IMG/VR virus record: IMGVR_UViG_3300023174_000033
Location: 1-64,000 of that record
Strand: one strand, 5' to 3'
Length of the DNA stretch: 64,000 nucleotides
Shown here: in pieces, positions 1 to 64,000 of the stretch
Numbering within the stretch: the stretch's first letter is position 1
Layout: each line of letters begins with the position of its first letter
Notes under the pieces: generated by a model
What the model saw: only the letters and a program-made list of their open reading frames with translations
Told to the model about the DNA's origin: nothing
Database searches by the model: none
Position numbers and translations under genes: made by a program

Positions 1-213
1 GTCTGGTCCTTGGTCACCCTGGAAACCTTGTGGGCCATCTGGGCCTTGGTCGCCTTGGAAACCTTGTGGGCCATCTGGACCTTGGTCACCCTGGAAACCT
101 TGTGGGCCGTCAGGTCCTTGGTCACCCTGGAAACCTTGTGGGCCATCTGGGCCTTGGTCGCCTTGGAAACCTTGTGGGCCGTCAGGACCTTGGTCGCCTT
201 GTGGACCTGGTGA
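1..213. repeat. 36-bp coding tandem repeat ([12 protein letters not shown])n
   Basis: ccttggtcaccctggaaaccttgtgggccatctggg-like unit repeated about 5.5 times; variation is mostly synonymous in the minus-strand frame. Confidence 0.95.
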
Positions 214-345
214 TCCAGTAGCGCCGATTCCATCTACACTAACCCAGGATAAATTTCCCCCACTAACTCCTAAAACTTTATCATCTGAACCGGTCAAGCC
301 GGAAAGTAAAAACTTACCAAATAAATCTATCTTATCAATTCTCAT
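1..345 (-). CDS. Collagen-like (Gly-X-Y) fibre protein, 5' part; runs off the window start
   Basis: Minus-strand ATG at 345 reads [67 protein letters not shown] with no stop in the window. Absent from the ORF track. Confidence 0.9.
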
Positions 346-433
346 TTTTGAATATTTTATTGATTTTAATTATATATTAATTCTTTAATTCTTAAAGTGA
401 GTTGAAACTTTTACCCGAAATTTTTATAATATT

Positions 434-754
434 TTGACTATGAAAATTGTGACCATACTAATGTTCTTACTTACTAGTTCTGTCTTTGCACAAACTAATC
501 ACAACACAATTCTTGCCCCGAAACACGACACAATACAGAAAATTAATTTAAGACTGAAGAAAAAAGAACGGCTTGAAACCACCGGAAATATTTTATTCGC
601 AGGTGGTGTTTTATCAACTATAGTATTATATCAAACAAATCCAGTATCACCATGGCAATTTATTGCACCAGTATCCCTTTGTGCAATGGGATTTATCACT
701 ATGGGCATTGCTTCAAAGTATGAAGATGGTGTTGAAGATGAAATAAATAATTAA
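434..754 (+). CDS. Hypothetical exported/membrane protein
   Basis: Signal-peptide-like N-terminus (…SVFAQ) and two C-terminal hydrophobic segments. Confidence 0.6.
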   Translation: MTMKIVTILMFLLTSSVFAQTNHNTILAPKHDTIQKINLRLKKKERLETTGNILFAGGVLSTIVLYQTNPVSPWQFIAPVSLCAMGFITMGIASKYEDGVEDEINN

Positions 755-767
755 ATTAATTCACATC

Positions 768-1193
768 ATGAAAAAAATATTTATCTTATCAATTCTTTTT
801 TTTATTCAGAGTTGTAAATCAACCGATGAATATAGAAATGAATATGCCATTGAAACAATTGATTCTACTTTTTCTGATTTGGATCAATTAAGATCAAGAG
901 CTTCCTATTATGATTCAACAATCAATAATTTTAAATTAAATGATTCAGTTCATTTTGACACATCTTATGTTAGTTTGTGTGAAAATTACGAAAAAAGAAA
1001 AAAAGAAATTCTATCACTTGACCACGATAGTATTCTTAATGTATACCATTCCATAAGAGCAAAAGACACCAAGTTAGCTTCTAATTATGCAAATGAATTT
1101 CAACATCATGTAAGAGAATTGGAATATGAAGCAATAAAATCTTATTACCTTTTTTACAGAGAAAAACAAAAAAGAAGTAAAAAAAATCCATGA
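768..1193 (+). CDS. Putative lipoprotein
   Basis: MKK + hydrophobic stretch + IQSC lipobox-like motif. Confidence 0.55.
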   Translation: MKKIFILSILFFIQSCKSTDEYRNEYAIETIDSTFSDLDQLRSRASYYDSTINNFKLNDSVHFDTSYVSLCENYEKRKKEILSLDHDSILNVYHSIRAKDTKLASNYANEFQHHVRELEYEAIKSYYLFYREKQKRSKKNP

Positions 1194-1954
1194 AAATGAA
1201 GATAAATGATTTAAAAAATCAAATAAAATCAAAACAATCTTTTCTCTGTATTGGTTTAGATCCTGAAATATCAAAAATAGGTTATGAAACTCCACTTAAC
1301 TTTTGTAAAAAAATAATTGATCAAACAATTGACCACGCAGTAAGTTACAAAATAAATTCTGCCTTTTTTGAATCACTCGGTTCAGAAGGTTGGTCTATGA
1401 TGGAATGCCTTTTTGATTACTTACAAAATAAAAATGTTTTCATCATCTGTGATTCAAAAAGAGGCGATATTAATTCAACATCAATACATTATTCAAAATC
1501 TGTTTATGATAAATTAAAATCTCATGCTGTAACACTAAACCCGATCATGGGACAAGACTCACTACAACCATTTCTAGATAGAGATAAGGTAAGTATTTTT
1601 CTTGGCCTAACATCAAATCCAGATGCTTCTCAAATTCTTTTAAGAAATTTCGGCGGAGAAAAAGTTTATCAGATGATTATCAATGAAACAAAAAATTGGG
1701 AAAGTAAATCAGATAAAATGTGGGTTATTGGAGCAACCAATCAAAATGAATTCAAAAATGTAAAAAAGGTTCTACCAAATGAATTCCTACTTGTACCAGG
1801 TGTTGGACACCAAGGAGGTTCTTTGGAAGAGGTTGTTGATGGATTAATGATAGACACAAACATATTGATTAATATGTCAAGATCAATCATTTATTCAAAA
1901 GATCCAAGTTCAGAAGCGAAGAAAGTAAGAGATACGATGAAAAAGTATCTCTGA
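1190..1954 (+). CDS. pyrF: Orotidine-5'-phosphate decarboxylase
   Basis: LCIGLDP, YKINSAFFE, DSKRGDI, TSNP, GAT, LVPGVGHQGG and SRSII motifs. Confidence 0.95.
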   Translation: MKMKINDLKNQIKSKQSFLCIGLDPEISKIGYETPLNFCKKIIDQTIDHAVSYKINSAFFESLGSEGWSMMECLFDYLQNKNVFIICDSKRGDINSTSIHYSKSVYDKLKSHAVTLNPIMGQDSLQPFLDRDKVSIFLGLTSNPDASQILLRNFGGEKVYQMIINETKNWESKSDKMWVIGATNQNEFKNVKKVLPNEFLLVPGVGHQGGSLEEVVDGLMIDTNILINMSRSIIYSKDPSSEAKKVRDTMKKYL

Positions 1955-1967
1955 AAATATATAAGGC

Positions 1968-2231
1968 ATGTCGCCTTGTATATGTATTGATGAATCTAGT
2001 TCGATGTTTAAAGTAATAAAGGGTGCCCACTATTGGCAACCAGTAGTAGAACTATCAATAAGGGTGGGTGATATTATCTATTTTGAAAAAAGAAATACTG
2101 GTGTTGTATTATCCAAAACAGATAATCCAGATGATAGTTTTATATTTTTCAGTGAGTTAGAATTTGAAAAACACTTTAAAGATTTATCTGAACAAAGAGA
2201 TAATAAGATTGATGAATTACTAGATGAATAA
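1968..2231 (+). CDS. Hypothetical protein with C-terminal RDNKIDELL motif
   Basis: ORF; C-terminal motif shared with several small ORFs in the window. Confidence 0.6.
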   Translation: MSPCICIDESSSMFKVIKGAHYWQPVVELSIRVGDIIYFEKRNTGVVLSKTDNPDDSFIFFSELEFEKHFKDLSEQRDNKIDELLDE

Positions 2232-2283
2232 TAGTGAAACATTAAGTGTTTTTAGAATATAAATTCCAAAAATTACCAACAAT

Positions 2284-2955
2284 ATGTGGATTTATTACAC
2301 TAATGAGAAACACCCAAGACTAAAACATAAATTTAAAGGTTCCGAAGATATTACAATTAACCACTCACAATCTGGTCAAGATATATTTACATTAATGATG
2401 CTTGATGGGAAAAGAAATGGCACATATCTTGAGATTGGAGCTCATGACCCAATTAATATTTCCAATACTTATCTATTGGAAAAATCTTTTGATTGGAAGG
2501 GACTATCAATTGATATCCAAAAAAATCCGAATTTTGAATTTGTTAGAAAAAATGATTATCTAATTGCTGACGCTTTAAAAACAGATTATAATGAAATCCT
2601 TGAAAGATTTTCTCTACCAAGTAATATAGATTACTTATCTATTGATATTGAACCAAGTATTAATACATTCACTGCTTTGAAAAAAATACCACACGATAAA
2701 TATAAATTCAACGTTATTACATTTGAACATGATTTCTATAGTGGGGATCCATACAATGTGCGAATTGAATCAAGAGAATTTCTTCAATCTTTGGGTTATA
2801 AATTAGTTGCTAGAAATTTATCTGGACTCGGCACTAATTATCCTTTTGAAGATTGGTATGTAAATCCTGATGTAATTGACCCTGAAATAATTGATAAGGT
2901 TATAAATACAAGTGATGATACTAAATTTTTTGAAGATGTAATTTTATCTATCTAA
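2284..2955 (+). CDS. FkbM-like SAM-dependent methyltransferase
   Basis: SQSGQD, YLEIGA..P..SNT, W.GLSID, IDYLSIDIE, ITFEH and EDWYV motifs. Confidence 0.8.
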   Translation: MWIYYTNEKHPRLKHKFKGSEDITINHSQSGQDIFTLMMLDGKRNGTYLEIGAHDPINISNTYLLEKSFDWKGLSIDIQKNPNFEFVRKNDYLIADALKTDYNEILERFSLPSNIDYLSIDIEPSINTFTALKKIPHDKYKFNVITFEHDFYSGDPYNVRIESREFLQSLGYKLVARNLSGLGTNYPFEDWYVNPDVIDPEIIDKVINTSDDTKFFEDVILSI

Positions 2956-3009
2956 ATTTACGATAAAATATCGGAGGTAAAAGTCTTTTGAAGTAAAATA
3001 CTGAAAGTT

Positions 3010-3040
3010 TTTGAAATCACCCAAACCTTTTTTATCTTTG
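3010..3040 (+). promoter_or_regulatory. Bacteroidota-type promoter (TTTG ... TATCTTTG); representative of about 19 copies
   Basis: TTTG at 3010-3013, 19 nt spacer, TATCTTTG at 3033-3040, ATG at 3048. Confidence 0.8.
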
Positions 3041-3047
3041 TAACATT

Positions 3048-3293
3048 ATGGCACAAGCAACACTTAACTTCGACCTAAACGACCCAGATGATAATATGGC
3101 ATTTATGAGAGCTGCTAAATCCACTGATATGGCTTTAGCTCTATGGGAATTCGCCCACAACACTAAAAAATCATTTCAAAGGGATTTTGATGAATCAGAT
3201 GATAAATCCTATGAACTACTTGATAAAGTATATGATAAGTTTTGGGAAATCCTAAATGATAATGGTGTTAAGATAGATGATTTGATTAATTAA
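3048..3293 (+). CDS. Hypothetical phage protein
   Basis: ORF directly downstream of a promoter box. Confidence 0.7.
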   Translation: MAQATLNFDLNDPDDNMAFMRAAKSTDMALALWEFAHNTKKSFQRDFDESDDKSYELLDKVYDKFWEILNDNGVKIDDLIN

Positions 3294-3373
3294 AATGATC
3301 CATAATTAACCCAAACTTTCTTAATGTTCCCAAATACCATCTATATATAGCTTATATAAAAAAACTAATAAAA

Positions 3374-5719
3374 ATGAAACTCCTAAACAGATTCCTCCCA
3401 CTTCTGTTCTTAATCCCCTTCAAAATCTTTTCTCAAATTAACATGACTACAACTAGTAGTCACACTCAAAACTTTAATACCTTATCCACAACTGGAACAA
3501 CAAACGCTTGGACTAATAATTCCACTATAAGTAGTTGGTATTCACAAAGAACAGGTAGTGGAACTACTTATGAAGCTACCGCTGGAACCGCGACTGCCGG
3601 AAATCTTTATAGCTTTGGCTCTACTTCATCCACAGATAGAGCGATTGGTTCGGTTGGTTCAAGTAATGCAGCGGCTGGTAATTTTGCACATGGAGTCTTA
3701 CTTAGGAATACCTCAGGAAATACCATCACATCTATAACGGTTAGCTATACTTTAGAACAATGGAGAAATGGTAATAATACCACACCAAATGTTATAACAT
3801 TTTGGTATCAAACTTCTGGATCTACAATATCTTCTTTAACACCAAATAACAATACGGCTTGGACACAAGTCACAACTCTTAGTACTCAAAGTCCAATTAA
3901 TACAGGCACTGCAGGATCTTTAGATGGGAACGCAACCGCTAATAAATCCACCCTAAATAATATCTCTATACCTAGTTTATCATTAGCTAATAATAGTTTT
4001 ATAATGTTGAAATGGGAAGATCCTGACCATACTGGAACAGACCATGGTTTAGGAATTGATGATGTGACTATTTCTTGGACAACCGCATCTACACCAACTG
4101 CAACTATAACGGGAGCAGCCACTACATCAGCTTTCACCACTACTTATGGAACTGAATCTACCGCACAAAGTTTTTCCATATCAGGATCAAATCTAACTAC
4201 TAGTATAACAGCAACTGCACCAACCGGATTTGAAGTTTCAAATGATGGTATAATTTTTGGAAGTACTACAACATTCACACAATCTAGTGGTAGCGCATCG
4301 GGCACATTAAGAATAAGATTAAAAGCAAATGCATCAGCCACTGGTACATATAATAGTAATAATATTGTACTTTCATCTACAGGAGCAACTAGTGTGAATA
4401 TAACAACACCATCATCAGGAAATTCAGTATCCACTAAAACATTAACTATTACTGGAATAAGTTTTAGTGATAAGGTTTATGATGCAACAACCACAGTAAC
4501 TATTACAGGAACTCCTAGTTATGTTGGATTAGTTAATAGTGAATCGTTCTCTGTATCTGGTTCGGTGACTTGGGCTTTTTCAAGTGCAAATGCTGGAAGT
4601 AGTATATCAATAACTAGAACTGGTAGTTATAATGCACCATCAACAAACTATACAGTAACCCAACCCACTGGATTTACAGCCAATATAACAAAAGCTAATC
4701 AAACTATTACATTCAATAATCTTCCTTTTAAGTGTTCATCAGATGTTGATTTTGCACCAGATGCATCTAGTAGTGCCGGATTGACTTTAACACTTACTAG
4801 CTCTAATACATCTATCGCAACAATCGTTTCAAATAAAGTACATATAGTTGGAAATGGTACTTGTACTATAACTGCATCTCAAGCTGGAAATACTAACTAC
4901 TTTTCAGCAACTAATGTAAGCAAAACACTTATAGTTAAATCACCAACATCTAGGTGGAGCTTTGAATCTATAACCGTAAGTAATACAGGAACAACTCCAA
5001 ACTTTGGTTCAACATCTCAAACTGCTGATATTGGTGACCTAACAACCAGCTCTAGTATAACTGGATTCCATTCTTCTAGTTCTACAAATTGGACATCTAG
5101 TTTTGTTGGTAATGGAAACTCTAAATCCATAAGTGCTACAAACTGGTCAGTTAATGATTATATTCAATTTCAGTTAAAGACTACATATTATGATAGTTTA
5201 TTACTTACAGTAGAACAAAATAGTAGTGGTACTGGTCCAAGAGATTTTAAGTTACAATACTCGTTGAATGGAACAAGTTATACAGATATAACACCATATC
5301 AAGTTCCATATTATGTGCCAAGTACAACAGCTTATGCTTGGTCATCAACAAACTACCAACCACAATCAGCTTTTAGTTTTGATTTAAGCTCACTAACCCA
5401 AATACATAACCAATCTTTAGTTTATTTTAGATTGGTAAATACTAGTACAACAGCTCTATTAGGTGGTGTTGTTCAACCCACAGGAACATCAAGAATAGAT
5501 AATATAACATTGATGGGGAATTATAATGCTCCACTTGATTTAGAAGGATGGATTAGAAATAATCCAAAACCTGATATAAAACCAAAGACTGTTATTGATT
5601 CCGATGTGGAAAAAGTATATTATGATTTATTGGGCAGAAGGGTATCAAAGTTTGAATTAGGTAAGGTTTACATAGAAAAATCATTTGATACACTAAGGAG
5701 GATTTTAATTGTCGAGTAA
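3374..5719 (+). CDS. Large secreted Ser/Thr-rich beta-sandwich protein with a YDG-like segment and a T9SS-sorting-like tail
   Basis: Signal peptide (…IFSQ), S/T-rich Ig-like modules, DKVYDATT segment, C-terminal VYYDLLGRRV. Confidence 0.65.
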   Translation: MKLLNRFLPLLFLIPFKIFSQINMTTTSSHTQNFNTLSTTGTTNAWTNNSTISSWYSQRTGSGTTYEATAGTATAGNLYSFGSTSSTDRAIGSVGSSNAAAGNFAHGVLLRNTSGNTITSITVSYTLEQWRNGNNTTPNVITFWYQTSGSTISSLTPNNNTAWTQVTTLSTQSPINTGTAGSLDGNATANKSTLNNISIPSLSLANNSFIMLKWEDPDHTGTDHGLGIDDVTISWTTASTPTATITGAATTSAFTTTYGTESTAQSFSISGSNLTTSITATAPTGFEVSNDGIIFGSTTTFTQSSGSASGTLRIRLKANASATGTYNSNNIVLSSTGATSVNITTPSSGNSVSTKTLTITGISFSDKVYDATTTVTITGTPSYVGLVNSESFSVSGSVTWAFSSANAGSSISITRTGSYNAPSTNYTVTQPTGFTANITKANQTITFNNLPFKCSSDVDFAPDASSSAGLTLTLTSSNTSIATIVSNKVHIVGNGTCTITASQAGNTNYFSATNVSKTLIVKSPTSRWSFESITVSNTGTTPNFGSTSQTADIGDLTTSSSITGFHSSSSTNWTSSFVGNGNSKSISATNWSVNDYIQFQLKTTYYDSLLLTVEQNSSGTGPRDFKLQYSLNGTSYTDITPYQVPYYVPSTTAYAWSSTNYQPQSAFSFDLSSLTQIHNQSLVYFRLVNTSTTALLGGVVQPTGTSRIDNITLMGNYNAPLDLEGWIRNNPKPDIKPKTVIDSDVEKVYYDLLGRRVSKFELGKVYIEKSFDTLRRILIVE

Positions 5720-5722
5720 TTT

Positions 5723-6538
5723 ATGGATTCTGTAAAGGATTTTGTTTTAAATAAAATAGAAACTACTGATATAAATACTTATCCGTTCTATAATCTTTAT
5801 ATCCAAGATATTTTCCCAGATGATTTCTATAAAAGGTTAAAAGATAAAATGTTGTATTTTAAATACAACAAAAATTTACAAGATAGAAATTGGGATAACC
5901 CCAATTTTATCAATAAAAGGTTTCCACTCCATGATATTAATGATACGGAAATCAGCCAAGTCAGAGAAGTATTTGATGATGTGGACATCAAAAATGCCTT
6001 AATGAAGAAATTCTATTTCAATAGTTATCCAGATGAAATGGTTTTTAATCATGATATGCAATTTGTATTTACAGATGGAATGAGATTCCAAAGTATACAC
6101 ACAGATATACCAGCTCAATTTATATCTGTTAATTTCTATCTACCTGAGGATGAGCTTACAGAAGAGCAAGAGTTAGATAATGGAACTATTCTTTATGATA
6201 AAGAATTAAACCCTTGTAAAATAGTTAGATATAGGGGAAATAGTGTTTCTTTTTTTGCTCCTCATTTTTATAGTTATCATGGTTTTAATACAACTATAAA
6301 GAATAGAAATACTTTATTATTCTTTTATGCACAGAAAGACCTTATCAAAAGGTTTTATGATAATATTAAAAATCAAAATGGTGAACAGAATCCTGATAAG
6401 TTTAAAGATGTTATCCAATGGAAATTATCTAAATATAGATTAATTGAATATGGTTCAGATGATTTGGAATTTCTAACTAAATTAATTAAAGAAAAAGGAG
6501 ATTGTAAAGTAAATACATTAAATGGTAGGATAGAATAA
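5723..6538 (+). CDS. 2OG-Fe(II) oxygenase-like protein
   Basis: YPF…DIFPDDFY, HTD, GTILY, distal SYHG and R motifs. Confidence 0.7.
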   Translation: MDSVKDFVLNKIETTDINTYPFYNLYIQDIFPDDFYKRLKDKMLYFKYNKNLQDRNWDNPNFINKRFPLHDINDTEISQVREVFDDVDIKNALMKKFYFNSYPDEMVFNHDMQFVFTDGMRFQSIHTDIPAQFISVNFYLPEDELTEEQELDNGTILYDKELNPCKIVRYRGNSVSFFAPHFYSYHGFNTTIKNRNTLLFFYAQKDLIKRFYDNIKNQNGEQNPDKFKDVIQWKLSKYRLIEYGSDDLEFLTKLIKEKGDCKVNTLNGRIE

Positions 6539-6580
6539 AATATTTGGAATTCATCCAAACCTTTTTTATATTTGTATCTT

Positions 6581-6790
6581 ATGAAAGTAGTTTGTAATGC
6601 AAACACCACAATATTTAATTTTACTGAAGGTAAAATCTATGAAGTAATAACAGCACCTCACGATTATTTCTTTGCTAAATATATCATAGATGATAAGGGA
6701 TATAAAATTAAATATAGTGAATATACTGAATATATGTTCACGCCACTCGAATCAATAAGACAAGATAAGTTAAACCAATTAATAAAATGA
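6581..6790 (+). CDS. Small hypothetical protein (GKxYEV … IRQDKLNQL family)
   Basis: ATG at 6581 follows TATATTTG (6567-6574); paralogous to the next two ORFs. Confidence 0.65.
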   Translation: MKVVCNANTTIFNFTEGKIYEVITAPHDYFFAKYIIDDKGYKIKYSEYTEYMFTPLESIRQDKLNQLIK

Positions 6791-7008
6791 AAGTATCTCT
6801 TAAAAAAGTAGTATTTATGCCAGATACAGATGATATATATCATCCATTGGAATTAACCCCTAATAAAGTATATGATGTGATTAAAATCGTAAATGAAATC
6901 TTCTATCAGATTAAATCAGATGATGGTGAATTGAGAACCTATTATAACTCATTCTTTGAAGATATAAGTAAAATCAGACAAGAAAAAATAGACCTATTAC
7001 TAAAATGA
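6787..7008 (+). CDS. Small hypothetical protein (same family)
   Basis: LTPNKVYDV … IRQEKIDLLL; ATGA-type overlap with the previous gene. Confidence 0.65.
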   Translation: MKVSLKKVVFMPDTDDIYHPLELTPNKVYDVIKIVNEIFYQIKSDDGELRTYYNSFFEDISKIRQEKIDLLLK

Positions 7009-7292
7009 AAATGAAAGCTGTATTAAATCATGAAGATGATTTATTTACAATGGATAAACCTATTACTCAAATGAATGTTGTATTCACACCAACAGATAAT
7101 AGATTTCCAAATGGTTGGTTGACTATTGGGAAAACCTATGAAGTTATACAAACCCTTTCAGAAAGATATCCATCTGTAAAAAATTATTACCAAATACAAA
7201 ATGATAAAGGTGACCAACATTCCTATTTCACAGAAAACTTTACTGAATTAAGTGAGTATAGGAAAAATCAGATAGATAAGATTATTTATTAA
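7005..7292 (+). CDS. Small hypothetical protein (same family)
   Basis: LTIGKTYEV … YRKNQIDKII. Confidence 0.65.
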   Translation: MKMKAVLNHEDDLFTMDKPITQMNVVFTPTDNRFPNGWLTIGKTYEVIQTLSERYPSVKNYYQIQNDKGDQHSYFTENFTELSEYRKNQIDKIIY

Positions 7293-7305
7293 TTAAAATA
7301 CAATT

Positions 7306-7764
7306 ATGAAAATAGATTTAAATAAACTAGTTGATATAAGGAATAAATCGGCCACCTATGAATTCGAAATCCTTGATAAAATGACTGCTGGGATTGTACT
7401 TACAGGAACTGAAATTAAATCTATTCGCAATCAAAAAGTAAATGTACAAGATAGTTTCTCCCAGTTTAAAGGTTCAGAATTATATCTAGTGAATTTACAC
7501 ATTGGAATTTATAAAGAAGGAACTTATAATAACCACATCCCAAAAAGAGAAAGAAAACTTCTACTTAAAAAATCAGAAATTAAAAAGTGGAAAGGAAAGA
7601 TGGAAGAGAAAGGATTAACCATTGTACTAACTAGATTGTTTATAAATGAAAGTGGAAGATGTAAAGTTGAAATTGCACTTTCAAGGGGCAAGAAGCTACA
7701 CGATAAAAGAGCGAGTATTAAAGAACGAGATCTTGATAGGGAAATAAGAAAGAATTTGGAATAA
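7306..7764 (+). CDS. smpB: SsrA (tmRNA)-binding protein
   Basis: NKSA.YEF, AGIVLTGTEIKSIR, RKLLLKK.EI and GKKLHDKR..IKERD motifs. Confidence 0.97.
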   Translation: MKIDLNKLVDIRNKSATYEFEILDKMTAGIVLTGTEIKSIRNQKVNVQDSFSQFKGSELYLVNLHIGIYKEGTYNNHIPKRERKLLLKKSEIKKWKGKMEEKGLTIVLTRLFINESGRCKVEIALSRGKKLHDKRASIKERDLDREIRKNLE

Positions 7765-7781
7765 GTTAAATTATTTCTTAA

Positions 7782-8279
7782 TTATAGTTTTTCTATTATA
7801 TTAACTAACTTAGCATAATCCTGACTCATCAACCATTTGAGTCCAAAGTGTAAAGGTTGTGGTAAATTATCCAATTCAGTCCAAGTGAATTCCTTAGTTT
7901 CCCAGTTTAATTTAGGTGTAAATTCTTCATCTACTATCGCTAAGAAGTTATAGTATCTAAACGAATCTTTTTGAAATATAGATAGTGGTACCATTTCTAC
8001 CTTACCACTATATCCAGCTTCCTCTGTTAATTCTCTTTTGGCTGAAATTTGTGGATCTTCATCACTATCAATCGCACCCCCCCAAACACCCCAAGTGTTC
8101 GGCTCTAATACATATGATGATCGTAATGGTAAAAGAAATCTTTTTGTTACCCTACATAGGATTATACAACCAGCGCCTTTTTTACCCCAAAATCCAGTAT
8201 CAGATAAAGCCTTACGGTGGTCTTCATCACTTTCCTTCAAAAATTTTTCAAATGATTCAAATTTGAATAAATGTTTCAT
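7782..8279 (-). CDS. NUDIX hydrolase with N-terminal MKHLFKFESF tag
   Basis: Nudix box GGAIDSDEDPQISAKRELTEEAG. Confidence 0.9.
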   Translation of the reverse strand: MKHLFKFESFEKFLKESDEDHRKALSDTGFWGKKGAGCIILCRVTKRFLLPLRSSYVLEPNTWGVWGGAIDSDEDPQISAKRELTEEAGYSGKVEMVPLSIFQKDSFRYYNFLAIVDEEFTPKLNWETKEFTWTELDNLPQPLHFGLKWLMSQDYAKLVNIIEKL

Positions 8280-8944
8280 ATTATATTATTTTCTAAACAC
8301 CATTCATCCAAGACTTTTAAAGCCTCCTCCCTTGGTAAATCTCTTACCACTCTACCATTCTCCTTATAGAACTGTGCCCTCATTTGATTATCTATCCCAC
8401 GCTCAGTGAAATCTTCATCCTTTAGGACTGGTTCAGACTTATATGATCTAGGAATTCTAGGAACTTTAGTAAATAATCCCTCACTAGCTTTATCTTTTAA
8501 TAATTGCTCCAAACCTTTAAATGGGTTTTTATCACTTTCCTCACATATAAAATGTCCCATAGCTTTTGTATAATCAGTAGCCCTTGTATTGGGTGCAAAT
8601 ATAGAAACCACAAAACCAATACCACCTTGATCGAATGGTTTGATTAATATAATGTGATCAGTCTCCTCACATCGACAAATCAAAACCTTTAGAACATCTT
8701 TATCACTATATTCATATTGACGATCAAATTCAGCACTAAATGAAACATCACCTATAATAGATTTACACAACTCTTCTATCTTATTAAAAAATCCGTTTGA
8801 TTTCTTATCATCATCCCAAACGAGATACTTATCCCCCATTAACCAACTCTCCCTCCAAGTATTATATTGTTCCGCACTTATCTCTTCATAATAAGTTGAA
8901 AAGTAATCAGTATCAAAATCTTCAAATAATTTTAAGTGTTTCAT
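8276..8944 (-). CDS. Hypothetical protein, MKHLKLFE family
   Basis: N-terminal tag; C-terminal ~50 aa shared with 17280-17969. Confidence 0.7.
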   Translation of the reverse strand: MKHLKLFEDFDTDYFSTYYEEISAEQYNTWRESWLMGDKYLVWDDDKKSNGFFNKIEELCKSIIGDVSFSAEFDRQYEYSDKDVLKVLICRCEETDHIILIKPFDQGGIGFVVSIFAPNTRATDYTKAMGHFICEESDKNPFKGLEQLLKDKASEGLFTKVPRIPRSYKSEPVLKDEDFTERGIDNQMRAQFYKENGRVVRDLPREEALKVLDEWCLENNII

Positions 8945-8996
8945 ATTTTATATATTTATTTTTGGATTACAATTATATTATTGATATTTTTGTCTT

Positions 8997-9221
8997 ATGA
9001 CATACCAAGAAGCTTACGACCTAGCACTTAAATCAAAATGGATTGCAACACCCTGCTTTGTAGGGGAATCCTGTTGGTGTAATATAATCACACCAGAAGT
9101 CCCAATCTTTTATGGCGAAGAAGATAACGAAGAAGTCCAAATAGTTTCATCAGGCGCCATTAATAAACAAATAGCAGAGCATATAGTAAAAGTCCATAAC
9201 CAATCCCTTGAATCAAAATGA
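8997..9221 (+). CDS. Hypothetical protein (CFxGExCWC motif)
   Basis: ORF after TATTTTTG box at 8985-8992. Confidence 0.7.
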   Translation: MTYQEAYDLALKSKWIATPCFVGESCWCNIITPEVPIFYGEEDNEEVQIVSSGAINKQIAEHIVKVHNQSLESK

Positions 9222-9457
9222 TGAATGAATATTATAAACCCCTAATAGTTTTCCTCATAGGTGGTATCATAGGAATTTCTATTCTCATTTTAAAAACACC
9301 CAGTAAAAAATACCCAGTGACAGTTCAATGTTATTGGGAAACAAAAGGTTATCAATCATATCCCACTTTTGAGTGTGATTCTATTAAAGGTGATACTTGT
9401 TATAAAGATGGTAATGTGATTATAACAAAGAATATTATTAACGTTAGTTTTAATTAA
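9218..9457 (+). CDS. Hypothetical membrane-anchored protein
   Basis: N-terminal hydrophobic helix. Confidence 0.6.
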   Translation: MMNEYYKPLIVFLIGGIIGISILILKTPSKKYPVTVQCYWETKGYQSYPTFECDSIKGDTCYKDGNVIITKNIINVSFN

Positions 9458-9494
9458 ATTTGGTTTACAATTATTTTATCCTTACCTTTGTCTT

Positions 9495-9662
9495 ATGAAT
9501 AACACAAAAGTTGAAAGAGCAATCTACCTACAAAAAAAGGCGAACGACCAAATAGATACTTATGGTGAAGCATCCCATGATGTTGTAGATGAACTAATGG
9601 AAATTGTAGATTCCTTAAATGAAGGGGAACAATCACTTATGTTAGAACTTTATTACAAATAA
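9495..9662 (+). CDS. 55-aa hypothetical protein; its TAA stop forms the first TAAC core of the array
   Basis: MNNTKVERAIYLQKKANDQIDTYG…LYYK*, after TACCTTTG at 9483-9490; below the ORF-track cutoff. Confidence 0.7.
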   Translation: MNNTKVERAIYLQKKANDQIDTYGEASHDVVDELMEIVDSLNEGEQSLMLELYYK

Positions 9663-9748
9663 CGGTTGGGTGTATATGTAGGTTTTTAAATAAATACTCT
9701 AATATATACTATTGAACTAAATGAAAAACTTACATATACACCTTGTTA
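9660..9748. repeat. attC-like site 1 (class A)
   Basis: TAAC-GGTTG-GGTGTATATGTAGGTTTT … AAAACTTACATATACACC-TT-GTTA. Confidence 0.85.
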
Positions 9749-9806
9749 TGTGTTAGTAAAAAAAATAAAAACTTATTATGAAACAAAAATTATACAAATT
9801 AAAAAT

Positions 9807-10019
9807 ATGAAAATTAAAGACTTAAAAGATTGGTTGGATACACTAACAAAAGAACACGATGAATGCGAAATTGTGTTTAGAAAAATTGTTGGTAAAGATA
9901 ATAAGGATTATATGATTGCGAAGGATAATAGCATTGATGCTTGTGGAATAGACACAGACAATAATGAGGTTTATTTTTGTGATGAAACGACACACAACAT
10001 TATTGAGAAAAACTCATAA
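9807..10019 (+). CDS. Cassette 1 ORF, hypothetical
   Basis: ATG at 9807 (MKIKDLKDWL…KNS) after the conserved cassette leader. Confidence 0.7.
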   Translation: MKIKDLKDWLDTLTKEHDECEIVFRKIVGKDNKDYMIAKDNSIDACGIDTDNNEVYFCDETTHNIIEKNS

Positions 10020-10037
10020 TTTTTGTTTTATTACTTA

Positions 10038-10085
10038 TAACGTCCGATGATAAACAATCGTTTTAATGTTGTTTATCATTTGTTA
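10038..10085. repeat. attC-like site 2 (class B, 48 bp)
   Basis: TAAC-GTCCG-ATGATAAACAA-TCGTTTTAATG-TTGTTTATCAT-TT-GTTA. Confidence 0.85.
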
Positions 10086-10119
10086 GGTTTAGTATCAAAA
10101 ATTTTATACAAATTAAAAT

Positions 10120-10443
10120 ATGAAAGCAAGAATTAACGAGAATGAAACAAAAGAACTGAATCCAACAGAGATTGGAGAAAGGTTCATCAATGTAATGAAT
10201 AAATTACAAGAATTAGGTGTTTTTTATGGTGAAAACTATGGTGGTAAATACGAAGAAAAATATCCACATAGTTGTTATATGTTTAATATTAGATTGGATA
10301 GACATCGTTCTGGTTTTGAAAGTTTAATTGAAGATGGGTGTGGTGATAACACAGAAGAAGTTGAAGTTGCAAGAGAAGATACATCAGTTGAAGAATTATT
10401 GGTTCTTTTGGAAAAGACTTTCGATAAACTAAAAAACTCATAA
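10120..10443 (+). CDS. Cassette 2 ORF, hypothetical
   Basis: ORF between complementary cassette ends; ends in KNS*. Confidence 0.7.
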   Translation: MKARINENETKELNPTEIGERFINVMNKLQELGVFYGENYGGKYEEKYPHSCYMFNIRLDRHRSGFESLIEDGCGDNTEEVEVAREDTSVEELLVLLEKTFDKLKNS

Positions 10444-10537
10444 AATTTTTGATATTGAATATAACTAGCGGCTACACGCAGGTTTATTGTGTATATACAA
10501 CAAATTAAAAAACTCAAAACAATAATTTAATTGAACC

Positions 10538-10650
10538 TAACGGTTGGGTGTATGAGAAGGTTTTTTATTTGGAAATCTCGAAATTTATACCTACCTTTGT
10601 ATGAGTAGTGTGGCTTTGCACATACTTTCAACTTACAGATAAACTTTATA
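10538..10650. repeat. Degenerate attC-like site (class A left arm, decayed right arm) with an internal promoter
   Basis: TAACGGTTGGGTGTATGAGAAGGTTT is identical to the left arm at 12504. Right arm AACTTACAGATAAACTTTATAAAC lacks GTT. TTTG (10568) and TACCTTTG (10592) lie inside. Confidence 0.65.
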
Positions 10651-10663
10651 AACAGTTTTTACT

Positions 10664-10879
10664 ATGGAAGAATTTACACAACATGATTGGAATCACATGC
10701 ACGATTGTATATTACATGCAACTTGGAATACCACGAAGAAGAAATCTACAAGAGAAGAACTTGTGGAAATTTTCAATAAACTACCAGAAGACTTAAAAGA
10801 AGATGCTTACGAATGGGGTATGTCAGATACGTTGTGGAGAGATAAGTTTATTGAATGGTATGAGGAAAATTGTTTATAA
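10664..10879 (+). CDS. Cassette 3 ORF, hypothetical
   Basis: Stop codon overlaps the TAAC core at 10877. Confidence 0.7.
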   Translation: MEEFTQHDWNHMHDCILHATWNTTKKKSTREELVEIFNKLPEDLKEDAYEWGMSDTLWRDKFIEWYEENCL

Positions 10880-10955
10880 CGGTCGCAAATATGAGAAGTA
10901 AATCTTTTCATTAAAAATTAGGCAAAGTAAGATTTATTTCTTATATTTGTTGTTA
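10877..10955. repeat. attC-like site (class C, 79 bp)
   Basis: TAAC-GGTCG-CAAATATGAGAAGTAAATCTT … AAGATTTATTTCTTATATTTG-TT-GTTA. Confidence 0.85.
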
Positions 10956-10985
10956 TAAGTAGTAAAAACTAAAAAAATTATACAA

Positions 10986-11201
10986 ATGGAACAAAAACTC
11001 GAATTAAATTACAAGGAACAAATTGATTTTCTAACTTCAAAAAGAGATATAGAGTTGGAAAAATTGGATAATATGTTAAAAAGTAATTCAGATAGATTAA
11101 AAATAGAAAATCAATTTGATACACTCATGAAAGAACAAAATCAACTATCACTTACAATAGGTGCTAATAGAGTTTTTGTTAATAGTAGATATGGTAAATA
11201 A
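10986..11201 (+). CDS. Cassette 4 ORF a, coiled-coil-like hypothetical
   Basis: ORF inside the cassette. Confidence 0.65.
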   Translation: MEQKLELNYKEQIDFLTSKRDIELEKLDNMLKSNSDRLKIENQFDTLMKEQNQLSLTIGANRVFVNSRYGK

Positions 11202-11218
11202 TTTTAAAAATTAAACAA

Positions 11219-11440
11219 ATGAAAAGAACTAAATTAACAGATTTTATTTTGAAAAACTTACGATGGACTAGTATATTTTTGTGGAATCAAATATATTTTA
11301 ACAGATTAAGTAAAGCGTTAGAAGAATTTAAAAACAATTCAGATGTGGAAACTATTTCACACAAAAATAATGATGTAATTAAAAGTTTTTCAAAAGAAAA
11401 TTTAGGTGATAGTACTATATATAAAGTTGAGGTAGTTTAA
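11219..11440 (+). CDS. Cassette 4 ORF b, hypothetical
   Basis: Second ORF in the same cassette. Confidence 0.6.
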   Translation: MKRTKLTDFILKNLRWTSIFLWNQIYFNRLSKALEEFKNNSDVETISHKNNDVIKSFSKENLGDSTIYKVEVV

Positions 11441-11459
11441 TTTTAGTTTTTATTACTTA

Positions 11460-11538
11460 TAACTGTTGCAAATATGAGAAGTAAATCTTTTCATTAAAAA
11501 ATAAACAAAATAAGATTTATTTCTTATATTTGTTGTTA
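11460..11538. repeat. attC-like site (class C, 79 bp)
   Basis: TAAC-TGTTG-CAAATATGAGAAGTAAATCTT … AAGATTTATTTCTTATATTTG-TT-GTTA; near-identical to 10877-10955. Confidence 0.85.
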
Positions 11539-11552
11539 TATTAGTTAAATTA

Positions 11553-11801
11553 TTGTTTTACAGATTAAAAAAGAAAAAAGTGAAAGAACAAATTATTGAA
11601 ATTTTAGGAAAAAACCACACCACTCCAATACAATTTGATGAATTTAATGGTTTTTATGGACTATATACATATAAAAATGGTGTATATGTGTTTAAGGAAG
11701 GTGAAGATATTGATTATGATGATATTAATGATAGTGATAAAAATAAAATATTAAAAGTGGTTTTGTCTAAAAAATGGAAATTAAATAAATCTCTACAATA
11801 A
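11553..11801 (+). CDS. Cassette 5 ORF, hypothetical
   Basis: ORF filling the cassette; start codon uncertain (TTG or a later GTG). Confidence 0.6.
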   Translation: MFYRLKKKKVKEQIIEILGKNHTTPIQFDEFNGFYGLYTYKNGVYVFKEGEDIDYDDINDSDKNKILKVVLSKKWKLNKSLQ

Positions 11802-11820
11802 ACAATAATTTAATTGAATA

Positions 11821-11868
11821 TAACGTCTGATGATAAACAATCGTTTTAATGTTGTTTATCATTTGTTA
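11821..11868. repeat. attC-like site (class B, 48 bp)
   Basis: TAAC-GTCTG-ATGATAAACAA-TCGTTTTAATG-TTGTTTATCAT-TT-GTTA; 1 nt different from 10038-10085. Confidence 0.85.
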
Positions 11869-11914
11869 TAAGTATGTAAAACAAAAATTATACAAATTAA
11901 AAAAAAATAAAATT

Positions 11915-12148
11915 ATGAGTTGGAAATTAAACACAGAAGATGAAAATCCATTATGGAGACAATATATGGATGAACTTGAAAAAATGAATCCAGAGGAATC
12001 AAGAAAATGGGAGGTAGTAAGAGAATTACCAGTTGAATTACCATTTAAGACAACAACGACATCCAATTATTCAGAAGATGAATTTTTGGAAAAATTGAAA
12101 ACTGATGAGGACTTTAATAAGAGATGGGGTAAATTAAAAAACTCATAA
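11915..12148 (+). CDS. Cassette 6 ORF, hypothetical
   Basis: ATG at 11915 (MSWKLNTEDE…KLKNS) after the conserved leader. Confidence 0.7.
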   Translation: MSWKLNTEDENPLWRQYMDELEKMNPEESRKWEVVRELPVELPFKTTTTSNYSEDEFLEKLKTDEDFNKRWGKLKNS

Positions 12149-12166
12149 TTTTTGTTTTATTACTTA

Positions 12167-12214
12167 TAACGATTGCAAATATATTGTCGTTTTAATGCAA
12201 TATATTTGTTGTTA
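12167..12214. repeat. attC-like site (class C-type stem with class B loop, 48 bp)
   Basis: TAAC-GATTG-CAAATATATTG-TCGTTTTAATG-CAATATATTTG-TT-GTTA. Confidence 0.85.
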
Positions 12215-12252
12215 TAGGTAGTTTATTAATTTTCTAAAACGGATTAAAAGAT

Positions 12253-12495
12253 ATGACACACGAATACATAAATGAATTATTAGAAAGACAGGGTGAAAAT
12301 CCTGTTTTGTTAGATAGATGTGTATTAAACATCACTGATGGTAGAAGTATAATTTACACACTTTGTGGTGATACTGATTATGAACAACGAGAACTTGAAA
12401 TATGCTATGCTGATAAACATAGTGATGTTATTTGGAAAGGTATCGTTAAAACAAAACAGGAATTGGAAAAGGTAGTTTTAGAAAATTTAAAATAA
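12253..12495 (+). CDS. Cassette 7 ORF, hypothetical
   Basis: ORF between complementary ends. Confidence 0.7.
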   Translation: MTHEYINELLERQGENPVLLDRCVLNITDGRSIIYTLCGDTDYEQRELEICYADKHSDVIWKGIVKTKQELEKVVLENLK

Positions 12496-12503
12496 ATTAC
12501 ATA

Positions 12504-12591
12504 TAACGGTTGGGTGTATGAGAAGGTTTGCTTTGATGAACTTTCAAATTATCACCAATGCTGATAGCAAACTTTCTTATACACCTTGTTA
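12504..12591. repeat. attC-like site (class A, 88 bp)
   Basis: TAAC-GGTTG-GGTGTATGAGAAGGTTTGCT … AGCAAACTTTCTTATACACC-TT-GTTA. Confidence 0.85.
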
Positions 12592-12702
12592 TAACCAGTA
12601 CGGTAAAATTGCACAAATGTTTGATTGAAATACTGAACAAAAACTTTTAAAAATGTGCGGTGGGAATTTTAAAATTGAATATTTATATATAAAGTAAAAA
12701 CT

Positions 12703-13200
12703 ATGAGTGAAGATATACGCAAAATGATTGATAAAGTTAAGAAATTTAAACAATTTATTAGCGAAAGTAATACTACAAATTATATCAATTGGAGTGATTT
12801 ACCAATCCAAGTAAAAAATGACATAACTGAAAATTTGAGAGATAATATACGATATATTAAAGAAGAATATTGGAATAGTGAAGCGTTGAGAGATTCTATT
12901 GACGATTCTATTAATAAACCAATTTTTAAAATAGAATATAAAAATGTTGATGTTTTGTATAACGAACTTATACAAATTGGTTGGGGTATTAGTGAAGACA
13001 ATGTTAAAAGATTAATTTCTGCTCTAAAAAATGGTGCTGAACTTGACCCAATTATACTTGAAAACGGTAAATTTTTTGATGGTGGTCATAGATTGACTGC
13101 ATACAAAAAAATGAAAAAAGAATTAATACCTACAATTGATATTGGATTTTTGATGAATTTCGATTGGGAAAAATGGGACAACGGACAGGCTGATTTTTAA
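12703..13200 (+). CDS. Cassette 8 ORF, ParB/Srx-like domain protein
   Basis: LDPIILENGKFFDGGHRLTAY motif. Confidence 0.7.
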   Translation: MSEDIRKMIDKVKKFKQFISESNTTNYINWSDLPIQVKNDITENLRDNIRYIKEEYWNSEALRDSIDDSINKPIFKIEYKNVDVLYNELIQIGWGISEDNVKRLISALKNGAELDPIILENGKFFDGGHRLTAYKKMKKELIPTIDIGFLMNFDWEKWDNGQADF

Positions 13201-13247
13201 AAGTTTTTGAAAAAAAATGCTAAATAGAACGTATAATGTAATATTGG

Positions 13248-13280
13248 TTATAACTAACATATATCTACAATAACCTGTTT
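13248..13280. other. Candidate attI-like primary site at the integrase-proximal end of the array
   Basis: The last cassette ends in TAAC (13251-13254), followed by non-palindromic TAACATATATCTACAATAAC about 50 bp before the integrase start. Confidence 0.45.
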
Positions 13281-13305
13281 TTCCACCTTTTAAACAAACT
13301 GGCAA

Positions 13306-13814
13306 GTGAAAAAAACCAACTATTACGAAATTTGTAAAACAAAACTGCAATACCTAAACTACTCACCCAAAACCCAATCTACCTATTTACACTATGTAGA
13401 GCAATTCCTAAACGCAACCAAAATACCACCTACAAGGCTTACCTCACAAGATTTTCAATCCTATCTTGATAACTTTAATTTCACCTCAACATCCCAACAA
13501 AATCAAGTAATAAATTCAATCCGATTTCTATATAAGTTTGGACTGAATAAGAAATATGATAAGGTTTCTTTCAAAAGACCTAAATCAGAAAAAAAACTAC
13601 CTAAAGTAGTTGATTCCGATTTTATACTCAATAAACTTGACCAAATAGGTAATATCAAACACAAAACTATACTAACACTAACCTTTTCTGTGGGTCTTAG
13701 AGTATCTGAAATAACTAACCTTAAAATTGAAGATATTGACTCTAAACGAATGATAATCCATATCAAAAATGCGAAAGGTAGAAAAGATAGAATAGTCCCA
13801 CTTTCACAAAAAGT
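13306..13814 (+). pseudogene. Tyrosine recombinase (integron-integrase/XerD-like), N-terminal part
   Basis: NYSPKTQSTY…F, QNQVINSIRFLY, KKLPKV, GLRVSE..NLKIEDID and KGRKDRIVPL motifs; breaks off at the GIY-YIG gene. Confidence 0.9.
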
Positions 13815-14600
13815 CTATTTCAAATTATAATCTTCTAAATATCTAAAATTAGTATTATTTTTTATTTGTCCTAAAAGTTTAGCTTTTAAGGTTCTTACCT
13901 TTATTCCCATTGAATCGGCTGCTTCCTTTTTACTCGGAAAAATTTCTCCAGTTTCAATGTTTATAATTGGTCTTTTATTATGAGCTACTTTTCCTTTATT
14001 CGATTCACTTATTTTTTTCTTTGTTTCACCTGAATGTTTTTTACCCGACATTGGTTTATGATGAGCATGATTTTTACTAATTTTTTTTCTTATATCATCT
14101 GTAAGTTTTACACCCTTTCTATTTGAATTGCCCTTAGTGAAATTATTACCTAATAACCAACCATTTTCTAAATATGATTCCAATTGATTTACACATACTA
14201 GAATACACTCATTATCTTTATAAATCCATTTTTTACCAAATTGTGGATTTTTTTCATTACTGAAATCAGCTCTATTCATTTTCATTAATAACTTAGTATA
14301 ATCAGACATTATATAACTATCACCACCCTCCCTCAAATTTAATCCAATGTCACTATTAAAGCTATTAAACTCTGCTATGTATTTTTTCTCTAAAAAATTT
14401 AATTCATCTCTTTCACATTCTACAAGAATAGAAAATTCATGATTTTCCCAACCATATTTTTTTATAGAATTATATAAAAAAGTTTGTTCTATGCATTTTT
14501 CCGATTTATATGATCTAATTCTTCTCTTTATATCAATTGATTGTCCTATATAAATTCTACCAGATGGAGAAACTATTTTATATATACCACATATTTTCAT
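13815..14600 (-). CDS. GIY-YIG homing endonuclease with NUMOD3-like repeats
   Basis: GIYKIVSPSGRIYIGQS…R…Y, LE..YI..FNS…GLNL..GG, GKKHSGETKKKIS and C-terminal IINIETGEIFPS..EAA motifs. Confidence 0.92.
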   Translation of the reverse strand: MKICGIYKIVSPSGRIYIGQSIDIKRRIRSYKSEKCIEQTFLYNSIKKYGWENHEFSILVECERDELNFLEKKYIAEFNSFNSDIGLNLREGGDSYIMSDYTKLLMKMNRADFSNEKNPQFGKKWIYKDNECILVCVNQLESYLENGWLLGNNFTKGNSNRKGVKLTDDIRKKISKNHAHHKPMSGKKHSGETKKKISESNKGKVAHNKRPIINIETGEIFPSKKEAADSMGIKVRTLKAKLLGQIKNNTNFRYLEDYNLK

Positions 14601-14633
14601 TAAAAACTAATTAATTTACATTATATATTAAAA

Positions 14634-14735
14634 ATGATAATCCAAAAAATAGCAGGTCACTCAAATGTTAAAACAACTGAAATATATACACACGTCTCAA
14701 ATCAATTACTAAGTAAAGTAAATCTACCCATATGA
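14634..14735 (+). pseudogene. C-terminal remnant of the tyrosine recombinase (catalytic Tyr box)
   Basis: Translates as MIIQKIAGHSNVKTTEIYTHVSNQLLSKVNLPI*, matching IQxLxGHxxxxTTxIYTH. Confidence 0.9.
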
Positions 14736-15076
14736 AAGTAATTATAGCAGGCTCAAGAAACTTTAATGACTACAACTTACTAAAATCAAGTTGTGATAAC
14801 CTACTTACACAATTCACTAATATAGAAATAGTTAGTGGAACCGCCAGAGGTGCAGATAAACTTGGTGAAAAATATGCAAGGGAGAAAGGTTATGATATAA
14901 AACAATTCCCAGCTAATTGGAATTTGGGTAAAAGTGCTGGATATATTAGAAATGATGAAATGGCACAGTATGCAGATATGTTAATTGCGTTCTGGGATGG
15001 AACAAGTAGAGGAACTAAACATATGATTGATTTGGCTAATAAAAGAAGTTTAAAGGTTGAAATTGTAAGATATTAA
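14732..15076 (+). CDS. SLOG/YspA-like (DUF2493) protein
   Basis: KVIIAGSR, IVSGTARGAD, AGYIRN..M and FWDG.SRGT motifs. Confidence 0.85.
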   Translation: MKVIIAGSRNFNDYNLLKSSCDNLLTQFTNIEIVSGTARGADKLGEKYAREKGYDIKQFPANWNLGKSAGYIRNDEMAQYADMLIAFWDGTSRGTKHMIDLANKRSLKVEIVRY

Positions 15077-15104
15077 AATAAATAAGTTTTTATATATATC
15101 ACAT

Positions 15105-15479
15105 ATGGAACACTTATGTGATTTTTTGGATTTTGTAGAACTTCTTGAAGAATCTAATGACCCAAAAGTAGGAACTGGTAAAAAACCTAAAGGTTCCAGT
15201 AGAAGACTTTACACAGATGAAAACCCGAATGATACAGTATCAGTTAAGTTCAGAACTAAAGAAGATGTTCAACAAACAATCAATAGCCAATCATTCAAAT
15301 CTAAATCACATAAAAGACAATCACAAATACTAAACCTTATTGAACAAAGGTTAAGAGTGGCTCATAAAAGAGCAAAAGATACAGATACAAAAGAAAGATT
15401 GAAAAGAGCTCACGATTATATAAAATCAAAATGTGAAGCATCTAAAAAGAAAACCCAAAGGTTAAAAGAAATTGGGTAA
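15105..15479 (+). CDS. Basic hypothetical phage protein
   Basis: ORF after a TATATA element; DPKVGTGKKPKGS.RRLYTDENP segment. Confidence 0.7.
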   Translation: MEHLCDFLDFVELLEESNDPKVGTGKKPKGSSRRLYTDENPNDTVSVKFRTKEDVQQTINSQSFKSKSHKRQSQILNLIEQRLRVAHKRAKDTDTKERLKRAHDYIKSKCEASKKKTQRLKEIG

Positions 15480-15561
15480 GTTTTATCGGGGTAAATAAAC
15501 AATTGTCTGAGCATAAAGTAAAATTACATAACCAATCCCTTGAATCAAAATAACTAATTAT

Positions 15562-16518
15562 ATGAAAATATTCACCGGTTCAAATAACAATCAATTAAGT
15601 CAAAAAATATCAAATAGCTTACAATCTATTTCAAATGGGTATTATACTGACTCATTCGATAGTCTTAAAATAGAGAAGTTTTCAGATGGTGAAATACTTC
15701 CACTCTTTACCGAATCTGTTAGAAATCAAGATGTTTATTTTATACAAAGTTTAGTAAGCAGTGATGCAATAATGGAAACCTTACTCGTATCAGATGCCGC
15801 TAAAAGAGCAGGTTGCTTATCTTTTAATCTAATATCACCTTATATGGGATACTCAAGACAAGATAAAACAGATCACCTAAGATCTTCTATTGGCTCTAAA
15901 GTTATCGCTGATATATTTGAAAAAATAGGAGTTAATAATTTATTCACTATCGACCTACACGCATCCTCTATTCAAGGATTCTATAACATACCAGTTATAC
16001 ATTTAAATGGTAATAAAATATTTATTGATTACTTAAAAGATCTAAACATTGATGATATTTGCATCGTAGCACCAGATCAAGGTGCGGTTAAAAGAGCCTC
16101 GGATTACTGTAAAGCTTTCCCAGATTCTACATTCGCAATGATTAATAAAAAAAGAACTAAACCAAATGAAGTTCATTCAATGGAGCTAGTTGGTGATGTT
16201 AAAGATAAAAACGTTGTTATCGTTGATGATATAGCAGATACCCTTGGAACTTTGAAAAAAGCATCAGAACTTGTTAAATCACACGGGGCCAAATCAGTTA
16301 GAGCAATTTGTACTCACGGAATCCTTTCCTCAAGTGCTATCAAAAATCTTGAAGAATCCCCTTTAATAGAATTATTGGTTTCAGATAGTATAGAATCTGT
16401 TATTGATAAAGCAACTTGGAGTAATAAGTTAAGAGTCGTAACTTGCGCTGATATCCTATCCAAAACAGTTATAGCAGTCCACCATAAGAAAAGTGTACAC
16501 GAAATAAACATAATCTAA
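15562..16518 (+). CDS. prs: Ribose-phosphate pyrophosphokinase
   Basis: FSDGEI, ESVR, YSRQDK, DLHA..IQGFY, PDQG, VDDIADT.GT and THG motifs. Confidence 0.95.
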   Translation: MKIFTGSNNNQLSQKISNSLQSISNGYYTDSFDSLKIEKFSDGEILPLFTESVRNQDVYFIQSLVSSDAIMETLLVSDAAKRAGCLSFNLISPYMGYSRQDKTDHLRSSIGSKVIADIFEKIGVNNLFTIDLHASSIQGFYNIPVIHLNGNKIFIDYLKDLNIDDICIVAPDQGAVKRASDYCKAFPDSTFAMINKKRTKPNEVHSMELVGDVKDKNVVIVDDIADTLGTLKKASELVKSHGAKSVRAICTHGILSSSAIKNLEESPLIELLVSDSIESVIDKATWSNKLRVVTCADILSKTVIAVHHKKSVHEINII

Positions 16519-16573
16519 TCATTAATCTTTCATCTAAAAAGAAAACCCAAAGATTAAAAGAAGGTAAGTAATT

Positions 16574-17278
16574 TTAAAATAGTTTTTCCTTGTAAGACTT
16601 ATGACATTGTAATTCTAACCCATTAGAGATACGTCTTACAGTTGCAATGTGCTTACCCCCATCAAAAAAATGATAAAACATTAAACCAATATCTCTAATA
16701 CAAGGATACAATCTGAATAACTCTAAAAACTTCTCATAATCTATTTCTTTAGACTCAGAATCCAATTCCCTTAAAGGTGATTTAAGTAAACTCAACATCT
16801 CCTCATTATCATTGTAAGGAGTTGTCTTTTCAGCCCACTCTTCAAACCCATCCCATCCATCTATAATACAATATAAAGTAACCATTGCAATAGATTCACT
16901 TTCAACCCTTGTTGGAAATACTACAGGAACATTTACCTGTATAACAAAATAATCATCATTATAAAAATTAATACGAAAATCAGGCTCTATTCCAACTTCA
17001 GTCTTATAATATAATGTAAGTACATTTGGCACTAGTTTTGAAGAAACACCATTAAACTCAATACCAGTAACTTCTGGTTTTAAGTAACCATTTAAAATCT
17101 TTAATATCCTTTGCTTATCACCTTCAGTTATTTTGTGTCTACCTTTTATTTCTTGTAAATCATCCATCATATAATCATACTCATCCTCATCTAAATCCAT
17201 ATAGGTTTTATTCTGCCTATTGAATATATCCCATAGTTCAGATTCGTTTAATTGATTAAATGATTTTAAGTGTTTCAT
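16574..17278 (-). CDS. Hypothetical protein, MKHLK family
   Basis: MKHLKSFNQLNE tag; DDYF…DGWDG motif resembling the 39.4-44 kb family. Confidence 0.7.
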   Translation of the reverse strand: MKHLKSFNQLNESELWDIFNRQNKTYMDLDEDEYDYMMDDLQEIKGRHKITEGDKQRILKILNGYLKPEVTGIEFNGVSSKLVPNVLTLYYKTEVGIEPDFRINFYNDDYFVIQVNVPVVFPTRVESESIAMVTLYCIIDGWDGFEEWAEKTTPYNDNEEMLSLLKSPLRELDSESKEIDYEKFLELFRLYPCIRDIGLMFYHFFDGGKHIATVRRISNGLELQCHKSYKEKLF

Positions 17279-17279
17279 A

Positions 17280-17969
17280 TTATTTATTATTCATATCCCA
17301 TTTATCCAAAACCTTTAAAGCTTCTTCTCTGGGTAAATCCCCTACCTCCTTACCATGTTCCTTGTAAAACTTAGCCTTCATTTGATTGTCCATTCCACGC
17401 TCGATAAAATGTTCATCCTTTAAGATTGGTTCAGACTTATAAGCTTTTGGTTCCTTTTTAATCTTCTTATGTAAACAAGGCGATTCAGTCCAAACGTGTA
17501 ATGTAACACCTTCTTCCTTAGACATCTGAATCAATTCTTCATAAGACAAGGATCCAACCATACCACTATCAATTAACTGCTGTTGATACTCAACTATTGG
17601 TAGATAATCCCAATTCTTAAAGAAAAGTTGCCCAAGTCCACCACTGCCTATTTGTTTTGTAAACCCAAATCTAGCACCTTCTTGTGGTATTATCTCAAAT
17701 GCATTTCCAAACTTATCATAATTATTATCAGCCGGTCTGAAAAACATATGTACAGATTTAGTAGGGTCTTGTATTCCAAACTTAGTTGACCAGTTAGTCA
17801 TGAATTTTCTATAATTTTCATCATACCACATATCCCCTAAATGAACCTTTCTTTGACTAGGGTCATCTATGTATTCATCCTTATCTGCCCTTGAACCTCT
17901 TATCAAGGTTTTGTTGAATACATCTGGGAAATTAGATTGGAAGTTTTCGAATAGTTTAATATGTTTCAT
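17280..17969 (-). CDS. Hypothetical protein, MKHIKLFE family
   Basis: N-terminal tag; C-terminal module shared with 8276-8944. Confidence 0.7.
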   Translation of the reverse strand: MKHIKLFENFQSNFPDVFNKTLIRGSRADKDEYIDDPSQRKVHLGDMWYDENYRKFMTNWSTKFGIQDPTKSVHMFFRPADNNYDKFGNAFEIIPQEGARFGFTKQIGSGGLGQLFFKNWDYLPIVEYQQQLIDSGMVGSLSYEELIQMSKEEGVTLHVWTESPCLHKKIKKEPKAYKSEPILKDEHFIERGMDNQMKAKFYKEHGKEVGDLPREEALKVLDKWDMNNK

Positions 17970-18018
17970 GATATTATATATATTCGCATCCTTTAATGAA
18001 TTCTTTTTATATAATTAT

Positions 18019-18591
18019 TCACTCATATAACCCTAAACCCATATACTTATGAAATGAGATAGAATATCTTTCTTCAGTTATCGTTTCATCTTGTTCTACA
18101 TCATGAGTAAATTCTGATTGGAATTCCCCACCCATATGAACCATTTCACCCATCACTAAAGGTATATCTTTTACTTTAATATCTGTGGTTTTATCAAAGA
18201 CTCTAAAGTTTCTCAACCCACCATAAGATATTAATAAGACGCCATTTAGTGGGTGGTTTTGACTATCAGAATGTTTTTCAATATATTGTGAACCATCTTT
18301 ATAATAGTTTATTATTATACCATTATAATCTGAATTAAACCTAACATTAATAAAATCAAGGATTTCTTTTAAAGCGGGTGTTAACTTTTGGGATTTGCAC
18401 ACCCTAAACTTCCCATACATATAATCTTCTGTAATAACATCAGAAAAGAAGCTAACCTTTCTGGTTGTAACATCTTCTAACTTATCTTTACACTCTTCTA
18501 TACACCTATCAAGTAAGTCAGTATTATTAACGGCATAGATGTTTAAAAAAGATGAATTGGTTTTAATCACTTCACTTTTCAACTGTATCAT
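18019..18591 (-). CDS. AlkB-family 2OG-Fe(II) dioxygenase
   Basis: N.Y.DG..I..HSD, ISYG..R.F, MGG.FQ..FTH and R.SISF motifs. Confidence 0.88.
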   Translation of the reverse strand: MIQLKSEVIKTNSSFLNIYAVNNTDLLDRCIEECKDKLEDVTTRKVSFFSDVITEDYMYGKFRVCKSQKLTPALKEILDFINVRFNSDYNGIIINYYKDGSQYIEKHSDSQNHPLNGVLLISYGGLRNFRVFDKTTDIKVKDIPLVMGEMVHMGGEFQSEFTHDVEQDETITEERYSISFHKYMGLGLYE

Positions 18592-18633
18592 ATATTATAT
18601 ATGATTTTAGTTAAGAAATGTCTGATTTAAAGT

Positions 18634-19236
18634 TTATTTTTTTCTGAAATCATCACTCCTTGAATAATAAGTTAATCCAGAGTTATCATGCCTAACATAA
18701 CCATAAAATGATAAGATTATACTAAATAAACCCCATACAACAAAACCCAATATCATGCCCAAAAAAGCTGTAACCTTAAAATCAAGAACCATAGTTGTTG
18801 AGAATAAACTTGTTAATAAATTTATTATTACCGCATTTGGAATACCACCAGTAAATAAGTTTATTTTACCATACTGCTTCAAACTATACATAATTTTCAC
18901 AGCTAAACTCTCACCATCCTTTAATTCATCTATATAGTATAATTTTTCATTTTTCATTTCTATACCTAAAATGCTAGACATCTTCATAAAGTTCTCCTTG
19001 GTTGGCTTTACTTCTGTTGTACCAAAATTCTCTTTTAGAAAATCTCTTATATTCTGAACCTCTTCTTCTGGTAACTCTAACTTACTTCCAAACTTAGATA
19101 CCATACTACTAATCATAGATTTACTTGATGAAAGTAAATCGCTTAATACTTCACCAGAATGTTTTACTACATCGGTTGGTAAAAATCCCATTTCAACCTC
19201 CTCGTTGAATTTTTTATAATTTGATAAGTGTTTCAT
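18634..19236 (-). CDS. Membrane protein, MKHL family; paralog of 32775-33410
   Basis: Likely start MKHLSNYKKFNEEVEMG; two C-terminal hydrophobic helices. Confidence 0.65.
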   Translation of the reverse strand: MKHLSNYKKFNEEVEMGFLPTDVVKHSGEVLSDLLSSSKSMISSMVSKFGSKLELPEEEVQNIRDFLKENFGTTEVKPTKENFMKMSSILGIEMKNEKLYYIDELKDGESLAVKIMYSLKQYGKINLFTGGIPNAVIINLLTSLFSTTMVLDFKVTAFLGMILGFVVWGLFSIILSFYGYVRHDNSGLTYYSRSDDFRKK

Positions 19237-19279
19237 AGAAGTAATTTTTTTTAACACTTTATATATTATTTTTTAAACC

Positions 19280-20005
19280 CTAAATATATTTAATAATCCC
19301 TAACCACCCCAATAACCTAATAATAGGATAAGTAGGGTCAAATTCAAACCATTTAACCCCAAAATTAGCCCTATTAGGTAGTTTGTGGTGGTTATTTTGA
19401 TATAACTCACCCATCATTAGAACATCAATAGCTAAAGAGTTCCTACTCTTATCATTATTGTCAAAGTTCTGATATCCATACATATGTCCAGACCAATTAA
19501 CTATAGCTCCATGTACCGGACCCATTAAGAAATGTATAGGTAATAATAAAAACAAATACCACATATCAGTTGGTACAAAACCCATATAAACCACTGTGTA
19601 AAATGTCCCCCACAAAACCCTACTGATCCAAGTATCTCCAATCCTTTCTATTAAGTTCCAAGAAGGTAAGTCTTTAGTTAGACTCCTATCTACTTCTTTA
19701 CCGTTTAATATACTATGATAAATATCCTTGGTCTTCCACATCATAGAAAATACATTACTTGATTCATGTGGTGTATGTGGATCCCTATCAGTATCCGAAT
19801 ACTTATGATGCATTCTATGTAGGACACCATAAGCCCTTGGACTTAAGTAAGATGAGCCTTGGGTTATATAGGTAAATATGTAAAAGAACTTCTCCCAGAA
19901 CTTATTCATTTTAAACATACCATGTGCGCCATAACGATGTAAGAAAAAGGTTTGGGAGAATAGGGATAGATACCAGTGGAGGATAAAGAATAAAATTATA
20001 ATCAT
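19280..20005 (-). CDS. Fatty acid (acyl-CoA/lipid) desaturase
   Basis: His boxes HRYGAH, HRMHH and QNNHH; DPH.P and EFDPT motifs. Confidence 0.92.
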   Translation of the reverse strand: MIIILFFILHWYLSLFSQTFFLHRYGAHGMFKMNKFWEKFFYIFTYITQGSSYLSPRAYGVLHRMHHKYSDTDRDPHTPHESSNVFSMMWKTKDIYHSILNGKEVDRSLTKDLPSWNLIERIGDTWISRVLWGTFYTVVYMGFVPTDMWYLFLLLPIHFLMGPVHGAIVNWSGHMYGYQNFDNNDKSRNSLAIDVLMMGELYQNNHHKLPNRANFGVKWFEFDPTYPIIRLLGWLGIIKYI

Positions 20006-20100
20006 AATCTTATATAATTATTGATACAACCTACCTTTTGACTATTTTTATTATTGTAAAGGTGGAAACAAAATTTGATTTAAGAATATAATTAACCTAT

Positions 20101-20661
20101 ATGGCAAACGATTGTTGGAATAAGGTAGTTATCACAGGAAGTGATGAAACCTTGGAAAAAATTAAAACCCGTTTTACTAGTTCGGAAAATGGTGTGTTCA
20201 CAATGAATAATTACCAAACCCTCTTTGATTCAGACGTATCTGATATGAGTGAGGATGATTTTGGTTCTAAACGATTTTCTCCTTCCGTTGAAATAGATGA
20301 TAAAAAATTGTATATCTCTGGCGATTCTGCTTGGTCTCCTATGACTGGATTATTTGAAAGAATCTGTGTTGAATATGGAGTTGAAGCCACTCTTGAATAT
20401 GATGAAATGGGCTACAACTTCGCCGGTAAAATTTCTTGGGATACAAATGGTGTTGAGAAAGAAAACATTGAATGGACTTATTGGGAAAAACAATACCTTT
20501 ACGATCAAGAAAATTTCTGGGAAGAAATGGAATGGAGATATGAGGAATATGATACATTTGATGAACTAGTTGAAAACTTTGAATTGGATAAATGGGAAAA
20601 TCCCCAAATCCTTGATTTGGATAAACTAAAAGAACAATACGAATCTGTTAATGACCTATAA
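20101..20661 (+). CDS. DUF1281/ferredoxin-like-fold phage protein
   Basis: MANxCxN, G.K and DSAWSP…L.Y.E.G..F.G pattern. Confidence 0.6.
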   Translation: MANDCWNKVVITGSDETLEKIKTRFTSSENGVFTMNNYQTLFDSDVSDMSEDDFGSKRFSPSVEIDDKKLYISGDSAWSPMTGLFERICVEYGVEATLEYDEMGYNFAGKISWDTNGVEKENIEWTYWEKQYLYDQENFWEEMEWRYEEYDTFDELVENFELDKWENPQILDLDKLKEQYESVNDL

Positions 20662-20665
20662 AAAC

Positions 20666-20691
20666 AAAACCCATCCTCAAGATGGGTTTTT
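20666..20691. terminator. Bidirectional intrinsic terminator
   Basis: AAAACCCATC-CTCAA-GATGGGTTTTT between convergent genes. Confidence 0.75.
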
Positions 20692-20988
20692 GAATAAATG
20701 AGGATTGAGTGGTTTACAACAATTCTTTATCAAACCTACAAGTCTTTCAACTACCTCAAAATCTAAATCAGTAACCTTACCCTCTGAATGTGTTGAGATT
20801 TTTATCCTCACTGTTTTACCTTCTAAACAAAAATAATCTGGATGATGATCTAATTCATTGAATACATCACAAGACTTTTTAATGAATTCCATAGCCTCAT
20901 AAATATCCTTGAAGTTGAAACTTTCCTCTAAAACAAGTCCATCTTTATCAAAAAATTCTTTCAAATATTTCATAATCCTACCAATCAT
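20677..20988 (-). CDS. Pterin-4a-carbinolamine dehydratase-like protein
   Basis: F.FKD..EA..F, DHHPD, STHSEG.VTDLD motifs. Confidence 0.85.
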   Translation of the reverse strand: MIGRIMKYLKEFFDKDGLVLEESFNFKDIYEAMEFIKKSCDVFNELDHHPDYFCLEGKTVRIKISTHSEGKVTDLDFEVVERLVGLIKNCCKPLNPHLFKNPS

Positions 20989-21085
20989 TTATTGAATAGT
21001 TTTCAAACTTTTTTAAATATATGATTAAGTATATATTTCATTTAAGAAATAATTAATATATAGATTTATAAAATTTTTTATAATC

Positions 21086-22237
21086 ATGATATATTTAAAA
21101 ACATTCAAAAATATACAAAAGCTTAATGAAGCCGAAACACCTACAACAGAAAAAGAGATTGGTGTAAAAACAAAACCGGAAAAGGGACCAGATGTTCCAG
21201 TGACTAGACAAGATATTGAAAAAGTTGGTAAAATGTTAGATGCGGATTATGATTCCTTCATAAAAGCATTAACTGGAGTATCAGGAATTCCATCATCTGA
21301 AACAGTAGCTGAAATTGACCCAAAAGTAAAAGCTGTTTTGAATATGGGACGTAGAGATAAAAATCTACAAGATGAAATTATTAAGTATAGCACACCACAA
21401 TTGAATGTTAAAGATCTTAAACCAACTCAATCACAAATCGGACTAGCAGATTCAATTGGGTTTATAGCTTTCAAAGATCCAAATGGTGCTAAAAGTTCTC
21501 TTTCAGGCGCATCCAACTTCGGTGGTGGTGCAATTTTAACTGCCGATAATAAATATATCCTAGACGGACATCATAGATGGAGTCAAGTATTTATGATAAA
21601 TCCTGATGCTACAATTCCTTGTGTGAATATTAATCTTAATGTTAGTAGTGGTGAAGAAGCACTGAAAGTTATTCAATTGGCAATCGCAGCTACTTATGGA
21701 GATCCAGATAAACCTGGCTCCTTATTTATGAAACCAGCAAGTGCAGTCACTGATTTATTTGACGATAGTATTACTGGACAAAAAGGTGAAAAAATACCTG
21801 AACTACTCAAAAGAATATTTAAAGGAGATCCCAAAGTTGTAAAAATGCCAAAGGGTGGAAATTTAGACAATGTTTCAATTTTTATGGATATATTGAAAGA
21901 AGCTTGGGATACAGATGATGATGGTGTTGTTGAAAAGTTAGCCAAACACGCAACGATGATTAAATCCTATAGACCAGAAAATGCACCAGCAAGGGCTATT
22001 ATGCCACAACCATCTGATACCGCTGATAAGTTGGGTAAACCAACCGATGATGGTCCGGGTAAAATGCCAGCTGCTGTTATTAATAAATTAACATCTGGTT
22101 CTTTGAATTTTAAGCAACCACTTACACCAGAAGATAGTACAAGAACACGTCAACAACTTGGACTAAAACAAAAATATGGAACTAAAACAGATCAAAAAGT
22201 AGTTGATAATTTCAACACCTTTCTTAAAAGAAATTAA
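21086..22237 (+). CDS. ParB/Srx-like domain protein with N-terminal tag
   Basis: LKPTQSQI and YILDGHHRW motifs. Confidence 0.7.
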   Translation: MIYLKTFKNIQKLNEAETPTTEKEIGVKTKPEKGPDVPVTRQDIEKVGKMLDADYDSFIKALTGVSGIPSSETVAEIDPKVKAVLNMGRRDKNLQDEIIKYSTPQLNVKDLKPTQSQIGLADSIGFIAFKDPNGAKSSLSGASNFGGGAILTADNKYILDGHHRWSQVFMINPDATIPCVNINLNVSSGEEALKVIQLAIAATYGDPDKPGSLFMKPASAVTDLFDDSITGQKGEKIPELLKRIFKGDPKVVKMPKGGNLDNVSIFMDILKEAWDTDDDGVVEKLAKHATMIKSYRPENAPARAIMPQPSDTADKLGKPTDDGPGKMPAAVINKLTSGSLNFKQPLTPEDSTRTRQQLGLKQKYGTKTDQKVVDNFNTFLKRN

Positions 22238-22241
22238 AATT

Positions 22242-22270
22242 AAAAACCCACTTTAAAGTGGGTTTTTTTT
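22242..22270. terminator. Bidirectional intrinsic terminator
   Basis: AAAAACCCACTTTAAAGTGGGTTTTTTTT. Confidence 0.8.
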
Positions 22271-22949
22271 ATTTTGAAAAATTTATAAACCCCTCAAATG
22301 TCATAACCTTTCTCTCGGTTACATTTGACAACATCGGAATCATTTTTTCCATCTCACCAATTGTTTCAACAGAATTCTTATGAAGGATTGCACTTCCACC
22401 AGCAGCAGTAAATACATTTACATACTTTGGTCTATCATCAATTAATAAACAACACTTATCCTTAACCACAGAAGCCTTATCAGTAGTTATAATAATCTTA
22501 TCAACCATATCACCAAAATTACTTTTAACCCAATCCTTTTTCTCTTGAACAGATGGATTACTTGGATCATTCTCATCACCAACTGGTGAAGAAAGAATAT
22601 TAGGTAATTGACCAGTTAACTCCTTAGCCTTCATAACCATTTCTTTAGCACCTTCCATTAAAGGTAAATTAGCATAAAAACCAGGCTTTGCAGCTATTGA
22701 AAATACTTTTGAAGTGTATTTATTGAAAGCCTTCTTTAATTCCTTTACAGGACTCTCTGGGTTTTTCTCTAACTCCGATTTGAACTTTGACTTGATATCA
22801 TCATCAACCAACCCTTTATAATCTTGAAACTTTGCTTCAATCAAATCATCCAATATCTTCCTTAAATCAACTAATTCTTTATTCTGCATTAACCCACCTT
22901 GCATATCGGCTAACACACCATCTAAATCAAAATAAACTATAACTTGCAT
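22269..22949 (-). CDS. HAD-family 5'(3')-deoxyribonucleotidase-like protein
   Basis: FDLDGVLAD, ILSSP, EKKDW and LLIDDRPK motifs; likely start MQVIVYF. Confidence 0.85.
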   Translation of the reverse strand: MQVIVYFDLDGVLADMQGGLMQNKELVDLRKILDDLIEAKFQDYKGLVDDDIKSKFKSELEKNPESPVKELKKAFNKYTSKVFSIAAKPGFYANLPLMEGAKEMVMKAKELTGQLPNILSSPVGDENDPSNPSVQEKKDWVKSNFGDMVDKIIITTDKASVVKDKCCLLIDDRPKYVNVFTAAGGSAILHKNSVETIGEMEKMIPMLSNVTERKVMTFEGFINFSK

Positions 22950-22950
22950 C

Positions 22951-23460
22951 TTATTTAAAATCATTTTTAGTAATATCCCCAATTGAACCAAATGAATCAG
23001 CTACACCAGGCATTTTCTTGTTCTCTACATTATTAGCGATTGTCATATGAAAAAACCTTTCTGGTTCTGGATTATCAATTCCTAAACGAGAATAAATCTC
23101 ATCTACATACTTTTTCAATTCTTCTTGATTTAATACCGCAACAACAAAACTCTTTTTTGAAGCTTCTGGCCTTTCAGCAATCGTCACATCACCCAATTCA
23201 ATCCTAGGTGGTTGAATATCCTTTGGTAAATCCGACTTTAAAACCCCCTTTATATCTTTACAAGACTTGATACTAGTTAATGTAATGTGCAATTTATCTT
23301 CTGGTAAAGCAAATAAATCACTGATGTTAGCTTCCTCTAGTATCTTCAATGCAGCTTCTTTTATTGAATTATCAACTTTTAAAAGTAAAGCCGCTTCAAA
23401 TATCAAATCAGTACCCATGCCACTTGACTCAAATAATTTGAATGATTTTAAATGTCTCAT
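22951..23460 (-). CDS. 2H phosphoesterase (Acb1/RNA ligase-like) with N-terminal tag
   Basis: Two HxT motifs: LHITL and FHMTI. Confidence 0.75.
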   Translation of the reverse strand: MRHLKSFKLFESSGMGTDLIFEAALLLKVDNSIKEAALKILEEANISDLFALPEDKLHITLTSIKSCKDIKGVLKSDLPKDIQPPRIELGDVTIAERPEASKKSFVVAVLNQEELKKYVDEIYSRLGIDNPEPERFFHMTIANNVENKKMPGVADSFGSIGDITKNDFK

Positions 23461-23500
23461 TTTTATAATTAGTTTTATTTATATATATATAATATAGACT

Positions 23501-24061
23501 ATGAAAAAGTTAATGAAATTTGAATTATATAAATCCACTTATATGTCTGCTGCTGATAATTTAGAACAAGGACATAAAAAGAGGTCAGAGGAATTAAAAA
23601 AACATGCTGCTGAAAAAGGCATAAGTGCTTTCGCTGGCAAAGAAGGATTTGATAGAATTTACGGACATCCGTTTGTTTTTCAAAATCAGTTTCCAAATAG
23701 AGAAAAATTCCTTGGTAAGTTTTTTATAACAGATTTTAAAGATCAATTATATGGTCGTTATAATCAATCATATCATGGTATAGGTGTTGTAATGAAATCT
23801 GATTATGGTAATACAATTCAGATTGATGTTGTTACTTCCCCAGATAAAGAATGGGTTAAAATGGATTTACAATATCAAATCGGAAATAGTGATAGGACAA
23901 CAGAAGAAAAGAATTTCCTTTTTGAAAATAGAAAAGATGCTTTGGAGTTCAGAAAATCACTTTTAGAATATGTGGAAGATGAATTATATGACTATGATGA
24001 AGCTTCTGAATATTTCAATTTAAAAACTATACCAATAAATAAACTCTATAAAACTGTATAG
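23501..24061 (+). CDS. Hypothetical protein with MKKLMKFE tag
   Basis: ORF, divergent from a shared TATATA element. Confidence 0.7.
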   Translation: MKKLMKFELYKSTYMSAADNLEQGHKKRSEELKKHAAEKGISAFAGKEGFDRIYGHPFVFQNQFPNREKFLGKFFITDFKDQLYGRYNQSYHGIGVVMKSDYGNTIQIDVVTSPDKEWVKMDLQYQIGNSDRTTEEKNFLFENRKDALEFRKSLLEYVEDELYDYDEASEYFNLKTIPINKLYKTV

Positions 24062-24184
24062 TAACCTATTCACTTTAACCATCAGGTCATAAAGTCAGTG
24101 AACTCTTCTGATATACCTTTCCTTGCAAAATATAACCTATTAAGAATTCCTTAAGTTTGTTGAATTATTATCAAATCCAAATTT

Positions 24185-26743
24185 TTAAGGTGGGCAAGTT
24201 CCCCATACTGGTTTTGGTAATGTCCATGCTGCCCCAGGTCCGGAGAATAATGATGGCACTGAAGGTATTAATGAAACACACCAGCCACTCAGATCTCTAT
24301 TGAATGCGCTTGCAAGAAAGAACATATTATCCATGTTTGTTACATTAGACGTATCCCAATTACCTATATTCTGATTGAAAATACTCGCACCCACAAACAT
24401 ACCATACATTGTAGTTACATTTGATGTGGTCCAAGAACCAATATTCTGATTGAAATTGGTTGCACTAGCAAACATATCACTCATACTTGTAACTTGTGAG
24501 GTGTTCCAAGAACTAATGTTACCATTAAATGATGGTGCCTGAGAGAACATTTCACTCATATCTGTAACTTGTGATGTGTTCCAACTATTAAGAGTATTAT
24601 TAAATGCGTTTGCACTATAGAACATACGACTCATGTTTGTAACAGACGAAGTATCCCATCCACTTATGTTTTGGTTGAATACATCAGCACCCTCGAACAT
24701 ACCACTCATATTTGTTACATTTGAAGTAGTCCAACTTCCAATATTTCTGTTGAACGATACTGCATTATTAAACATCCCACTCATATTATTTATGGTTGAT
24801 GTGTTCCAATTTCCGATATTCCCATTGAAACTTGAGGCGTTCCAAAACATGAGACTCAAATCAGTGACCTGACGAAGATTAGGGGCGTCCGTAGCTGAAT
24901 AAGTCATATTAACACAATCAGCAAAAGCCCCGTTAAGAGATCCTTTCCAATGATTGGTTCCCCATTGAACTATGTCAGTAACTTTGACCGCATCCGAGGA
25001 TCCAGCAAATTGTATTGATGGAAATACTTTAGTAATGCTGATACTAAATTTACTTCCAGTTGCAAAATTTATTGTATGATTTCCAGTGAGTCCTCTAACA
25101 GATCCCTTATTGCCTGATGTGATCAAATCCTGCCAAGTTACATTGTATCTGTATGAGTATCCGTATTGGTCGTAAGTCGGTATAGTGAAGTTTGAACCAC
25201 TACCTAGTGCAGTGTCAATATTGAAAATAAATGGACTTTGTGATGCTGAAAAGCCCCAATTTGGTTTTTGTAAGCCCCACGCTGAAGCTCCCGTTTTGAA
25301 ACCATCCGGTTCGGTCAACTTATTAGGAACCGACCATAAACTGAGATCTTGATTGAATGATGAAGCTCCATTGAACATACCATCCATATATGGTCCAGTA
25401 GCACCTTTTGAAACATCCCAGTATCCTATATCTTGATTGAATGAACTTGCACCGGAGAACATACCAAAAAAACTGGTACTTTTTGAAACTGTCCATCCGC
25501 TGATATCTTGATTGAATGATGGTGCATTGGAAAACATGCCAATCATGTTATTGGCTTGAGTTGTGTCCCAATTTGATATATCACCATTGAAAGCAATTGC
25601 TCCCGAGAACATATTTTGAAAGTTAAGGGTATTACTTGCAGTATATAAATTCCAAGTATTCAAATTTTGATTGAATGATTCTGCATTATAGAACATTCGG
25701 AAGAAACTTGAAACTTTTGTGACATTCCAAGCACTTATATCTTGGTTGAATGATATTGCTCCCTCAAACATAGCACTTACAGAAAAAACATTAGATACTG
25801 TCCAAGTTCCGATAGGCTGGTCAAATATAGAACATTCTTGGAACATATTGGCCAAAGTTACAGCACTTGTTAGATTCCAGTTACTGATATTTTGATTAAA
25901 CGATGAGCAACCATAGAACATTCCAGAAAATGTGTTAACATTACCAACATCCCAAGAACTCAAAGGTTGATCGAACGAGCTACATAAATAGAACATAAGT
26001 CCCATATTTTGTACAGAAGATACATTCCAAGAATTCAAAGGTTGATCAAACGAGCTACACAAATAGAACATTGATTGCATGGATGCAACATTTGAAACAA
26101 TCCAGCTAGAAATATCTTGATTAAACGGTATACATCCATAGAACATTTGTTCCATTAACGTTACACTTGAAACGTCCCAAGTTGTCACATCACCATTGAA
26201 TAAACTACATCCAGAAAACATACTAGTCATATCAGTGATCGTACTTGTGTCCCAACCACTCAAATCTGGATTTGTTATAGAACTACAATTTAAAAACGCT
26301 TCCACCATGCTAGTAACATTGGATAAATTTGGGTAATCTATAGCTGTAATTGTCATATTCAAACAACCAGAAAATGCACTGTTAAAACTTTCCCATACTA
26401 TATTGCCCCAATTTTCTATTCTAGTTAATTTTAGACAACTACCAGTATTTGCAAATTTTACAGATGGGTAGGTACCCGTAATTTTTATTCTCCATATACC
26501 TGGATTTGGTAAAATAAAATTAAGTCCACTATTTTGATTTGTATATAAACCATTATTTGATGGATTCCCAACCTCCTCATAGTATAGGTCAAAAAGATAT
26601 GTTAGTGTGTTATCATAAGGAATATCCAAACTTGGATTACCATCTCCCAAACTAGTATCAAATCGCATTACGAATTCTGGTCCAACATAAGGAGGTTCCT
26701 CTGAGGGACTAGAATCTATAATGCCGTGTAATAGTGAAATCAT
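24185..26743 (-). CDS. BspA/DUF285-repeat surface or fibre protein (two repeat blocks)
   Basis: Many ~25-aa FNQDISxWDVSxVTxMxxMF repeats. Confidence 0.92.
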   Translation of the reverse strand: MISLLHGIIDSSPSEEPPYVGPEFVMRFDTSLGDGNPSLDIPYDNTLTYLFDLYYEEVGNPSNNGLYTNQNSGLNFILPNPGIWRIKITGTYPSVKFANTGSCLKLTRIENWGNIVWESFNSAFSGCLNMTITAIDYPNLSNVTSMVEAFLNCSSITNPDLSGWDTSTITDMTSMFSGCSLFNGDVTTWDVSSVTLMEQMFYGCIPFNQDISSWIVSNVASMQSMFYLCSSFDQPLNSWNVSSVQNMGLMFYLCSSFDQPLSSWDVGNVNTFSGMFYGCSSFNQNISNWNLTSAVTLANMFQECSIFDQPIGTWTVSNVFSVSAMFEGAISFNQDISAWNVTKVSSFFRMFYNAESFNQNLNTWNLYTASNTLNFQNMFSGAIAFNGDISNWDTTQANNMIGMFSNAPSFNQDISGWTVSKSTSFFGMFSGASSFNQDIGYWDVSKGATGPYMDGMFNGASSFNQDLSLWSVPNKLTEPDGFKTGASAWGLQKPNWGFSASQSPFIFNIDTALGSGSNFTIPTYDQYGYSYRYNVTWQDLITSGNKGSVRGLTGNHTINFATGSKFSISITKVFPSIQFAGSSDAVKVTDIVQWGTNHWKGSLNGAFADCVNMTYSATDAPNLRQVTDLSLMFWNASSFNGNIGNWNTSTINNMSGMFNNAVSFNRNIGSWTTSNVTNMSGMFEGADVFNQNISGWDTSSVTNMSRMFYSANAFNNTLNSWNTSQVTDMSEMFSQAPSFNGNISSWNTSQVTSMSDMFASATNFNQNIGSWTTSNVTTMYGMFVGASIFNQNIGNWDTSNVTNMDNMFFLASAFNRDLSGWCVSLIPSVPSLFSGPGAAWTLPKPVWGTCPP

Positions 26744-26752
26744 ATTATTATT

Positions 26753-28537
26753 TTATGCTTTTAAGTCTCCAAATACATACCAGTTATCGGTGCTTAGTTT
26801 GATTAGAGTTGCAGCTGAATATTGAAAATTCAAATTTAAATATCCTTGAGCCGAATTTACCGTTACAACTCCACCACCAGTCACACCTAACTCACCAGTA
26901 CCAGACCTTATGATTACCAACTGTGTTCCATTAGGAAATGGTACAGTACTATCTTGTGGTATGGTTAAGTTTTCATTTGAACCAGATGTTAAATCAATTA
27001 CTTTCCCCTCATCACTTTGTACTAATGTGTAACTTGTTGATTGAGGATTTATACCAAGTACTGAAAGATTCCTCCATTTCATTTTCAATGAGTTAGCTTC
27101 ATCCCAAACTAAAACTTTATTTAGTGTGTCATCATTTGATGCTGTAGCCACTTTAAGTTCTGGAACATAAACAAGATTTGGTTCACTATTTAAAAATAAG
27201 TTACTACCACCTAAAATAACAGATTGTGCTGATGAATTCAAACAATTTTGATATCCACCAATTATTGAAGAATTACAAGAATTGTAACTCATAGTATTAC
27301 CCTTACCGCCAATTATTGACGAATAATCAGCATTTCCACAAATTAAATTATCACGTCCAGCAAAAATCCCCGAGCTGTTATCACTCGAACAAAGAGTGTT
27401 CCGATAACCACCAATGATTGATGAATTACTAGAATCATAAATTATATTACAACATCCAGTAACTACTGATGAATTATATGATGAATAGCAAACTTTATTA
27501 CAAATTCCAGAAACAACTGCGGAACATGCAGCACAAATATAATTACGATAACCACCAATCAAAGGGGATGAACCACTATTAAAAATACGGTTGCAAGTTC
27601 CACCTGAAATTATAGAATAGACACTCGATGAAACTTTATTACAGAACCCACCACCTATGGAAGAGCCCCAAGATAAACAAGTAATTTCATTACACCTACC
27701 GCCTAATATCGTTGATTGATAAGATTGAAAATATATTTTATTATATTTACCAGAAACAATTGAATCACAAGAGTTGTCAGAAATTATATTTGAACACCCA
27801 CCAATTATGGTTGATTGACAAGATTGAGTTGCAATTGTATTACAAAATCCACCAACTATTGAAGACCTACAAGAATAAGATTGAATTGTATTAGAAATAC
27901 CCCCAGTTATTGATGAATTAGAAGAATTACACTGAAGTGTATTACACTGACCCCCAATTATTGATGAATAATTAGATTGAGTTGCAATTGTATTACAAAA
28001 TCCCCCAACTATTGATGAATAAGGATTAAATTGAAGTGTATTACACATACCCCCAACTATTAAAGATCTAGAAGAACATTGAAGTGTATTACACATACCC
28101 CCAACTATTGATGAATAACGAGATTGACACTTAAGTGTATTACAAAAACCACCAACTATTGTTGAATCATAAGAATTAGATTGAAGTGTGTTAGATTGAC
28201 CACCAATAATTGATGAATGAGTTGAATAAAGATCTATAGTATTACCCCAACCCCCAATTATTGAAGACCTAGAAGAACCACACTGAAGTGTATTACACAC
28301 CCCCCCAACTATTACAGAATTACAAGAACTTATATCAATTGAACTTGATTCAGCAACCTTTAAATTTTTGTAAGTTGAATTAAATGTAAATACATCACTA
28401 GATACTATACCAGTACCATTACCAAATCCTATTTCACCTGATGGTAAAGCAGCTGAACCACTACCCCCACCAATTAAACTAACCGTCACCCCATTTACCG
28501 TGAAATCTCCAATTAAATCAATATTATCAATCCTCAT
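26753..28537 (-). CDS. Repeat-rich tail-fibre-like protein
   Basis: Numerous SSIxGGxCNT repeats; C-terminal YTLV.SD.GK…FP.GT…W…GDL module. Confidence 0.75.
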   Translation of the reverse strand: MRIDNIDLIGDFTVNGVTVSLIGGGSGSAALPSGEIGFGNGTGIVSSDVFTFNSTYKNLKVAESSSIDISSCNSVIVGGVCNTLQCGSSRSSIIGGWGNTIDLYSTHSSIIGGQSNTLQSNSYDSTIVGGFCNTLKCQSRYSSIVGGMCNTLQCSSRSLIVGGMCNTLQFNPYSSIVGGFCNTIATQSNYSSIIGGQCNTLQCNSSNSSITGGISNTIQSYSCRSSIVGGFCNTIATQSCQSTIIGGCSNIISDNSCDSIVSGKYNKIYFQSYQSTILGGRCNEITCLSWGSSIGGGFCNKVSSSVYSIISGGTCNRIFNSGSSPLIGGYRNYICAACSAVVSGICNKVCYSSYNSSVVTGCCNIIYDSSNSSIIGGYRNTLCSSDNSSGIFAGRDNLICGNADYSSIIGGKGNTMSYNSCNSSIIGGYQNCLNSSAQSVILGGSNLFLNSEPNLVYVPELKVATASNDDTLNKVLVWDEANSLKMKWRNLSVLGINPQSTSYTLVQSDEGKVIDLTSGSNENLTIPQDSTVPFPNGTQLVIIRSGTGELGVTGGGVVTVNSAQGYLNLNFQYSAATLIKLSTDNWYVFGDLKA

Positions 28538-28663
28538 TCTGACAAATTTATTTTATTATCTATATATAAAATTCACAATCCAATATAATTACCTTGATTT
28601 GACTCAATTTAAAAAATTTTTTTCACCATATAAACAAAAAGAAAAATTATAATACATGATTTT

Positions 28664-28837
28664 ATGGGCGGTTTAATTGCACTAATCATTATGGGACTGA
28701 TTTATTTCATCCCAACTATTATAGCTAATAATAGAAATCATAAACAATTCACAGCTATCTTTATCCTAAACCTATTCGCAGGCTGGACAGGCCTAGGATG
28801 GCTCGCAGCACTCATTTGGTCAGTAACAAACGATTAA
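28664..28837 (+). CDS. Superinfection immunity protein (T4 Imm-like), 57 aa
   Basis: MGGLIALIIMGLIYFIPTIIANNRNHKQFTAIFILNLFAGWTGLGWLAALIWSVTND; YFxPxIIA…NLxxGWTxxGWxxALIW signature. Missed by the ORF track. Confidence 0.88.
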   Translation: MGGLIALIIMGLIYFIPTIIANNRNHKQFTAIFILNLFAGWTGLGWLAALIWSVTND

Positions 28838-28851
28838 ATTTATATAAAACT

Positions 28852-29067
28852 ATGGCAAAATTAATGTGGGTAACCAATACAACAACCTGGTATGAATTTG
28901 AACTCTCACCAGAAGAAAAAGAAGAGTATCTCCAAGATGAAGATGCATTCATGGAAAACTATGATGTCTTCGGTTCTGCTGAAATCGTTAGAGAAAAAGT
29001 CCTTGAAGCCGATCAGATTGACTTCTATGATGATGATGATGACGAAGAAGAAGATTATGAAGATTAA
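28852..29067 (+). CDS. Acidic hypothetical protein
   Basis: Likely start MAKLMW at 28852; D/E-rich tail. Confidence 0.65.
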   Translation: MAKLMWVTNTTTWYEFELSPEEKEEYLQDEDAFMENYDVFGSAEIVREKVLEADQIDFYDDDDDEEEDYED

Positions 29068-29068
29068 T

Positions 29069-29101
29069 AAAAACCCCACTCTAAAAAGGTGGGGTTTTTT
29101 T
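29069..29101. terminator. Intrinsic terminator
   Basis: AAAAACCCCAC…GTGGGGTTTTTT. Confidence 0.8.
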
Positions 29102-29130
29102 ATAACTGAATAATTTTTTATATATACTTT

Positions 29131-30369
29131 ATGAGGCATATACACACTTATAAAGGGTTTATTAAAGAATCAATCAAGGCAATTGATAAACAAACCCTTA
29201 TCATTGAAAAACAATTATACAAACATTTCTCATCAAACTTCTGGAGACTTTGTAATAACTCTACCGTATTTACAATAGAAGAAAAAAAACTTATTAATAA
29301 TCACCTTATTCAAGAAAGAGTTGATTTATTAAAAGAAGAATGGAAATTCCTTGATAAAGCAGTTGATTACTTCAAAGATAAATCAAAAGAAATTAAAGAT
29401 AAATTCACCGCTAAATTAAAAGATATTAAAGATTCAATTGGTTCATTCGTAACATCAGTTAAAGAATTTGCTAAAAAGATATTTTTTGCCCTAGTTGATG
29501 GAGTTAGATCAAAAGCTAATGAAGTTTTTAAACAACATAAAGATAAATTTGAAGAAAAAATAAAAGCTCTTGATAAACTAAAACTTAACGAAGAAAAGAA
29601 AAAACTAATTGAAACCTTTTCCTGGTGGGGTTATCTTTCAAAAGGAGTTGATGACCTACTAAAAGCAAAACCCATTCCTAATTCTGCAGCAAGTAAATCC
29701 ATATCTTCAAAAATTGATTCAACCCAATCAAATGTAGAATCAGAAACTCAAAAAAATATCAGTGATGCTGAAAAAGAAATGGAAGAAGTGAAGAATGAAT
29801 CCTTTGAAAGCATTCTTAATTCTACTAATGATGATGTTCTTTTAAGCTTCTATCTCTTAAAAGAACAAGAAGAAGTCAAAGAGGGCAAAATTGATTCTTG
29901 TATAACTTGGTTACTTAAATTCCTTGAAGTTGAGAAATTAGATCCAGAAGTTAAAACAGGTAAAAAACTCCTATGGTGGGGTAAGTTATTCTTGAAAATC
30001 CTTCAAGCTTGTTTAAATCCTATTGTAATATTTGTAGAGAAAGTTATAGTAAAGAATGCTTTAACCGCCACATCTTGGTTTACTCAATGGTTAGGTGGAC
30101 CTGGTCCTTATGAGTTTGTTTTGCTCGGTGGAGTAGCTGCTGGTTTGTTTGGAGTAATAGCTGACTTTGGTTTAATCTTCCCAACTGATAATCCTTTTAT
30201 CCAATCCCTTGGATTTGTTAAATCTTGGTTATCCCATGCTTTAGAAAATGCCGGTGGTTTTTTTCCAGCTTATGAAACAATTAAAACCTTTTTAAAGTTA
30301 TTCTGTTTAGCTATGGCTATGTTTCATTTATCCCATGCTATACACGAATATGAAGAAAGTAAAGAATAA
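29131..30369 (+). CDS. Helical membrane-associated protein with N-terminal tag
   Basis: MRHIHTYKGFIKES; amphipathic helices and hydrophobic C-terminus. Confidence 0.7.
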   Translation: MRHIHTYKGFIKESIKAIDKQTLIIEKQLYKHFSSNFWRLCNNSTVFTIEEKKLINNHLIQERVDLLKEEWKFLDKAVDYFKDKSKEIKDKFTAKLKDIKDSIGSFVTSVKEFAKKIFFALVDGVRSKANEVFKQHKDKFEEKIKALDKLKLNEEKKKLIETFSWWGYLSKGVDDLLKAKPIPNSAASKSISSKIDSTQSNVESETQKNISDAEKEMEEVKNESFESILNSTNDDVLLSFYLLKEQEEVKEGKIDSCITWLLKFLEVEKLDPEVKTGKKLLWWGKLFLKILQACLNPIVIFVEKVIVKNALTATSWFTQWLGGPGPYEFVLLGGVAAGLFGVIADFGLIFPTDNPFIQSLGFVKSWLSHALENAGGFFPAYETIKTFLKLFCLAMAMFHLSHAIHEYEESKE

Positions 30370-30398
30370 ATAAAATTAAATATTAATTTAAGTAAGAA

Positions 30399-30740
30399 AT
30401 GAATAAACCAGAAGTAAGAATAATTGAACCTCAATTTGAAGAAAGTAAAGAAGTTCAAACAAGTGATTGGGAAAAACAACAATTATTAGCTAAATATGGT
30501 TGGAGTTCAAATCAAACTATAACCCAACCTACATATCATAACCCAGACCAAGAATTATCATTTGAAGAACTATGTAGAAGAGAAGAACTAAAACAAGAAG
30601 AATTAAGAAATAGAAATAGAAAACCAAAAGTTAATGTTTATTCAATAGATCCTAATTCAGTTAGATATACAGAAGAAAAATACTCTGGCGATGGTGACCT
30701 AGGTTTTAAAGTTCAAATAGTATCCGATATGAAATTCTAA
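30399..30740 (+). CDS. Hypothetical protein
   Basis: ORF. Confidence 0.6.
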   Translation: MNKPEVRIIEPQFEESKEVQTSDWEKQQLLAKYGWSSNQTITQPTYHNPDQELSFEELCRREELKQEELRNRNRKPKVNVYSIDPNSVRYTEEKYSGDGDLGFKVQIVSDMKF

Positions 30741-31310
30741 TTAAATCTTCTTGTAATCTTTAATTGACTGCTCACTAAATATAGCAACATTCTCACTACC
30801 CCTTTCAATAACTATAAACCCATCATATCCTCTTTCCTTTATTGATTCAATTATAGGACCCGACTCAATAACCCTCCAAGCACCATTCTTAATCCTCCAT
30901 AGATAAAAGTAAACAGCTTCTGATTTACCATTAATCTCAAACTCCTCATTTGTATCAGGATTATAACCTTTTAATTTTGATGAAAACTCCAAGAAGGTTG
31001 TACCATTTACTGGATCTATATACTTCTCATCAATCATCTTTTGTATAGTTCCCTTTAAGTCTAAATCAATAATCACCTTCCTATCCATAGGATTACATAA
31101 CTTTAAACCTTCTTTTAACTCAACCTCCCATACAGCACCATCAGGAAACTCATCACCATCATTCATTCCAGCAAAGTCTTTAGCAAAATCTAAATTAGTA
31201 GTTAAGAAAATAGCCCCAGAAAACCTTTTCTTCTCTGGTGGGAAATCTCCTTTTCTATTCCCATGGTATAACTTCTTTCCAAATGATTCAAATAACTTTA
31301 AGTATTTCAT
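30741..31310 (-). CDS. Putative ADP-ribosyltransferase-fold protein with MKYLKLFESF tag
   Basis: LYHG, IFLT…A..FA, GYDG and E.VAIF pattern. Confidence 0.6.
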   Translation of the reverse strand: MKYLKLFESFGKKLYHGNRKGDFPPEKKRFSGAIFLTTNLDFAKDFAGMNDGDEFPDGAVWEVELKEGLKLCNPMDRKVIIDLDLKGTIQKMIDEKYIDPVNGTTFLEFSSKLKGYNPDTNEEFEINGKSEAVYFYLWRIKNGAWRVIESGPIIESIKERGYDGFIVIERGSENVAIFSEQSIKDYKKI

Positions 31311-31356
31311 TCATTATATATTTTTATTTCTCCCTAAACTTTATTACCTTTGTCTT

Positions 31357-31824
31357 ATGATTCACTCGTACTCTTCATCTGATTTCATTCCAGGATATAA
31401 GAATTCCCTTATCGCCAAATCCGAGACTAATGATTGTGTGGTTCGGTCATTTGCTTCAGCTTTTAAAGTCACCTATGATGAATCCCACCAGTTTGTTCAA
31501 ATTAAATTCAATCGGAAGAATAGAAAAGGAACCGCTAGGTTCGTTACTATAATGAATAATATGGCTAATCACGAAACTATCCTATGGGACAAATCCCTTA
31601 AAAGATTGGGCGATGGCAAATCAAAAAACTCAATGACCTATATTGATAAAGGCGTTCAAAGAAAAATGACAACTTTTCAGTTTATTAAAAGAAATCCAAA
31701 AGGAACTTTTATGGTTACAGTAAGTGGACATGCTTTCACCATCTGTAATGGAGCTATCTTTGGTAACCACGAAGATGTTCTTAAAACAAAAAAGGTTATC
31801 CTTCACGCTTGGGAAGTTATCTAA
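31357..31824 (+). CDS. Hypothetical phage protein (DCVVR…GH motif)
   Basis: ORF after TACCTTTG at 31345-31352. Confidence 0.7.
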   Translation: MIHSYSSSDFIPGYKNSLIAKSETNDCVVRSFASAFKVTYDESHQFVQIKFNRKNRKGTARFVTIMNNMANHETILWDKSLKRLGDGKSKNSMTYIDKGVQRKMTTFQFIKRNPKGTFMVTVSGHAFTICNGAIFGNHEDVLKTKKVILHAWEVI

Positions 31825-31856
31825 TCAACCACTAACTAATATTTGATATAATTACT

Positions 31857-32732
31857 ATGTCTCACTTCTTACAAACAGATTGGAATAAATTCCACCTTAT
31901 TGATTTAATTGAAGGTATGGAAAAAATCCAATCCGAATCAGTTGATATCATTATCATTGATCCACCCTATAATATCGGCAAAGACTTTGGAGAATGCAAA
32001 GATAATCTTTCTTTAGATGAATATCTCACTTGGTGTGATAAGTGGATTACTCAATCCATAAGAATCCTTAAACCAACCGGTTCAATATTCATCTATGGAT
32101 TCAGTGAAATATTAGCACATATATCAGTTAGACTTAAACTTGATAAAAGATGGTTGATTTGGCACTATACAAATAAAACAGTTCCAAGTTATAACGGTTG
32201 GCAAAGAAGCCACGAAAGCATAATCTATGCTTGGAAAACTAAACCACAATTCAATAGAGATGTGGTTAGAGTTCCTTATACAGATACATTCCTAAAAAAC
32301 GCAGCCGGTAAAAAAAGAAAAGGAAGCGAAACCGCTAGGTTCGGTAAAAGTAGTGATACAATCTATCAAGCCCACGAAGGAGGTGCACTACCCAGGGATG
32401 TATTCACCGATATATCAACTTTAGCCGGTGGTTCTGGTAGAGAAAGATACTTTCTTTATGATGGTGAGGTTTATCCAGGAAAAGATATAAGTAATTTTGA
32501 TGTAAGTAAGTGTTTGAAACATCCCACACAAAAACCAAGTAAACTAACCGAAAGATTAATCCTTTCCGCTAAACCCAATTCAAATTGCAAAGTAGTAATT
32601 CCTTTTGGTGGTTCCGGTACAGAAGGTGTCGTGTGTAAAAGACTTGGAGTTGATTTCATTGGGTTTGATATTAATCAAGATTATATCAAATTGGCTAATG
32701 GAGCTTTAGAAAAATATTTAGATATATTTTGA
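31857..32732 (+). CDS. Amino (N6A/N4C) DNA methyltransferase, beta class
   Basis: DPPY, then HPTQKP and PFGGSGT. Confidence 0.93.
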   Translation: MSHFLQTDWNKFHLIDLIEGMEKIQSESVDIIIIDPPYNIGKDFGECKDNLSLDEYLTWCDKWITQSIRILKPTGSIFIYGFSEILAHISVRLKLDKRWLIWHYTNKTVPSYNGWQRSHESIIYAWKTKPQFNRDVVRVPYTDTFLKNAAGKKRKGSETARFGKSSDTIYQAHEGGALPRDVFTDISTLAGGSGRERYFLYDGEVYPGKDISNFDVSKCLKHPTQKPSKLTERLILSAKPNSNCKVVIPFGGSGTEGVVCKRLGVDFIGFDINQDYIKLANGALEKYLDIF

Positions 32733-32740
32733 TTAAAAGA

Positions 32741-32770
32741 AAAAACCCAGTTTAAAGACTGGGTTTTTTT
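32741..32770. terminator. Bidirectional intrinsic terminator
   Basis: AAAAACCCAGT…ACTGGGTTTTTTT between convergent genes. Confidence 0.8.
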
Positions 32771-32774
32771 ATTA

Positions 32775-33410
32775 TTAGAACTTATTTCTAATATCTTTTT
32801 GAGGATTATAACTACCAATACCAGCAATATCATCATCAGAATTATATCCAAACATTTTCATAATCAAGTCAAACATAAAAAGTGCAGCCCAACCTGCAGC
32901 TGCAAGTTCAATTGTTGTCATTAAACTAACATCCACAGCTAGAGATGTATTCATGGGTAATTTACCTAAAACGTGTAATGCATATGTAAGTATGATAGCT
33001 AAACCCATACCAGCTGACCCAGCAACATTAATCCCTAGAGCTTGTTTTATCCTACCAATAATCTTAACAGCCATGTTTTCATTTTCTTTAAAGTTTTCTG
33101 AAATGGTCTCTAATCCAAGTGCTTTAGTTAATTTCATAACATTCTCCTTGTTCATTTCTGGATTAACAGTACCAAATGTTTTCTTCATAAACTGCGCAAT
33201 CTTTCCAGCATCTTTATCAGATATGCCCTTGAATGAATCTTTGACTTCTTCAATCTTATTTCCTATTTTATCCACAAGATCACTATATAAGTCAGATATA
33301 CCAGCAAAAACATCCTTATAAGCATCACCAGCATGTTTAACAACATCTACTGGTAACATACCCATTTCTACTTCTTCATTAAACTTATTAAAGTTTCGTA
33401 TGTGTTTCAT
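32775..33410 (-). CDS. Membrane protein; paralog of 18634-19236
   Basis: Shared KFNEEVEMGxLPxDVVKH, FGT, KEN and AVKI motifs. Confidence 0.7.
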   Translation of the reverse strand: MKHIRNFNKFNEEVEMGMLPVDVVKHAGDAYKDVFAGISDLYSDLVDKIGNKIEEVKDSFKGISDKDAGKIAQFMKKTFGTVNPEMNKENVMKLTKALGLETISENFKENENMAVKIIGRIKQALGINVAGSAGMGLAIILTYALHVLGKLPMNTSLAVDVSLMTTIELAAAGWAALFMFDLIMKMFGYNSDDDIAGIGSYNPQKDIRNKF

Positions 33411-33457
33411 ATTTATATCTATATCTTTTTTTATATATTATTTTCTAATCCCAAAAA

Positions 33458-34888
33458 TTATTTAGAAAAGAACTTTTTGATTTTAGAAAAAGTTGAAGTC
33501 TTTACACCACCCAATAATGTTTTTATCTCACTCATTAGTTCTTTACACTTTGAAATAGTCTCATTAACATCTTGTGGTTTACAATTATCTATGAGTTTAC
33601 TTATTTCCTTTGAATTTTCCCCAACAACAGAACTTACTTTACTATCCTTAATCTCATAAGCTGAATAACCTAGATAAGTAAAAAAGTCATTTATATTTGA
33701 TTTATCATATACTTTTGAACCTTTCATATTAGTTTCTACCCAATTAACTATTGATGAATATGTTGGTTCTTTTGTGAGTTCAGAATTTAATTTAGTCTCT
33801 ACTCTTCTTTTAGTTTCTCTATATTTCTTATCTTCTAACTCTCTTTCCCTTTCCCTTTTAATATCACCTTGCTCTTTCCATTTCTTTTGATTTTCCTTAT
33901 CTATAACTTCTTGTTTAGTCTTCTCTTCCTTTGATCTATTCTCTTTTTCAGTATTCTTTTGATTCCCTTTTTCAACTTCCTCAGCCCTTGAAATCTGTTT
34001 CGTCTGTTCATCATATTTCTCACCTAAATCTTTTAATAATTTAACCTTGTAATTGGCTAAAGAGTCTAACAAATCCTGTTGTGAACTACTCAACTTAATA
34101 CCAGGTAACTTATTATGTTTGGTTGTCTTATCTTGAATATCAAAAGTTATACCCGAAGCTAACTCTTTTATCTTATGAAAAAACCACCAGTTCCATAAAC
34201 AAATTAATAATTGAGACCCAAGAATAGCATTTCCAGCCCTACTACTACCAGTAAACTTTTTAATACTACTAAATATCTTACTGAAATTTCTCTTCAAATC
34301 CTTATCCAAGGACACTAAACTATAAAGTGATTTTTCAAAAAACTCACTATTTACAAAATCCCCCCAAGGTAAACTCTGAGTAGTCTTCTTACCAGAACTT
34401 AATTTGATGCCATCATTCTTCATAGTGACCTCATTATATCTAACCCCAAGTATAACCTCATCAAATATAACCTGTATCCTAGTAATGTATTTTTTAACAT
34501 TTACTATATCAGAAGTACACCTTTCCTCAAACTGTGAGTTATTAACTGTATCTGATTTACTTCTAGCATCACTCCAAGGAACTATCTTATACTTCTCCTT
34601 TAACTTATCAGAATCAAAATGAATGATAATCCTAATGGGTTCTTCAACACCATCTTGTATTCCAGCAAGTTGGTCCCTTGTTAAATATTGTCTACAAAAT
34701 GATATTGATTTATCTGCTACCTTACTCCACTCACCACTAGATGAATCACCAACATATCTAGCTATCATTCTATCCGATTTAAGAATCAAATAAAGATTTG
34801 ATAGGGTAGTATAATGATATAAGGTTTGTTTTGAAACCTCCTCATTTACCTTATCAAAATAATCTGAAAACCCATCTAAATATTTCAT
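33458..34888 (-). CDS. Hypothetical protein with possible ART-like N-terminal domain and coiled coil
   Basis: LYHYT…IL, ISFCR and FEER pattern; charged helical C-terminal half. Confidence 0.5.
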   Translation of the reverse strand: MKYLDGFSDYFDKVNEEVSKQTLYHYTTLSNLYLILKSDRMIARYVGDSSSGEWSKVADKSISFCRQYLTRDQLAGIQDGVEEPIRIIIHFDSDKLKEKYKIVPWSDARSKSDTVNNSQFEERCTSDIVNVKKYITRIQVIFDEVILGVRYNEVTMKNDGIKLSSGKKTTQSLPWGDFVNSEFFEKSLYSLVSLDKDLKRNFSKIFSSIKKFTGSSRAGNAILGSQLLICLWNWWFFHKIKELASGITFDIQDKTTKHNKLPGIKLSSSQQDLLDSLANYKVKLLKDLGEKYDEQTKQISRAEEVEKGNQKNTEKENRSKEEKTKQEVIDKENQKKWKEQGDIKRERERELEDKKYRETKRRVETKLNSELTKEPTYSSIVNWVETNMKGSKVYDKSNINDFFTYLGYSAYEIKDSKVSSVVGENSKEISKLIDNCKPQDVNETISKCKELMSEIKTLLGGVKTSTFSKIKKFFSK

Positions 34889-35006
34889 ATAATTTTTATA
34901 TATTATTTTTTTATACCAAAACTTCTATTACCTTTGTCTTATCATTGAATTTTTTTAGAAAAACTTCTTATAATTATTCCGATATATACGAAAAATAAAA
35001 ATCTAA

Positions 35007-35963
35007 ATGAACCTTAAAGAACAACTACAAAACCAAATTAAGTTAAAGGGTGGATGGGTTAATACTCACGCACACTTTGATAGAGCTTTCTCATTAGATG
35101 GAGAATCTATCAATCACATTTATTCTCCTCTTAAAGAGAAATGGTCTTTAGTTGATTCATTAAAAAAGTTATCCTCTGTTGAGGATATTTTTTTGCGTAT
35201 GGAAAAAGCTACCCAACTAATGAATCAACAAGGATGCCAAGCAATCGGATCATTCATTGACGTGGATGAAGCTATTGAAGATAAAGCAATACTAGCCACA
35301 GAAATGCTAAAATCTAAATGGGGCGATAAAATCAAAATGAAATTTATGAATCAAACCCTTAAAGGAGTTATTGAAAAAGAAGCTAGATATTGGTTTGATA
35401 AATCCTCTGAATATGTAGATATAATAGGAGGACTACCAGGCAAAGATGGTGGTAGAGAAAAACAACATTTAGACATAATCTTATCTACAGGCAAACGATT
35501 AAATAAAAGAGTTCACGTTCATGTAGACCAACTAAATACCGATATGGAATGTGAAACTGAACTTCTAGCAAAGAAAACAATTGAATGGGGTATGGAAGGT
35601 AAAGTCACCGCAATTCACTCAATATCACTAGCTTGTCATAAAAAACCAAAAAGAGACCATATCTATAAACTAATGAAACAAGCTGACCTATCAGTTATCG
35701 CTTGTCCTATAGCTTGGATTGACCACCCTAGAACTGAAAGATTATCTCCTACACATAATGCAATTACACCAGTAGATGAAATGATTGAATGGGGTATTAA
35801 GGTAGGTATTGGCACTGATAATATAAATGATATTTATAAACCCTTTGGCGATGGCGATATGTGGACCGAACTTAAAGTATTACTAGAAGCTTGTAAGATT
35901 TATGATATTGATACGTTGGTGGATATATCAACTAAAAACGGATTAGAAATATTAGGACTATAA
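35007..35963 (+). CDS. Amidohydrolase, cytosine-deaminase-like
   Basis: NTHAHFD, HVHVD, AIHS and GTDN motifs. Confidence 0.85.
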   Translation: MNLKEQLQNQIKLKGGWVNTHAHFDRAFSLDGESINHIYSPLKEKWSLVDSLKKLSSVEDIFLRMEKATQLMNQQGCQAIGSFIDVDEAIEDKAILATEMLKSKWGDKIKMKFMNQTLKGVIEKEARYWFDKSSEYVDIIGGLPGKDGGREKQHLDIILSTGKRLNKRVHVHVDQLNTDMECETELLAKKTIEWGMEGKVTAIHSISLACHKKPKRDHIYKLMKQADLSVIACPIAWIDHPRTERLSPTHNAITPVDEMIEWGIKVGIGTDNINDIYKPFGDGDMWTELKVLLEACKIYDIDTLVDISTKNGLEILGL

Positions 35964-36050
35964 GTTTATTTAAAACCCCACCAGTTCTGATGGGATTTTT
36001 TATTCTATAATAATAGGATTAAACCAAAAAAATAACTATATTTGTATACT

Positions 36051-36635
36051 ATGTCAAACAACAGCCAAACATTATCTGAACTCTTTAATGAATCATTTTA
36101 TCTACCAGTTTATAAGAGGTGGAGAGTTGATAAGGAAAAAGCAGGTAAAGATATCGTAGGTGAAGAGTATGAGAAATTCAGAAAGAATTACTATACACAA
36201 AAAGGTTTAAAAGCCCTTAAAGGTAAAAGAGTCTTTGGTGATATGAATCCTGACCTGGTTGTATATAAAGGTGATGAAATTGTTATTGTTGAAGAATGTA
36301 AGGGACATTACGTTGATAAATGTTTCCTTGAAAGAGCTATAGGTGATGCTGTTAAAATCTTCAGATGGTGTTTAGAGAATAAAAAATCAATGCCTTATTT
36401 TGTTTTGAGTTGTGCTACTAATCTAAAGACTTTCAACCCAATCTTCAATCATATCGTTGATAACTATAGGAAAGATTTATCCGATATCCTTAAAGAGAAG
36501 TTTGTTTACCTACCACTATGTGACCACGGCAGATTACCTAAAAATAGTTATTTCACTAACCCAGATAATAACTTTAAAATTGATCAAAACCTTGTAGATA
36601 AACAAGAAGAGATTATCTCAAATATTACAAAGTAA
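36051..36635 (+). CDS. Putative PD-(D/E)xK nuclease (restriction-endonuclease-like)
   Basis: NPDLVV…VEECKG motif; converges on a methyltransferase gene. Confidence 0.55.
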   Translation: MSNNSQTLSELFNESFYLPVYKRWRVDKEKAGKDIVGEEYEKFRKNYYTQKGLKALKGKRVFGDMNPDLVVYKGDEIVIVEECKGHYVDKCFLERAIGDAVKIFRWCLENKKSMPYFVLSCATNLKTFNPIFNHIVDNYRKDLSDILKEKFVYLPLCDHGRLPKNSYFTNPDNNFKIDQNLVDKQEEIISNITK

Positions 36636-37680
36636 TATAATCAAAACTCTCTCCAATTGACAAAACCTTTTTAATTCTTGGTTTTGTTATTGATTCACAT
36701 ATATTTGATTCGTTATTCGTAACCAGAATAAACTTACGGTTTGATTCTGGATTTTCTCTATTGTATTCCAATACAGCCTGACCTAAAGTACCACTACCAG
36801 CAAAAAAATCCAATATAACCGAATCATTCCTAGATGCAATCTCTATAATCCGTTTAATTAGTTTAACTGGTTTAGGATAAAGGAAACTAGCTTCAACCTT
36901 TAGAATATCTTCTAAATCCTTTGTACCATCTTGAGTATATCCAACATCTTGACCTAACCAAAGGTTTCTAATACCCCTTCCTTTAGAATTCCCTAGAAAA
37001 GTTTTCTTGGTAGGACAAGAATCACCTTTCTCACCCCAATAGATTAGGTTTTCCTTAACTAATGTGTTATACCATTCTTCTTCAGAGTAATTCCAACCTT
37101 TAGTCCACTTAACACCAGTGGGAGATTCAACTGTATAAACCTTCTTGGTTTTCTTTTTAAATAACTGAACTCCTTTCCTCCAAGGCCCCCTAGGATCATT
37201 ATCCCAATTCTTATATACTTTAGCGTATTCAGGATCTAATGGATCATTATTGATAATTACTTTCTTTGGATTCTTACAGTAAACCAAAATTGATTCTGTT
37301 TGACTAGATATACCTTGTTTATCATTTGATACGGTGTATTTACATTGCCAAACTATAGTGGATAAATGATTCTTTATATCAAAAATAGTATCACAAAGAA
37401 TCCTCAAATAAGGAGCATTCTTATCATTTATATTGATGAATATAAGTCCATCCTCGGTAAGCAATTCTTTGGATAATTCAAGTCTTGGTTTCAAGAAGTC
37501 TAACCAAGATTGCATACCATTAAATGAGTCTTTATACTTACCCATTTTTTTACCAGTGTTATAAGGGGGATCTATACTGATTAACTGTATCTTTCCCTTT
37601 AATTCCTCTCTGAATTTATTTAGAAAATCTAAATTATCAGAATTGAATAAATAATTCCTATTCAAATTAATCATACTCAT
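36625..37680 (-). CDS. Adenine DNA methyltransferase (Mod-like, beta class)
   Basis: IDPPYNTG, YPKP..L..RII and LDFFAGSGT motifs; start at 37680 follows a minus-strand TATATTTG. Confidence 0.93.
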   Translation of the reverse strand: MSMINLNRNYLFNSDNLDFLNKFREELKGKIQLISIDPPYNTGKKMGKYKDSFNGMQSWLDFLKPRLELSKELLTEDGLIFININDKNAPYLRILCDTIFDIKNHLSTIVWQCKYTVSNDKQGISSQTESILVYCKNPKKVIINNDPLDPEYAKVYKNWDNDPRGPWRKGVQLFKKKTKKVYTVESPTGVKWTKGWNYSEEEWYNTLVKENLIYWGEKGDSCPTKKTFLGNSKGRGIRNLWLGQDVGYTQDGTKDLEDILKVEASFLYPKPVKLIKRIIEIASRNDSVILDFFAGSGTLGQAVLEYNRENPESNRKFILVTNNESNICESITKPRIKKVLSIGESFDYITL

Positions 37681-37762
37681 TATATCACAAATATAAGCTA
37701 ATGTCTGGTTTTTTACAAAATATATTTTAAAATCCATAAAATATCATTATCTTTGTATTCAT

Positions 37763-38077
37763 ATGTTTATACTAATCTCTTCCATAATAATCCTTTTAAT
37801 TTCAAGGAAATACTTTCCAACCTATAAAGACACCATCAATAAGATAGTAATTGTTCTATCTGTTTGGTTGACTCTAGGAACAATCTTGAAACACTTTCTA
37901 GCTGATGAACCTAGTAGAAAATACACAGACGTGGAAATGGCCCAGAACTTGATTAAAGAAGATCCAGAGTTTAAGAAAGCTAAAATGAAGATCCTTGATG
38001 ATGGAAGTGTTAAGATCAGTGTTAAAAAGAAAAAGTGGTTTCTTTTGAAAGATGGCGTATTGACCAGTTTGAGATAA
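37763..38077 (+). CDS. Hypothetical membrane protein
   Basis: Two hydrophobic segments; promoter box at 37748. Confidence 0.6.
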   Translation: MFILISSIIILLISRKYFPTYKDTINKIVIVLSVWLTLGTILKHFLADEPSRKYTDVEMAQNLIKEDPEFKKAKMKILDDGSVKISVKKKKWFLLKDGVLTSLR

Positions 38078-38099
38078 ATAAATAAATTTTGTTATAAAA

Positions 38100-38354
38100 A
38101 TGGCAACATTAGAAACACAATATAAAAATTGGTTGGAAAACAATGAACCAATTGAATACTCTGAATGGTTAGAAAAATTCAGTGAGATACATCATCTGGA
38201 TAAGATTATCAAGAAACCTTGTAAGATGGATCATAATGGAGAATGTTTAATATGTGATTGTTGGCCATCTAATTGCGCCTATAAAAGATATCTCAACCAG
38301 GATTATAAATATGAATCAAAAGAAGAGTTAGAAAAAATGTTTAAGGATTTATAA
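38100..38354 (+). CDS. Hypothetical protein with a Cys-rich motif
   Basis: CKMDHNGECLICDCW..C. Confidence 0.65.
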   Translation: MATLETQYKNWLENNEPIEYSEWLEKFSEIHHLDKIIKKPCKMDHNGECLICDCWPSNCAYKRYLNQDYKYESKEELEKMFKDL

Positions 38355-38492
38355 TCATTCAAACCACCCATCCATAATTCCAAGTTTGATATCTGAATAG
38401 GAATTAAGAATATAAAAAGTCAATAAGATGACTAAAATAACTTTCCAATTATTTCTGAATAAGCTTACTATATCTGTTAATAAATTTCTCAT
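38355..38492 (-). CDS. 45-aa putative membrane peptide
   Basis: MRNLLTDIVSLFRNNWKVILVILLTFYILNSYSDIKLGIMDGWFE*, downstream of 38507-38893. Confidence 0.5.
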   Translation of the reverse strand: MRNLLTDIVSLFRNNWKVILVILLTFYILNSYSDIKLGIMDGWFE

Positions 38493-38506
38493 TGATAATT
38501 AAATAT

Positions 38507-38893
38507 TTAAATCTTTCCTTTAACCATATCCAAATCAACTGGCTTATCCATATTATCCATTGCCATAATGATATTACCATCTTCATGTAGAACAGCAATT
38601 AATTTATCCTCCTCTTCGATAAGGGTCATTTCTCTTTCCCCTTTAACATAAGCATCCCAATACTTCTTAGTCTGCTCATCGTTTCTAACGGATAAACTCC
38701 ATAATACAGGCTGTCCATGTTCCTTAGACCACTGATGAACTGCACCAACAAAAGCTGCAAAGTCATCGGGATAATATGTATCTGGTCCTAATTCAGGATA
38801 AACAGTTTCTTTATCATACATACCACCATCTGGCATTCTTACCATATCCTCGGGCATATCACTTTCAAATACTTTGAATGTTTTAAATCTCAT
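38507..38893 (-). CDS. Hypothetical protein with MRFKTFKVFES tag
   Basis: ORF. Confidence 0.65.
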   Translation of the reverse strand: MRFKTFKVFESDMPEDMVRMPDGGMYDKETVYPELGPDTYYPDDFAAFVGAVHQWSKEHGQPVLWSLSVRNDEQTKKYWDAYVKGEREMTLIEEEDKLIAVLHEDGNIIMAMDNMDKPVDLDMVKGKI

Positions 38894-39172
38894 AATATTT
38901 TCTTTTTTATATTATCACCATAGTGATTTATATAGATTTTCTTTAATGTAAGTGCATAGTTTCCCTCTTATGGGTTTAATACCATTTTTTAAATTGCTCC
39001 CATTTGTTTCTCTATTCGGTATCCTATTTCTTCTAAAGTTACCTAAATCTACTTGTTCACATTCTCCAGTCTTATCTGTGCCACTAATGTGGACTTATTT
39101 GTGCTAGTGCTACTATTCAAATCAAATAACTGTAAGTATATATTATTAATTAATAATATGTTTTTTCTAAAA

Positions 39173-39385
39173 TTAAAGATTCTCGGATGCTTGTCTGGCT
39201 TCTTCTAATGTAGAGAAACACTGCCACTCACTATTATTTTCAAAACGAGTTCTAGCACATTCATCAAGTGGCCCACCAATTGCCCAAGTTTCTGTTTCTT
39301 GAATTGTTAATTGTCCACATATAAACTTTTTTTCTTTTACTTTTTGGTAAACCTCACCACTCGCTAATACATATATCTTTGCCAT
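39173..39385 (-). CDS. Hypothetical protein
   Basis: ORF. Confidence 0.55.
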   Translation of the reverse strand: MAKIYVLASGEVYQKVKEKKFICGQLTIQETETWAIGGPLDECARTRFENNSEWQCFSTLEEARQASENL

Positions 39386-39447
39386 TTTAGAATCTATATT
39401 TAAATCTATATATTATTTGGTGAAAATTAATATATAGATCTATCCAT

Positions 39448-39819
39448 ATGAAATACCTAAAAATATTTGAAAGTTTTACAAGTGATAAATTTGAAGATCA
39501 AATTGAAGATTTATTTATTGGAATAACTGATGAATTAGGATCAGATATAGGTATTCATGTGGTTATGGATCTATTTGATGTTGGTCCAAGAACTGAACGA
39601 CTACAAGTAAAGATATTCTTTCCACATGGATATGAACCATCACCTATGGATGTTTATTATAAAATAAGAAATGAACTGGTACCAATCCATAACAAAATAA
39701 TGAAAGATTATGGATTAAAGTTCAGTGGTTGTTCACAATTATATAGACGTGGTGACCCTAAATACTATGGGGTGATGAATTTAATTTATTATAAGAATGA
39801 AGTATCTGAAGAAGTTTGA
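39448..39819 (+). CDS. MKYLKIFESF-family protein
   Basis: N-terminal tag; IEDLF motif shared with the next ORF. Confidence 0.7.
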   Translation: MKYLKIFESFTSDKFEDQIEDLFIGITDELGSDIGIHVVMDLFDVGPRTERLQVKIFFPHGYEPSPMDVYYKIRNELVPIHNKIMKDYGLKFSGCSQLYRRGDPKYYGVMNLIYYKNEVSEEV

Positions 39820-40654
39820 GGGGTTTGACTATCATGGTCCACAATATGCAAAGACTATTTGTGATGGTTGGGGTATTGATTTAGAAGACATAGAAGACCT
39901 TTTTCTTGAATTTGCAGATGAAGGTAAAGTTCTTATTCATCCTATGATAGTAAATAAGGAGTTACGGGTTACTATCCATTCTATTTGGAAAGATTTAAAT
40001 GATTCTGATTGGTTATATAATCCTCTTTGGGATGGGAGGTTTGGGTCTATTAAAAGAAGGTTGAGACAAATGGGTCTTGATATGAACTTAGAGACTAAAA
40101 ACTTACCACAAAGATTTGTTAGTGTTAGGATTTTTCCACAAACTGAGAGAAAAAGAACCTACACTAAAACTGATATAGTTACAGAATCATTTGGTAGATT
40201 TCAATTGGATGAAATCAGCAAACAAGAATATTATTCGATTTTGGATAATAATCCTTTGGTTTATATGCCAGAGAGTAAGGTTTTAGAATTTAAAAGTAAG
40301 CTATCAAAAGAATATAAATTACTTTATGCTCGTGGTGATAAAAAAGATACTGTGGAATACTTCCGAGCTGAATATGAAACAGAAATAGATTATCATTTTA
40401 CCTGCAAAAATTTTAGTATAAAAAAGAAATCCCAAGGTCAAGGTGTGGATGAATCTTGTTATATAATGTTCTACAATTACGAAGAGTTTACATCACACGC
40501 AGCTCCCAAATCTCATATTGAAACACTACCCGACCAACAACGAATAAGTTTTCAAAAGAAATTTTACTTTAGATTTGAAGAATCTGACTTCAATCAAATG
40601 TGTAAAAACCCACAAATCCTTTTGGATTACTTAAATAATTTAGACTTATCATGA
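39797..40654 (+). CDS. MKYLKKFE-family two-module protein
   Basis: Internal ESFGRFQLDEI module shared with 41568-43229. Confidence 0.7.
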   Translation: MKYLKKFEGFDYHGPQYAKTICDGWGIDLEDIEDLFLEFADEGKVLIHPMIVNKELRVTIHSIWKDLNDSDWLYNPLWDGRFGSIKRRLRQMGLDMNLETKNLPQRFVSVRIFPQTERKRTYTKTDIVTESFGRFQLDEISKQEYYSILDNNPLVYMPESKVLEFKSKLSKEYKLLYARGDKKDTVEYFRAEYETEIDYHFTCKNFSIKKKSQGQGVDESCYIMFYNYEEFTSHAAPKSHIETLPDQQRISFQKKFYFRFEESDFNQMCKNPQILLDYLNNLDLS

Positions 40655-41097
40655 AACATTTAAAACTATTTGAATCATTTGGTGGTGAACCTTACTTTAG
40701 AATTGAGGTTGCTGAATTCAATCAAGATGATAAGTGTGAATTATTTAATACTAATGAAGTTTCAAAGATTATAGAATTACTAAAAGGATTTGGATATGAA
40801 GTAGAACTAGAAAATATCTTCTATAATCCAACAGAAAACCCAAATAAATCATTTAGGATTAGAGGTAAAAAAACATCACCTTTAGCTAAAGGTGATGGAT
40901 ATTATAAAGATGAAGTTATTCTGTATAAAGTGGAAGATGAATACTTTGATGTGTTTGTAAAGAAGATTACCGGAATACCAGAACAATCAAGATTAGAAAG
41001 ATTGAGAGGTCATAAAGCTATACCACTAACAGATATGGATTATTTAAGGGCAGACCAGTTAGATGGGTTAGAAGAATTATTTAAGGATAGATTATAA
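40651..41097 (+). CDS. MKHLKLFESF-family protein
   Basis: EDEYF…ADQLDGL module. Confidence 0.7.
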   Translation: MKHLKLFESFGGEPYFRIEVAEFNQDDKCELFNTNEVSKIIELLKGFGYEVELENIFYNPTENPNKSFRIRGKKTSPLAKGDGYYKDEVILYKVEDEYFDVFVKKITGIPEQSRLERLRGHKAIPLTDMDYLRADQLDGLEELFKDRL

Positions 41098-41100
41098 GGT

Positions 41101-41553
41101 TTACTTTTTTACATTATCCTTCTCAACCTTTTCAACTATTTCATTTGAAAACTTCTCAAAGTTCTTAATAATACCCATTAAATCTTGAAGTTCCATTCTG
41201 ATGTGAATACTAGTTAATTGCATATCAGTTCCTATAACATTGTAATCAACTAAACACAATACATAAGGCGTGTCATCTTGGACCCCTCTAATAAGAAATG
41301 TTGCAATAAAAATAACCCTTCCAATTTTAGTTTGTTTATTCCAATTCAAAATTATTTGAGTAGGATGCTCACCACCTATTTGATTGGTTCTCATTCCATT
41401 ACGATTTGCATTCAATGCAAAAGCTTGATAAATCTTTCCACTAAAACCAACTCTTTGAGTATTCTTATAAGACTGATCAAACTTCCATTTTGGAACAAAC
41501 TCAAGTTCAAAATCCCCAGTTTCAAATTCCTCAAATACTTTTAAGTATAACAT
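41101..41553 (-). CDS. MLYLKVFEEF-family protein
   Basis: N-terminal tag; GVQDDTPY motif resembles the GDEPF motif of neighbours. Confidence 0.65.
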   Translation of the reverse strand: MLYLKVFEEFETGDFELEFVPKWKFDQSYKNTQRVGFSGKIYQAFALNANRNGMRTNQIGGEHPTQIILNWNKQTKIGRVIFIATFLIRGVQDDTPYVLCLVDYNVIGTDMQLTSIHIRMELQDLMGIIKNFEKFSNEIVEKVEKDNVKK

Positions 41554-41567
41554 ATTAATATATATTA

Positions 41568-43229
41568 ATGATGAAATACCTTAAACTATTTGAATTATTT
41601 GGTGGATTTCAATTGGATGAAATCACAAGAAAACAATACATTGATATCCAGGTCAGTAGAGAGGATGAGATTATTAATTATGGAAGTCTTCAGTTGATGG
41701 GGGAAAACTTGGATAAAAAGTATGAACTAAAACATACTGGTGTTTGGTTTAAGATTGAATGGGTAGATATACTAAACGGTAATGTTGAGATTCAAACAGA
41801 AATATTTGTGGATAAAGTTTCTCAATATGGAGATGAACCATTTTATACTTTAAAATATTACTATGATGTTTCTCAAGGTAGTAAATATAGTGATAGGTAC
41901 CATTTCTTTAGATTTGAGGAATCTGATTTTGACCAGATGTGTAAGAACCCACAAATACTAATTGATTATCTTAAAGATAATTATTTTGATGAGTCTATTA
42001 TTCAAAGGGATGGGGTAGTTGATGAGGCATTTGGTTTCTCTAGGGGGATTAATCCAGATATACTAACACGGGAACAATTTGAAAGTTTATCAAGACAATG
42101 TATTCATATGAGGTTTAGTAGTAAAACCACAGTAGGACTTACTATGAATATTAGAAAGACTGATATAAATATCAACTATGATTCAAAGGTAAAACAACAT
42201 ATAATGTTTTATTTTAATTATAGTTATTTGGATGCTAAAATGGTATTCAATACCAAGTTTTCTATTATGAAGATTGAAGGTGATGAGCCTTTTGTTTATT
42301 TTGATGCTCGATATGGTTATAGAAATATTGGAACGGATTATTGGGAATACCAAAAATATCCACATGATGAGAGCATCTATGGTAGAATGGAGGTAGAGGA
42401 GTTTGATATGATTATCAAAAATCCAAGACTATGGAAAGATTGGATGGTTGATAAAACTTTTGAACTAGACCAACAGACACATAAGATATTAAAAGAATCT
42501 TTATTTGATGTACCAGAACCAGAACTCATGGATGTAAATGAATGGGATGAAGAAGTAACTAATGCTAAAGAAGTTGATTTCAATCAAAAGGAAAAAGAAT
42601 TATTCATTTCTTTGAGTGATACCATCAGTGTAAAAAACAAAAGGTATATGCCAGAAATCGGTAAATCTAGTTTATTTTTTCAGATGATTAATGGGGATAT
42701 AAATCCTAAATTAAAAGAAACAACTCCTATAAGAAATATTTCAACTTACAAAAATGATGATGAATTTTATTATGTAAATATTTGGGGAAGAGATGCTGAT
42801 GATAAGGTATATCGTTGTGATGGTTATGAATGTTGGGAAAAGTTTTTAAAAGAAATATTCCAAGGATATAGAGATTTGATTAATAACCAAACTAAAACCA
42901 ATGAATCATTTGGTGGGTATTATTATAAGGAAATGGGAGGTTCTGATTATTTCAGGGCAACAAATCATAGATTCACTGATAGTGAGATAAAAGAGTTATC
43001 TAATATCGCAGAACAAAAAGGTGGTGAAGTTCAAAAGTATCCAGGTGATTTAATGGCTACTATTAAAATTCCAAGGGATAAAGGAACTGTAACGATGATA
43101 GAACATACTAGTGTAAAGAAAGTAGAGGATGAGTTTTATTATGTGGCATTTGATATAATGAATCAAAAGAAATATTATGAAGCAGATCAGTTTGATGGGT
43201 TAATAAAATTACTAGAAGATATACTATGA
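41568..43229 (+). CDS. Four-module MKYLKLFE-family protein
   Basis: Modules begin at ELFGG, EAFG, ESLFD and ESFGG; three have close paralogs in neighbouring genes. Confidence 0.75.
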   Translation: MMKYLKLFELFGGFQLDEITRKQYIDIQVSREDEIINYGSLQLMGENLDKKYELKHTGVWFKIEWVDILNGNVEIQTEIFVDKVSQYGDEPFYTLKYYYDVSQGSKYSDRYHFFRFEESDFDQMCKNPQILIDYLKDNYFDESIIQRDGVVDEAFGFSRGINPDILTREQFESLSRQCIHMRFSSKTTVGLTMNIRKTDININYDSKVKQHIMFYFNYSYLDAKMVFNTKFSIMKIEGDEPFVYFDARYGYRNIGTDYWEYQKYPHDESIYGRMEVEEFDMIIKNPRLWKDWMVDKTFELDQQTHKILKESLFDVPEPELMDVNEWDEEVTNAKEVDFNQKEKELFISLSDTISVKNKRYMPEIGKSSLFFQMINGDINPKLKETTPIRNISTYKNDDEFYYVNIWGRDADDKVYRCDGYECWEKFLKEIFQGYRDLINNQTKTNESFGGYYYKEMGGSDYFRATNHRFTDSEIKELSNIAEQKGGEVQKYPGDLMATIKIPRDKGTVTMIEHTSVKKVEDEFYYVAFDIMNQKKYYEADQFDGLIKLLEDIL

Positions 43230-43603
43230 AACATTTAAAACTGTTTGAATCATTTTTTGGTGAATATGAGAAGGTTGATGCTGAAACTTGGAATTCATTT
43301 GGAAAGATTACTCGTTTTGGAGATTCTAAAATTAATCAAATAGAAAAACTAATCCATACCAAAGGTTATGGACATATGTTTATTACAGATAAAATAGGAA
43401 CAATTGGGGTTAGTAAGGAATTAATCAATTTTGTTAAAAGGGATAATAAATTATTCACCAAAATCTTAGTAGTATCTCTAGAAGATGAATGGTTTAAAGT
43501 TAGAATAGAAACAAGTAAGAAAACTCAAGTAACATATGATAAACAATATTACATATGTGATCAGTTTGATGGGTTAATAAAATTTATAGAAGAAGTCTTA
43601 TGA
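43226..43603 (+). CDS. MKHLKLFESF-family protein
   Basis: EDEWF…CDQFDGLIK module. Confidence 0.7.
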   Translation: MKHLKLFESFFGEYEKVDAETWNSFGKITRFGDSKINQIEKLIHTKGYGHMFITDKIGTIGVSKELINFVKRDNKLFTKILVVSLEDEWFKVRIETSKKTQVTYDKQYYICDQFDGLIKFIEEVL

Positions 43604-44022
43604 AATACTTAAAACTATTTGAATCTATGTTTGATGAAGTGCCAGAACCAAGAAGTCTTCTTGATGAAAATGGAGATTATATCATAGGTTCATCAAGACT
43701 CCATCAAAATTTAGTTGAACCGTTCAATCAGCAAGAAAAGGTATTCATCAATGAACTTTTAGAAACCTTAAATGAAGATTATATTTCAACTAACTTTAGT
43801 GATCCAGCTCAATTCATATTAGCAATGGGTGAGATGGGTGAACCTACACACTTTTTAAAAGTTATAAAAATGGAGGATGATTATTATCAGGTTGAGTATG
43901 TGAACTATGTAGATTCAGATGATGAGTATATAGTTTCAGAATGTGATGGGTTTGAGTGTTTATCTAAACTTCTAATTGAACTCTTTGGGAAAATTAAAAC
44001 GGATTACGATGGTGGTGAATGA
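43600..44022 (+). CDS. MKYLKLFES-family protein
   Basis: FDEVPEP…FNQ.EK…CDGFEC module, as in module 3 of 41568-43229. Confidence 0.7.
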   Translation: MKYLKLFESMFDEVPEPRSLLDENGDYIIGSSRLHQNLVEPFNQQEKVFINELLETLNEDYISTNFSDPAQFILAMGEMGEPTHFLKVIKMEDDYYQVEYVNYVDSDDEYIVSECDGFECLSKLLIELFGKIKTDYDGGE

Positions 44023-44043
44023 AAATGACTATATGATTTACCA

Positions 44044-44310
44044 TTAAAAATTAATCTTTCCCTTATAAACAGATTTAATATTATCCAAATATTCTTTAAT
44101 TCCAATCATACACTGACGATAATCAATCTCTTCCCCAAAATTAAATCTAATATTCTCTTCTTCTCTCTTAAATAAATTAATAATGGAACTATTGATATCA
44201 GATAATATCTCTTGATAAATTCTCTCCTTATCTCTATTGTCCCTAAGAATAGATTTTATCTCAAAAATCTCTCCCTCTAATTCCTGTATTTTATTCTTCT
44301 CATATTCCAT
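44044..44310 (-). CDS. Hypothetical coiled-coil protein
   Basis: ORF after a minus-strand TATCTTTG at 44315-44322. Confidence 0.65.
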   Translation of the reverse strand: MEYEKNKIQELEGEIFEIKSILRDNRDKERIYQEILSDINSSIINLFKREEENIRFNFGEEIDYRQCMIGIKEYLDNIKSVYKGKINF

Positions 44311-44398
44311 TTTACAAAGATAATTAATTTCCTATAAAAATTAGATAATAAAAAAATAGATTTTGTTGTAGAGAATAATTGTTATATCTTTGTCTTAT

Positions 44399-44671
44399 AT
44401 GGAAAAAGTTATTAATTTTATTAAAATGTTCATCCCAGCATATGTAGAGTTTCGTTCTTTATATTGGATACAATATAGGGCTAAAATGGATTCAGCCCTA
44501 ATTGAAATCTTCAACTCTATTGATGAAGACCAATATGAAAAAGCTGATAACCTAATTGCAGAATTCGAATCAAAGTTTAACCAAAGTACTGGTCCAGAAT
44601 GGGTAGGTATGAAGTATGCTGAGATATACAAAGCAAAGAGTATGTTAGATTTTCTTAAAGCAACTAGATAA
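44399..44671 (+). CDS. Hypothetical protein
   Basis: ATG at 44399 after TATCTTTG (44385-44392). Confidence 0.65.
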   Translation: MEKVINFIKMFIPAYVEFRSLYWIQYRAKMDSALIEIFNSIDEDQYEKADNLIAEFESKFNQSTGPEWVGMKYAEIYKAKSMLDFLKATR

Positions 44672-44677
44672 AAATTT

Positions 44678-44872
44678 ATGAAAAACTTAAAAGATTTAAT
44701 TGATCGCCTTTCAAATAAGGCAGACTTCACTACAAACATATTAAAGGGTCATATTGAAGACTATTTGACTTGGTCTAATAGAGATGGATATAACCAAGCA
44801 TTGGAAGACGCAATCACTAAAATTACTGATGTCAAAACTATTGAGATCTTAAAAAGTATGAAAAAGAATTAG
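44678..44872 (+). CDS. Hypothetical protein
   Basis: ORF in an operon-like arrangement. Confidence 0.6.
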   Translation: MKNLKDLIDRLSNKADFTTNILKGHIEDYLTWSNRDGYNQALEDAITKITDVKTIEILKSMKKN

Positions 44873-44884
44873 GTTCTTAATAAA

Positions 44885-45217
44885 ATGATTGAAATTAAAG
44901 GATTTGATATATATAGAGATGGTGGGACTATAAAAATAACCACCAATGAAGGAATTTTCTGCTTTGATAATAGGTTAATGTCTACAACTAAAGGTAGATT
45001 ATATTATGGTTATCCAATGGATGATGATAGTAATATAATAGAAAATTCAGAAGAACTTGAATATAAGATTATTAAATCACTTAAATCCCATAAAAATGAG
45101 ACTTACCAAAAATCATTTTTAGTAAGTCTCGAGACTTACCAAAAATCAATTGACCATTTTGTAAAATCAAAACTACATTTGCTTAGAGATGATATTATTG
45201 AAGATATACTAAATTAA
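44885..45217 (+). CDS. Hypothetical protein with an in-frame 33-bp rearrangement
   Basis: YRDGGT motif; ETYQKS occurs twice. Confidence 0.6.
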   Translation: MIEIKGFDIYRDGGTIKITTNEGIFCFDNRLMSTTKGRLYYGYPMDDDSNIIENSEELEYKIIKSLKSHKNETYQKSFLVSLETYQKSIDHFVKSKLHLLRDDIIEDILN

Positions 45218-45301
45218 TTTAGGCAATAAAAAATCAGTCCAACTTTAATCTCTTTTTTAAAGAGAATTGGATATTCCAACATAAATGTTTACCTTTGTAA
45301 T

Positions 45302-46096
45302 ATGAAAACACGAGTAGCTCCATCACCTACGGGTCAATTCCATCTAGGCACCTTACGTACCGCACTTCTTAATTATCTAATGGCCAAGTCCAATGGTGGT
45401 GAGTTTATACTTCGTATTGATGATACCGATCAAGAAAGAAATAAACAAGAGTATATTGATTATATCTATGATCAAATGAAGGAATTTGGTCTAGATTTTG
45501 ACTTAACATTCAAACAGTCTGAAAGATTGGATCGTTATGCAGATGTGTCTCAAAAGATTGGAACACCCACCGAAAATGGATACGAACTTGATATGGGTGA
45601 TTATAAGATGGTTATTCTTAGAAATAATGGATATCCAACTTATAACTTCTGTTCTATTCTAGATGATTATGATTATGATATTACTCATATCGTCCGTGGA
45701 GTAGATCATATTGCTAACCTAGATAAACAAAAAAGAATCTGGGATGAAATCTGTAAAGTTGAAGGTGATAAACCATTTCCAGAAGTTATTCACGCTGGAT
45801 TGCTTTTCGAAGGTGGTAAGAAACTATCAAAAAGAAGTGGCAATGGAACAACACAAGACTACAAAGATGTTAATAAAAAAGCCCTTTTGAATTGGTTGCT
45901 TAAATTTGGATGGTCACACCCAGATCCTAACTTTGATAGTAAACATAAAACTCTGAGTATGGGGGAAATGATCCAACTTTTCAATGATGGTAATATCTCC
46001 AATCGAAATTGTGGAATTGATAAGAATAAACTTGCCTTCTTAAATAAAACTTGGAATAAAAAAGACTCCATAAAGGATAGACAATTTGTTTATTAA
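45302..46096 (+). CDS. Minimal glutamyl-tRNA synthetase / GluQ-like class I synthetase
   Basis: TRVAPSPTG.FHLG, LRIDDTD, QSER, PTYNF…DD, THIVRG.DH and KLSKR motifs; only 264 aa. Confidence 0.9.
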   Translation: MKTRVAPSPTGQFHLGTLRTALLNYLMAKSNGGEFILRIDDTDQERNKQEYIDYIYDQMKEFGLDFDLTFKQSERLDRYADVSQKIGTPTENGYELDMGDYKMVILRNNGYPTYNFCSILDDYDYDITHIVRGVDHIANLDKQKRIWDEICKVEGDKPFPEVIHAGLLFEGGKKLSKRSGNGTTQDYKDVNKKALLNWLLKFGWSHPDPNFDSKHKTLSMGEMIQLFNDGNISNRNCGIDKNKLAFLNKTWNKKDSIKDRQFVY

Positions 46097-46111
46097 AACA
46101 ACTTCGAATAC

Positions 46112-46183
46112 GCATCCATAGTGAAATTGGTATCACGACGGTCTCCAAAACCGTTATTCTACGTTCGAATCGTAGTGGGTGTG
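46112..46183 (+). tRNA. tRNA-Trp (CCA); 3' CCA not encoded
   Basis: Acceptor GCATCCA/TGGGTGT, D stem GTGA/TCAC, anticodon arm ACGGT-CTCCAAA-ACCGT, T arm CTACG-TTCGAAT-CGTAG; followed by CAA. Confidence 0.93.
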
Positions 46184-46297
46184 CAAATATGAACGAAATA
46201 TTAGATTACATAGACAAAATGACAGACCAACATATTGAATTTGGTCACGAAATAAATTTGGAATCCTCAACCCAAATGATTACCTTTGTATTCACTT

Positions 46298-46987
46298 ATG
46301 AAGATATCCATTAACAAACGATTTGACATCCTCCAAGATCTCACCACCCTCGTCACCAGACGTATCATGCCTTCACTGGTTGTTACCGGTGGACCCGGTA
46401 ATGGTAAGTCCCATACCATCATTAAAACCATTCAAGAAGGGGGTTTAACCGAAGGGGAGAACTATGTAGTATTTAAAGGTTATTCAACCGCCCGTGGTCT
46501 TTATAACACCTTATATGACCATAATGGTAAACTAATCATATTTGATGATTGTGATTCAGTCCTAGAAGATAAAACCTCACTCAATATCCTAAAGTCAGCT
46601 TTAGACTCCTATGATAAACGTACTATCTCTTGGATGGCTAAACTTGGTAAGTCTGATGAATATCCTAATCAGTTTGACTTCACTGGTAGAATCATCTTTA
46701 TTTCAAATAAGGATAAAGGGGATATGGATGAAGCAATTCTATCCAGGTCACTCTCTGTTGACTTATCTATGACTGGTGATGAAAAGATCCAACGTATGGT
46801 TCATGTGTTGCCACAAATCCTCCCAGATATTGATATCCGTATTAAACAAGATGCACTTGACTTCCTTAGAGCTAATAAGGATAAAGACAGTGTGAACTTG
46901 AGGAGTCTTATAATGGTGAGTAAGATCCGTAAGGAATTCCCAAGGAAATGGAGGGGGATTGCTGAATATATGTTGGAAGGGGCTTAA
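46298..46987 (+). CDS. P-loop (AAA-like) ATPase
   Basis: Walker A GGPGNGKS, Walker B IIFDDCD, IFISN and SR motifs. Confidence 0.8.
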   Translation: MKISINKRFDILQDLTTLVTRRIMPSLVVTGGPGNGKSHTIIKTIQEGGLTEGENYVVFKGYSTARGLYNTLYDHNGKLIIFDDCDSVLEDKTSLNILKSALDSYDKRTISWMAKLGKSDEYPNQFDFTGRIIFISNKDKGDMDEAILSRSLSVDLSMTGDEKIQRMVHVLPQILPDIDIRIKQDALDFLRANKDKDSVNLRSLIMVSKIRKEFPRKWRGIAEYMLEGA

Positions 46988-47047
46988 TAGTCCTTTTTTT
47001 TACACTTGATTTAATATATACCCATATGAATTCAAAATTAATCAAAG

Positions 47048-47485
47048 ATGAATATTATTGGGGGTATAATAATTTGTCAACTTGCGCCAAAGCACGAATC
47101 AATTTATAACTTTGTTGGAGAATATCTAGATATAATATTTGATTTAGAGGAATATTTAACTAATCCTACTATAAATCAAATGGTTGCTATTAAGGATAAT
47201 AAACTAATAGGTGCTAGAATGTTTAGAATTAATGATGGGTTTATTCATCTGAGCTACACTGCAGTCACACCAGAAGAACGTGGTAAGGAAATAAACCATC
47301 TTATGTTACTGGAAATAGAAAAGATTGCAGTTACAAAAGACATCCATAAAATCACATCATCTGCAAGAGTGAGTAATAATTCATCTATAAGGTCACTGGA
47401 GAAATCTGGGTTTATCTTTGATTGGGAGAAAGAGTCTTTTTATAATTGTGGTGAAAGGAAACTACATTACTTCAAGTTTATTTGA
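47048..47485 (+). CDS. GNAT-family acetyltransferase
   Basis: AVTPEERGK.I and N..SIR.LEKSGF motifs. Confidence 0.8.
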   Translation: MNIIGGIIICQLAPKHESIYNFVGEYLDIIFDLEEYLTNPTINQMVAIKDNKLIGARMFRINDGFIHLSYTAVTPEERGKEINHLMLLEIEKIAVTKDIHKITSSARVSNNSSIRSLEKSGFIFDWEKESFYNCGERKLHYFKFI

Positions 47486-47598
47486 AAAATTAGATATATA
47501 TGTTATGAATAGAATTAAACCATATCAACAATTTATCAGTATTCCATCTGATGAAGATGATTTTAATTCACCAGGATACGGTGATAGATGGTAAAAAG

Positions 47599-47631
47599 AA
47601 AAAACCCACTTAAATAAGGTGGGTTTTTTTT
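47599..47631. terminator. Intrinsic terminator
   Basis: AAAAAACCCAC…GTGGGTTTTTTT. Confidence 0.8.
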
Positions 47632-47794
47632 AATTTTATTTGTTTCTATCAAATCTTTTCCGTATCTTTGTATTGTCATTGAAACACTGTGACAGAAGCC
47701 AGATACAATGGAAGGTTAATCGGAAGTGGCTCGCTTAAAAAAAAATTAAATAAAATTATTTTGTTATAATAAAACTTTATATTATCTTTGTATT

Positions 47795-48361
47795 ATGAAA
47801 AATATTATCACAATTCTACTAATCATCATTTCAAGATTTACTTTTGGTCAAACTTCTTCAACCGAGTATAAATTGGATCAATACAAAAAAAGGGATAAAA
47901 AAGAGAAGTATAGTAAAATACAAATGGGCGATTCAGCAAGGTTGGGTCAAATTTACGCATTCCAAAGCTCTGAATATTGGGGTTGGGACTATGGACAACT
48001 AGTTGATATTAATAATAATAAGTACCTTTTGGAAACCTATCCAGTGAGGGGTTTTAAAAAAATAGTGAAGTTGAGATTTAATAGCATATATAATGTTGAT
48101 ACTAATCAGAAAAATCTGAACCAAACTGTTAATCTAAAGATGAATGATTATTTAGACAAAGCTGGTAGTAATGTACAAGTAGGTAGTTTATTACTTGGGG
48201 CTTTGGTTGCTAATATAATTTTCTACCCACAAATCTTCAAAATAGAGTCCAAAGATGATTTAATCCTATATAATGTTCTAAATGGTGGGTTAGCCCTTGG
48301 AACAGTAATATCCTTTAGTTCAGCTGGTATGAACCTTAAACTTGCATCAAAAACAAAATAA
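47795..48361 (+). CDS. Exported/membrane hypothetical protein
   Basis: Signal peptide and two C-terminal hydrophobic segments; promoter box at 47783. Confidence 0.6.
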   Translation: MKNIITILLIIISRFTFGQTSSTEYKLDQYKKRDKKEKYSKIQMGDSARLGQIYAFQSSEYWGWDYGQLVDINNNKYLLETYPVRGFKKIVKLRFNSIYNVDTNQKNLNQTVNLKMNDYLDKAGSNVQVGSLLLGALVANIIFYPQIFKIESKDDLILYNVLNGGLALGTVISFSSAGMNLKLASKTK

Positions 48362-48367
48362 AATAAT

Positions 48368-48625
48368 ATGAAAAAGCTAATCTTCACCCTAATCACCCTT
48401 TTCGCCCTAACTTCTTGTGGTAAGGAATATTGTTGGAAATGTACAGTTACCAGTAAAAGACCAATTTCTAATTCTACATACGATTCAACTAAAATAACCA
48501 CAGTTGTTTGTGATAAAACTCAAAATGAAATAGAGGATTATGAAGAATCCGGACAAACCACAACCATTACCTCCAATGGAATTCCGGTTGTAACTACCAC
48601 TGATTGTGAAATTAAATATAATTAA
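48368..48625 (+). CDS. Small Cys-containing lipoprotein
   Basis: LTSC lipobox; CWKCT, VCD and TTTDC motifs. Confidence 0.75.
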   Translation: MKKLIFTLITLFALTSCGKEYCWKCTVTSKRPISNSTYDSTKITTVVCDKTQNEIEDYEESGQTTTITSNGIPVVTTTDCEIKYN

Positions 48626-48637
48626 ATTAAATTAAAT

Positions 48638-48883
48638 ATGAAAAAGCTAATCTTCACCCTAATCACCCTTTTCACCTTTACATCTTGTGAAAAGAAACAA
48701 TGTTGGAAATGTACTATATCCGCCCAAGCACCAGGATATGTCAATACACTTAACCAGACGACCACAACTGTCTGTGACCAAACCCAAACTGAAATTGAGG
48801 ACGTTGAGAAAGCTGGAACTATGACCACCATCAGTAATGGTATCAGAGTAGAAACCACAACAGATTGCCAGTCCAGTCAATAA
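48638..48883 (+). CDS. Small lipoprotein; tandem paralog of the previous gene
   Basis: Identical MKKLIFTLITLF start and the same Cys pattern. Confidence 0.75.
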   Translation: MKKLIFTLITLFTFTSCEKKQCWKCTISAQAPGYVNTLNQTTTTVCDQTQTEIEDVEKAGTMTTISNGIRVETTTDCQSSQ

Positions 48884-48907
48884 CCCATCACCAAACCACA
48901 ACCTAAT

Positions 48908-48952
48908 AAACCCACAGAATATTCCTAAAAGTGATATCTTGTGGGTTTTTTT
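48908..48952 (+). terminator. Probable intrinsic terminator
   Basis: AAACCCACA…TGTGGGTTTTTTT. Confidence 0.6.
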
Positions 48953-49044
48953 ATTTATCATTTAAATATATTTAATATTTTTTGATTTTATATATAAACA
49001 AGAATTAATATTTTATATATAAATAAAAAATAATAATAATAATT

Positions 49045-50301
49045 ATGTCGTACACAGTAAAAACAATTAATGTCTCTCAGGACTTACCAAATAAAAATGG
49101 TGGAAGAGCTAATGGATTTGACTTGAAATCCTCTATTATGGAAAAAATTGATAACTCTATAGATGCTGGCAACAGATATGTTTCAATTAAAATAGATACA
49201 CAACTTGGTAAGACTATCATATTCAACAATGAGAGTGGTTTAGATATCCATCAAATTGAAACTTTTCTTGGAATTGGAAAATCAGGAACTTATAAATCAA
49301 AAAACATTGGTAATTTTGGATTTGGTGCATTTATGGCTCTAACTTTTTTGGGTGAGAATGGGAATGTACAAATAAACTCAGTTAAAAATAATGAAAAAAT
49401 TAAAGTGGAATTGGACTTCAATACCGCTAAACCGATGGATTACAAATTTTATGATCCAATCAAAGTTTCTGATTCTGATATGTTAGAGATTATATGTACT
49501 ACAAAAAGTTTTGATATTTTTGATCATGTAGATAGTTTAGCAAATGATCTAGGAGCTCACTACCATGATATTCTAACAGAAAAAGATGAAAATGATAATC
49601 CAAAATTTATTATTTTTCTGGAAGTAGACAACCATAATACAAAACAAATCCAACCTATTGACCCATTCTATAAAACATCCCCAAATACAATTCCTTGGGT
49701 TGATTCCAAAACTTATGATTTGAAAATAGGAACAAACATTTTCAAAGTAGATTGTGATGGATATTTTATATCAAGGAACACTGATAAAAATGAACTTGAT
49801 AAGAAAGGTAGAAAAGGATTCCCACATGAATATCAAGGAATCTATATTAAGCTTAATGGTAGGATACTTAAACTTGGGAATGGTTGGGGAATTGAAGGAA
49901 CTAATAACAAATGGGTTGGTGGAAGATTGGAAATAAAAATAGATACTGCAAATTTACATAAAAGTGATAAAGAAAATGTTCTTAAATATTTTGGAATAAC
50001 ATCAAATAAAAATAATCCTAACTTACAAATTTCAGAAAAATCTTTGGATAAAAAAGAACTCAGAGATATTATTAAATCATTTAGAGGTTGGGTAGATAAT
50101 CAATATGATAGATTTAACAGTGAGAAAAAATCATCTAAGCCAAGTAAAACAAACCCAATTGAAAATATCCTAAATCTAAAAGTTTTCAATATAGACTTGA
50201 AAACTATAAAGAATGGACAACTAATTGAAAGAATGTGCCCAGATGTATTTGAAGCATTGGAAGAAATTCAAAATATGAAAAATACATTAAGTGAGTCTTA
50301 A
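49045..50301 (+). CDS. GHKL (MORC/HSP90-like) ATPase domain protein
   Basis: E.IDNSIDA, IFNN..G, IGNFGFG and GIYI..NGR motifs. Confidence 0.75.
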   Translation: MSYTVKTINVSQDLPNKNGGRANGFDLKSSIMEKIDNSIDAGNRYVSIKIDTQLGKTIIFNNESGLDIHQIETFLGIGKSGTYKSKNIGNFGFGAFMALTFLGENGNVQINSVKNNEKIKVELDFNTAKPMDYKFYDPIKVSDSDMLEIICTTKSFDIFDHVDSLANDLGAHYHDILTEKDENDNPKFIIFLEVDNHNTKQIQPIDPFYKTSPNTIPWVDSKTYDLKIGTNIFKVDCDGYFISRNTDKNELDKKGRKGFPHEYQGIYIKLNGRILKLGNGWGIEGTNNKWVGGRLEIKIDTANLHKSDKENVLKYFGITSNKNNPNLQISEKSLDKKELRDIIKSFRGWVDNQYDRFNSEKKSSKPSKTNPIENILNLKVFNIDLKTIKNGQLIERMCPDVFEALEEIQNMKNTLSES

Positions 50302-50306
50302 CTAAC

Positions 50307-50906
50307 TCACCAAACCACCACCCACTCACAACCCAGAACACCCTTATAAACATCCTTATAAGTCTCTGTATGAATATCACCACCCACCAGGCGTGCAACC
50401 TCTAAGGACAACTTAGATGATGGAGTTCGGAACATCTGAACTCCATCTTTTGTTTTATAACAGTCTGTACTTAATAACCCAGTCAAGATGTCATATGGTA
50501 TGAACTCTTGGAAAAGAGGATTGTGAACTATACCATAACTAGATAAATCAGACACCATCTGACTAGATGTAATCTTTAGTTTGAGTTTTCCCTGGTCTGA
50601 TTTCTCTATAGGATAGTTACTATTCAGTTTAGTCTTAATGTCTTTTAAGGTTTGTTCATCTGACCTAACTATGATGGTATGGTCATTTTGTATGAATGAG
50701 GTAGCAACCATCTGACCCAGTGTGATTAATTTGTCTGGTGTGAGTGGTGAGGTGAAGTAAGAATGGTCCAATGAATACTTCTGATTCTTACAAGTTTTAG
50801 AACAGTGGAGTATTGGACGCTTGTCGATATAGTAGGAATTGTTTATGGGAAAGGGGTTCCCACAGGTAAGACAAGTTCGGATTAATTTGACCTGACGAAT
50901 AGTCAT
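50307..50906 (-). CDS. Zn-finger protein resembling a degenerate LAGLIDADG endonuclease
   Basis: CxxCG..F…CS..C, then DHSYF…LG; catalytic motifs not recognisable. Confidence 0.45.
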   Translation of the reverse strand: MTIRQVKLIRTCLTCGNPFPINNSYYIDKRPILHCSKTCKNQKYSLDHSYFTSPLTPDKLITLGQMVATSFIQNDHTIIVRSDEQTLKDIKTKLNSNYPIEKSDQGKLKLKITSSQMVSDLSSYGIVHNPLFQEFIPYDILTGLLSTDCYKTKDGVQMFRTPSSKLSLEVARLVGGDIHTETYKDVYKGVLGCEWVVVW

Positions 50907-51041
50907 AGAGTATTTATCGGTTTTTTACGGTCTCATAGGCTATCAATCACAACTAACAAAATTTTCAAAAAAATCAACATTATCAAATTTTATTTTTAGT
51001 AATATCTTCTTCTTTTTTTTTTCAGAATATATATACTCTAT

Positions 51042-51413
51042 ATGAAATACATTAGAATATACGAAAAGTATTCGGACTGGGTAGATATTAAAAGGTCTGA
51101 ATCAGACAAAATAGTATCACTGCCTGGATACGATTTATATAGAAGTAACATATTAGGGTATTATGGTGTAATTGGTAGGAGGGAACAATTGTCTATGGAG
51201 AACTTGACCATACGAAAGGAAAGTGATGGAAGTTTCATATTAGATATAAGGAGGTCTCCTGGTTATTTCAAGGGTCTTATAGCAGCTGGTCAAAAGGGAT
51301 GGGAAGAGGATTGGTCAAGGAGGGAGTTTGATTTGAAATTTAATTTTGATGATATAAACGAGTTAATTAAGTTTTTAACTGAGTATGATGGGTGGTATGA
51401 TTTGAAGTATTGA
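51042..51413 (+). CDS. Hypothetical protein with MKYIRIYE tag
   Basis: ORF after AATATATA. Confidence 0.65.
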   Translation: MKYIRIYEKYSDWVDIKRSESDKIVSLPGYDLYRSNILGYYGVIGRREQLSMENLTIRKESDGSFILDIRRSPGYFKGLIAAGQKGWEEDWSRREFDLKFNFDDINELIKFLTEYDGWYDLKY

Positions 51414-51524
51414 TTTTAGAACATAGGGTATTTATCGGTTTCATATAAGATGTTCAATACGTGGGTCTTATAATCCAAAAAAATTTTTTTAAAAACTCGG
51501 AATTATTCATATCTTTGTATCCAT

Positions 51525-52049
51525 ATGAAAAAAATATTATCACTTATCATCTTGGGTTTAATTATCCCAATGACTCAAACTTTCTCACAGAATATAAAAG
51601 TTGAGACTGATCACAATTTTGGAAATGTACTTGAAGGAACAATGGTTTCCTATGAATTCAATCTGAAAAATCTATCATCGGAAAAAATTCTGATTAAGAA
51701 CGTTCAGCCATCTTGTGGTTGTGTTAGTCCACATTTCACCAAAGAAATATCACCGGGTAAAACTGGTTTAATTAAGGCTACATTTAATTCAAAAGGTAGA
51801 TTAGGTGTTTTTGAAAAAACACTTAGAGTTTATTTGTATCCTAGTGATTCTGTGGTATTATTAACCATTAGAGGTAATGTGCTCGGTAATACTGATTATG
51901 TTCAGAATCAAAAGGTAGATACTGTTATTACTAATTTTTTGAAACCAGTATCCGATACATCTATAAAATCAACTGAAAGAATCTATTATAGAGGACCTAG
52001 GGGTGGATTATATTATTACAACAGTAAAGGGAAAAAAGTATATAAATAA
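51525..52049 (+). CDS. DUF1573-like Ig-fold exported protein with a basic C-terminal adaptor motif
   Basis: NFG.V, F…N, SCGC, I.PG and F.K…V motifs; C-terminal GPRGGLYYYNSKGKKVY. Confidence 0.8.
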   Translation: MKKILSLIILGLIIPMTQTFSQNIKVETDHNFGNVLEGTMVSYEFNLKNLSSEKILIKNVQPSCGCVSPHFTKEISPGKTGLIKATFNSKGRLGVFEKTLRVYLYPSDSVVLLTIRGNVLGNTDYVQNQKVDTVITNFLKPVSDTSIKSTERIYYRGPRGGLYYYNSKGKKVYK

Positions 52050-52058
52050 TAAAAAATT

Positions 52059-52511
52059 ATGGCGTCATCAAGAATATACAAAACTAGAAAACTATCTGAT
52101 GGTTCTACATATAGGGAATCATATTCGTATTCGGAATATTATTTTTACAAATTTATAGGTTGGGTTTTTGATTTGTTCATCTTAACAATATTCACCCTCC
52201 CATACTATATTTTCGTAAAGATACCATTTCTAATCATAGTAAAAACACTATCGATCATACCCAAAACATCTGAATTTTCGAAGAGGATTGGTGATAAATC
52301 TTATTCAATAAATCAATTTAAAACCAATACTATTATTTACTTGTCTATAATTGTTGGTATAATGTCTATAATGATTTGGACTGATAAAAATTCAAAAATG
52401 AATTCCACACTTGATAGAAATCAGGTAGATACTACAAAGGTAGTTTCTAAAGTAACCCACTCGAAACATAAAAAACATCATAAAAAATTAAAACATCATA
52501 AATCAAATTAA
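52059..52511 (+). CDS. Hypothetical membrane protein
   Basis: Hydrophobic segments; H/K-rich tail. Confidence 0.6.
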   Translation: MASSRIYKTRKLSDGSTYRESYSYSEYYFYKFIGWVFDLFILTIFTLPYYIFVKIPFLIIVKTLSIIPKTSEFSKRIGDKSYSINQFKTNTIIYLSIIVGIMSIMIWTDKNSKMNSTLDRNQVDTTKVVSKVTHSKHKKHHKKLKHHKSN

Positions 52512-52514
52512 AAT

Positions 52515-53228
52515 ATGTCATTAGTACAATCATTCATTAATCAAATAGGCAGGGAAATAGGCAGGGATGTTTATAATTCTGTTATCAACAACAAAAATGT
52601 CAATACTTATTATGGTTCCAAAGCTTCTACTACTTGGGATCAGTTAAGGGATTTCAAATTATCTTCTTATGATAAGTTGACTATGAATAATTTAGTTAAT
52701 CTCGTTGAATCTGTATCAAACTTAAGTCCGAACAATTTTACTAATCTTGAGTATTTCATCACTATGGATGAAAAGATTGATTTTTGTAAAGAGCATTTAG
52801 ACAAAAAGTATTTGGAGAAATTAGAAGATTTGGATAACACCAATAAAGAGAATTTCAAAGCTTTTTTATTTGACCACAAGATTTACATTGCTGATTGTCA
52901 TGATAAACTTGAGGAAAAGATAAACAATTATAAGGAGCCTAATAAGTGGTTACGTCGTTTGACTAATTTTTGGGCAATTCTATGGATTATTTGTGGTGTA
53001 TGGATTTCAACTAAATATGATTCTTTACATTACAATGATGGAAAAGAGATTCCTGGTAATTGGATGTTTTGGGCATTAGAAGGAATTCTTTTATTTTGTT
53101 GTTTTTTTCCATCTGTTATTTTCCGTGAGGCTTCTATTGAAGATACTATTACAAATCATAAAAAAGATCGTGAGGCTTTGGAAGCTTTGGAGGATTATTT
53201 TACTAAAATATCAAACATAAAATTTTAA
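52515..53228 (+). CDS. Hypothetical membrane protein
   Basis: Two hydrophobic helices near the C-terminus. Confidence 0.6.
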   Translation: MSLVQSFINQIGREIGRDVYNSVINNKNVNTYYGSKASTTWDQLRDFKLSSYDKLTMNNLVNLVESVSNLSPNNFTNLEYFITMDEKIDFCKEHLDKKYLEKLEDLDNTNKENFKAFLFDHKIYIADCHDKLEEKINNYKEPNKWLRRLTNFWAILWIICGVWISTKYDSLHYNDGKEIPGNWMFWALEGILLFCCFFPSVIFREASIEDTITNHKKDREALEALEDYFTKISNIKF

Positions 53229-53229
53229 T

Positions 53230-53988
53230 ATGAAACAAATTTTACCCTTTTTAATTCTCTTACTATTTGGATCTTGTCAGAAAGAGGAGAATCCTGTTCC
53301 CACTATAAATCCTTATGGTAAGAACACTTTAATTGGTTATACTGGGGCTTATGATTATATGAGTCCGGATAGTAATTCAAATGGTGGGATTTTAGCAAAG
53401 GTTATGAGTGGTAATCAGGTAATAGCCACGGGTATTACTGATAGTTTAGGTAAGTTTGAGATTTTTGATTTAGATGTTGGTACATATGATATTGTTATAA
53501 CTAGGGAGGGTTGGGCTCAATACAAGACTAAGTCTGTATTTTGTGGGCCTGGTCCGAGTCCTACTACTGTTTATTTTGAGAATGACAATGCATATGGTTA
53601 TAGGGTTAATCCTTTAGTTAGGAGAGTTTATTCTGATATAGTATCTGTTGAGATGGACAGTATAAAAAGTGGTACGGCTTACTTTTGTATGACTATAAGT
53701 CCTAATCAGTTAGATTTAGTTGATAGTTTAAAGATTGGGTTAATTGATAATTCTAAATCAGACGAGAGGCTAGTATATTTTTGTTATGGTCCTAAAGTAA
53801 TTAGCACTAGTAAACTTATTTTCAGTGTTGGTTATTATAATCAATGGAGAGGTATAAATAAATTTGATTTTGTTTTATTTCCATATTTAGACTATGCGAT
53901 GTGTGGATCTATACTAAACAGTAGGGGTAATTTTGAGGTTACCAATGCTCATAAGATTTTGCAGGATGTTTTGGTAGTTTTCCCGTGA
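53230..53988 (+). CDS. Lipoprotein with a carboxypeptidase-regulatory-like domain
   Basis: FGSC lipobox; TDSLGKF.I.DL..GTY.I motif. Confidence 0.7.
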   Translation: MKQILPFLILLLFGSCQKEENPVPTINPYGKNTLIGYTGAYDYMSPDSNSNGGILAKVMSGNQVIATGITDSLGKFEIFDLDVGTYDIVITREGWAQYKTKSVFCGPGPSPTTVYFENDNAYGYRVNPLVRRVYSDIVSVEMDSIKSGTAYFCMTISPNQLDLVDSLKIGLIDNSKSDERLVYFCYGPKVISTSKLIFSVGYYNQWRGINKFDFVLFPYLDYAMCGSILNSRGNFEVTNAHKILQDVLVVFP

Positions 53989-54001
53989 TAGATATTTTAA
54001 T

Positions 54002-54847
54002 ATGTCTGTATTTTTGTCTTCGTATCCAATCGGAAAGAAAGTAGGTTTATCAAACTATTTAAAATCTATTTTTTCTTGTTACAGGTTAAATCAGATTTAC
54101 AACAAGGGATTAGTTCCTTGTGTATATGGTTTTAACAATGATAATTTCAAGACCTTATTTGATTGTGATAATTTAGTTTATAATGATTCTTTAGAGTTTA
54201 AATTACATTCTTTAGATTCATTTGATAAAGTAAGGGATTTAGTGGGAGTGGGAGTAAGTCCTTATATCTTATCTTTTACTTGGAGGTTTTATTTAAGTGA
54301 TGAAGATAGGGTTAATTGTAAGCCTTTTGGGAAAGAGTGGTATTATTGGGATGATCCAAATTCAATTGATTTCAAATTCACTTCAATTCCACAAAATATG
54401 ATTGATCTTTATTTGGGGGTAATTATTAATTTTCCTATAAGGAAGAAATTGCTTGATTGGGTTGATCATTTAAGTCATGGGATTGGAGAGGTAAGGTTAG
54501 GGGTTCACATAAGGACTTGGAGGGGTGAGGATACAATTTATAATAACAGGTTCAATCATTATTTATCAACTAAACAAGAAATAATTGATTCAATCAATCA
54601 ATCGGATCATAAGAAGGTTTTGATATGTAGTGATGATTTGATTGAGGTTGGGGATTTAGTTAAGTATATAAGTGGGAAAGAGTTTTTCTTTTATATTAAT
54701 CGTAAAGACTTTACTCAATTAGAGAATGATTTTTGTGAGTTATTATTATTATCAAGGTCAATGGATTTCATAGGGAGTTTAAATTCAACTTTCTCTGAAT
54801 TAGTTTGGTGGTATGGTGGTTGTCAATTGGGTGTTAAGATTATTTAA
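54002..54847 (+). CDS. Fucosyltransferase-like glycosyltransferase
   Basis: GL.N.L, GVHIR, CSDD and ELLLLS…IGS..STFS motifs. Confidence 0.7.
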   Translation: MSVFLSSYPIGKKVGLSNYLKSIFSCYRLNQIYNKGLVPCVYGFNNDNFKTLFDCDNLVYNDSLEFKLHSLDSFDKVRDLVGVGVSPYILSFTWRFYLSDEDRVNCKPFGKEWYYWDDPNSIDFKFTSIPQNMIDLYLGVIINFPIRKKLLDWVDHLSHGIGEVRLGVHIRTWRGEDTIYNNRFNHYLSTKQEIIDSINQSDHKKVLICSDDLIEVGDLVKYISGKEFFFYINRKDFTQLENDFCELLLLSRSMDFIGSLNSTFSELVWWYGGCQLGVKII

Positions 54848-54890
54848 GAATAAATTTTGAACTTTTAGTTAAAAATGTTATATTTGTATT

Positions 54891-55472
54891 ATGTTTAAAT
54901 CATTAGTACCTCATATTGAACAAAGGTTAAAGAAACACCACGAATTATATAGTGGTCAGTGTAAGGCTGAATTATGGGAAGAGAATTGTCACCATGCTTT
55001 AGTAGCTGCTGGTTTTGGTTCAGATTGGAAGCCAGATTTCAATCATCAGTCGGGAGCTGATATGAGGATTATTGCAGGTGATAGGATTAGTAATAAAGGT
55101 GGTCAGATTGATTCAGAGAGTTTAACTTTTTCTGGTTTTCGTACAACAAAGTATAAAACGCTTACTGACAAGTTAGAATTCCTTAAAGATAAAAAAGATG
55201 ATTATGTATTTTGTTTAGCTACCAATAAGAATGAGTGGGAATCTGGTAAAAAGATTTATCATTTCATTGTAGTTGATAGTAATAAGCTTGATTATCATAA
55301 TCAAGAGTGGGTTGATACTTTTGGGAAGAAAGGAACTGGTAAAGACAAACACAATGGGTATTCTTGTAAGAATGAAGTATTTGAGGCAAAAATATGTTTT
55401 AGTATGTCGGATCAGCTTTGGACAACAATCAAATTAAATGAATGTAACGAACATTATACAATAACAGTATGA
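54891..55472 (+). CDS. Hypothetical protein, possibly restriction-endonuclease-like
   Basis: E..E…H..GAD…ISNK pattern is only weakly nuclease-like. Confidence 0.4.
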   Translation: MFKSLVPHIEQRLKKHHELYSGQCKAELWEENCHHALVAAGFGSDWKPDFNHQSGADMRIIAGDRISNKGGQIDSESLTFSGFRTTKYKTLTDKLEFLKDKKDDYVFCLATNKNEWESGKKIYHFIVVDSNKLDYHNQEWVDTFGKKGTGKDKHNGYSCKNEVFEAKICFSMSDQLWTTIKLNECNEHYTITV

Positions 55473-55549
55473 AGAATTTATTTTAACTCTGGTGAAAACC
55501 TTTAGTTTTTTACGAAAAAACTTTATTGGTTTTTTGAGATATATATAAA

Positions 55550-56083
55550 ATGAGTAGTGTTATTAAGTTTTTTATCTTTTTTTTATTAGTTAGTCAATCT
55601 GTTTTCTCTCAAGATTCCACTGTTATTTTAAATCATGTTGTAGGTCCATTAGGTATTCAATCCATAAAGCGGCCTGATTTAGATTTGGTGCATGGTGTGT
55701 TAAGTTCAAGGAGATTAACTGATGATTTTGAAAAAAGGGTTACAGAGGAATTGAATAGATTGAACATGAAGGGTTATAGGACTGATGTAGATAATATTTA
55801 TGTTAGGACTTATGTTAAGGGAAACAAGATTATCACTGAAAGTTCTTGTGATATTATTGAGTCAAGGGATGGTAGGTCTTATGTTGTATTTACTACTAGG
55901 GGAAGTATTGGTAGGGGTTATAAGCAAAGGCATGATAAGCAGATACAGGGATTAGAATCTTGGTTAAGTTTTTACTATCGTGGGTATTGTAAGAAGATAA
56001 AGACTATATTAGTCAATTTCAAGTTAAGGGGTGGTGTTATAAATTATAAGCAAAGTTTTTTTGTTGTGGCGAGGGGTTATTAA
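55550..56083 (+). CDS. Exported hypothetical protein
   Basis: Signal peptide …VFSQ. Confidence 0.6.
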   Translation: MSSVIKFFIFFLLVSQSVFSQDSTVILNHVVGPLGIQSIKRPDLDLVHGVLSSRRLTDDFEKRVTEELNRLNMKGYRTDVDNIYVRTYVKGNKIITESSCDIIESRDGRSYVVFTTRGSIGRGYKQRHDKQIQGLESWLSFYYRGYCKKIKTILVNFKLRGGVINYKQSFFVVARGY

Positions 56084-56147
56084 AGAATTTTCTAAAAAAA
56101 TTAGAAATTTTTGTAACTATTACCAAAAAAAGTCGTATATTTGTATT

Positions 56148-56339
56148 ATGAAAAATGTAATGAACTTCTTTAGGAAAAATTTCGCTGTTGTGTGGTTGAT
56201 TGGTGCTATCCTTTATTACCTTCTCGGTGTTAAAGATATTGCTTTCAATCTGATGGTCCTCTTTGTTATTGAGGATTTGTGTGATAGGGTTGAGTGGTAT
56301 ATGAGTAAAAAATCTCTTGATAAAAAATCAGGGGTTTAA
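56148..56339 (+). CDS. Small membrane protein
   Basis: ATG at 56148 after TATATTTG (56136-56143). Confidence 0.6.
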   Translation: MKNVMNFFRKNFAVVWLIGAILYYLLGVKDIAFNLMVLFVIEDLCDRVEWYMSKKSLDKKSGV

Positions 56340-56342
56340 ATT

Positions 56343-56372
56343 AAAAAGGGTCCAAATATGGACCCTTTTTTT
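56343..56372. terminator. Bidirectional intrinsic terminator
   Basis: AAAAAGGGTCCA-AATA-TGGACCCTTTTTT. Confidence 0.85.
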
Positions 56373-57123
56373 ATTTCTTTCTAAATACTCTATTATGACC
56401 TACACAAATTAGTTCTTCATATTCTGAATTAAATTCTAAAAAGTTTTTAATTGCCAAGGATACTTCGTAATGGCCAGAAAACCTTTGATTATTCTGAATA
56501 AGACCTTTGAAGTAAGAACTATCGTCAAAAACTACAAGAGATCCAGATTTTGCCAAGTCTGGTAGTAAGCTAATATCTGAAACTACCGCATTATAATCAT
56601 GTCCACCATCAATATAGATAAGGTCAAACTTACCAAGGGATTTTATTTTTTCAATAATATGTGAGTCGTTTGATAATCCTTTGATAATATTTTTATTGAT
56701 ATCAAATTCCAAATTTAAATCTTTAAATAATTTGGTGATTATCTCGGAATAGTTTTCTTTTCCATATTGTGAGTATTTATCACCGGTATCATCAAGTGGA
56801 GTTACTCCAATAAATTCAACCACTTTATTTGTTTTATCAGCAAGAGATTTAACAAGACTTAAAACTTGTGCTTTATAAACACCGATTTCAATAAATCTAA
56901 ATTGTTCTGGCATAGAATTTACTAGCTCCCTCCATAAAACGTGAAATGGTCTTTCACCAAATCCCAAGTTATTTTCTTCAATGAATAATCTATGATTTTT
57001 TAGAAAATCATCTTGGTAGAACTCATTTGAAAAGATTTCGTAAATTTGATTTACTTCTTTGTTTCTGTGCAATTCAATCATTTTAATTTTTTTTATTTCT
57101 ATTATAAAAGTAGGATTGGGCAT
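56371..57123 (-). CDS. Class I SAM-dependent methyltransferase
   Basis: IEIGVYK, FDLIYIDGGHDY..V..D and FDD motifs; true start probably MIELHR. Confidence 0.85.
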   Translation of the reverse strand: MPNPTFIIEIKKIKMIELHRNKEVNQIYEIFSNEFYQDDFLKNHRLFIEENNLGFGERPFHVLWRELVNSMPEQFRFIEIGVYKAQVLSLVKSLADKTNKVVEFIGVTPLDDTGDKYSQYGKENYSEIITKLFKDLNLEFDINKNIIKGLSNDSHIIEKIKSLGKFDLIYIDGGHDYNAVVSDISLLPDLAKSGSLVVFDDSSYFKGLIQNNQRFSGHYEVSLAIKNFLEFNSEYEELICVGHNRVFRKK

Positions 57124-57400
57124 AACCTAAATCCTTTACCAATATTTCTTCTCTTACATATGCGTCAGTTTCATATTCATCAAGGATAAGAAGTTCCTCA
57201 TTAGTTACTTCAATAACTTGACCAACAACGCATCCAGCGGAATGAGGGAATAATCTCGGATAAGCGGTTCCTTCCACATTCCAATCACGCAGAAGAATGT
57301 AATTATCAATTAATCCAAACTTACCTTCACAAACCCGACCAAGTAAATCCAATTGAACATTTGGATCAAGTAAAGTTCCATAGATGAAAAGTTTTTCCAC
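57083..57400 (-). CDS. Gamma-glutamylcyclotransferase (AIG2-like)
   Basis: LFIYGTL, YP and LDEYE..Y.R motifs; probable GTG start. Confidence 0.85.
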   Translation of the reverse strand: MEKLFIYGTLLDPNVQLDLLGRVCEGKFGLIDNYILLRDWNVEGTAYPRLFPHSAGCVVGQVIEVTNEELLILDEYETDAYVREEILVKDLGYAQSYFYNRNKKN

Positions 57401-57422
57401 TGAATGTATAGTCCAAGAAATA

Positions 57423-57761
57423 TCAAAAGTTGAATATTGTTCTTGGGTTTTTAAAGGTTGAGTTCTTAAACCAATCTTCATAAAAGTAATGTAGGTTTGA
57501 ACATTGAATTAGGAAATTTTCAACTTGTGTTTGTGTTAAATCAAACCATTCACCTGATACCTTTCTATCCCCATAATTTCTATGCAATTGTGCTTCAATT
57601 TTTGTGGCCCACTTTGATTCAAAAATAGTTTCAACAGTTAATTCTTGATGGTTTCCGGTTTTCAACTGTTTGAGTCTTTGGTCAATTGGTTTTTTCGTAA
57701 AACCAATTTTATATTTTTTACCATCTACATCACCACAAGAAATTAAATAAACTTTGGACAT
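57423..57761 (-). CDS. GIY-YIG (T5orf172/MUG113-like) protein
   Basis: VYLI…YKIGFT…RLKQL.TGN, E..LH and GEWF motifs. Confidence 0.88.
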   Translation of the reverse strand: MSKVYLISCGDVDGKKYKIGFTKKPIDQRLKQLKTGNHQELTVETIFESKWATKIEAQLHRNYGDRKVSGEWFDLTQTQVENFLIQCSNLHYFYEDWFKNSTFKNPRTIFNF

Positions 57762-57817
57762 ATAAACGATATATATTCATTTAATTTTTCCCAAGTGGAT
57801 AACTTTTAAACAAAAAA

Positions 57818-58729
57818 TTGAATAATATTATGGATTTATCAAAATTTATAATAGGTGAAAATTTAAAAGACCTATCCACTATTAGTATCAATTTCACTAA
57901 TCATCAACAAAAAAGAAATTATAGTAGAAACAATATAGTTTTTTGTAAAACTGATTTAGTTTTAATGCTTTTCAATGAAGTAAGTAATCTTGACATCAAT
58001 ATCATATTAATAACCCATCAGTCTGATTATGAAGTAAATAATATGAATCCTTTGATTGATGGTTCTGGAAATTTATTAATTGATTGGACTAGGCCAGCAG
58101 AGGGAAATACACCAGCTTTATATAAAATTAAACCACCTCAAATAAAAAAATGGTTCGCTCAAAATGTCAATCATAAAAGTGACAATTTAATACCGTTACC
58201 AATTGGACTTGAAAATCATCATGGTCCATCAAGGGGTGGATCAATTGATCCAAATTACTTGGAAGGATTGGAGGATATAAATACTGATAATATTTGTAAA
58301 GAAGGAAAAGTAACTGATAAAATTTATTTGAATTTTGGTAAAACTCATAATAATAGAGAAAATGTTAGAAATTTTCTTATTGAATCTAAACTTTCCTTTA
58401 TTGAAAATGAAAAACTCTCTTATACAAATTACTTGAAAAAAATAAGTGATTTTTTATTCATAGCTTCCCCTAGGGGAAATGGTATTGATACCCATAGAAC
58501 TTGGGAAGCTCTTTATATGGGATCAATACCAATTGTAGAAAAACATCATATGTATGATACTTATAACCTTCCAATCTGGCAAATTGAATCTTGGGATGAA
58601 GTAACTAACGAATCAAAAAGAAATTATTGGATTGAAAGATATAAATCTGGCAATTTATTCAAAAATATTGACCAACTATTCATGGAATATTGGAAAAATA
58701 GAATTTTGGATGAATACAATAAACTTTGA
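57818..58729 (+). CDS. Exostosin-like (GT47) glycosyltransferase
   Basis: WFAQN, PLPIGL and SPRGNGIDTHRTWEALY.GSIPIV motifs. Confidence 0.75.
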   Translation: MNNIMDLSKFIIGENLKDLSTISINFTNHQQKRNYSRNNIVFCKTDLVLMLFNEVSNLDINIILITHQSDYEVNNMNPLIDGSGNLLIDWTRPAEGNTPALYKIKPPQIKKWFAQNVNHKSDNLIPLPIGLENHHGPSRGGSIDPNYLEGLEDINTDNICKEGKVTDKIYLNFGKTHNNRENVRNFLIESKLSFIENEKLSYTNYLKKISDFLFIASPRGNGIDTHRTWEALYMGSIPIVEKHHMYDTYNLPIWQIESWDEVTNESKRNYWIERYKSGNLFKNIDQLFMEYWKNRILDEYNKL

Positions 58730-58730
58730 A

Positions 58731-58874
58731 TTACTTACCTTGTCCTTTGTATTTCTTCTTATACATTTTGGATCCTTTAGCTGATGAATTCTTTTTAGCG
58801 TGTCTTTTCAGTCTCTTTTTGGATCTCTTTTTGAAAAGAATTGAGGTAGATGATTTTGTAGGTTTAGCTGCCAT
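58731..58874 (-). CDS. 47-aa highly basic peptide
   Basis: MAAKPTKSSTSILFKKRSKKRLKRHAKKNSSAKGSKMYKKKYKGQGK*, preceded by AATATATA; missed by the ORF track. Confidence 0.7.
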   Translation of the reverse strand: MAAKPTKSSTSILFKKRSKKRLKRHAKKNSSAKGSKMYKKKYKGQGK

Positions 58875-58900
58875 TTTTGAATTATATATTTAATTCAAAA

Positions 58901-60070
58901 TCAATTTTTTGATAGAAAATTATCAACCTCAATCCTTCTTATTTCCCTACCTAAATCACCTTTTTTAAAACCCTTTCTAATCAAATCTTGCACATTCGTC
59001 ACTGGCATCCAATTAGAAAACTTTACTATATTTTTACTTTTTAAAATATTTCCCCATTCTAAAATTGTAGAATTATCAATCTTTGATTGTAGTTTTTCTT
59101 TATAATAATCATAAACTAAATTTAAATCAAATTTTGATATTTTTAAGAGAAATACAACCTTTTTAGCAATTTCAATTTCAATCTTATATACTTGAACCAT
59201 TTTATTTTCAAGGTCAAATGGATTCTCAAATAAAAACAAATTTGATAGAATTAAAACAAAATTATCACTATTGATAAGTTTTGTATTTATTTTTGAATTT
59301 GGGAATAATTCTACCCACATATCATATTCTGTGATTAGACTTAAAAAGAAATTAAAATCTTCAGATTGTTTCCAAGCTTTAGTAAATTCACTCCAAATCC
59401 TTTCTTGGGATATTCTTTTCTCTTTATTTGTATCTAAATCAATTGTTGTTAATTTGTTTTTATTTTTGATTGCTTGTTTGGTAGACTCGTCTAATTCCGA
59501 TTTATATCTTGAAGCAAATCTAAAAGCTCTTAATATTCTCAAGGAATCTTCATCAAATCTCTCTGATGCGTTTCCAACCATCTTTATTATGTTTTTATTC
59601 AAATCTTCTTTACCTCCGGTTAAATCTACAATTTCTTTTGTATCTAAATCGTAGAATAAAGCATTGAATGTTATGTCTCTTCTTTTTACATCATCTTCAA
59701 TTGTCACTCCCAATTTAACTTGTGGGTTTCTACCCTTTGAAATATCTTGTCTGAATGTGGTTATTTCAATTCCATCTGGTTGATCATCGGTATATACAAC
59801 TATAGTTCCATAAGCTTTTCCTTGTATATTAGTATTGTATCTATCTTGTAAAAAACTTAATACTTCATCAGGCAGGGCGTTTGTGGTTAAATCAAAATCT
59901 TTTGGATCATCTCCTTTAAGGAAATCTCTAACAGCACCACCGACTATATAAAGTTTTTTACCTTGTTGATTGAATATTTTATGTATATCTTTTATAGATT
60001 TTGGTATAATTGACCATAGATCCATTTGACTTGATTCAACCAAGAAGTTTTTAAAATTTAAAATACGCAT
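58901..60070 (-). CDS. cca: CCA-adding tRNA nucleotidyltransferase (class II)
   Basis: VGGAVRD, DFDLTT, EITTFR, D..RRD.TFNA, RFDEDSLRILRAFRF and SQERI..E motifs. Confidence 0.9.
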   Translation of the reverse strand: MRILNFKNFLVESSQMDLWSIIPKSIKDIHKIFNQQGKKLYIVGGAVRDFLKGDDPKDFDLTTNALPDEVLSFLQDRYNTNIQGKAYGTIVVYTDDQPDGIEITTFRQDISKGRNPQVKLGVTIEDDVKRRDITFNALFYDLDTKEIVDLTGGKEDLNKNIIKMVGNASERFDEDSLRILRAFRFASRYKSELDESTKQAIKNKNKLTTIDLDTNKEKRISQERIWSEFTKAWKQSEDFNFFLSLITEYDMWVELFPNSKINTKLINSDNFVLILSNLFLFENPFDLENKMVQVYKIEIEIAKKVVFLLKISKFDLNLVYDYYKEKLQSKIDNSTILEWGNILKSKNIVKFSNWMPVTNVQDLIRKGFKKGDLGREIRRIEVDNFLSKN

Positions 60071-60127
60071 TAATTATATATTAGAAACAAATATAAATAT
60101 CTTTTATATAAAAAGAAAAGTAAATCC

Positions 60128-60385
60128 TTGTTTTTTTGTGGAAATTTACCTTTTATGGAATTAGGTTTTATACAAACAGATGAAAACCTATGGGTCAAAT
60201 ACACCGATCAAAAAGTATCAGTCCCACATTTCATAATATCAACTACAATAAATCCTGTATCTCAAACTTTTGTTTTGAAGAATTTATTAAAAAATGAAAC
60301 AATGTCAACTAATTCATTTGATAAGATAAGAGAGGTGGTTATTTCAGGTCAAAGGGAGTTTAAATTAAATCAATTATTCCAGTAA
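60128..60385 (+). CDS. Small hypothetical protein (…QREFKLNQL family)
   Basis: C-terminal motif; true start probably MELGF. Confidence 0.55.
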   Translation: MFFCGNLPFMELGFIQTDENLWVKYTDQKVSVPHFIISTTINPVSQTFVLKNLLKNETMSTNSFDKIREVVISGQREFKLNQLFQ

Positions 60386-60417
60386 ACTTAAATTCAAGCA
60401 AACATATAATCAAAACT

Positions 60418-60597
60418 ATGAAAACTTTAAAGAAAAATGGAACCATCGTCAGAGTTACAGATAAGGAAGCTGATGATAAAATTAAATTCGGTTGGGAGTT
60501 TTGTCCTAAACATGAGTGGAAAACTAATGTGAGAGATTTTGGCAAGACTAGTAAGAAATCCAAAAAGAACGATGAAGAAACTGTTTCAGAAGATTAA
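60418..60597 (+). CDS. 59-aa hypothetical protein
   Basis: MKTLKKNGTIVRVTDKEA…GWEFCPKHEWK…; TAATG overlap with the next gene. Confidence 0.65.
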   Translation: MKTLKKNGTIVRVTDKEADDKIKFGWEFCPKHEWKTNVRDFGKTSKKSKKNDEETVSED

Positions 60598-61040
60598 TGG
60601 AACTTATATCAACACATATTTGCAAAGCATCTGAAACTGGTCTTCATCAGAATATGTTCGGAGGCCATATGTTGAGTCTTATTGACGAGTCAGCGGTGGT
60701 CTATGCAATGCAATTGTGTGATACTCCTCGGATGGTCACTGTGATGATTGACCAATTAGTTTTCAAAAAACCAGTAAAAGTTGGTAACTTAATTAAAATC
60801 TATGGTAAAGTATCTGATTTCGGCACGACTTCAATTAAATTGTATATCGAAGTTAGAAAACATAATGTTTACACTGGAAATCAAGAGATAGTTACCCACA
60901 CTAATATCAAATTCGTAAGGATTGATGAAGAAGGAAACCCCTTATCCATTTCTGACCGGGTCAAATCACGTTACTTTGAGAGACTCGGCAAATATGGAAA
61001 GGGGTTACTTTCTATTGATGAAAAAAATATTAAAGAGTAG
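60597..61040 (+). CDS. Acyl-CoA thioesterase (hotdog fold, YciA-like)
   Basis: NMFGG..LS.IDE, VTV..D…FKKPV.VG, GTTS and FV.IDE.G.P motifs. Confidence 0.9.
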   Translation: MELISTHICKASETGLHQNMFGGHMLSLIDESAVVYAMQLCDTPRMVTVMIDQLVFKKPVKVGNLIKIYGKVSDFGTTSIKLYIEVRKHNVYTGNQEIVTHTNIKFVRIDEEGNPLSISDRVKSRYFERLGKYGKGLLSIDEKNIKE

Positions 61041-61932
61041 GACCTGCATCAACTATAGATTCCAATGTAGCTTCAGTTGCATCTGGAAGAGCTGAAAGGA
61101 TATCATATCCAGTCGCTGCTTCGATATCATCTACTGTTGTTCTATATCCAGCCCAAGTAGAAGTTACAATAGTTTGTGTATTAGGTGTATTTACAGCAAT
61201 AACTCTTGTAGCTGTAGTAACTCTTGAGATATCGTTTGTTCCCTGTGGTATGACTAATACTACTTTCCAAATATTTGATGGAACTGTGACTCTACCACCA
61301 TCCAATGTTGTTTTATATCCAGCAGAACCAGTTCCACCAACACCATAAGAACCACAGATGATGTAACACTCATTACCTTGAGTTACAAGTTTTCTACAAT
61401 AAGCCTCTAATTTTTCCCAAGTTTGTTGATTATTATTAGGAGCTTGAGGCATCATATTTGTCATTAAAAAAGTCTCTCTGTTATCAGTAGAGTTTAAGGT
61501 TCTATCGCCAGAGGGACAGTTATGACCTCTATCGAAACCAGAACCTGTGTAAGATGTAGTACTAACCCGATACCATGTAGATGGGAGAGTTGCGTCAGAT
61601 GAAAAACAATCACATCTAGTGGCCGAACCCAACCAAGTATTATCCAAGTGCCAAGAAACCCAGTTTGGTTTTCCCTGAACAGAGTTATAGCTTAGAGCGA
61701 ATCCAGTTTTTTGCATTAAATAGTTTGTGTTGGCAACTGTTGAAGTTGTTGCATTGCTTGGATTTCCCATTAAAATATTATCAGAATCGGTTCTAAAAGC
61801 ATATTGACCTTCCTCTTGTTGAGGAGGTGTTGAGGTGACCATTGGTTGAATTGGTTCGTCTTTCTCACATGATGAGAAAAAAATCCCAACGAAAAGAATA
61901 AAGACTTTGATAAAGTTATCTAACATAATCAT
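61030..61932 (-). CDS. DNA/RNA non-specific endonuclease (NucA-like) lipoprotein
   Basis: FSSC lipobox; NWVSW, SGFDRGHNCPS.DR, TF.MTNM.PQ..N…W..LE and VP…WK motifs. Confidence 0.93.
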   Translation of the reverse strand: MIMLDNFIKVFILFVGIFFSSCEKDEPIQPMVTSTPPQQEEGQYAFRTDSDNILMGNPSNATTSTVANTNYLMQKTGFALSYNSVQGKPNWVSWHLDNTWLGSATRCDCFSSDATLPSTWYRVSTTSYTGSGFDRGHNCPSGDRTLNSTDNRETFLMTNMMPQAPNNNQQTWEKLEAYCRKLVTQGNECYIICGSYGVGGTGSAGYKTTLDGGRVTVPSNIWKVVLVIPQGTNDISRVTTATRVIAVNTPNTQTIVTSTWAGYRTTVDDIEAATGYDILSALPDATEATLESIVDAGPTL

Positions 61933-61998
61933 AAGTTTTTTTTTATTATATATTCCAATATATTATATTGAAAAAACTAATAAATAAAAGAATTCATC

Positions 61999-64000
61999 TT
62001 ATTCAATATCAGTGTCGACGATGTTGTGGTAATAGTTGTAGAAGGCAGAATTATCATTATCAATATAATTGAATTCCGATAAATATATGTAAGTATTACT
62101 GTAGTCAACTGGCTTTTCGGGTATAGACAGAATTTTACAACGCTTTACCACCGATCCAGCTTGAAATTGGGGTATACCAGAATTCGGATAAGATCTTTTA
62201 TCGATGAAAGAATTCTCAAGACTACCAGCAAACGGGTTAGGTGTCCAATCACCAACGAACCAAAGATTTCTAATCACAGAGGCAGTTCCAACTCCACAAT
62301 CTTTCATAATTTTATTACAAGAACCTATTTTCAGATTTTCAATTCTTATATTATCTAGTTTATTACTCGAAGAAGTGTAAACTTGGAAAGCCTCATCACA
62401 AGAAATAGCCTCAATATCCTTATACCAACCACTTATATTGATGCTATTTGCACCCCCAACAAATGTGCTTTTGAAAAAATGTCCTGTGATTGATCCCGCT
62501 TTTATCTTTTGATAGGTCCCATCAAATTTACCACTAGACACAAAACAATCACCGCTAACATTACCTACTTGAATATTTTCAAAAAAATTATCTGAAGAAT
62601 CAAAAGATCCCGAAGTAAATACGTCACCCAGACAGTCTCCAAGCGTTATATTTCTAAATTTTCTTCCAATTATTTGATCTCCGAAAAATGCCTGTCCTGC
62701 AATATTTCCGGTCTTCACATCATAAACATCACAATTTAGTTCTTGGTCTGCTACAAAAAAGTTAATACCTAGGTTATTAATATTAATATTCCTGAAACTA
62801 CCCTCAATATTTCCAGCACTTGAATGAAAACAATAATTTCCAACATTTCCACCATAAATGTTAGAAGCGGTACAGGAGGTAAAAGCTTGAGTGTCACAAA
62901 AATCATAACAACTCTCAAATATTAAATTTTCAATCTTTCCATATAAGCTTTCTGCCTTTATACAATTTGTTACATTACCAATTATTATATTTTGAACACC
63001 GATCCCCAAGTAAACAGTCGATTCTAAAAACGAATTAAAAGTACCAAGAAATTTAGAATCTTTAATTGTTGCTGTGGTGGTATCTGCCACAAAACAATTA
63101 GTATTCAATGTATTTATGTCACTGAACGTACCTATAATTGTGAGTGAGTTGAATATGGATAAGCTATCCACATTGATATTTTCAAAGACTCCAAGGATTG
63201 TACTCGGGCAATTTAAAACTGTACTACTACTAGATTGTAAAACTGTCAAATCTTGAATTTGCCCCGAAAAATAATTTACGGACAGTACTGATGAAGTTAT
63301 GTTTTTAAGGTTTATATTTTTTAAAGTTCCACTCATAGTATAAATTGAATAGAAAACATTTTCAGCTCCATCAACTTGAATATTTTCAAAGTATCCATCA
63401 TTAAGTCCAGTAATACCAGGTTCAAAAATAGTACTAACATTCTTGAATTTCATATTCTTAAACTTTCCAGTGATTATCCTTGATGAAAATATAGTTGTAT
63501 TGGAATTATTTATTTCGATGTTTTCGAAGGTTCCTATTAAACTAGCTATAGAGGAAAAAGAATCATAGGTCGATGTGGTTACTTCACCTATAAATATATT
63601 ACTAAAAGTTCCTGCAATTGTATTACCGCCGGTAAATAACGTATCGACACTTTTGGCACTAATGTTGGTGAATTTACCATCAATTGAAGTTTGAGCAAAA
63701 AAAGCATTCGCGCCATCTTCTATAATTATATTTGTATACTCACCCCTAATATCACTCCAAAAATTTGTTATATCGAATGTAATACCACCAAAAGCAACAT
63801 TTTTCCATCTAGGATAAGACTGATCAATTGCATAACAAGATCCGTCGCCTGGTAAATAAATGTTTTCCAATCCAAAATCAAAACCAGTACTATCTCTAAC
63901 AACTGGCCCACCTATGGTATTTCTCAAAACCGTGTGATATGGATTACTTGACAACCCGATGTAATCAGTGAACCCTACCGGAATTAATTCGCTTGTAGTG
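61999..64000 (-). CDS. Large beta-helix-like repeat protein (probably structural); 5' end outside the window
   Basis: Frame stays open from 63954 to 64000; repeated GTFxNI units. Confidence 0.7.
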   Translation of the reverse strand, partial: TTSELIPVGFTDYIGLSSNPYHTVLRNTIGGPVVRDSTGFDFGLENIYLPGDGSCYAIDQSYPRWKNVAFGGITFDITNFWSDIRGEYTNIIIEDGANAFFAQTSIDGKFTNISAKSVDTLFTGGNTIAGTFSNIFIGEVTTSTYDSFSSIASLIGTFENIEINNSNTTIFSSRIITGKFKNMKFKNVSTIFEPGITGLNDGYFENIQVDGAENVFYSIYTMSGTLKNINLKNITSSVLSVNYFSGQIQDLTVLQSSSSTVLNCPSTILGVFENINVDSLSIFNSLTIIGTFSDINTLNTNCFVADTTTATIKDSKFLGTFNSFLESTVYLGIGVQNIIIGNVTNCIKAESLYGKIENLIFESCYDFCDTQAFTSCTASNIYGGNVGNYCFHSSAGNIEGSFRNININNLGINFFVADQELNCDVYDVKTGNIAGQAFFGDQIIGRKFRNITLGDCLGDVFTSGSFDSSDNFFENIQVGNVSGDCFVSSGKFDGTYQKIKAGSITGHFFKSTFVGGANSINISGWYKDIEAISCDEAFQVYTSSSNKLDNIRIENLKIGSCNKIMKDCGVGTASVIRNLWFVGDWTPNPFAGSLENSFIDKRSYPNSGIPQFQAGSVVKRCKILSIPEKPVDYSNTYIYLSEFNYIDNDNSAFYNYYHNIVDTDIE

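Follow-up and report, generated by a model that had tools for sequence, protein, structure and literature searches.

Integrons comprise an IntI integrase, an attI site next to the integrase gene at which cassettes are inserted, and gene cassettes carrying attC sites, and they include clusters of attC sites without an integrase (CALINs). The integrase is a tyrosine recombinase with an additional domain (the I2 helix) near its C-terminal catalytic region; attC sites are imperfect palindromes with R''/R' boxes (AAC and GTT), L boxes, an unpaired central spacer, extra-helical bases, and a variable loop; and cassette ORFs point away from attI and are expressed from a Pc promoter on the integrase side. 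In the sedentary chromosomal integrons, for example in the repeats of Vibrio cholerae, one nearly identical recombination site is attached to many unrelated ORFs, the classical hint that cassettes are made locally by joining a standard site to diverse genes; the genesis of cassettes is discussed in PMC8352920. Clusters of attC sites have also been described in virulent phages, including a marine Polaribacter phage (Qi et al. 2023, PMC9892861), and in T4-type phages the PeSL regulatory cassettes, a sigma-70 early promoter plus a stem-loop terminator in each intergenic motif, flank novel small ORFs (PMC2839356, PMC4122927). Here we examine an integron-like gene-cassette array in the first 64,000 nucleotides (hereafter the window) of a 464,605-bp lake-phage genome (IMG/VR record IMGVR_UViG_3300023174_000033), in which a first-pass annotation made from the sequence alone had noted that two cassettes share an identical leader and an identical trailer around seemingly unrelated proteins, and had proposed that new cargo is swapped into a pre-existing frame that provides translation signals.

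Anatomy of the array and its recombinase gene

Bases 9.6-13.3 kb of the window hold eight small-gene cassettes separated by attC-like hairpins (AAC...GTT), followed by an attI-like site and a XerA-like tyrosine recombinase gene that is here destroyed by a GIY-YIG endonuclease gene. The features are as follows, with L-numbers denoting loci retrieved for comparison and X3 denoting a metagenome run.

9459-9490 (+), Bacteroidota-type promoter-like motif (TTTG, about 20 nt, TAnnTTTG) found by a pattern scan ahead of the gene at the far end of the array, with a second copy at 10568-10599; assigning these as promoters rests on the published Bacteroidetes consensus and is an inference
9495-9662 (+), 55-aa ORF at the end of the array farthest from the recombinase; its stop overlaps the AAC of the first hairpin, and it has a trailer-like 3' end but no leader
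9661-9747 (+), attC-like hairpin 0 (type B), from AAC at 9661-9663 to GTT at 9745-9747
9781-9805 (+), leader of cassette 1, comprising the outer-stem arm, a conserved TATAC, and an A-rich run before the ATG; an extra 26-35 nt relic at 9748-9780 separates it from the GTT, and run X3 joins 9763 to 11822
9807-10019 (+), cassette 1 ORF (70 aa, no assigned function), whose last two codons and stop lie in the trailer; homologues occur in L113 and L279
10008-10041 (+), trailer of cassette 1, with the invariant AAACTCATAA, then the outer-stem arm, ending in TTATAAC
10039-10084 (+), attC-like hairpin 1 (type A)
10082-10465 (+), cassette 2, with a covarying leader (10082-10119), ORF 10120-10443 (107 aa), and trailer 10432-10465; the whole cassette recurs at 94% identity in L123 beside different hairpins
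10494-10541 (+), ORF-less remnant in which a leader-end motif (TATAC..) is joined directly to a trailer (AAACTCA.. to AAC), followed by a degenerate type-B hairpin to about 10612; the same trailer type closes a real ORF in L137
10664-10954 (+), cassette 3 ORF (10664-10879, stop inside TTATAAC) and hairpin 3 (type C, AAC 10878 to GTT 10952)
10952-11537 (+), cassette 4, with leader 10952-10985, two ORFs (10986-11201 and 11219-11440), trailer to 11463, and hairpin 4 (type C)
11535-11867 (+), cassette 5, with leader, ORF ending at 11801, trailer 11797-11824, and hairpin 5 (type A)
11865-12213 (+), cassette 6, with leader 11865-11914 (the block shared with cassette 1 is 11879-11903), ORF 11915-12148 (77 aa), trailer 12137-12170, and hairpin 6 (type D); recurs in L116 at 90% identity
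12211-12590 (+), cassette 7, with leader, ORF 12253-12495, and hairpin 7 (type B)
12588-13254 (+), cassette 8, the last one, with ORF 12703-13200 (165 aa), ending in GGTTATAAC at 13246-13254
13255-13305 (+), attI-like site, a conserved sequence joined to the AAC of whichever cassette is last, just upstream of the recombinase start codon
13306-13830 (+), N-terminal fragment (174 aa) of a XerA-like tyrosine recombinase, a pseudogene
13815-14600 (-), GIY-YIG/NUMOD homing-endonuclease gene, which replaces about 65 codons of the recombinase, including the HxLRH motif
14634-14735 (+), C-terminal fragment (33 aa, with the catalytic Tyr motif) of the same recombinase

Seven regular hairpins in 3 kb share the AAC...GTT boxes, a 7-9-bp R-box duplex, a 5-versus-2-nt asymmetric spacer, an 11-20-bp inner stem, and a loop, and all have the same asymmetry of 4 unpaired bases after the AAC and 1 before the GTT, although AAC and GTT were required by the detector by construction. 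The boxes are 40-120 nt apart, so that no compact Xer/dif-type (pdif-like) site, a 28-nt double-stranded site with two 11-nt arms around a 6-8-nt spacer, is evident by eye. No Rfam family was found at the locus, and a search for a group I intron at the endonuclease insertion returned none. The same hairpin types, leaders, and trailers occurred in 48 of the 129 loci retrieved up to that point, in arrays of up to 18 hairpins per 8 kb, and cassettes 1, 2, and 6 recur whole in other contigs beside different hairpins and different neighbours; comparative evidence alone indicates that the cassettes are independently mobile units, supported by the complementarity of each cassette's own arms and by alternative joints at the hairpins in metagenome contigs.

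A homologous recombinase (55-73% identity) lies just downstream of such arrays, on the ORF strand, in 8 other loci, whereas the copy in this genome is broken and no second copy exists, so nothing can move here without help in trans. The intact orthologues of L011 (268 aa, at 6189-6995 of that locus) and L065 (276 aa) scored 151 and 145 bits on the integron-integrase profile TIGR02249 (cutoff 265), in two pieces; against VchIntIA (2a3v) they aligned at 21-180 and 210-267, leaving about 48 IntI residues unmatched, and they aligned end to end with archaeal XerA (4a8e, E = 1e-37). The recombinase therefore lacks the insertion with which integron integrases recognise folded attC sites, and it is not certain that it acts on hairpins at all. 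In all 9 loci compared, the variable trailer of the last cassette is joined, at ..TAAC, to one conserved sequence about 50 nt before the recombinase start, from which the function of an attI site is inferred. In run X3 a contig joins 10873 to 13248 inside the shared 7-nt TTATAAC, such that cassette 3 abuts the attI-like site and cassettes 4-8 are absent. Word depth is 480-790 over hairpin A and the leader, against about 55 over unique cassette DNA. Polaribacter phage Freya was examined as a cultured model; its integrase is 37% identical and small ORFs lie upstream, but no comparable hairpin array was seen.

The leader, the trailer, and the genes between them

The observation of shared cassette ends was confirmed. 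The 25-nt leader at 9781-9805 equals 11879-11903 (25/25) and the 35-nt trailer at 10008-10042 equals 12137-12171 (35/35); each has exactly two copies in the window at up to 3 mismatches, with 0 expected in 100 dinucleotide-preserving shuffles. A BLAST search of 9400-13300 against the whole genome found these repeats only inside 9.6-12.6 kb, and matches near 58.3-58.4 kb of the window lie inside a coding gene and are chance. Cassette 2 carries a covarying variant of both parts, and the three ORFs of cassettes 1, 2, and 6 end in K-N-S-stop, read from the shared AAAAACTCATAA, with the stop codon and the last two residues coming from the trailer. In the likely source sample, independent Logan contigs each span a whole leader-ORF-trailer unit (9724-10037, 10064-10539, and 11866-12166) with no differences, so the units are not assembly chimeras; these contigs break at every hairpin, however, which leaves the order of the cassettes less certain.

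The three proteins showed no similarity by BLASTP (no alignment at E <= 100) or by profile-profile comparison (hhalign probabilities of 0.5% or less), the shared KLKNS tail being the only segment that hhalign aligned, and the predicted structures of the cassette 1 and cassette 6 proteins were too weak to compare (pLDDT 50 and 67).

Each cassette's leader is the reverse complement of its own trailer, not of the neighbouring one. In 156 unique cassettes from the window and the retrieved loci, the mean complementarity score was 11.8 for the own leader, against 6.1 for the physically adjacent leader and 6.0 for a random one, and own beat adjacent in 120 cases and lost in 28 (Wilcoxon p = 1.8e-18). 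Within the window, the own and adjacent scores were 22 and 7.5 for cassette 4, 20.5 and 6 for cassette 5, 22.5 and 8 for cassette 6, and 21.5 and 6 for cassette 7. The background of the hairpin detector is about one hit per 15 kb per strand, so some of the 156 cassettes are false, which should only dilute the effect. A per-position profile also showed the pairing, leader and trailer covary from cassette to cassette, and with DNA energy parameters the circular junction folds to between -15 and -35 kcal/mol, against -11 to -22 as arranged in the array. The trailer is 100% conserved (34/34, 34/34, 22/22) where ORF bodies are 87-96%, including 34/34 for the trailer of cassette 1, where the ORF body is 87%. 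An excess of G.T pairs on the sense strand could simply reflect GC skew and is not used as evidence for which strand folds. We also attempted to decide from homologous units whether the inner hairpin travels with the gene upstream or downstream of it, but almost no cassette recurred among 213 units, and the few informative pairs came from unrelated phages caught by chance 17-mer matches and were dropped.

About 10 unrelated ORF families end in NS-stop within the cassette-1/6 frame and about 11 within the cassette-2 variant, each with the matching leader; the metagenome pattern search matched only the cassette-2 trailer type, so the cassette-1/6 type was catalogued from viral contigs instead. 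Homologues of cassettes 2 and 6 outside cassettes lack the leader, the trailer, and the hairpins, and homology with them starts about 15 nt before the ATG and stops just before ACTCATAA. The cassette-6 homologues also lack the tail, a check that had been proposed beforehand, whereas the native C-terminus of the cassette-2 family outside cassettes (..LKNQ-stop) is already nearly the trailer sequence. A search for ORF-less frames found no copy of the cassette-1/6 type in 2.9 million viral contigs, and a pattern search over all retrieved loci yielded one candidate, the remnant at 10494-10541 of the window.

Interpretation and competing explanations

The interpretation offered by the first-pass annotation was partly supported: the locus is an integron-type cassette array in which the leader and trailer form a conserved frame shared by unrelated ORFs, but a primary role of that frame as a provider of translation signals was not supported, and cargo being swapped into a pre-existing frame is one possible history for which nothing here shows a direction or a mechanism. 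We favour a reading, at a probability of roughly 0.7, in which the main constraint on the frame is the stem of the recombination site. In this view, the palindrome of the site continues 15-25 bp outside the AAC/GTT boxes, and when a circular cassette is opened by crossover at the box and inserted, the two outer arms would end up at opposite ends of the gene, one becoming the leader after the GTT and the other the trailer before the AAC. This would explain why each leader is complementary to its own trailer, why the pair covaries, and why the trailer is more conserved than the coding sequence, with cassettes 1 and 6 carrying the same outer-arm type and cassette 2 a sister type. The bases just outside the stem (AAACTC and TATAC) are conserved but do not pair, and are not explained by the pairing model; on the trailer side, AAACTCATAA puts Asn-Ser-stop on any ORF that reads into it, and on the leader side TATAC plus an A-rich run sits directly before the ATG, and many unrelated phage genes would in this view have been recruited between these two fixed points. 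The anatomy, the own-versus-neighbour complementarity, the recurrence of whole cassettes in other arrays, the link with the recombinase and the attI-like site, the population variant with its breakpoint in TTATAAC, the reuse of the frame by unrelated ORFs, and the non-cassette homologues without the frame are shown by the analysis, whereas we infer that this recombinase catalyses the exchange, that the folded strand or a cruciform is the substrate, that the outer stem helps folding of the excised circle in AT-rich DNA, and that the A-rich leader serves Shine-Dalgarno-independent translation in a Bacteroidota host.

The strongest competitor, although unlikely, is that an ORF-less empty cassette exists as a standing vector, with translation signals in the leader, a loading point, and a stop codon in the trailer, into which a dedicated process loads new genes at fixed junctions. 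About 20 unrelated ORFs do sit between the same two points, all in the frame that reads Asn-Ser-stop; homology between cassette and non-cassette copies stops at those points; the remnant at 10494-10541 joins a leader end directly to a trailer; joints in the source sample, whatever may lie between them, link leader to trailer (11895 to 12139, 10118 to 10439, 11585 to 10510); and chimeric ORFs keep the leader and the first 24-45 codons of cassette 2 or 6 and then switch to unrelated sequence. Against this stand the near absence of ORF-less frames in the searches above, the best-resolved chimera (L223), which is a fusion of two cassettes with mismatched leader and trailer and hence a deletion rather than a loading event, and the ..LKNQ-stop ending of the cassette-2 family outside cassettes, such that part of the supposed chassis, including the tail, may simply have come from the 3' end of one ordinary gene. 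No candidate loading enzyme or loading site was identified.

Less likely still, the hairpin with its two arms could itself be a small mobile palindromic element (MITE- or REP-like) that inserts between passive genes, the leader and trailer being its terminal inverted repeats. The same ORF unit is found next to different inner hairpins (cassettes 1 and 2), hairpin sequences are far more abundant than any one cassette, and a trailer remnant without a hairpin lies next to clpP in Tara contigs. Such an element would, however, leave the two arms that flank one hairpin complementary to each other, whereas these match no better than random pairs (6.1 versus 6.0) and the arms flanking one gene do match (11.8), and the recombinase, the attI-like junction, and the breakpoint in TTATAAC point to site-specific exchange of gene units. 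Shuffling of PeSL-like promoter-plus-terminator motifs by homologous recombination, with no site-specific recombinase, is also improbable: the setting is a phage hyperplastic region of small ORFans with conserved intergenic stem-loops, and the identical 25-35-nt blocks could support homologous exchange, but sigma-70 promoter-like sites are not enriched (26 found, 30.1 expected), none of the hairpins scores as an intrinsic terminator and neither of the two terminator-like hits lies at a hairpin, and homologous exchange explains neither the pairing of a leader with its own trailer nor the conserved recombinase and attI-like junction. That the three ORFs are diverged copies of one gene can be all but dismissed, given the absence of sequence or profile similarity outside the tail, their different lengths, the conserved core of the cassette-6 family ending ..FNKRWG and followed by variable tails, and the separate non-cassette homologues of cassettes 2 and 6.

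A more far-reaching possibility, which we offer only tentatively, is that these phage arrays are a separate, functional integron-like system running on a Xer-type recombinase that never acquired the IntI insertion, with cassettes built on a standardised hairpin frame (two pairing arms, a built-in stop codon, and a start region) into which ordinary phage genes are recruited at two fixed junctions by a specific process; the cassette and non-cassette copies of the same gene would then make the long-unsolved step of cassette genesis directly readable and testable. In this family the recombination site reaches into both ends of the gene, so the junctions between site and cargo are visible to the base, and the occurrence of the same genes outside cassettes in related phages gives matched before-and-after pairs. 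The coupling of attC-like hairpins to a recombinase lacking the domain thought to have enabled single-strand recombination bears on how integron integrases evolved from Xer proteins (PMC4792948, PMC7790495), and the arrays show that large lytic-type phages of lakes and oceans keep sizeable sets of exchangeable small genes, probably for dealing with hosts.

Comparison with described systems

Like integrons and CALINs, the locus is an array of mostly single small ORFs, each bounded by an attC-like imperfect palindrome with AAC and GTT triplets (which the hairpin detector required), an unpaired asymmetric spacer, and a variable loop; stop codons overlap the site, a tyrosine recombinase gene and a conserved attI-like junction lie at one end, cassettes recur in other arrays in other orders, and ORF-less and fused cassettes occur. 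It differs in that the recombinase is a 268-276-aa XerA-like protein without the IntI-specific insertion, all ten array ORFs lie on the + strand, which folds better, and point toward the recombinase gene, the opposite of classical cassettes, with promoter-like motifs at the far end and inside the array, the palindrome extends 15-25 bp outside the R boxes, the extra unpaired bases sit beside the AAC on the ORF-sense strand, and the carrier is a phage.

The attC clusters of virulent phages (PMC9892861) likewise place attC-type sites and small cassettes in lytic phage genomes, but those clusters have as few as two predicted sites and no integrase and were tested with the bacterial IntI1, whereas the present arrays reach 8-18 sites, have their own conserved recombinase and attI-like site, and recur in dozens of viral contigs. 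As in the homogeneous attC repeats of sedentary chromosomal integrons, one standard site accompanies many unrelated ORFs, but here the shared block also covers the translation-start region and the last codons of the ORF and is split into two arms that pair across the gene. The PeSL cassettes resemble the locus in that conserved intergenic stem-loop motifs flank novel small ORFs in variable regions of large phages and allow modular shuffling, but they are exchanged by homologous recombination, whereas here there is no promoter or terminator signal and there is a dedicated recombinase with an attI-like site. Finally, in the reverse integrons of Treponema the integrase and the cassettes are on the same strand, as they are here, but there the integrase is a true IntI that lies upstream of the array, whereas here a Xer-like gene lies downstream of it.

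Repeated ends, genomic setting and anatomy of the array

The 25-nt leader and the 35-nt trailer were each found exactly twice when up to 3 mismatches were allowed, whereas 0 matches are expected in dinucleotide-preserving shuffles, and a self-comparison against the whole genome placed these and the neighbouring repeats only between 9.6 and 12.6 kb. Cassette 2 has a related leader and trailer, and three ORFs end in Lys-Asn-Ser-stop read from the same 12 bases. The observation made in the first-pass annotation, that identical ends surround ORFs that look unrelated, was borne out. In the run that most likely gave rise to the assembly, separate contigs each cover a complete leader-ORF-trailer unit without a difference (9724-10037, 10064-10539, and 11866-12166); these contigs end at every hairpin, so the units are real but their order is less secure.

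The window is the first 64 kb of a single 464,605-bp contig with about 30% G+C. The only hit among deposited phages was a 462-kb "uncultured phage" (LR756500.1), and the runs that hold the sequence are lake and freshwater metagenomes. A Bacteroidota host is inferred from the absence of Shine-Dalgarno-like leaders, from TTTG...TAnnTTTG motifs preceding some genes, and from the nearest recombinases of cultured phages, which are from Cellulophaga and Polaribacter phages at 40% and 37% identity, respectively. Motifs fitting the Bacteroidota promoter consensus (TTTG, about 20 nt, TAnnTTTG) were located at 8961-8992, 9459-9490, and 10568-10599, the last of these inside a degenerate hairpin ahead of cassette 3, and the whole window has 14 on the + strand and 8 on the - strand. 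A freshwater metatranscriptome library also holds contigs that match several hairpins, leaders, and parts of cassettes within 9400-13400, although this does not show transcription, as DNA carry-over is not excluded. The features of the array and the adjoining genes are as follows.

9781-9805 and 11879-11903: the two copies of the 25-nt leader
10008-10042 and 12137-12171: the two copies of the 35-nt trailer
9661-12590: seven regular hairpins of four sequence types (A-D)
10494-10541: an ORF-less remnant
About 10542-10612: an eighth, degenerate hairpin
13255-13305: a 51-nt sequence after the last unit
13306-13830 and 14634-14735: two fragments of a tyrosine recombinase gene, on the strand of the ORFs
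Between these fragments, on the other strand: a GIY-YIG/NUMOD homing-endonuclease gene

Each regular hairpin runs from an AAC to a GTT and has a 7-9-bp box duplex, 4 unpaired bases after the AAC and 1 before the GTT, an inner stem, and a loop. Types A and D share the boxes, the spacer ends, and the loop but have entirely different, fully compensated inner stems. Between the hairpins lie eight units with ten small + strand ORFs. An open frame also starts at an ATG inside the type-A hairpin and runs through the leader (MLFIICYKYVKQKLY..) in frame with several unrelated cassette ORFs (window 11849-12148, and the retrieved loci L016, L112, and L282-L284); gene callers sometimes report this longer product (for example, P0001), which may be a coincidence of the A/T-rich leader. 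The recombinase fragments match positions 6-173 and 282-312 of the integron-integrase model, and about 65 central codons, including the HxLRH motif, are missing and replaced by the endonuclease gene. No group I intron signature was found, nor was a second copy of the recombinase in the genome, and the array is probably frozen in this genome.

The module is bracketed by a 65-nt direct repeat (85% identical) at 9162-9226 and 15494-15558, which encloses the array, the recombinase, the endonuclease gene, and two more ORFs; the first copy is the 3' end of ORF 8997-9221, and the repeat could mark the module as an inserted island about 6.3 kb long. On either side of the module, a 167-nt repeat at 77% identity (8286-8452 and 17284-17450) links the 3' end regions of two minus-strand genes (8276-8944 and 17280-17969), which are probably paralogues. 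The very start of the contig (1-248) holds a tandem repeat with a 36-nt period, with at least five copies in register that are 66-91% identical to the reference copy, and this may be a genome-end or assembly feature. Elsewhere in the window, nucleotide-metabolism genes were identified, namely an OMP decarboxylase-like gene (1190-1954), a NUDIX hydrolase (7782-8279), and a ribose-phosphate pyrophosphokinase (15562-16518).

Pairing of cassette ends and evidence for recombination

Read from the boxes outward, the leader of a cassette is the reverse complement of the trailer of the same cassette, with a small conserved internal mismatch about 11 positions out, and although the sequences differ between cassettes 2, 4, 5, 6, and 7, the pairing is kept. 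This was tested without using the flanks for detection: hairpins were found from AAC, GTT, and the inner fold only, in the window and in all 129 loci retrieved up to that point, and successive hairpins defined 156 unique cassettes.

Mean anchored complementarity score of a trailer by the leader with which it was paired
Its own leader: 11.8
The leader physically next to it: 6.1
A random leader: 6.0

Own leaders beat adjacent leaders in 120 cases and lost in 28 (p = 1.8e-18). Position by position, own pairs are 57-79% complementary at positions 4-10 and 61-64% at positions 12-15, whereas neighbours score 27-53% at positions 5-10 (position 4 is high in all sets) and 27-50% at positions 12-15; position 11 is non-complementary in all sets. 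With DNA energy parameters, the circular junction (trailer, hairpin, own leader) is far more stable than the junction as it stands in the array, with values of -26.7 against -12.7 kcal/mol for cassette 4, -21.8 against -11.5 for cassette 5, -25.6 against -13.4 for cassette 6, and -34.9 against -21.8 for cassette 7. The leader and trailer are therefore the outer arms of one long palindrome that is cut open at the box and separated by the gene, which is what an excision-insertion cycle at the box predicts and the opposite of what a hairpin element inserting between genes would leave.

The same hairpin types, leaders, and trailers are carried by 48 of the 129 loci (about 40 distinct contigs), as well as by LR756500.1, in arrays that reach 18 hairpins in 8 kb. 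Cassettes 1, 2, and 6 occur whole in other contigs (87-98%, 94%, and 90% identity, respectively) beside other hairpins and other neighbours. Homologues of the recombinase (55-73% identity) lie immediately downstream of such arrays, on the ORF strand, in eight other loci, and the intact proteins are 268 and 276 aa. In all nine loci, the trailer of whichever cassette is last is joined, at ..TAAC, to one conserved sequence about 50 nt before the recombinase start, which behaves as an attI-like site with the crossover at or beside the AAC. In a different freshwater sample, a contig joins 10873 to 13248 inside the shared TTATAAC, such that cassette 3 abuts the attI-like site and cassettes 4-8 are absent. 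In the source sample, hairpin A plus the leader has a word depth of 480-790, against about 55 for unique cassette DNA, and many contigs connect the modules in other ways, always at the hairpins. Seen in reverse complement, the layout is the classical one of integrase gene, attI, a G|TT-type crossover, and cassettes, with the difference that the ORFs are antisense to the classical direction.

The recombinase is not an integron integrase in the defined sense. It aligns end to end with archaeal XerA (4a8e, E = 1e-37) and scores below the cutoffs of both the XerA model (184 bits vs 220) and the integron-integrase model (151 vs 265). Against VchIntIA it aligns in two blocks that skip about 48 residues of the IntI protein, including the insertion that defines the family (for the role of the insertion, see PMC8138268, PMC4792948, and PMC7790495). 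In a search of one genome per prokaryotic species, the nearest relatives were at most 48% identical. One of these, 46% identical to the phage protein and located on a contig from a Bacillota MAG (L143, 1-6750; 42% G+C), has eight AAC...GTT hairpins on the same strand directly upstream in the same layout, which may therefore exist well outside this phage group.

The reused frame and its cargo genes

The conserved block extends beyond the pairing arms. On the trailer side, AAACTCATAA is invariant in every copy of the two main arm types, while a variant, AAACTCAAAA, occurs with a third arm type, where the ORF reads on to a later stop. On the leader side, TATAC follows the arm, and the ATG comes 2-20 nt later. 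After near-identical ORFs and leader-encoded false N-termini were removed, about 10 unrelated ORF families were found to use the cassette-1/6 frame. About 11 use the cassette-2 frame, each with the matching leader and each ending in Asn-Ser-stop, and no family is shared between the two sets. The trailer is 100% conserved in pairs whose ORF bodies are 87-96% identical.

By sequence and profile comparison, the cargo genes are not related. The possibility that the three ORFs are diverged homologues, which had been named beforehand as the outcome that would overturn the first-pass reading, found no support: BLASTP returned nothing, and profiles built from 33, 8, and 7 family members gave hhalign probabilities of 0.5% or less, the only aligned stretch being the KLKNS tail. 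Structures were also predicted, but with too much uncertainty to add anything.

The cassette-6 family has 69 database members, whose core ends ..FNKRWG, after which the tails vary (KLKNS, TTKQ, KIKI, TPFKSDND, QQNNN, or none). Three members in 140-225-kb phage contigs sit in tightly packed operons with no hairpins, leader, or trailer, and DNA homology with the cassette copy starts about 15 nt before the ATG and ends just before ACTCATAA. Two non-cassette members of the cassette-2 family are likewise embedded in operons, and their native ends, ..LKNQ-stop and ..LKKDLNV-stop, show that the A-rich Lys-Asn part is native to that family and that only the last codon or so is imposed by the frame. 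In Tara Oceans contigs (at least 24; L220, 1501-1760), a cassette-6 homologue directly follows clpP and carries a slightly decayed trailer ending in TTATAAC, with no hairpin after it and no leader; in LR756500.1 the array also ends next to clpP (locus L001, about 9377). Chimeric ORFs keep the leader and the first 24-45 codons of cassette 2 or 6 and then change, and the best-resolved one has mismatched arms and is a fusion of two cassettes.

The first-pass interpretation, that new cargo is swapped into a pre-existing frame that provides translation signals, was partly supported: the data establish that a frame is reused and where its borders are, but they do not show how genes enter it. Excision and insertion at the box and the role of the attI-like site are inferred from sequence comparison, as is the host. 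The candidate routes of entry are illegitimate or microhomology-mediated joining in the A-runs at both borders, successive cassette fusions, and a dedicated loading step into an ORF-less cassette. An ORF-less remnant exists at 10494-10541, and leader-to-trailer joints of undetermined content exist in the source sample, but no empty cassette-1/6 frame was found in viral contigs. The outer stem may act by promoting hairpin or cruciform formation in very AT-rich DNA.

Comparison with known systems

The system works like an integron but departs from integrons in two defining features, the IntI insertion and the ORF/Pc orientation, and we therefore regard it as a variant of the integron rather than a member. 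As far as our literature searches reached, the pairing of each cassette's two ends, the extension of the site into the coding sequence, the dedicated Xer-like recombinase with its attI-like site, the inverted gene orientation, and the matched cassette and non-cassette copies of the same genes are new. Other ideas raised here have precedents: clusters of attC sites occur in virulent phages (PMC9892861), one attC type can serve many unrelated ORFs, as in sedentary chromosomal integrons (PMC8352920), and conserved intergenic motifs shuffle ORFans in T4-type phages (PMC2839356, PMC4122927).

Follow-up and report, generated by a model that had tools for sequence, protein, structure and literature searches.

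Integrons are the textbook system for capturing genes through folded single-strand sites; they are defined by IntI and are regarded as cellular. Clusters of attC sites and integron fragments have also been reported in phage genomes, including a phage of a flavobacterial host (Polaribacter), but those were found with bacterial attC models, were mostly without an integrase, and were tested with bacterial IntI1 (Qi et al. 2023, PMC9892861). In T4-type phages, promoter-early stem-loops (PeSLs), which are direct repeats made of a sigma-70 promoter plus a terminator, flank ORFans in plastic regions and yield mini-circles, and their authors compared them with integrons (PMC2839356). In Acinetobacter Rep_3/OrfX plasmids, dif modules of two kinds alternate, each bounded by inversely oriented 28-bp duplex pdif sites with conserved arms, and shuffle between replicons (PMC13141974). 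Here, a 64,000-nucleotide stretch of a 465-kb freshwater phage (the window; positions 1 to 64,000 of IMG/VR record IMGVR_UViG_3300023174_000033) was found to carry an integron-like row of small unknown genes next to a Xer-type recombinase gene. No description of such an array was found in the searchable literature.

Unit-specific pairing of cassette ends

The array alternates ORFan cassettes (GTTA...TAAC) with hairpin modules of 40, about 71, about 80, or 105-121 nt (Table 1). A sequence-only reading had proposed that the two ends of each cassette are complementary for 13-30 bp, and the sequences on which it rested were confirmed. To test whether the pairing is specific to each unit, every start was scored against the reverse complement of every end, ignoring the 7-nt core. 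True pairs averaged 11.4 and all other pairs 2.5, and the true assignment of the eight starts and ends was the single best of 40,320 permutations. Flanks of the same site (the end of one unit and the start of the next) scored only 0-5 and match only in GTTA/TAAC. In silico circle junctions were then folded with DNA parameters, giving -20.4 kcal/mol for true pairs against -12.3 (sd 3.1) for shuffled pairs; only 2 of 40,320 permutations were as good, the second arising because c1 and c6 share the same end module. Pairing was weakest in c3 and c8, and c1 is also weak in this window, although its orthologue in the related locus L100 has the full 27-nt pairing.

The analysis was extended to 344 cassettes from 96 related viral loci (related loci are designated L followed by a number). 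The own-end score averaged 7.2, with 40% scoring 8 or more, whereas across-site pairs and random pairs both averaged 1.8, with 3% scoring 8 or more. Positions 5-8 are Watson-Crick in 76-84% of own pairs but in only 21-55% of across-site pairs; the invariant core is therefore only GTTA/TAAC. The median own stem is 15 nt, up to 38. The 105 well-paired cassettes fall into 39 unrelated families of end extension. Position 11 of the outer stem avoids Watson-Crick pairing in about 95% of cassettes, and positions 9-11 gave 96 wobbles on the + strand against 0 on the - strand.

Table 1. Features of the cassette array and the adjacent recombinase locus, in window coordinates
Position	Strand	Feature	Details
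9443-9663	+	Left part of interrupted cassette X	Start GTTAGTTTTAATTAAATT; ORF 9495-9662; ends at AATAAC, where a block (hairpin A, c1, hairpin B, c2) appears to have been inserted; the start at 9443 pairs with the end at 10541 (score 19); the nested insertion is an inference, as no uninterrupted copy was found in the loci compared (W, L001-L135)
9664-9744	+	Hairpin module A (about 80-nt class)	Fold -14.5 kcal/mol on the + strand, -11.7 on the - strand; class modelled in the hairpin alignment
9745-10041	+	Cassette c1	ORF 9807-10019, ORFan; orthologue at L100:3154-3428 is 98% identical in a different upstream context
10042-10081	+	Hairpin module B (40-nt class)	Exact motif in more than 120 IMG/VR stretches
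10082-10465	+	Cassette c2	ORF 10120-10443, ORFan; ends pair for about 25 nt
10466-10541	+	Right part of interrupted cassette X	Ends in a common end module (...TTAATTGAACCTAAC)
10542-10644	+	Chimeric or degenerate hairpin module	Left arm of the about-80-nt class, right part from another class; by BLAST of 10542-10880 against the loci, its two halves match different hairpin types
about 10645-10880	+	Cassette c3	ORF 10664-10879, weak PHROG hits of unknown function only; start mutated from GTT to TTT; ends pair for about 15 nt
10881-10951	+	Hairpin module D (71-nt class)	Fold -13.8 on the + strand, -9.6 on the - strand; exact motif in 16 IMG/VR stretches
10952-11463	+	Cassette c4	Two ORFs, 10986-11201 and 11219-11440; ends pair for 23 nt
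11464-11534	+	Hairpin module E (71-nt class)	
11535-11824	+	Cassette c5	ORF 11580-11801; ends pair for about 25 nt with one bulge
11825-11864	+	Hairpin module F (40-nt class)	
11865-12170	+	Cassette c6	ORF 11915-12148; ends pair for about 27 nt; shares its 35-nt end module with c1
12171-12210	+	Hairpin module G (40-nt class, variant)	
12211-12507	+	Cassette c7	ORF 12253-12495; ends pair for about 32 nt with a 2-nt indel
12508-12587	+	Hairpin module H (about 80-nt class)	Fold -19.0 on the + strand, -16.0 on the - strand
12588-13254	+	Cassette c8	ORF 12703-13200; ends pair for 13 nt; last unit of the array
13248-13275	+	Hairpin-less terminal site, analogous to attI	TTATAAC from the last cassette followed by TAACATATATC
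13306-13830	+	Xer-like tyrosine recombinase, N-terminal 174 codons (pseudogene in this window)	Pfam PF13495 plus the first third of PF00589
13815-14600	-	GIY-YIG / NUMOD homing-endonuclease gene	Pfam match; replaces codons about 171-234 of the recombinase, including the HxxR motif (three-frame translation and tblastn coordinates)
14637-14735	+	Recombinase, C-terminal 32 codons	..GHSNVKTTEIYTHV..; stop codon at 14733-14735

Structure of the hairpin modules

An alignment of 40 hairpins revealed strong covariation, with 16 of 25 pairs showing compensatory changes. G.T was kept in 39/40 and 38/40 at two positions, and a 3-nt bulge was present on the 5' side only. The + strand was the more stable one in 266 of 275 hairpin modules. 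Judged from folding and covariation, the modules resemble attC sites in being imperfect palindromes with outer AAC/GTT boxes, inner boxes, conserved structure, and variable sequence. In 76 of 120 long hairpin modules the start codon of the downstream ORF lies in the loop, which ties the hairpin to the ORF that follows it.

The terminal site and the adjacent recombinase gene

The array ends at a site without a hairpin, TATAAC|TA..TATAT, about 50 nt before the recombinase start codon. The same junction (..TAAC|TA..TATAT) is present in 14 relatives found by the hairpin motif and in 7 of 7 loci found by the recombinase alone, and all seven of the latter have hairpin sites upstream on the same strand. 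Although the recombinase gene is broken in this window, intact relatives right after the array encode proteins of 266-267 aa, and the 266-aa enzyme has all the catalytic motifs of XerA. LR756500.1 has an array but no recombinase homologue at E 1e-20 or better. The recombinase is Xer-like and is not an IntI: TIGR02249 scored 157 bits in two stretches (cut-off 265) and PRK15417 scored 95 bits (cut-off 435). The alignment to VchIntIA (2a3v) breaks between query residues 176 and 214, against chain residues 179 and 265, leaving 37 residues where IntI has 85. The missing segment corresponds to the IntI-specific insert, which contacts extrahelical bases in integrons.

Breakpoints among related loci

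Near-identical cassettes (95-100%) were found in unrelated contexts, with homology ending at GTT and at AAC. Two contigs with identical recombinases, L141 and L142, differ only by one 623-bp unit (hairpin plus cassette), which in L141 is inserted exactly after AAC at the recombinase-proximal site; the 1500 nt on each side are 100% identical. L018 and L050 share the site and the recombinase gene but carry different last cassettes, being identical downstream of AAC and unrelated upstream of it, and a contig of sequencing run X3 joins c3 directly to the terminal site through the shared TTATAAC. On this comparative evidence, three inferences of the sequence-only reading hold: the crossover lies in the GTT/AAC core, the units moved independently, and the stem is longer than the classical 7-bp R box. 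These data also refine that reading, in that the mobile unit is most likely hairpin plus ORF, with the hairpin on the upstream side of the ORF. However, hairpins and ORF bodies can also assort separately. Cassette homology also breaks on the GTT side, and the upstream hairpin co-travels in 4 informative pairs, the downstream hairpin in 1, and neither in 2, so a single crossover point does not explain everything.

Interpretation and alternatives

Collectively, these results favor, with moderate confidence, a phage-borne cassette platform built like an integron. In this model, a small Xer-type tyrosine recombinase gene is preceded by a simple double-stranded core site (TTATA, about 7 nt, then TATAT), and units made of one hairpin module followed by one ORFan body are inserted at that site. 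The crossover lies in the invariant TAAC, to the resolution that sequence comparison allows, and everything from position 5 of GTTA.. and ..TAAC outward therefore belongs to one unit. In the excised circular unit, the end, the hairpin module, and the start would become contiguous and fold on the + strand into one long hairpin, comprising an outer stem of 13-38 bp, a fixed non-Watson-Crick position 11 bp from the core, the TAAC/GTTA box followed by a G.T pair, a 3-nt bulge, and an inner stem with a TATA box. This arrangement mimics the two arms and the roughly 8-bp spacer of the double-stranded site. It is inferred that the recombinase does the work, that a folded single strand is the substrate, and that the outer stem is kept because it stabilizes the otherwise weak AT-rich box in the free unit; no circle junction was seen in the assembled contigs examined, and recombination activity was not observed.

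Two other explanations are considered unlikely. The hairpins and start-end pairing could be structures of the transcript, such as processing sites, stabilizing stems, or translational control, with promoter-like boxes in the 3' arms and with the mosaic of cassettes arising by homologous recombination at the conserved hairpins, as proposed for PeSLs. The better-folding strand is also the mRNA-sense strand and the conserved G.T pairs would be G.U in RNA, so the asymmetry cannot separate a single-stranded DNA substrate from an RNA structure. Many long hairpins contain the start codon, and weak -35/-10-like hexamers fall in the 3' half of hairpins B, D, E, and F. However, in a scan that does not cover Bacteroidota-type promoters, 28 promoter-like sites were found against 31.6 expected, no terminator-like site lies at any hairpin, and no hairpin has a T-run; RNA evidence is limited to metatranscriptome contigs of uncertain origin. 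Breakpoints fall exactly at AAC and GTT even where the hairpins on both sides are unrelated, which homologous exchange would not give, and the arrays end at the conserved site beside a recombinase gene. The avoidance of Watson-Crick pairing at position 11 is also odd for a stem selected only for stability. Alternatively, each junction (..TTATAAC|G.. and ..T|GTTATAA..) could be a separate asymmetric Xer-type site, with ORF bodies and hairpin modules moving by ordinary two-strand exchange between duplex sites of alternating orientation, a logic that matches dif modules and is consistent with the Xer-like recombinase and with the independent assortment of ORF bodies and hairpin modules in some pairs. 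Yet duplex sites need no intrastrand pairing, and both stems covary over 20-38 bp, far beyond an 11-bp arm. The two junction types differ by 3 nt in spacer length, which is the conserved 5' bulge, and can only be equivalent when the extra bases are looped out of a folded strand; moreover, spacers differ between hairpin classes that nevertheless exchange partners.

Two further possibilities have little or no support. The units by definition carry terminal inverted repeats and could be small transposon-like elements moved into hairpin targets by an unidentified transposase, but this is very unlikely: the repeats differ between units, so one transposase could not read them, no transposase gene is linked to the arrays, and the units accumulate at one site beside a tyrosine recombinase gene. 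No target-site duplication is seen, the L141 insertion sharing only ATAAC at both junctions, as in a conservative crossover, and no unit was seen at many unrelated genomic sites with direct target duplications in 142 loci. A chance product of AT-richness or of a shared consensus might be suspected given that the genome is 25-33% G+C by 2-kb window and all ends share GTTA/TAAC, but this is refuted by the permutation, folding, and related-locus results. 

A more far-reaching reading, possible but held only tentatively, is that of an independent, virus-encoded counterpart of the integron, in which a Xer-type recombinase without the IntI insert would capture ORFan cassettes in huge freshwater phages through folded single-strand sites. 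Cassette capture by hairpin recombination would then have arisen, or been kept, outside the IntI lineage and outside cells. If confirmed, the system would show how huge phages gain and shuffle their many unknown small genes and would bear on what a tyrosine recombinase needs in order to accept a hairpin. The unit-specific end pairing is itself a sequence signature that could be used to find such arrays where attC models and IntI searches see nothing.

Comparison with known systems

As in integrons, a tyrosine recombinase gene lies beside a simple site where cassettes accumulate, the cassettes are separated by imperfect palindromes that begin ..AAC and end GTT.., and the crossover is in that triplet region. 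The part of the box beyond the crossover belongs to the neighboring cassette and pairs with that cassette's other end, and the cargo is mostly of unknown function. One strand folds better than the other, although whether this corresponds to the strand bias of integron sites is unresolved. Seen from the recombinase, the order of site, ORF, and hairpin is also that of integrons, but the ORFs are reversed and point towards the recombinase, so the hairpin lies upstream of its ORF. The recombinase is closest to archaeal XerA and lacks about 48 residues where IntI carries its specific insert, the pairing of a cassette's own ends runs 13-38 bp instead of 7, and the fixed non-Watson-Crick position 11 and 3-nt bulge stand in place of what are probably an extrahelical G and T in classical attC sites. 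The host is a virulent-looking huge phage. In contrast to the attC clusters reported previously in phages, the arrays described here have their own conserved, non-IntI recombinase and a distinct site anatomy, and they are common in a whole lineage of freshwater phages. The inferred action of a Xer-family enzyme on a hairpin of single-stranded DNA that mimics a duplex core site may have a parallel in CTX phage attP(+), which appears to use XerCD at dif, but CTX is one whole phage genome entering a chromosome through host enzymes, whereas here many small units enter a phage genome beside a phage-encoded enzyme. The Acinetobacter dif modules resemble the array in the alternation of two kinds of module between inversely oriented asymmetric junctions, although whether the junctions here are duplex sites of that kind is unresolved, and no hairpin covariation or module-specific extended pairing is described for pdif sites. 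PeSLs likewise are repeated stem-loop elements flanking ORFans in large virulent phages, but their crossovers are spread over a zone and no dedicated recombinase is present, whereas here the breakpoints are exact, the ends are unit-specific inverted repeats, and a recombinase gene is linked.

Unit-Specific Pairing of Cassette Ends

The window is AT-rich phage DNA with 25-33% G+C by 2-kb window, and it is 100% identical over the recombinase fragments to IMG/VR contig 3300023174_000033, which is 464,605 bp. Its best GenBank relative is the 462-kb uncultured phage LR756500.1. The array consists of small + strand ORFs alternating with imperfect palindromes, each of which is preceded by ..TATAAC and followed by GTTATA... 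The ORF-bearing stretches are referred to here as cassettes (c1-c8) and the palindromes as hairpin modules. The window contains three classes of hairpin module, of about 40, 71 and 80 nt, and relatives add a class of 105-121 nt. Searches of ten cassette proteins against Pfam and PHROGs gave nothing above the cut-offs, although the c8 protein, read by eye, contains ..FFDGGHRLTAYKK.., which resembles the DGxHR motif of ParB/sulfiredoxin-type domains. An Rfam search of 8500-15000 at E up to 1 gave only a chance miRNA hit. The locations of individual features are collected in the table.

Features of the array and of related loci (window coordinates unless a locus or record is named)
Feature	Location	Strand	Remarks
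Alternating cassettes and hairpin modules	9443-13254	+	ORFs on the + strand
Apparently interrupted cassette, two parts	9443-9663 and 10466-10541		The start at 9443 pairs with the end at 10541, not with 9663
35-nt end module shared by c1 and c6	10007-10041 (c1); 12136-12170 (c6)		Includes the last codons K-N-S-stop
Weak -35/-10-like hexamer pairs	10051-10079, 10919-10947, 11502-11530, 11834-11862		9 of 12 matches; end just before GTT
Position 11 from the G of GTT, examples	10962, 10092, 12598
Chimeric hairpin module	10542-10644		Left arm matches the 80-nt class; right part matches a different class found in L116, L005, L100 and L105 (related loci)
ORF of c8	12703-13200
Tyrosine recombinase pseudogene	13306-14735		Intact 266-aa gene in relatives
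GIY-YIG/NUMOD homing-endonuclease gene	13815-14600	-	Replaces about 64 codons, including HxxR
Joint in a contig of run X3	10873 to 13248		Through the shared TTATAAC
Joints in contigs of runs X1/X8	10088>11541, 11585>10510, 10546>11821
Upstream hairpins with an ATG in the loop, examples	L075:7205; L076:12305 (related loci, oriented coordinates)		Also L005, L007, L008, L016 and others
Locus L001	LR756500.1 385966-419205		33 kb
Array in L001	L001 about 14270-19320
ORF following the L001 array	L001 19497-20066		189 codons
TnpB / IS605 OrfB-type gene	L141/L142 12627-12801		About 6 kb downstream of the recombinase in these relatives

The sequence-only reading had noted that the two ends of each cassette are complementary, while the flanks on either side of one site do not match beyond the core. 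To test this, every cassette start was scored against the reverse complement of every cassette end, beyond the 7-nt core. The diagonal averaged 11.4 and the off-diagonal 2.5, the two flanks of one site scored 0-5, and the true assignment was the best of all 40,320 permutations. Folding of in silico junctions with DNA parameters gave -20.4 kcal/mol for true pairs against -12.3 kcal/mol for shuffled ones. When each unit's own upstream hairpin was included, every junction folded into one continuous hairpin of -20 to -28 kcal/mol, compared with -11 to -22 kcal/mol for the same hairpins in their array context. Shuffled pairs therefore do not score as well as true pairs, and the observation stands.

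To assess its generality, two hairpin motifs were used to retrieve 133 stretches of IMG/VR contigs, many of them from contigs of 100-465 kb. A loose pattern (AAY..RTT plus any stem) was too noisy in this AT-rich DNA, so sites were instead detected as TAAC..GTTA plus a stem score of 10 or more, which still gives about three false sites per 64 kb outside the array. In 344 cassettes of 96 loci, own-end pairing averaged 7.2, whereas across-site and random pairs both averaged 1.8. Only GTTA/TAAC is shared across a site; from position 5 outward, pairing is with the unit's own other end, with a median stem of 15 nt and a maximum of 38. The 105 best-paired non-redundant cassettes fall into 39 families of end sequence. 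Within a family the cargo is usually unrelated, with 635 of 647 pairs sharing no 14-mer, and the end families are older than their cargo. In the window, c1 and c6 have unrelated ORFs but share the same end module. Position 11 is almost never Watson-Crick: in about 95% of cassettes it is G or T opposite a T on the same strand, giving a fixed non-Watson-Crick spot one helical turn from the core, and in a third of cassettes a 1-nt bulge lies next to it. The end side is always T on the + strand, and the start side is G (66 cases) or T (33 cases). Positions 9-11 give 96 wobbles on the + strand and none on the - strand.

Covariation and Strand Asymmetry of the Hairpin Modules

An alignment of 40 diverse modules of about 80 nt gave 25 consensus pairs, 16 of them with compensatory changes. 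A G.T pair directly follows AAC in 39 of the 40 modules and another fixed G.T pair is present in 38 of 40. An unpaired run of 3-4 nt occurs on the 5' side only, and a conserved TAT/ATA box lies in the inner stem. Across 275 distinct modules, the first base after AAC is G in 257, the last base before GTT is T in 252, TATA lies at -10 to -7, and the + strand is the more stable in 266. Read as a duplex, the folded site has two TTATA-like arms about 8 bp apart with three extra bases looped out, which is inferred to reflect the geometry of a tyrosine-recombinase core site. Weak -35/-10-like hexamer pairs lie in the 3' half of four modules in the window; the inner TATA box could double as a promoter element, but there is no overall enrichment.

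A Xer-Like Recombinase Gene and a Hairpin-Less Terminal Site

Right after c8, TTATAAC is followed without a hairpin by TAACATATATC and then by a tyrosine-recombinase gene. In the window this gene is broken: 174 N-terminal codons and 32 C-terminal codons remain, and codons about 171-234 are replaced by the endonuclease gene on the other strand. In at least 14 relatives the gene is intact (266-267 aa), lies on the same strand as the cassettes, and is preceded by the same kind of junction. The protein aligns end to end with Pyrococcus XerA and has the catalytic motifs, but it aligns with VchIntIA only in two pieces, having 37 residues where IntI has 85. NCBIfam places it below the cut-offs of XerA, IntI, XerC and XerD. 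The protein is abundant in metagenomes; among the 120 best matches, 118 are full length and share 76-99% identity with it, and almost all are 266 aa. The nearest cultured relatives are integrases of Polaribacter and Cellulophaga phages, at 38-41% identity. A scan of genome contigs with the 40-nt hairpin found only a 1.4-kb contig binned into a Microbacteriaceae MAG and so gave no host clue. As a check free of the hairpin ascertainment, seven loci were fetched through four recombinase proteins alone, and all seven have hairpin sites upstream on the same strand and the same junction. The 462-kb phage LR756500.1 has a comparable array with unit-specific end pairing, but its 33-kb locus L001 has no recombinase match by tblastn.

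Cassette Boundaries and a Single-Unit Difference

Near-identical cassettes occur in different contexts, with homology stopping at GTT and at AAC. Two related loci, L018 and L050, are 100% identical for 200 nt after AAC and unrelated before it. A joint in a contig of run X3 indicates that a related strain has c3 next to the terminal site and lacks hairpin D (the module between c3 and c4) through c8. The most direct comparison is between L141 and L142, which come from different samples and encode the same recombinase protein. These loci are 100% identical for 1500 nt on both sides and differ by a 623-bp block that starts with a 40-nt hairpin module immediately after ..ACACATAAC and ends with the cassette's own ..GTGTATAAC, followed by TAGATTATATC. 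This is the product expected from inserting a circle (hairpin plus cassette) at the terminal site, or from excising one precisely, with the crossover in ATAAC. It also sets the polarity, in that the hairpin most likely belongs with the ORF downstream of it. In agreement, 76 of 120 long (105-121 nt) hairpin modules hold the start codon in the loop, and the ORF reads through the 3' arm and GTT into the cassette. The peptide across the junction is often ..L(N/H)ISDV before it and S.. after it, and identical cassettes can carry different leaders.

The two parts of the apparently interrupted cassette look like one cassette split by insertion of a block (hairpin A, c1, hairpin B, c2) after an internal AATAAC, which is followed by TAGCGG and resembles the terminal site, where TAAC is followed by TAG. 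However, no uninterrupted copy was found among the loci examined (the window and L001-L135). Another abundant phage in the same lake samples seems to carry a very short unit made almost only of a c5-like start and the ..GAACCTAAC end, with the core letters changed on both sides (GTTAGGTT / AACCTAAC against GTTATATT / AATATAAC). In the assembled contigs to which the read search was confined, the joints found are mostly other phages that share hairpin modules, and no end-hairpin-start junction was seen.

Discussion

If the crossover is in TAAC, the stretch beyond it on either side of a hairpin comes from two different units in the array but from the same unit in the free circular unit. Selection for a stable folded site in the free unit would then keep each unit's two ends complementary and have no effect on the two flanks of a site in the array, which is exactly the pattern seen. 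Collectively, these results confirm the end complementarity and support the interpretation offered in the sequence-only reading, that the units moved independently with crossover in the GTT/AAC core, although no circle was seen in the assembled contigs and no enzymatic activity was seen. The possibility that the recombinase is a lysogeny integrase or a dimer resolvase that is adjacent by chance was considered, but it was rejected as the sole explanation because cassette boundaries coincide with its neighboring site to the nucleotide. An RNA role cannot be excluded, since the favored strand is also the mRNA strand. The GTT side is also a breakpoint in some pairs.

On this reading the system would work like an integron, although the action of the recombinase on a folded single strand is inferred, and its recombinase does not qualify as an IntI. 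Flipped so that the recombinase is on the left, the layout is recombinase, site, then repeated (ORF, hairpin), and the better-folding + strand becomes the bottom strand, as in integrons, although the conserved bulge differs in kind and place from the classical extrahelical bases. No description of this recombinase-linked array, of integron-like arrays in huge phages, or of accession LR756500 was found in the incomplete literature searched, and the array is carried here by huge freshwater phages. The idea of a folded strand that mimics a duplex site is probably shared with CTX-type Xer exploitation. Alternating, inversely bounded modules appear to be shared with Acinetobacter dif modules (PMC13141974), although the two junction types here differ in spacer length, and the setting, ORFan plasticity in large virulent phages, is shared with PeSLs (PMC2839356). 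Clusters of attC sites have been reported in some phages, but these were found with bacterial models and bacterial IntI1 (PMC9892861).

What the first reader, a model, noticed from the sequence alone, without database searches (positions are those of the whole stretch)
13306..14735. Integrase core replaced by an antisense GIY-YIG endonuclease
The recombinase stops after KGRKDRIVPLSQKV and resumes about 820 bp later as IIQKIAGHSNVKTTEIYTH. The segment between, which in tyrosine recombinases carries the catalytic HxxR, is absent. A minus-strand GIY-YIG/NUMOD3 gene fills the gap almost exactly and has its own AATATATA element. This is a replacement rather than an intron. The array is therefore frozen unless a recombinase acts in trans. 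The endonuclease might cut intact integrase alleles in co-infecting relatives and spread by homing.
Basis: partly seen in the sequence, partly recalled or inferred. Interest (0 to 1): 0.65.

Follow-up and report, generated by a model that had tools for sequence, protein, structure and literature searches.

The report
Homing endonuclease gene overwrites phage integrase
A selfish GIY-YIG homing-endonuclease gene has overwritten the catalytic core of the only tyrosine recombinase in a 465-kb lake-water phage, and its closest relatives sit at the same spot in the same gene of at least four other viruses, so this nuclease lineage spreads by targeting and killing that gene.

Summary
Homology to intact integrase alleles stops at 13816 and resumes at 14637. 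An 820-bp segment replaces 195 bp (65 codons, including H216-x-x-R219). That segment is essentially one minus-strand I-TevI-like GIY-YIG/NUMOD3 gene with its own promoter-like AATATATA element.

76 of 80 related viral contigs carry an uninterrupted 266-aa integrase. All 64 distinct alleles keep R, K, HxxR, H and Y.

The five closest endonuclease lineages whose DNA could be read (60-92% identity) all lie antisense in an integrase of this family. The four with a readable right flank share the right junction at codon 235. Their left junctions differ: codon 230, 167/170, 158 or 138. So the original event was an insertion replacing 12 bp, and the larger deletions came later.

The window's deletion-bearing cassette also sits in a phylogenetically distant integrase allele, with a co-conversion tract beside it (p = 5e-10). 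HEG-bearing alleles are scattered on the integrase tree.

This is intronless homing by a gene-destroying cassette, not an intron, a split gene or an assembly error. The integrase is dead, and the genome has no other tyrosine or serine recombinase. The adjacent attC-like hairpin array probably cannot be rearranged in cis.

Cleavage itself is untested.

The parts
9659..12593 (+). Context: array of eight attC-like hairpin sites (ATAAC-G-3-nt bulge-stem...stem-TGTTAT; 51, 82 or about 91 nt) separating small + strand ORFs
   Evidence: Repeat families; ssDNA folds of seven sites, the eighth at about 10537 seen only as a repeat copy; seven found by a simple detector against one elsewhere in the window. 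In 75 relatives there are 169 such sites upstream of the integrase on its strand against 6 downstream.
13306..13830 (+). Integrase N-terminal fragment (174 codons; homology to intact alleles covers codons 1-170, 13306-13815). It keeps R132 and K157. The start is GTG where relatives have ATG.
   Evidence: No change at any of 41 columns that are at least 97% invariant in intact alleles.
13817..14636 (.). 820-bp inserted cassette that replaces 195 bp (codons 171-235, including H216-x-x-R219) of the integrase
   Evidence: DNA alignment with five intact alleles; the missing segment is not found elsewhere in the genome; GC is 25.5% against 32.2% for the genome, in the lowest 1.6% of windows.
13815..14600 (-). 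Free-standing GIY-YIG homing endonuclease gene (261 aa). It has an I-TevI-like catalytic domain plus NUMOD3 and a helix-turn-helix DNA-binding region. Its stop codon (13815-13817) sits at the left junction.
   Evidence: Pfam and TIGR01453. AlphaFold model with pLDDT 84.8, whose best PDB matches are the I-TevI catalytic domain 1MK0/1LN0 (TM 0.75) and the I-TevI DNA-binding domain 1I3J. All six orthologues have open frames, with dN/dS 0.12-0.30.
14601..14636 (-). 36-nt endonuclease upstream spacer with the promoter-like element AATATATA (minus strand, 14629..14622). It ends in an ATG (14634-14636) that is in frame with the integrase C-fragment.
   Evidence: Sequence; the motif is 27-fold enriched upstream of ORFs genome-wide; the spacer is shared with L164.
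14637..14735 (+). Integrase C-terminal fragment (codons 235-266, IIQKIAGHSNVKTTEIYTH...). It keeps H242 and Y251 and is 100% identical in protein to L011. The first roughly 24 nt are the proposed retained half of the homing site.
12703..13200 (+). Context: 165-aa ORF between the last hairpin site and the integrase; no family match
14732..15076 (+). Context: SLOG/YAcAr (DUF2493-like) gene whose ATG overlaps the integrase stop codon (ATGA)

Best explanation
The 820-bp segment is a free-standing, I-TevI-like GIY-YIG homing-endonuclease cassette. Its home is one specific site, between codons 230 and 235, in the Xer-like tyrosine recombinase gene of an integron-like cassette platform carried by large freshwater phages.

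Inferred mechanism: during co-infection the enzyme recognises an intact allele. Its DNA-binding domain probably sits on the conserved sequence that encodes IIQKIAGH, and it cuts nearby, in sequence that the cassette has displaced. The break is resected and repaired from the cassette-bearing allele. This copies the endonuclease gene and some flanking integrase sequence into the recipient.

The cassette lies antisense and has no intron or intein, so every invasion inactivates the integrase. Pseudogene deletions then accumulated on the endonuclease's 3' side. They always stop at its stop codon, and they are passed on with the cassette. The version in this window lacks codons 171-235, so for this genome the event was a one-step replacement of the catalytic core.

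Consequences: the integrase cannot catalyse recombination because HxxR is absent and the Tyr-bearing piece is separated. The allele can no longer be cut. The adjacent hairpin array has no recombinase encoded in cis.

Shown here: the anatomy, the intact comparators, recurrence at the same site, lateral transfer with co-conversion, and purifying selection on the endonuclease. Inferred only: cleavage activity, the position of the recognition site, and the effect on the array.
For: 1. 76 of 80 related loci have an uninterrupted 266-aa integrase. All 64 distinct alleles keep R132, K157, H216, R219, H242 and Y251.

2. Five close endonuclease lineages could be examined at the DNA level: P0001 (92% identity), P0002, P0003, P0004 and P0006 (61-64%). 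All lie antisense inside an integrase of this family. In the four with a readable right flank, that flank starts at codon 235 (233 in L171's alignment). Left junctions are at codon 230 (L171, L172), 167/170 (L164-169, window), 158 (L170) and 138 (L084). More distant endonucleases (50% identity or less) are in other contexts.

3. On the integrase N-region tree the four HEG-bearing alleles need four separate changes. L084 is sister to intact L014/L015 (support 100/96) and L164 is sister to intact L020 (100/99).

4. The window and L164 share the endonuclease (92% aa, about 93% nt) and the same junction (CAA[A/T]AAGTC|TATTTC). Their distal integrase sequence belongs to different clades, and their flanks beyond the gene are unrelated.

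5. L164 is a mosaic. In the 330 nt far from the cassette, 46 informative sites match its intact sister and 13 match the window. In the 150 nt next to the cassette the counts are 1 and 22 (Fisher p = 5e-10).

6. L084 and L171 carry a diverged copy of the right flank between the endonuclease start and the real right flank. It matches the target consensus at 20 of 24 positions. This is a piece of a former host allele carried along.

7. All six endonuclease ORFs are open, with dN/dS 0.12-0.30, and the C-terminal DNA-binding part is the best conserved region.

8. The integrase fragments are not decayed: 0/41, 0/26, 1/41 and 1/35 changes at invariant columns. dN/dS to intact sisters is 0.05-0.07. 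Both fit recent invasions.

9. The fold and domain order match I-TevI.

10. The cassette's GC content is a low outlier.
Against: No cleavage assay, cross or time series exists, so activity and super-Mendelian spread are inferred from sequence alone.

Only about six HEG-bearing lineages are known. Two of them (L171, L172) are short contigs. L170 shows no recognisable C-fragment.

The insertion site is not the most conserved DNA stretch of the gene (1.3 bits per nt, against 1.5-1.6 at codons 138-160), so the classic 'targets the most conserved sequence' signature is weak.

The breakpoint for the mosaic test was chosen after looking at the data, although the gradient is monotonic.

Synonymous sites are saturated for the window's own fragment, so its time of disruption cannot be dated.

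The undecayed N-fragments could instead mean that the fragment keeps some function.

The metagenome scan added no further integrase-borne members.
Confidence: 0.8

Rival explanations
1. A single ancient insertion inherited vertically. The endonuclease is a resident relic or a domesticated gene that no longer moves, and the shared position only reflects common descent.
For: All cases with a readable right flank share the right junction, which one origin explains. The endonucleases are as much as 36-40% diverged, so the association is old. HEG-bearing alleles are rare, about 2 of roughly 95 viral contigs.
Against: HEG-bearing alleles nest, with strong support, beside intact alleles in four places on the integrase tree, and a deleted allele cannot revert. 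The window and L164 share a 92%-identical cassette and junction in distant integrase backgrounds, and L164 has a co-conversion tract. The fragments show no decay despite the old endonuclease divergence. Purifying selection on the endonuclease ORF fits continued activity.
Confidence: 0.08
2. The endonuclease mainly acts as a weapon in competition between phages (marker exclusion). It destroys co-infecting relatives at their intact integrase. The dead allele gives immunity, so the phage benefits and the element is not purely selfish.
For: The mechanics are the same as homing, and they are known for T4 Seg and Mob enzymes (PMC2988022). The cassette-bearing allele lacks sequence present in the target. 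Relatives that share this platform co-occur in freshwater samples.
Against: Nothing in the sequence separates a benefit to the phage from benefit to the element alone. One cut in a 465-kb genome with active recombination is more likely to be repaired than to be lethal. HEG-bearing alleles are rare.
Confidence: 0.1
3. An intron, or a split but still functional integrase. Either the endonuclease sits in a self-splicing intron, or the two fragments reassemble into an active enzyme, as in the HEG-split nrdA of phage Aeh1.
For: TIGR01453 is named 'group I intron endonuclease'. The cassette supplies an in-frame ATG for the C-fragment. HEG-split genes that stay functional are known (PMC2988022).
Against: Rfam finds no group I or II intron even at E = 10. 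Compared with 64 intact alleles, 65 codons including the invariant H216 and R219 are missing, and they are not encoded elsewhere in the genome. The endonuclease is antisense, and the two fragments are in different frames.
Confidence: 0.01
4. An assembly chimera that joined an endonuclease contig to a broken integrase.
For: The record is a metagenome assembly. Runs from other studies give only short unitigs whose overlap across each junction is under 31 nt.
Against: A second assembler's 15.9-kb contig from the probable source run is identical across both junctions at depth 51. Contigs from several other samples (NCBI and Logan assemblies) carry the same cassette with the same junction. Four further lineages have the same architecture.
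Confidence: 0.01

Closest known systems
Free-standing GIY-YIG Seg endonucleases of T4 (SegF, SegG and others) and 'intronless homing' with localized marker exclusion
   Same: A free-standing GIY-YIG gene with its own promoter and no intron or intein. It appears to spread by double-strand-break repair with co-conversion of flanking host sequence. An antisense orientation is known for segD (PMC2988022).
   Different: Seg genes sit between genes, and the repair swaps one functional allele for another. This cassette sits inside a gene and destroys it. Versions carrying different deletions of the target gene circulate. The target, a tyrosine recombinase gene, is one I did not find reported for any HEG.
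I-TevI (td intron endonuclease of T4)
   Same: It is the best structural match for both the catalytic and the DNA-binding domains, with the same domain order, and TIGR01453 is matched above its cut-off. A homing-site-like sequence lies just upstream of the endonuclease promoter, which recalls the I-TevI operator used for autorepression (PMC2988022).
   Different: The gene is not inside an intron. Only 28-30% identity in the catalytic domain. Operator function, cleavage distance and a CNNNG-type cleavage motif were not tested here.
HEG-split genes (mobE in nrdA of Aeromonas phage Aeh1, mobA in T4 gene 60, seg in gene 43 of phage 25)
   Same: A free-standing endonuclease gene inserted within a coding sequence, in a functionally critical region, leaving two ORFs (PMC2988022).
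   Different: Those insertions lose no coding sequence and the two polypeptides reassemble into an active enzyme. Here 4 to 96 codons are lost, depending on the lineage, and in this window the catalytic HxxR is gone.
Integrons, and CALINs (clusters of attC sites lacking an integron integrase), including those reported in phages (PMC9892861)
   Same: An array of small cassettes separated by imperfect hairpins with complementary ATAAC / GTTAT ends and a one-sided bulge, next to a tyrosine recombinase. With the recombinase dead, the locus is functionally a CALIN.
   Different: The recombinase is a 266-aa Xer/XerA-like protein without the IntI-specific extra domain, and it scores below the IntI cut-off. 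It lies at the 3' end of the array on the same strand. No recombination has been demonstrated.

Membership tests
GIY-YIG homing endonucleases (I-TevI / Seg type) | GIY-YIG catalytic domain with the GIY...YIG motif and conserved Arg, Glu and Asn | tested here: met
   Pfam PF01541 (29.6 bits, cut-off 22.6) and TIGR01453 (83.3 bits, cut-off 56). G5, Y7, Y17, G19, E71 and N88 are invariant and R27 nearly so across 48 homologues. The fold matches 1MK0/1LN0 with TM 0.75.
GIY-YIG homing endonucleases (I-TevI / Seg type) | Separate C-terminal DNA-binding module (NUMOD3 / helix-turn-helix) joined by a linker | tested here: met
   NUMOD3 at 23.4 bits (cut-off 20.4); NUMOD1 weak. The model's C-terminal part matches the I-TevI DNA-binding domain 1I3J (probability 0.99, E = 0.011, TM only 0.38). 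This is the most conserved part among the six orthologues.
GIY-YIG homing endonucleases (I-TevI / Seg type) | Occupies the same site in otherwise HEG-less homologous alleles, with signs of lateral transfer and co-conversion | tested here: met
   Same right junction in the four of five other lineages where the flank is readable. 76 of 80 relatives lack the endonuclease. Scattered on the integrase tree. Mosaic flank with p = 5e-10.
GIY-YIG homing endonucleases (I-TevI / Seg type) | Site-specific cleavage of the HEG-less allele and super-Mendelian inheritance in mixed infection | not testable with these tools
   Needs enzyme assays and phage crosses; no isolate exists.
Group I intron-encoded endonuclease | The ORF lies inside a group I ribozyme that splices out of the host transcript | tested here: not met
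   No intron family in Rfam at gathering score or at E up to 10 over 13200-14900. The ORF is antisense to the host gene. 195 bp of coding sequence is missing.
Active tyrosine recombinase | Complete catalytic set R-K-H-x-x-R-H/W-Y in one polypeptide | tested here: not met
   R132 and K157 are in the N-fragment and H242 and Y251 in the C-fragment. H216 and R219 are absent from the locus and the genome.
Integron integrase (IntI) | IntI-specific additional domain between the Lys hairpin and HxxR; a score above the TIGR02249 / NF011946 cut-offs | tested here: not met
   Intact relatives score 146-158 bits against a cut-off of 265, in two stretches that skip the middle of the model. The best model is XerA-like NF040815, at 179-190 bits against a cut-off of 220. 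In the window itself this region is deleted.
Integron / CALIN cassette array | Repeated attC-type sites: imperfect palindromes with conserved complementary ends, unpaired bases on one arm and a variable centre, one after each cassette | tested here: met
   Eight sites at 9659-12593: seven folded and detected, plus one at about 10537 seen only as a repeat copy. The strand-specific link to the integrase holds across 75 relatives. Not scored with HattCI or IntegronFinder, which were not available.
Integron / CALIN cassette array | Integrase-mediated excision and insertion of cassettes at these sites | not testable with these tools
   Needs a recombination assay using an intact allele.

The most novel reading that the evidence does not exclude
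This endonuclease lineage acts as a natural knock-out gene drive aimed at the recombinase of a phage-borne, integron-like cassette platform. Cassette variants that have trimmed away the poorly conserved middle of the integrase would be favoured. Trimming brings the endonuclease next to the most conserved DNA of the gene (codons 138-170 on one side, 235-250 on the other), so the cassette has good homology arms in a wider range of diverged alleles. The retained right half-site, or a carried-along copy of it, would double as an I-TevI-style operator for autorepression. If true, selfish nucleases would control whether large phages can still shuffle their accessory cassettes.
Probability: 0.25. Interest if true: 0.75.

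Novelty: new variant of a known kind. Interest (0 to 1): 0.6.

Why it matters
Homing endonucleases are usually thought to persist because they do little harm. They hide in introns or inteins, or they sit between genes. Here a well-supported lineage lives by destroying its target gene, and it carries different deletions of that gene from genome to genome.

The target is also of interest. It is the only recombinase of an integron-like hairpin and cassette array that is conserved in many large freshwater phages. So a selfish element decides whether that diversity-generating platform remains active.

The system offers a testable natural example of a suppression-type gene drive in viruses. It also offers a new I-TevI-like enzyme with a predicted target region of roughly 24-40 bp (inferred, not mapped). 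Finally, it gives a marker, HEG-bearing versus intact alleles, for tracking co-infection and recombination among uncultured huge phages.

Tried and rejected
- Rfam at gathering score over the window and at E up to 10 over 13200-14900 found no intron or ribozyme.
- phmmer of the endonuclease against PDB sequences found nothing at E up to 0.01. The fold search was needed to link it to I-TevI.
- blastn of the locus against cultured phages matched only the SLOG gene. tblastn of the N-fragment reached only 34-39% identity, to integrases of Cellulophaga and Polaribacter phages.
- dN/dS for the window's N-fragment is uninformative because synonymous sites are saturated.
- The idea that the insertion site is the most conserved DNA of the gene was not borne out.
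- The metagenome-contig scan with the six-endonuclease alignment returned only the window's own contig, the P0001 group and distant endonucleases.
- The context of P0005 could not be read: first a server error, then no DNA held.
- Searches for an NCLDV capsid and for Terminase_6C in the genome were negative. The 'phage' call rests on tail-fibre-like and methyltransferase PHROG hits and on the relatives, not on a capsid or terminase hit.
- The RNA run X20 holds only short related contigs and says nothing about transcription.
- Runs from other studies do not bridge either junction by 31 nt or more, so independent support for the junctions comes from other assemblies of related cassettes, not from those runs.
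Full report
**What is in the window**

The window is the first 64 kb of a 464,605-bp virus record that is estimated to be 98% complete. The record comes from lake water. It has tail-fibre-like and DNA-methyltransferase PHROG hits and no NCLDV capsid hit. Its relatives are IMG/VR viral contigs of up to 362 kb. I treat it as a very large phage.

At the flagged place there are three ORFs:
- 13306..13830 (+), 174 aa: Phage_int_SAM_4 plus Phage_integrase profile positions 19-75.
- 13815..14600 (-), 261 aa: GIY-YIG, NUMOD3 and a weak NUMOD1 hit. It matches TIGR01453 above its cut-off.
- 14634..14735 (+), 33 aa: Phage_integrase profile positions 149-170.

The two integrase pieces are the only tyrosine-recombinase matches in the whole genome. 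There is no serine recombinase either.

**Defining the lesion**

A scan of IMG/VR with the N-fragment returned 80 loci at 49-79% protein identity. In 76 of them a single open frame of about 266 aa runs through both parts. The C-part begins 192 nt after the N-part ends.

Alignment of the window with five intact alleles shows homology ending at 13816 and resuming at 14637. So 820 bp stand where relatives have 195 bp, which is codons 171-235 in L011 numbering.

All 64 distinct intact alleles keep R132, K157, H216, R219, H242 and Y251. The window lacks H216 and R219. tblastn with intact proteins finds the missing part nowhere in the 465 kb.

Rfam finds no intron, and the two fragments are in different frames. 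The integrase in this genome is therefore catalytically dead. Splicing or reassembly of fragments cannot rescue it.

**The arrangement is real**

A Logan contig of 15,918 nt from the probable source run matches 12600-15600 without any difference, at depth 51. Two runs from other studies hold identical unitigs of the N-fragment, the endonuclease gene and the right flank. However, none of those bridges a junction by 31 nt or more. No joint that skips the cassette was seen. Stronger independent support comes from other assemblies described below.

**The inserted gene**

The ORF has the GIY...YIG motif, and its catalytic residues are invariant or nearly so across 48 homologues. An AlphaFold model has a mean pLDDT of 84.8. 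Its best PDB matches are the I-TevI catalytic domain (1MK0/1LN0, TM 0.75, 28-30% identity), followed by the I-TevI DNA-binding domain 1I3J.

It lies 22-29 nt upstream of the ATG. The same 8-mer occurs upstream of 104 of 409 ORFs in this genome (3.8 expected), typically at -24.

The gene's GC content (25.5%) is in the lowest 1.6% of same-size windows of the genome. The closest copy of this particular gene in the genome is itself. A second, unrelated GIY-YIG/NUMOD3 ORF lies near 203 kb.

**The key comparative result**

The closest relatives of the endonuclease are P0001 (92%) and P0002 to P0006 (60-64%). Five of these six lineages could be read at the DNA level. In each, the gene lies antisense inside an integrase of this same family. 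In the four with a readable right flank, that flank begins at codon 235.

The left junction varies:

| Lineage | Left junction |
|---|---|
| L171, L172 | codon 230 (after ...LLE.G); only 12 bp (T-D-L-R) replaced, and HxxR still present in L172's 243-aa open frame |
| P0001 group (L164-L169) and the window | codon 167/170; same junction sequence, CAA[A/T]AAGTC\|TATTTC |
| L170 | codon 158 (no C-fragment recognised) |
| L084 | codon 138 |

L171 additionally lacks codons 48-199.

Every left junction abuts the endonuclease stop codon. L084 groups with L171 and L172 in endonuclease identity (71-75%), so its larger deletion is derived.

The simplest history is one insertion site followed by independent deletions of the now useless integrase DNA. 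Each deletion is limited by selection to keep the endonuclease ORF.

More distant endonucleases (50% identity or less) are in other contexts. One 232-aa clade sits, in sense orientation, just after a truncated integrase of a different family.

**Evidence that the cassette moves**

1. On a maximum-likelihood tree of the integrase N-region (86 rows), the four HEG-bearing alleles need four separate changes. L084 is sister to intact L014/L015 and L164 is sister to intact L020, both with starred support. A deleted allele cannot revert, so these are separate invasions.

2. The window and L164 share a 92%-identical endonuclease and the same deletion junction. Their distal integrase sequences lie in different clades, and the DNA beyond the gene is unrelated.

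3. L164's N-fragment is a mosaic. Far from the cassette it is 88-97% identical to L020. Next to the cassette it resembles the window/L011 clade. Informative sites are 46:13 in the distal 330 nt and 1:22 in the proximal 150 nt (Fisher p = 5e-10). The breakpoint was chosen after inspection, but the gradient is monotonic. This is what a co-conversion tract looks like.

4. L084 and L171 carry a diverged copy of the right flank (R-I-I-Q-K-V-G-G-H) between the endonuclease start and the true right flank. It matches the target consensus at 20 of 24 positions. It is a piece of a former host allele carried along in an imprecise event.

5. The six endonuclease ORFs are all open, with dN/dS of 0.12-0.30.

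6. The integrase fragments beside them are not decayed. Changes at columns that are at least 97% invariant are 0/41 in the window, 0/26 in L084, 1/41 in L164 and 1/35 in L170. Only L172 shows decay, at 11/51. dN/dS to intact sister alleles is 0.05-0.07. Old endonuclease divergence next to fresh host fragments fits repeated invasion of intact alleles.

**Mechanism proposed**

This is intronless homing, as described for the T4 Seg enzymes (PMC2988022). The enzyme cuts an intact allele in a co-infecting relative. The break is resected and repaired from the cassette-bearing allele.

All lineages with a readable right flank keep it immediately upstream of the endonuclease promoter, while the sequence to the left is displaced. 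I therefore infer that the DNA-binding domain recognises the start of the C-fragment, and that the cut falls in the displaced part. That would make cassette-bearing alleles immune. It could also let the retained half-site act as an operator, as in I-TevI (PMC2988022). These last points are inference only.

**Context**

Upstream of the integrase, at 9659-12593, lie eight hairpin sites. Each has complementary ATAAC / GTTAT ends, a 3-nt bulge on the 5' arm only, and a variable centre. Seven were folded; the eighth was seen only as a repeat copy. Each follows a small + strand ORF.

In 75 distinct relatives, a simple detector finds 169 such sites upstream of the integrase on its strand (0.58 per kb). 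It finds 6 downstream and 10 on the other strand. The platform is integron-like.

Its recombinase, however, is a short Xer/XerA-like protein that fails the IntI models, and it sits at the 3' end of the array. Integrons and integrase-less attC clusters have been reported in phages (PMC9892861). I found no paper describing this platform or an endonuclease that targets an integrase gene.

'The array is frozen' is a fair inference for this genome in single infection, but it is untested.

**Verdict**

The element belongs to a known kind, the free-standing GIY-YIG homing endonucleases. It differs in being gene-destroying, antisense and intragenic, and in its new target. I found no sequence of concern, and no step needed referral.

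Noticed in passing
window 9659-12593 (+), and loci L004-L081 upstream of their integrases: There is an integron-like array of attC-like hairpins (ATAAC...GTTAT ends, one-sided 3-nt bulge; 51, 82 or 91 nt). Across 75 relatives such sites lie almost only upstream of the 266-aa Xer-like integrase, on its strand (169 against 6 downstream). The integrase is not an IntI by the NCBIfam models.
   Followed up: partly
window 9162-9226 and 15494-15558: A 65-nt direct repeat (85% identical), each copy ending at an ATG, brackets a 6.3-kb block holding the array, integrase, endonuclease, SLOG gene and a 124-aa ORF. It could be a duplicated promoter and leader, or the edges of an inserted island.
   Followed up: no
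L084 3915-3988 and L171 718-786 (between the endonuclease start and the integrase C-fragment): A diverged duplicate of the target's right flank (ATTATTCAAAAAGT[A/T]GGTGGACA; 20 of 24 matches to the consensus) sits just upstream of the endonuclease. It is a footprint of an earlier host allele and may act as an I-TevI-like operator.
   Followed up: partly
L175 1-1140 and L176 380-1558: A related 232-aa endonuclease clade (P0007, 52% identical) lies in sense orientation directly after a truncated integrase of a different family (28% identical). That integrase ends just past GLRVSEVV, the same motif where L084's fragment ends.
   Followed up: partly
L078/L079 about 6370-6400; L076 about 6000-6680: Three relatives have integrases broken without any endonuclease. 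L078 and L079 have a +1 frameshift in the GLRVSE codons. L076 is truncated after HxxRHS. This suggests the gene is dispensable, although the frameshift could be an assembly error.
   Followed up: no
G000:C1 about 202,950-203,700 (+), outside the window: A second, unrelated free-standing GIY-YIG/NUMOD3 endonuclease ORF (open frame of about 298 aa) lies in the same genome.
   Followed up: no
window 13306; 14732-14735: The integrase N-fragment starts with GTG where relatives have ATG. The C-fragment's stop codon overlaps the start of the downstream SLOG/YAcAr gene (ATGA), and the cassette supplies an in-frame ATG at 14634.
   Followed up: no
whole genome; for example window 12684-12695 and 15088-15097: AATATATA / TAATATATAA is a genome-wide upstream element. 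It occurs upstream of 104 of 409 ORFs (27-fold enrichment) at a median position of -24, and is presumably a phage promoter.
   Followed up: partly
window 1-208; 24185-26743; 32727-32792; 46112-46183: Other features seen: a collagen-like 18/36/108-nt tandem repeat at the contig end; an 852-aa DUF285 repeat protein; a borderline Rfam Yfr10 hit (45.9 bits against a gathering score of 43) that is probably spurious; and one tRNA.
   Followed up: no
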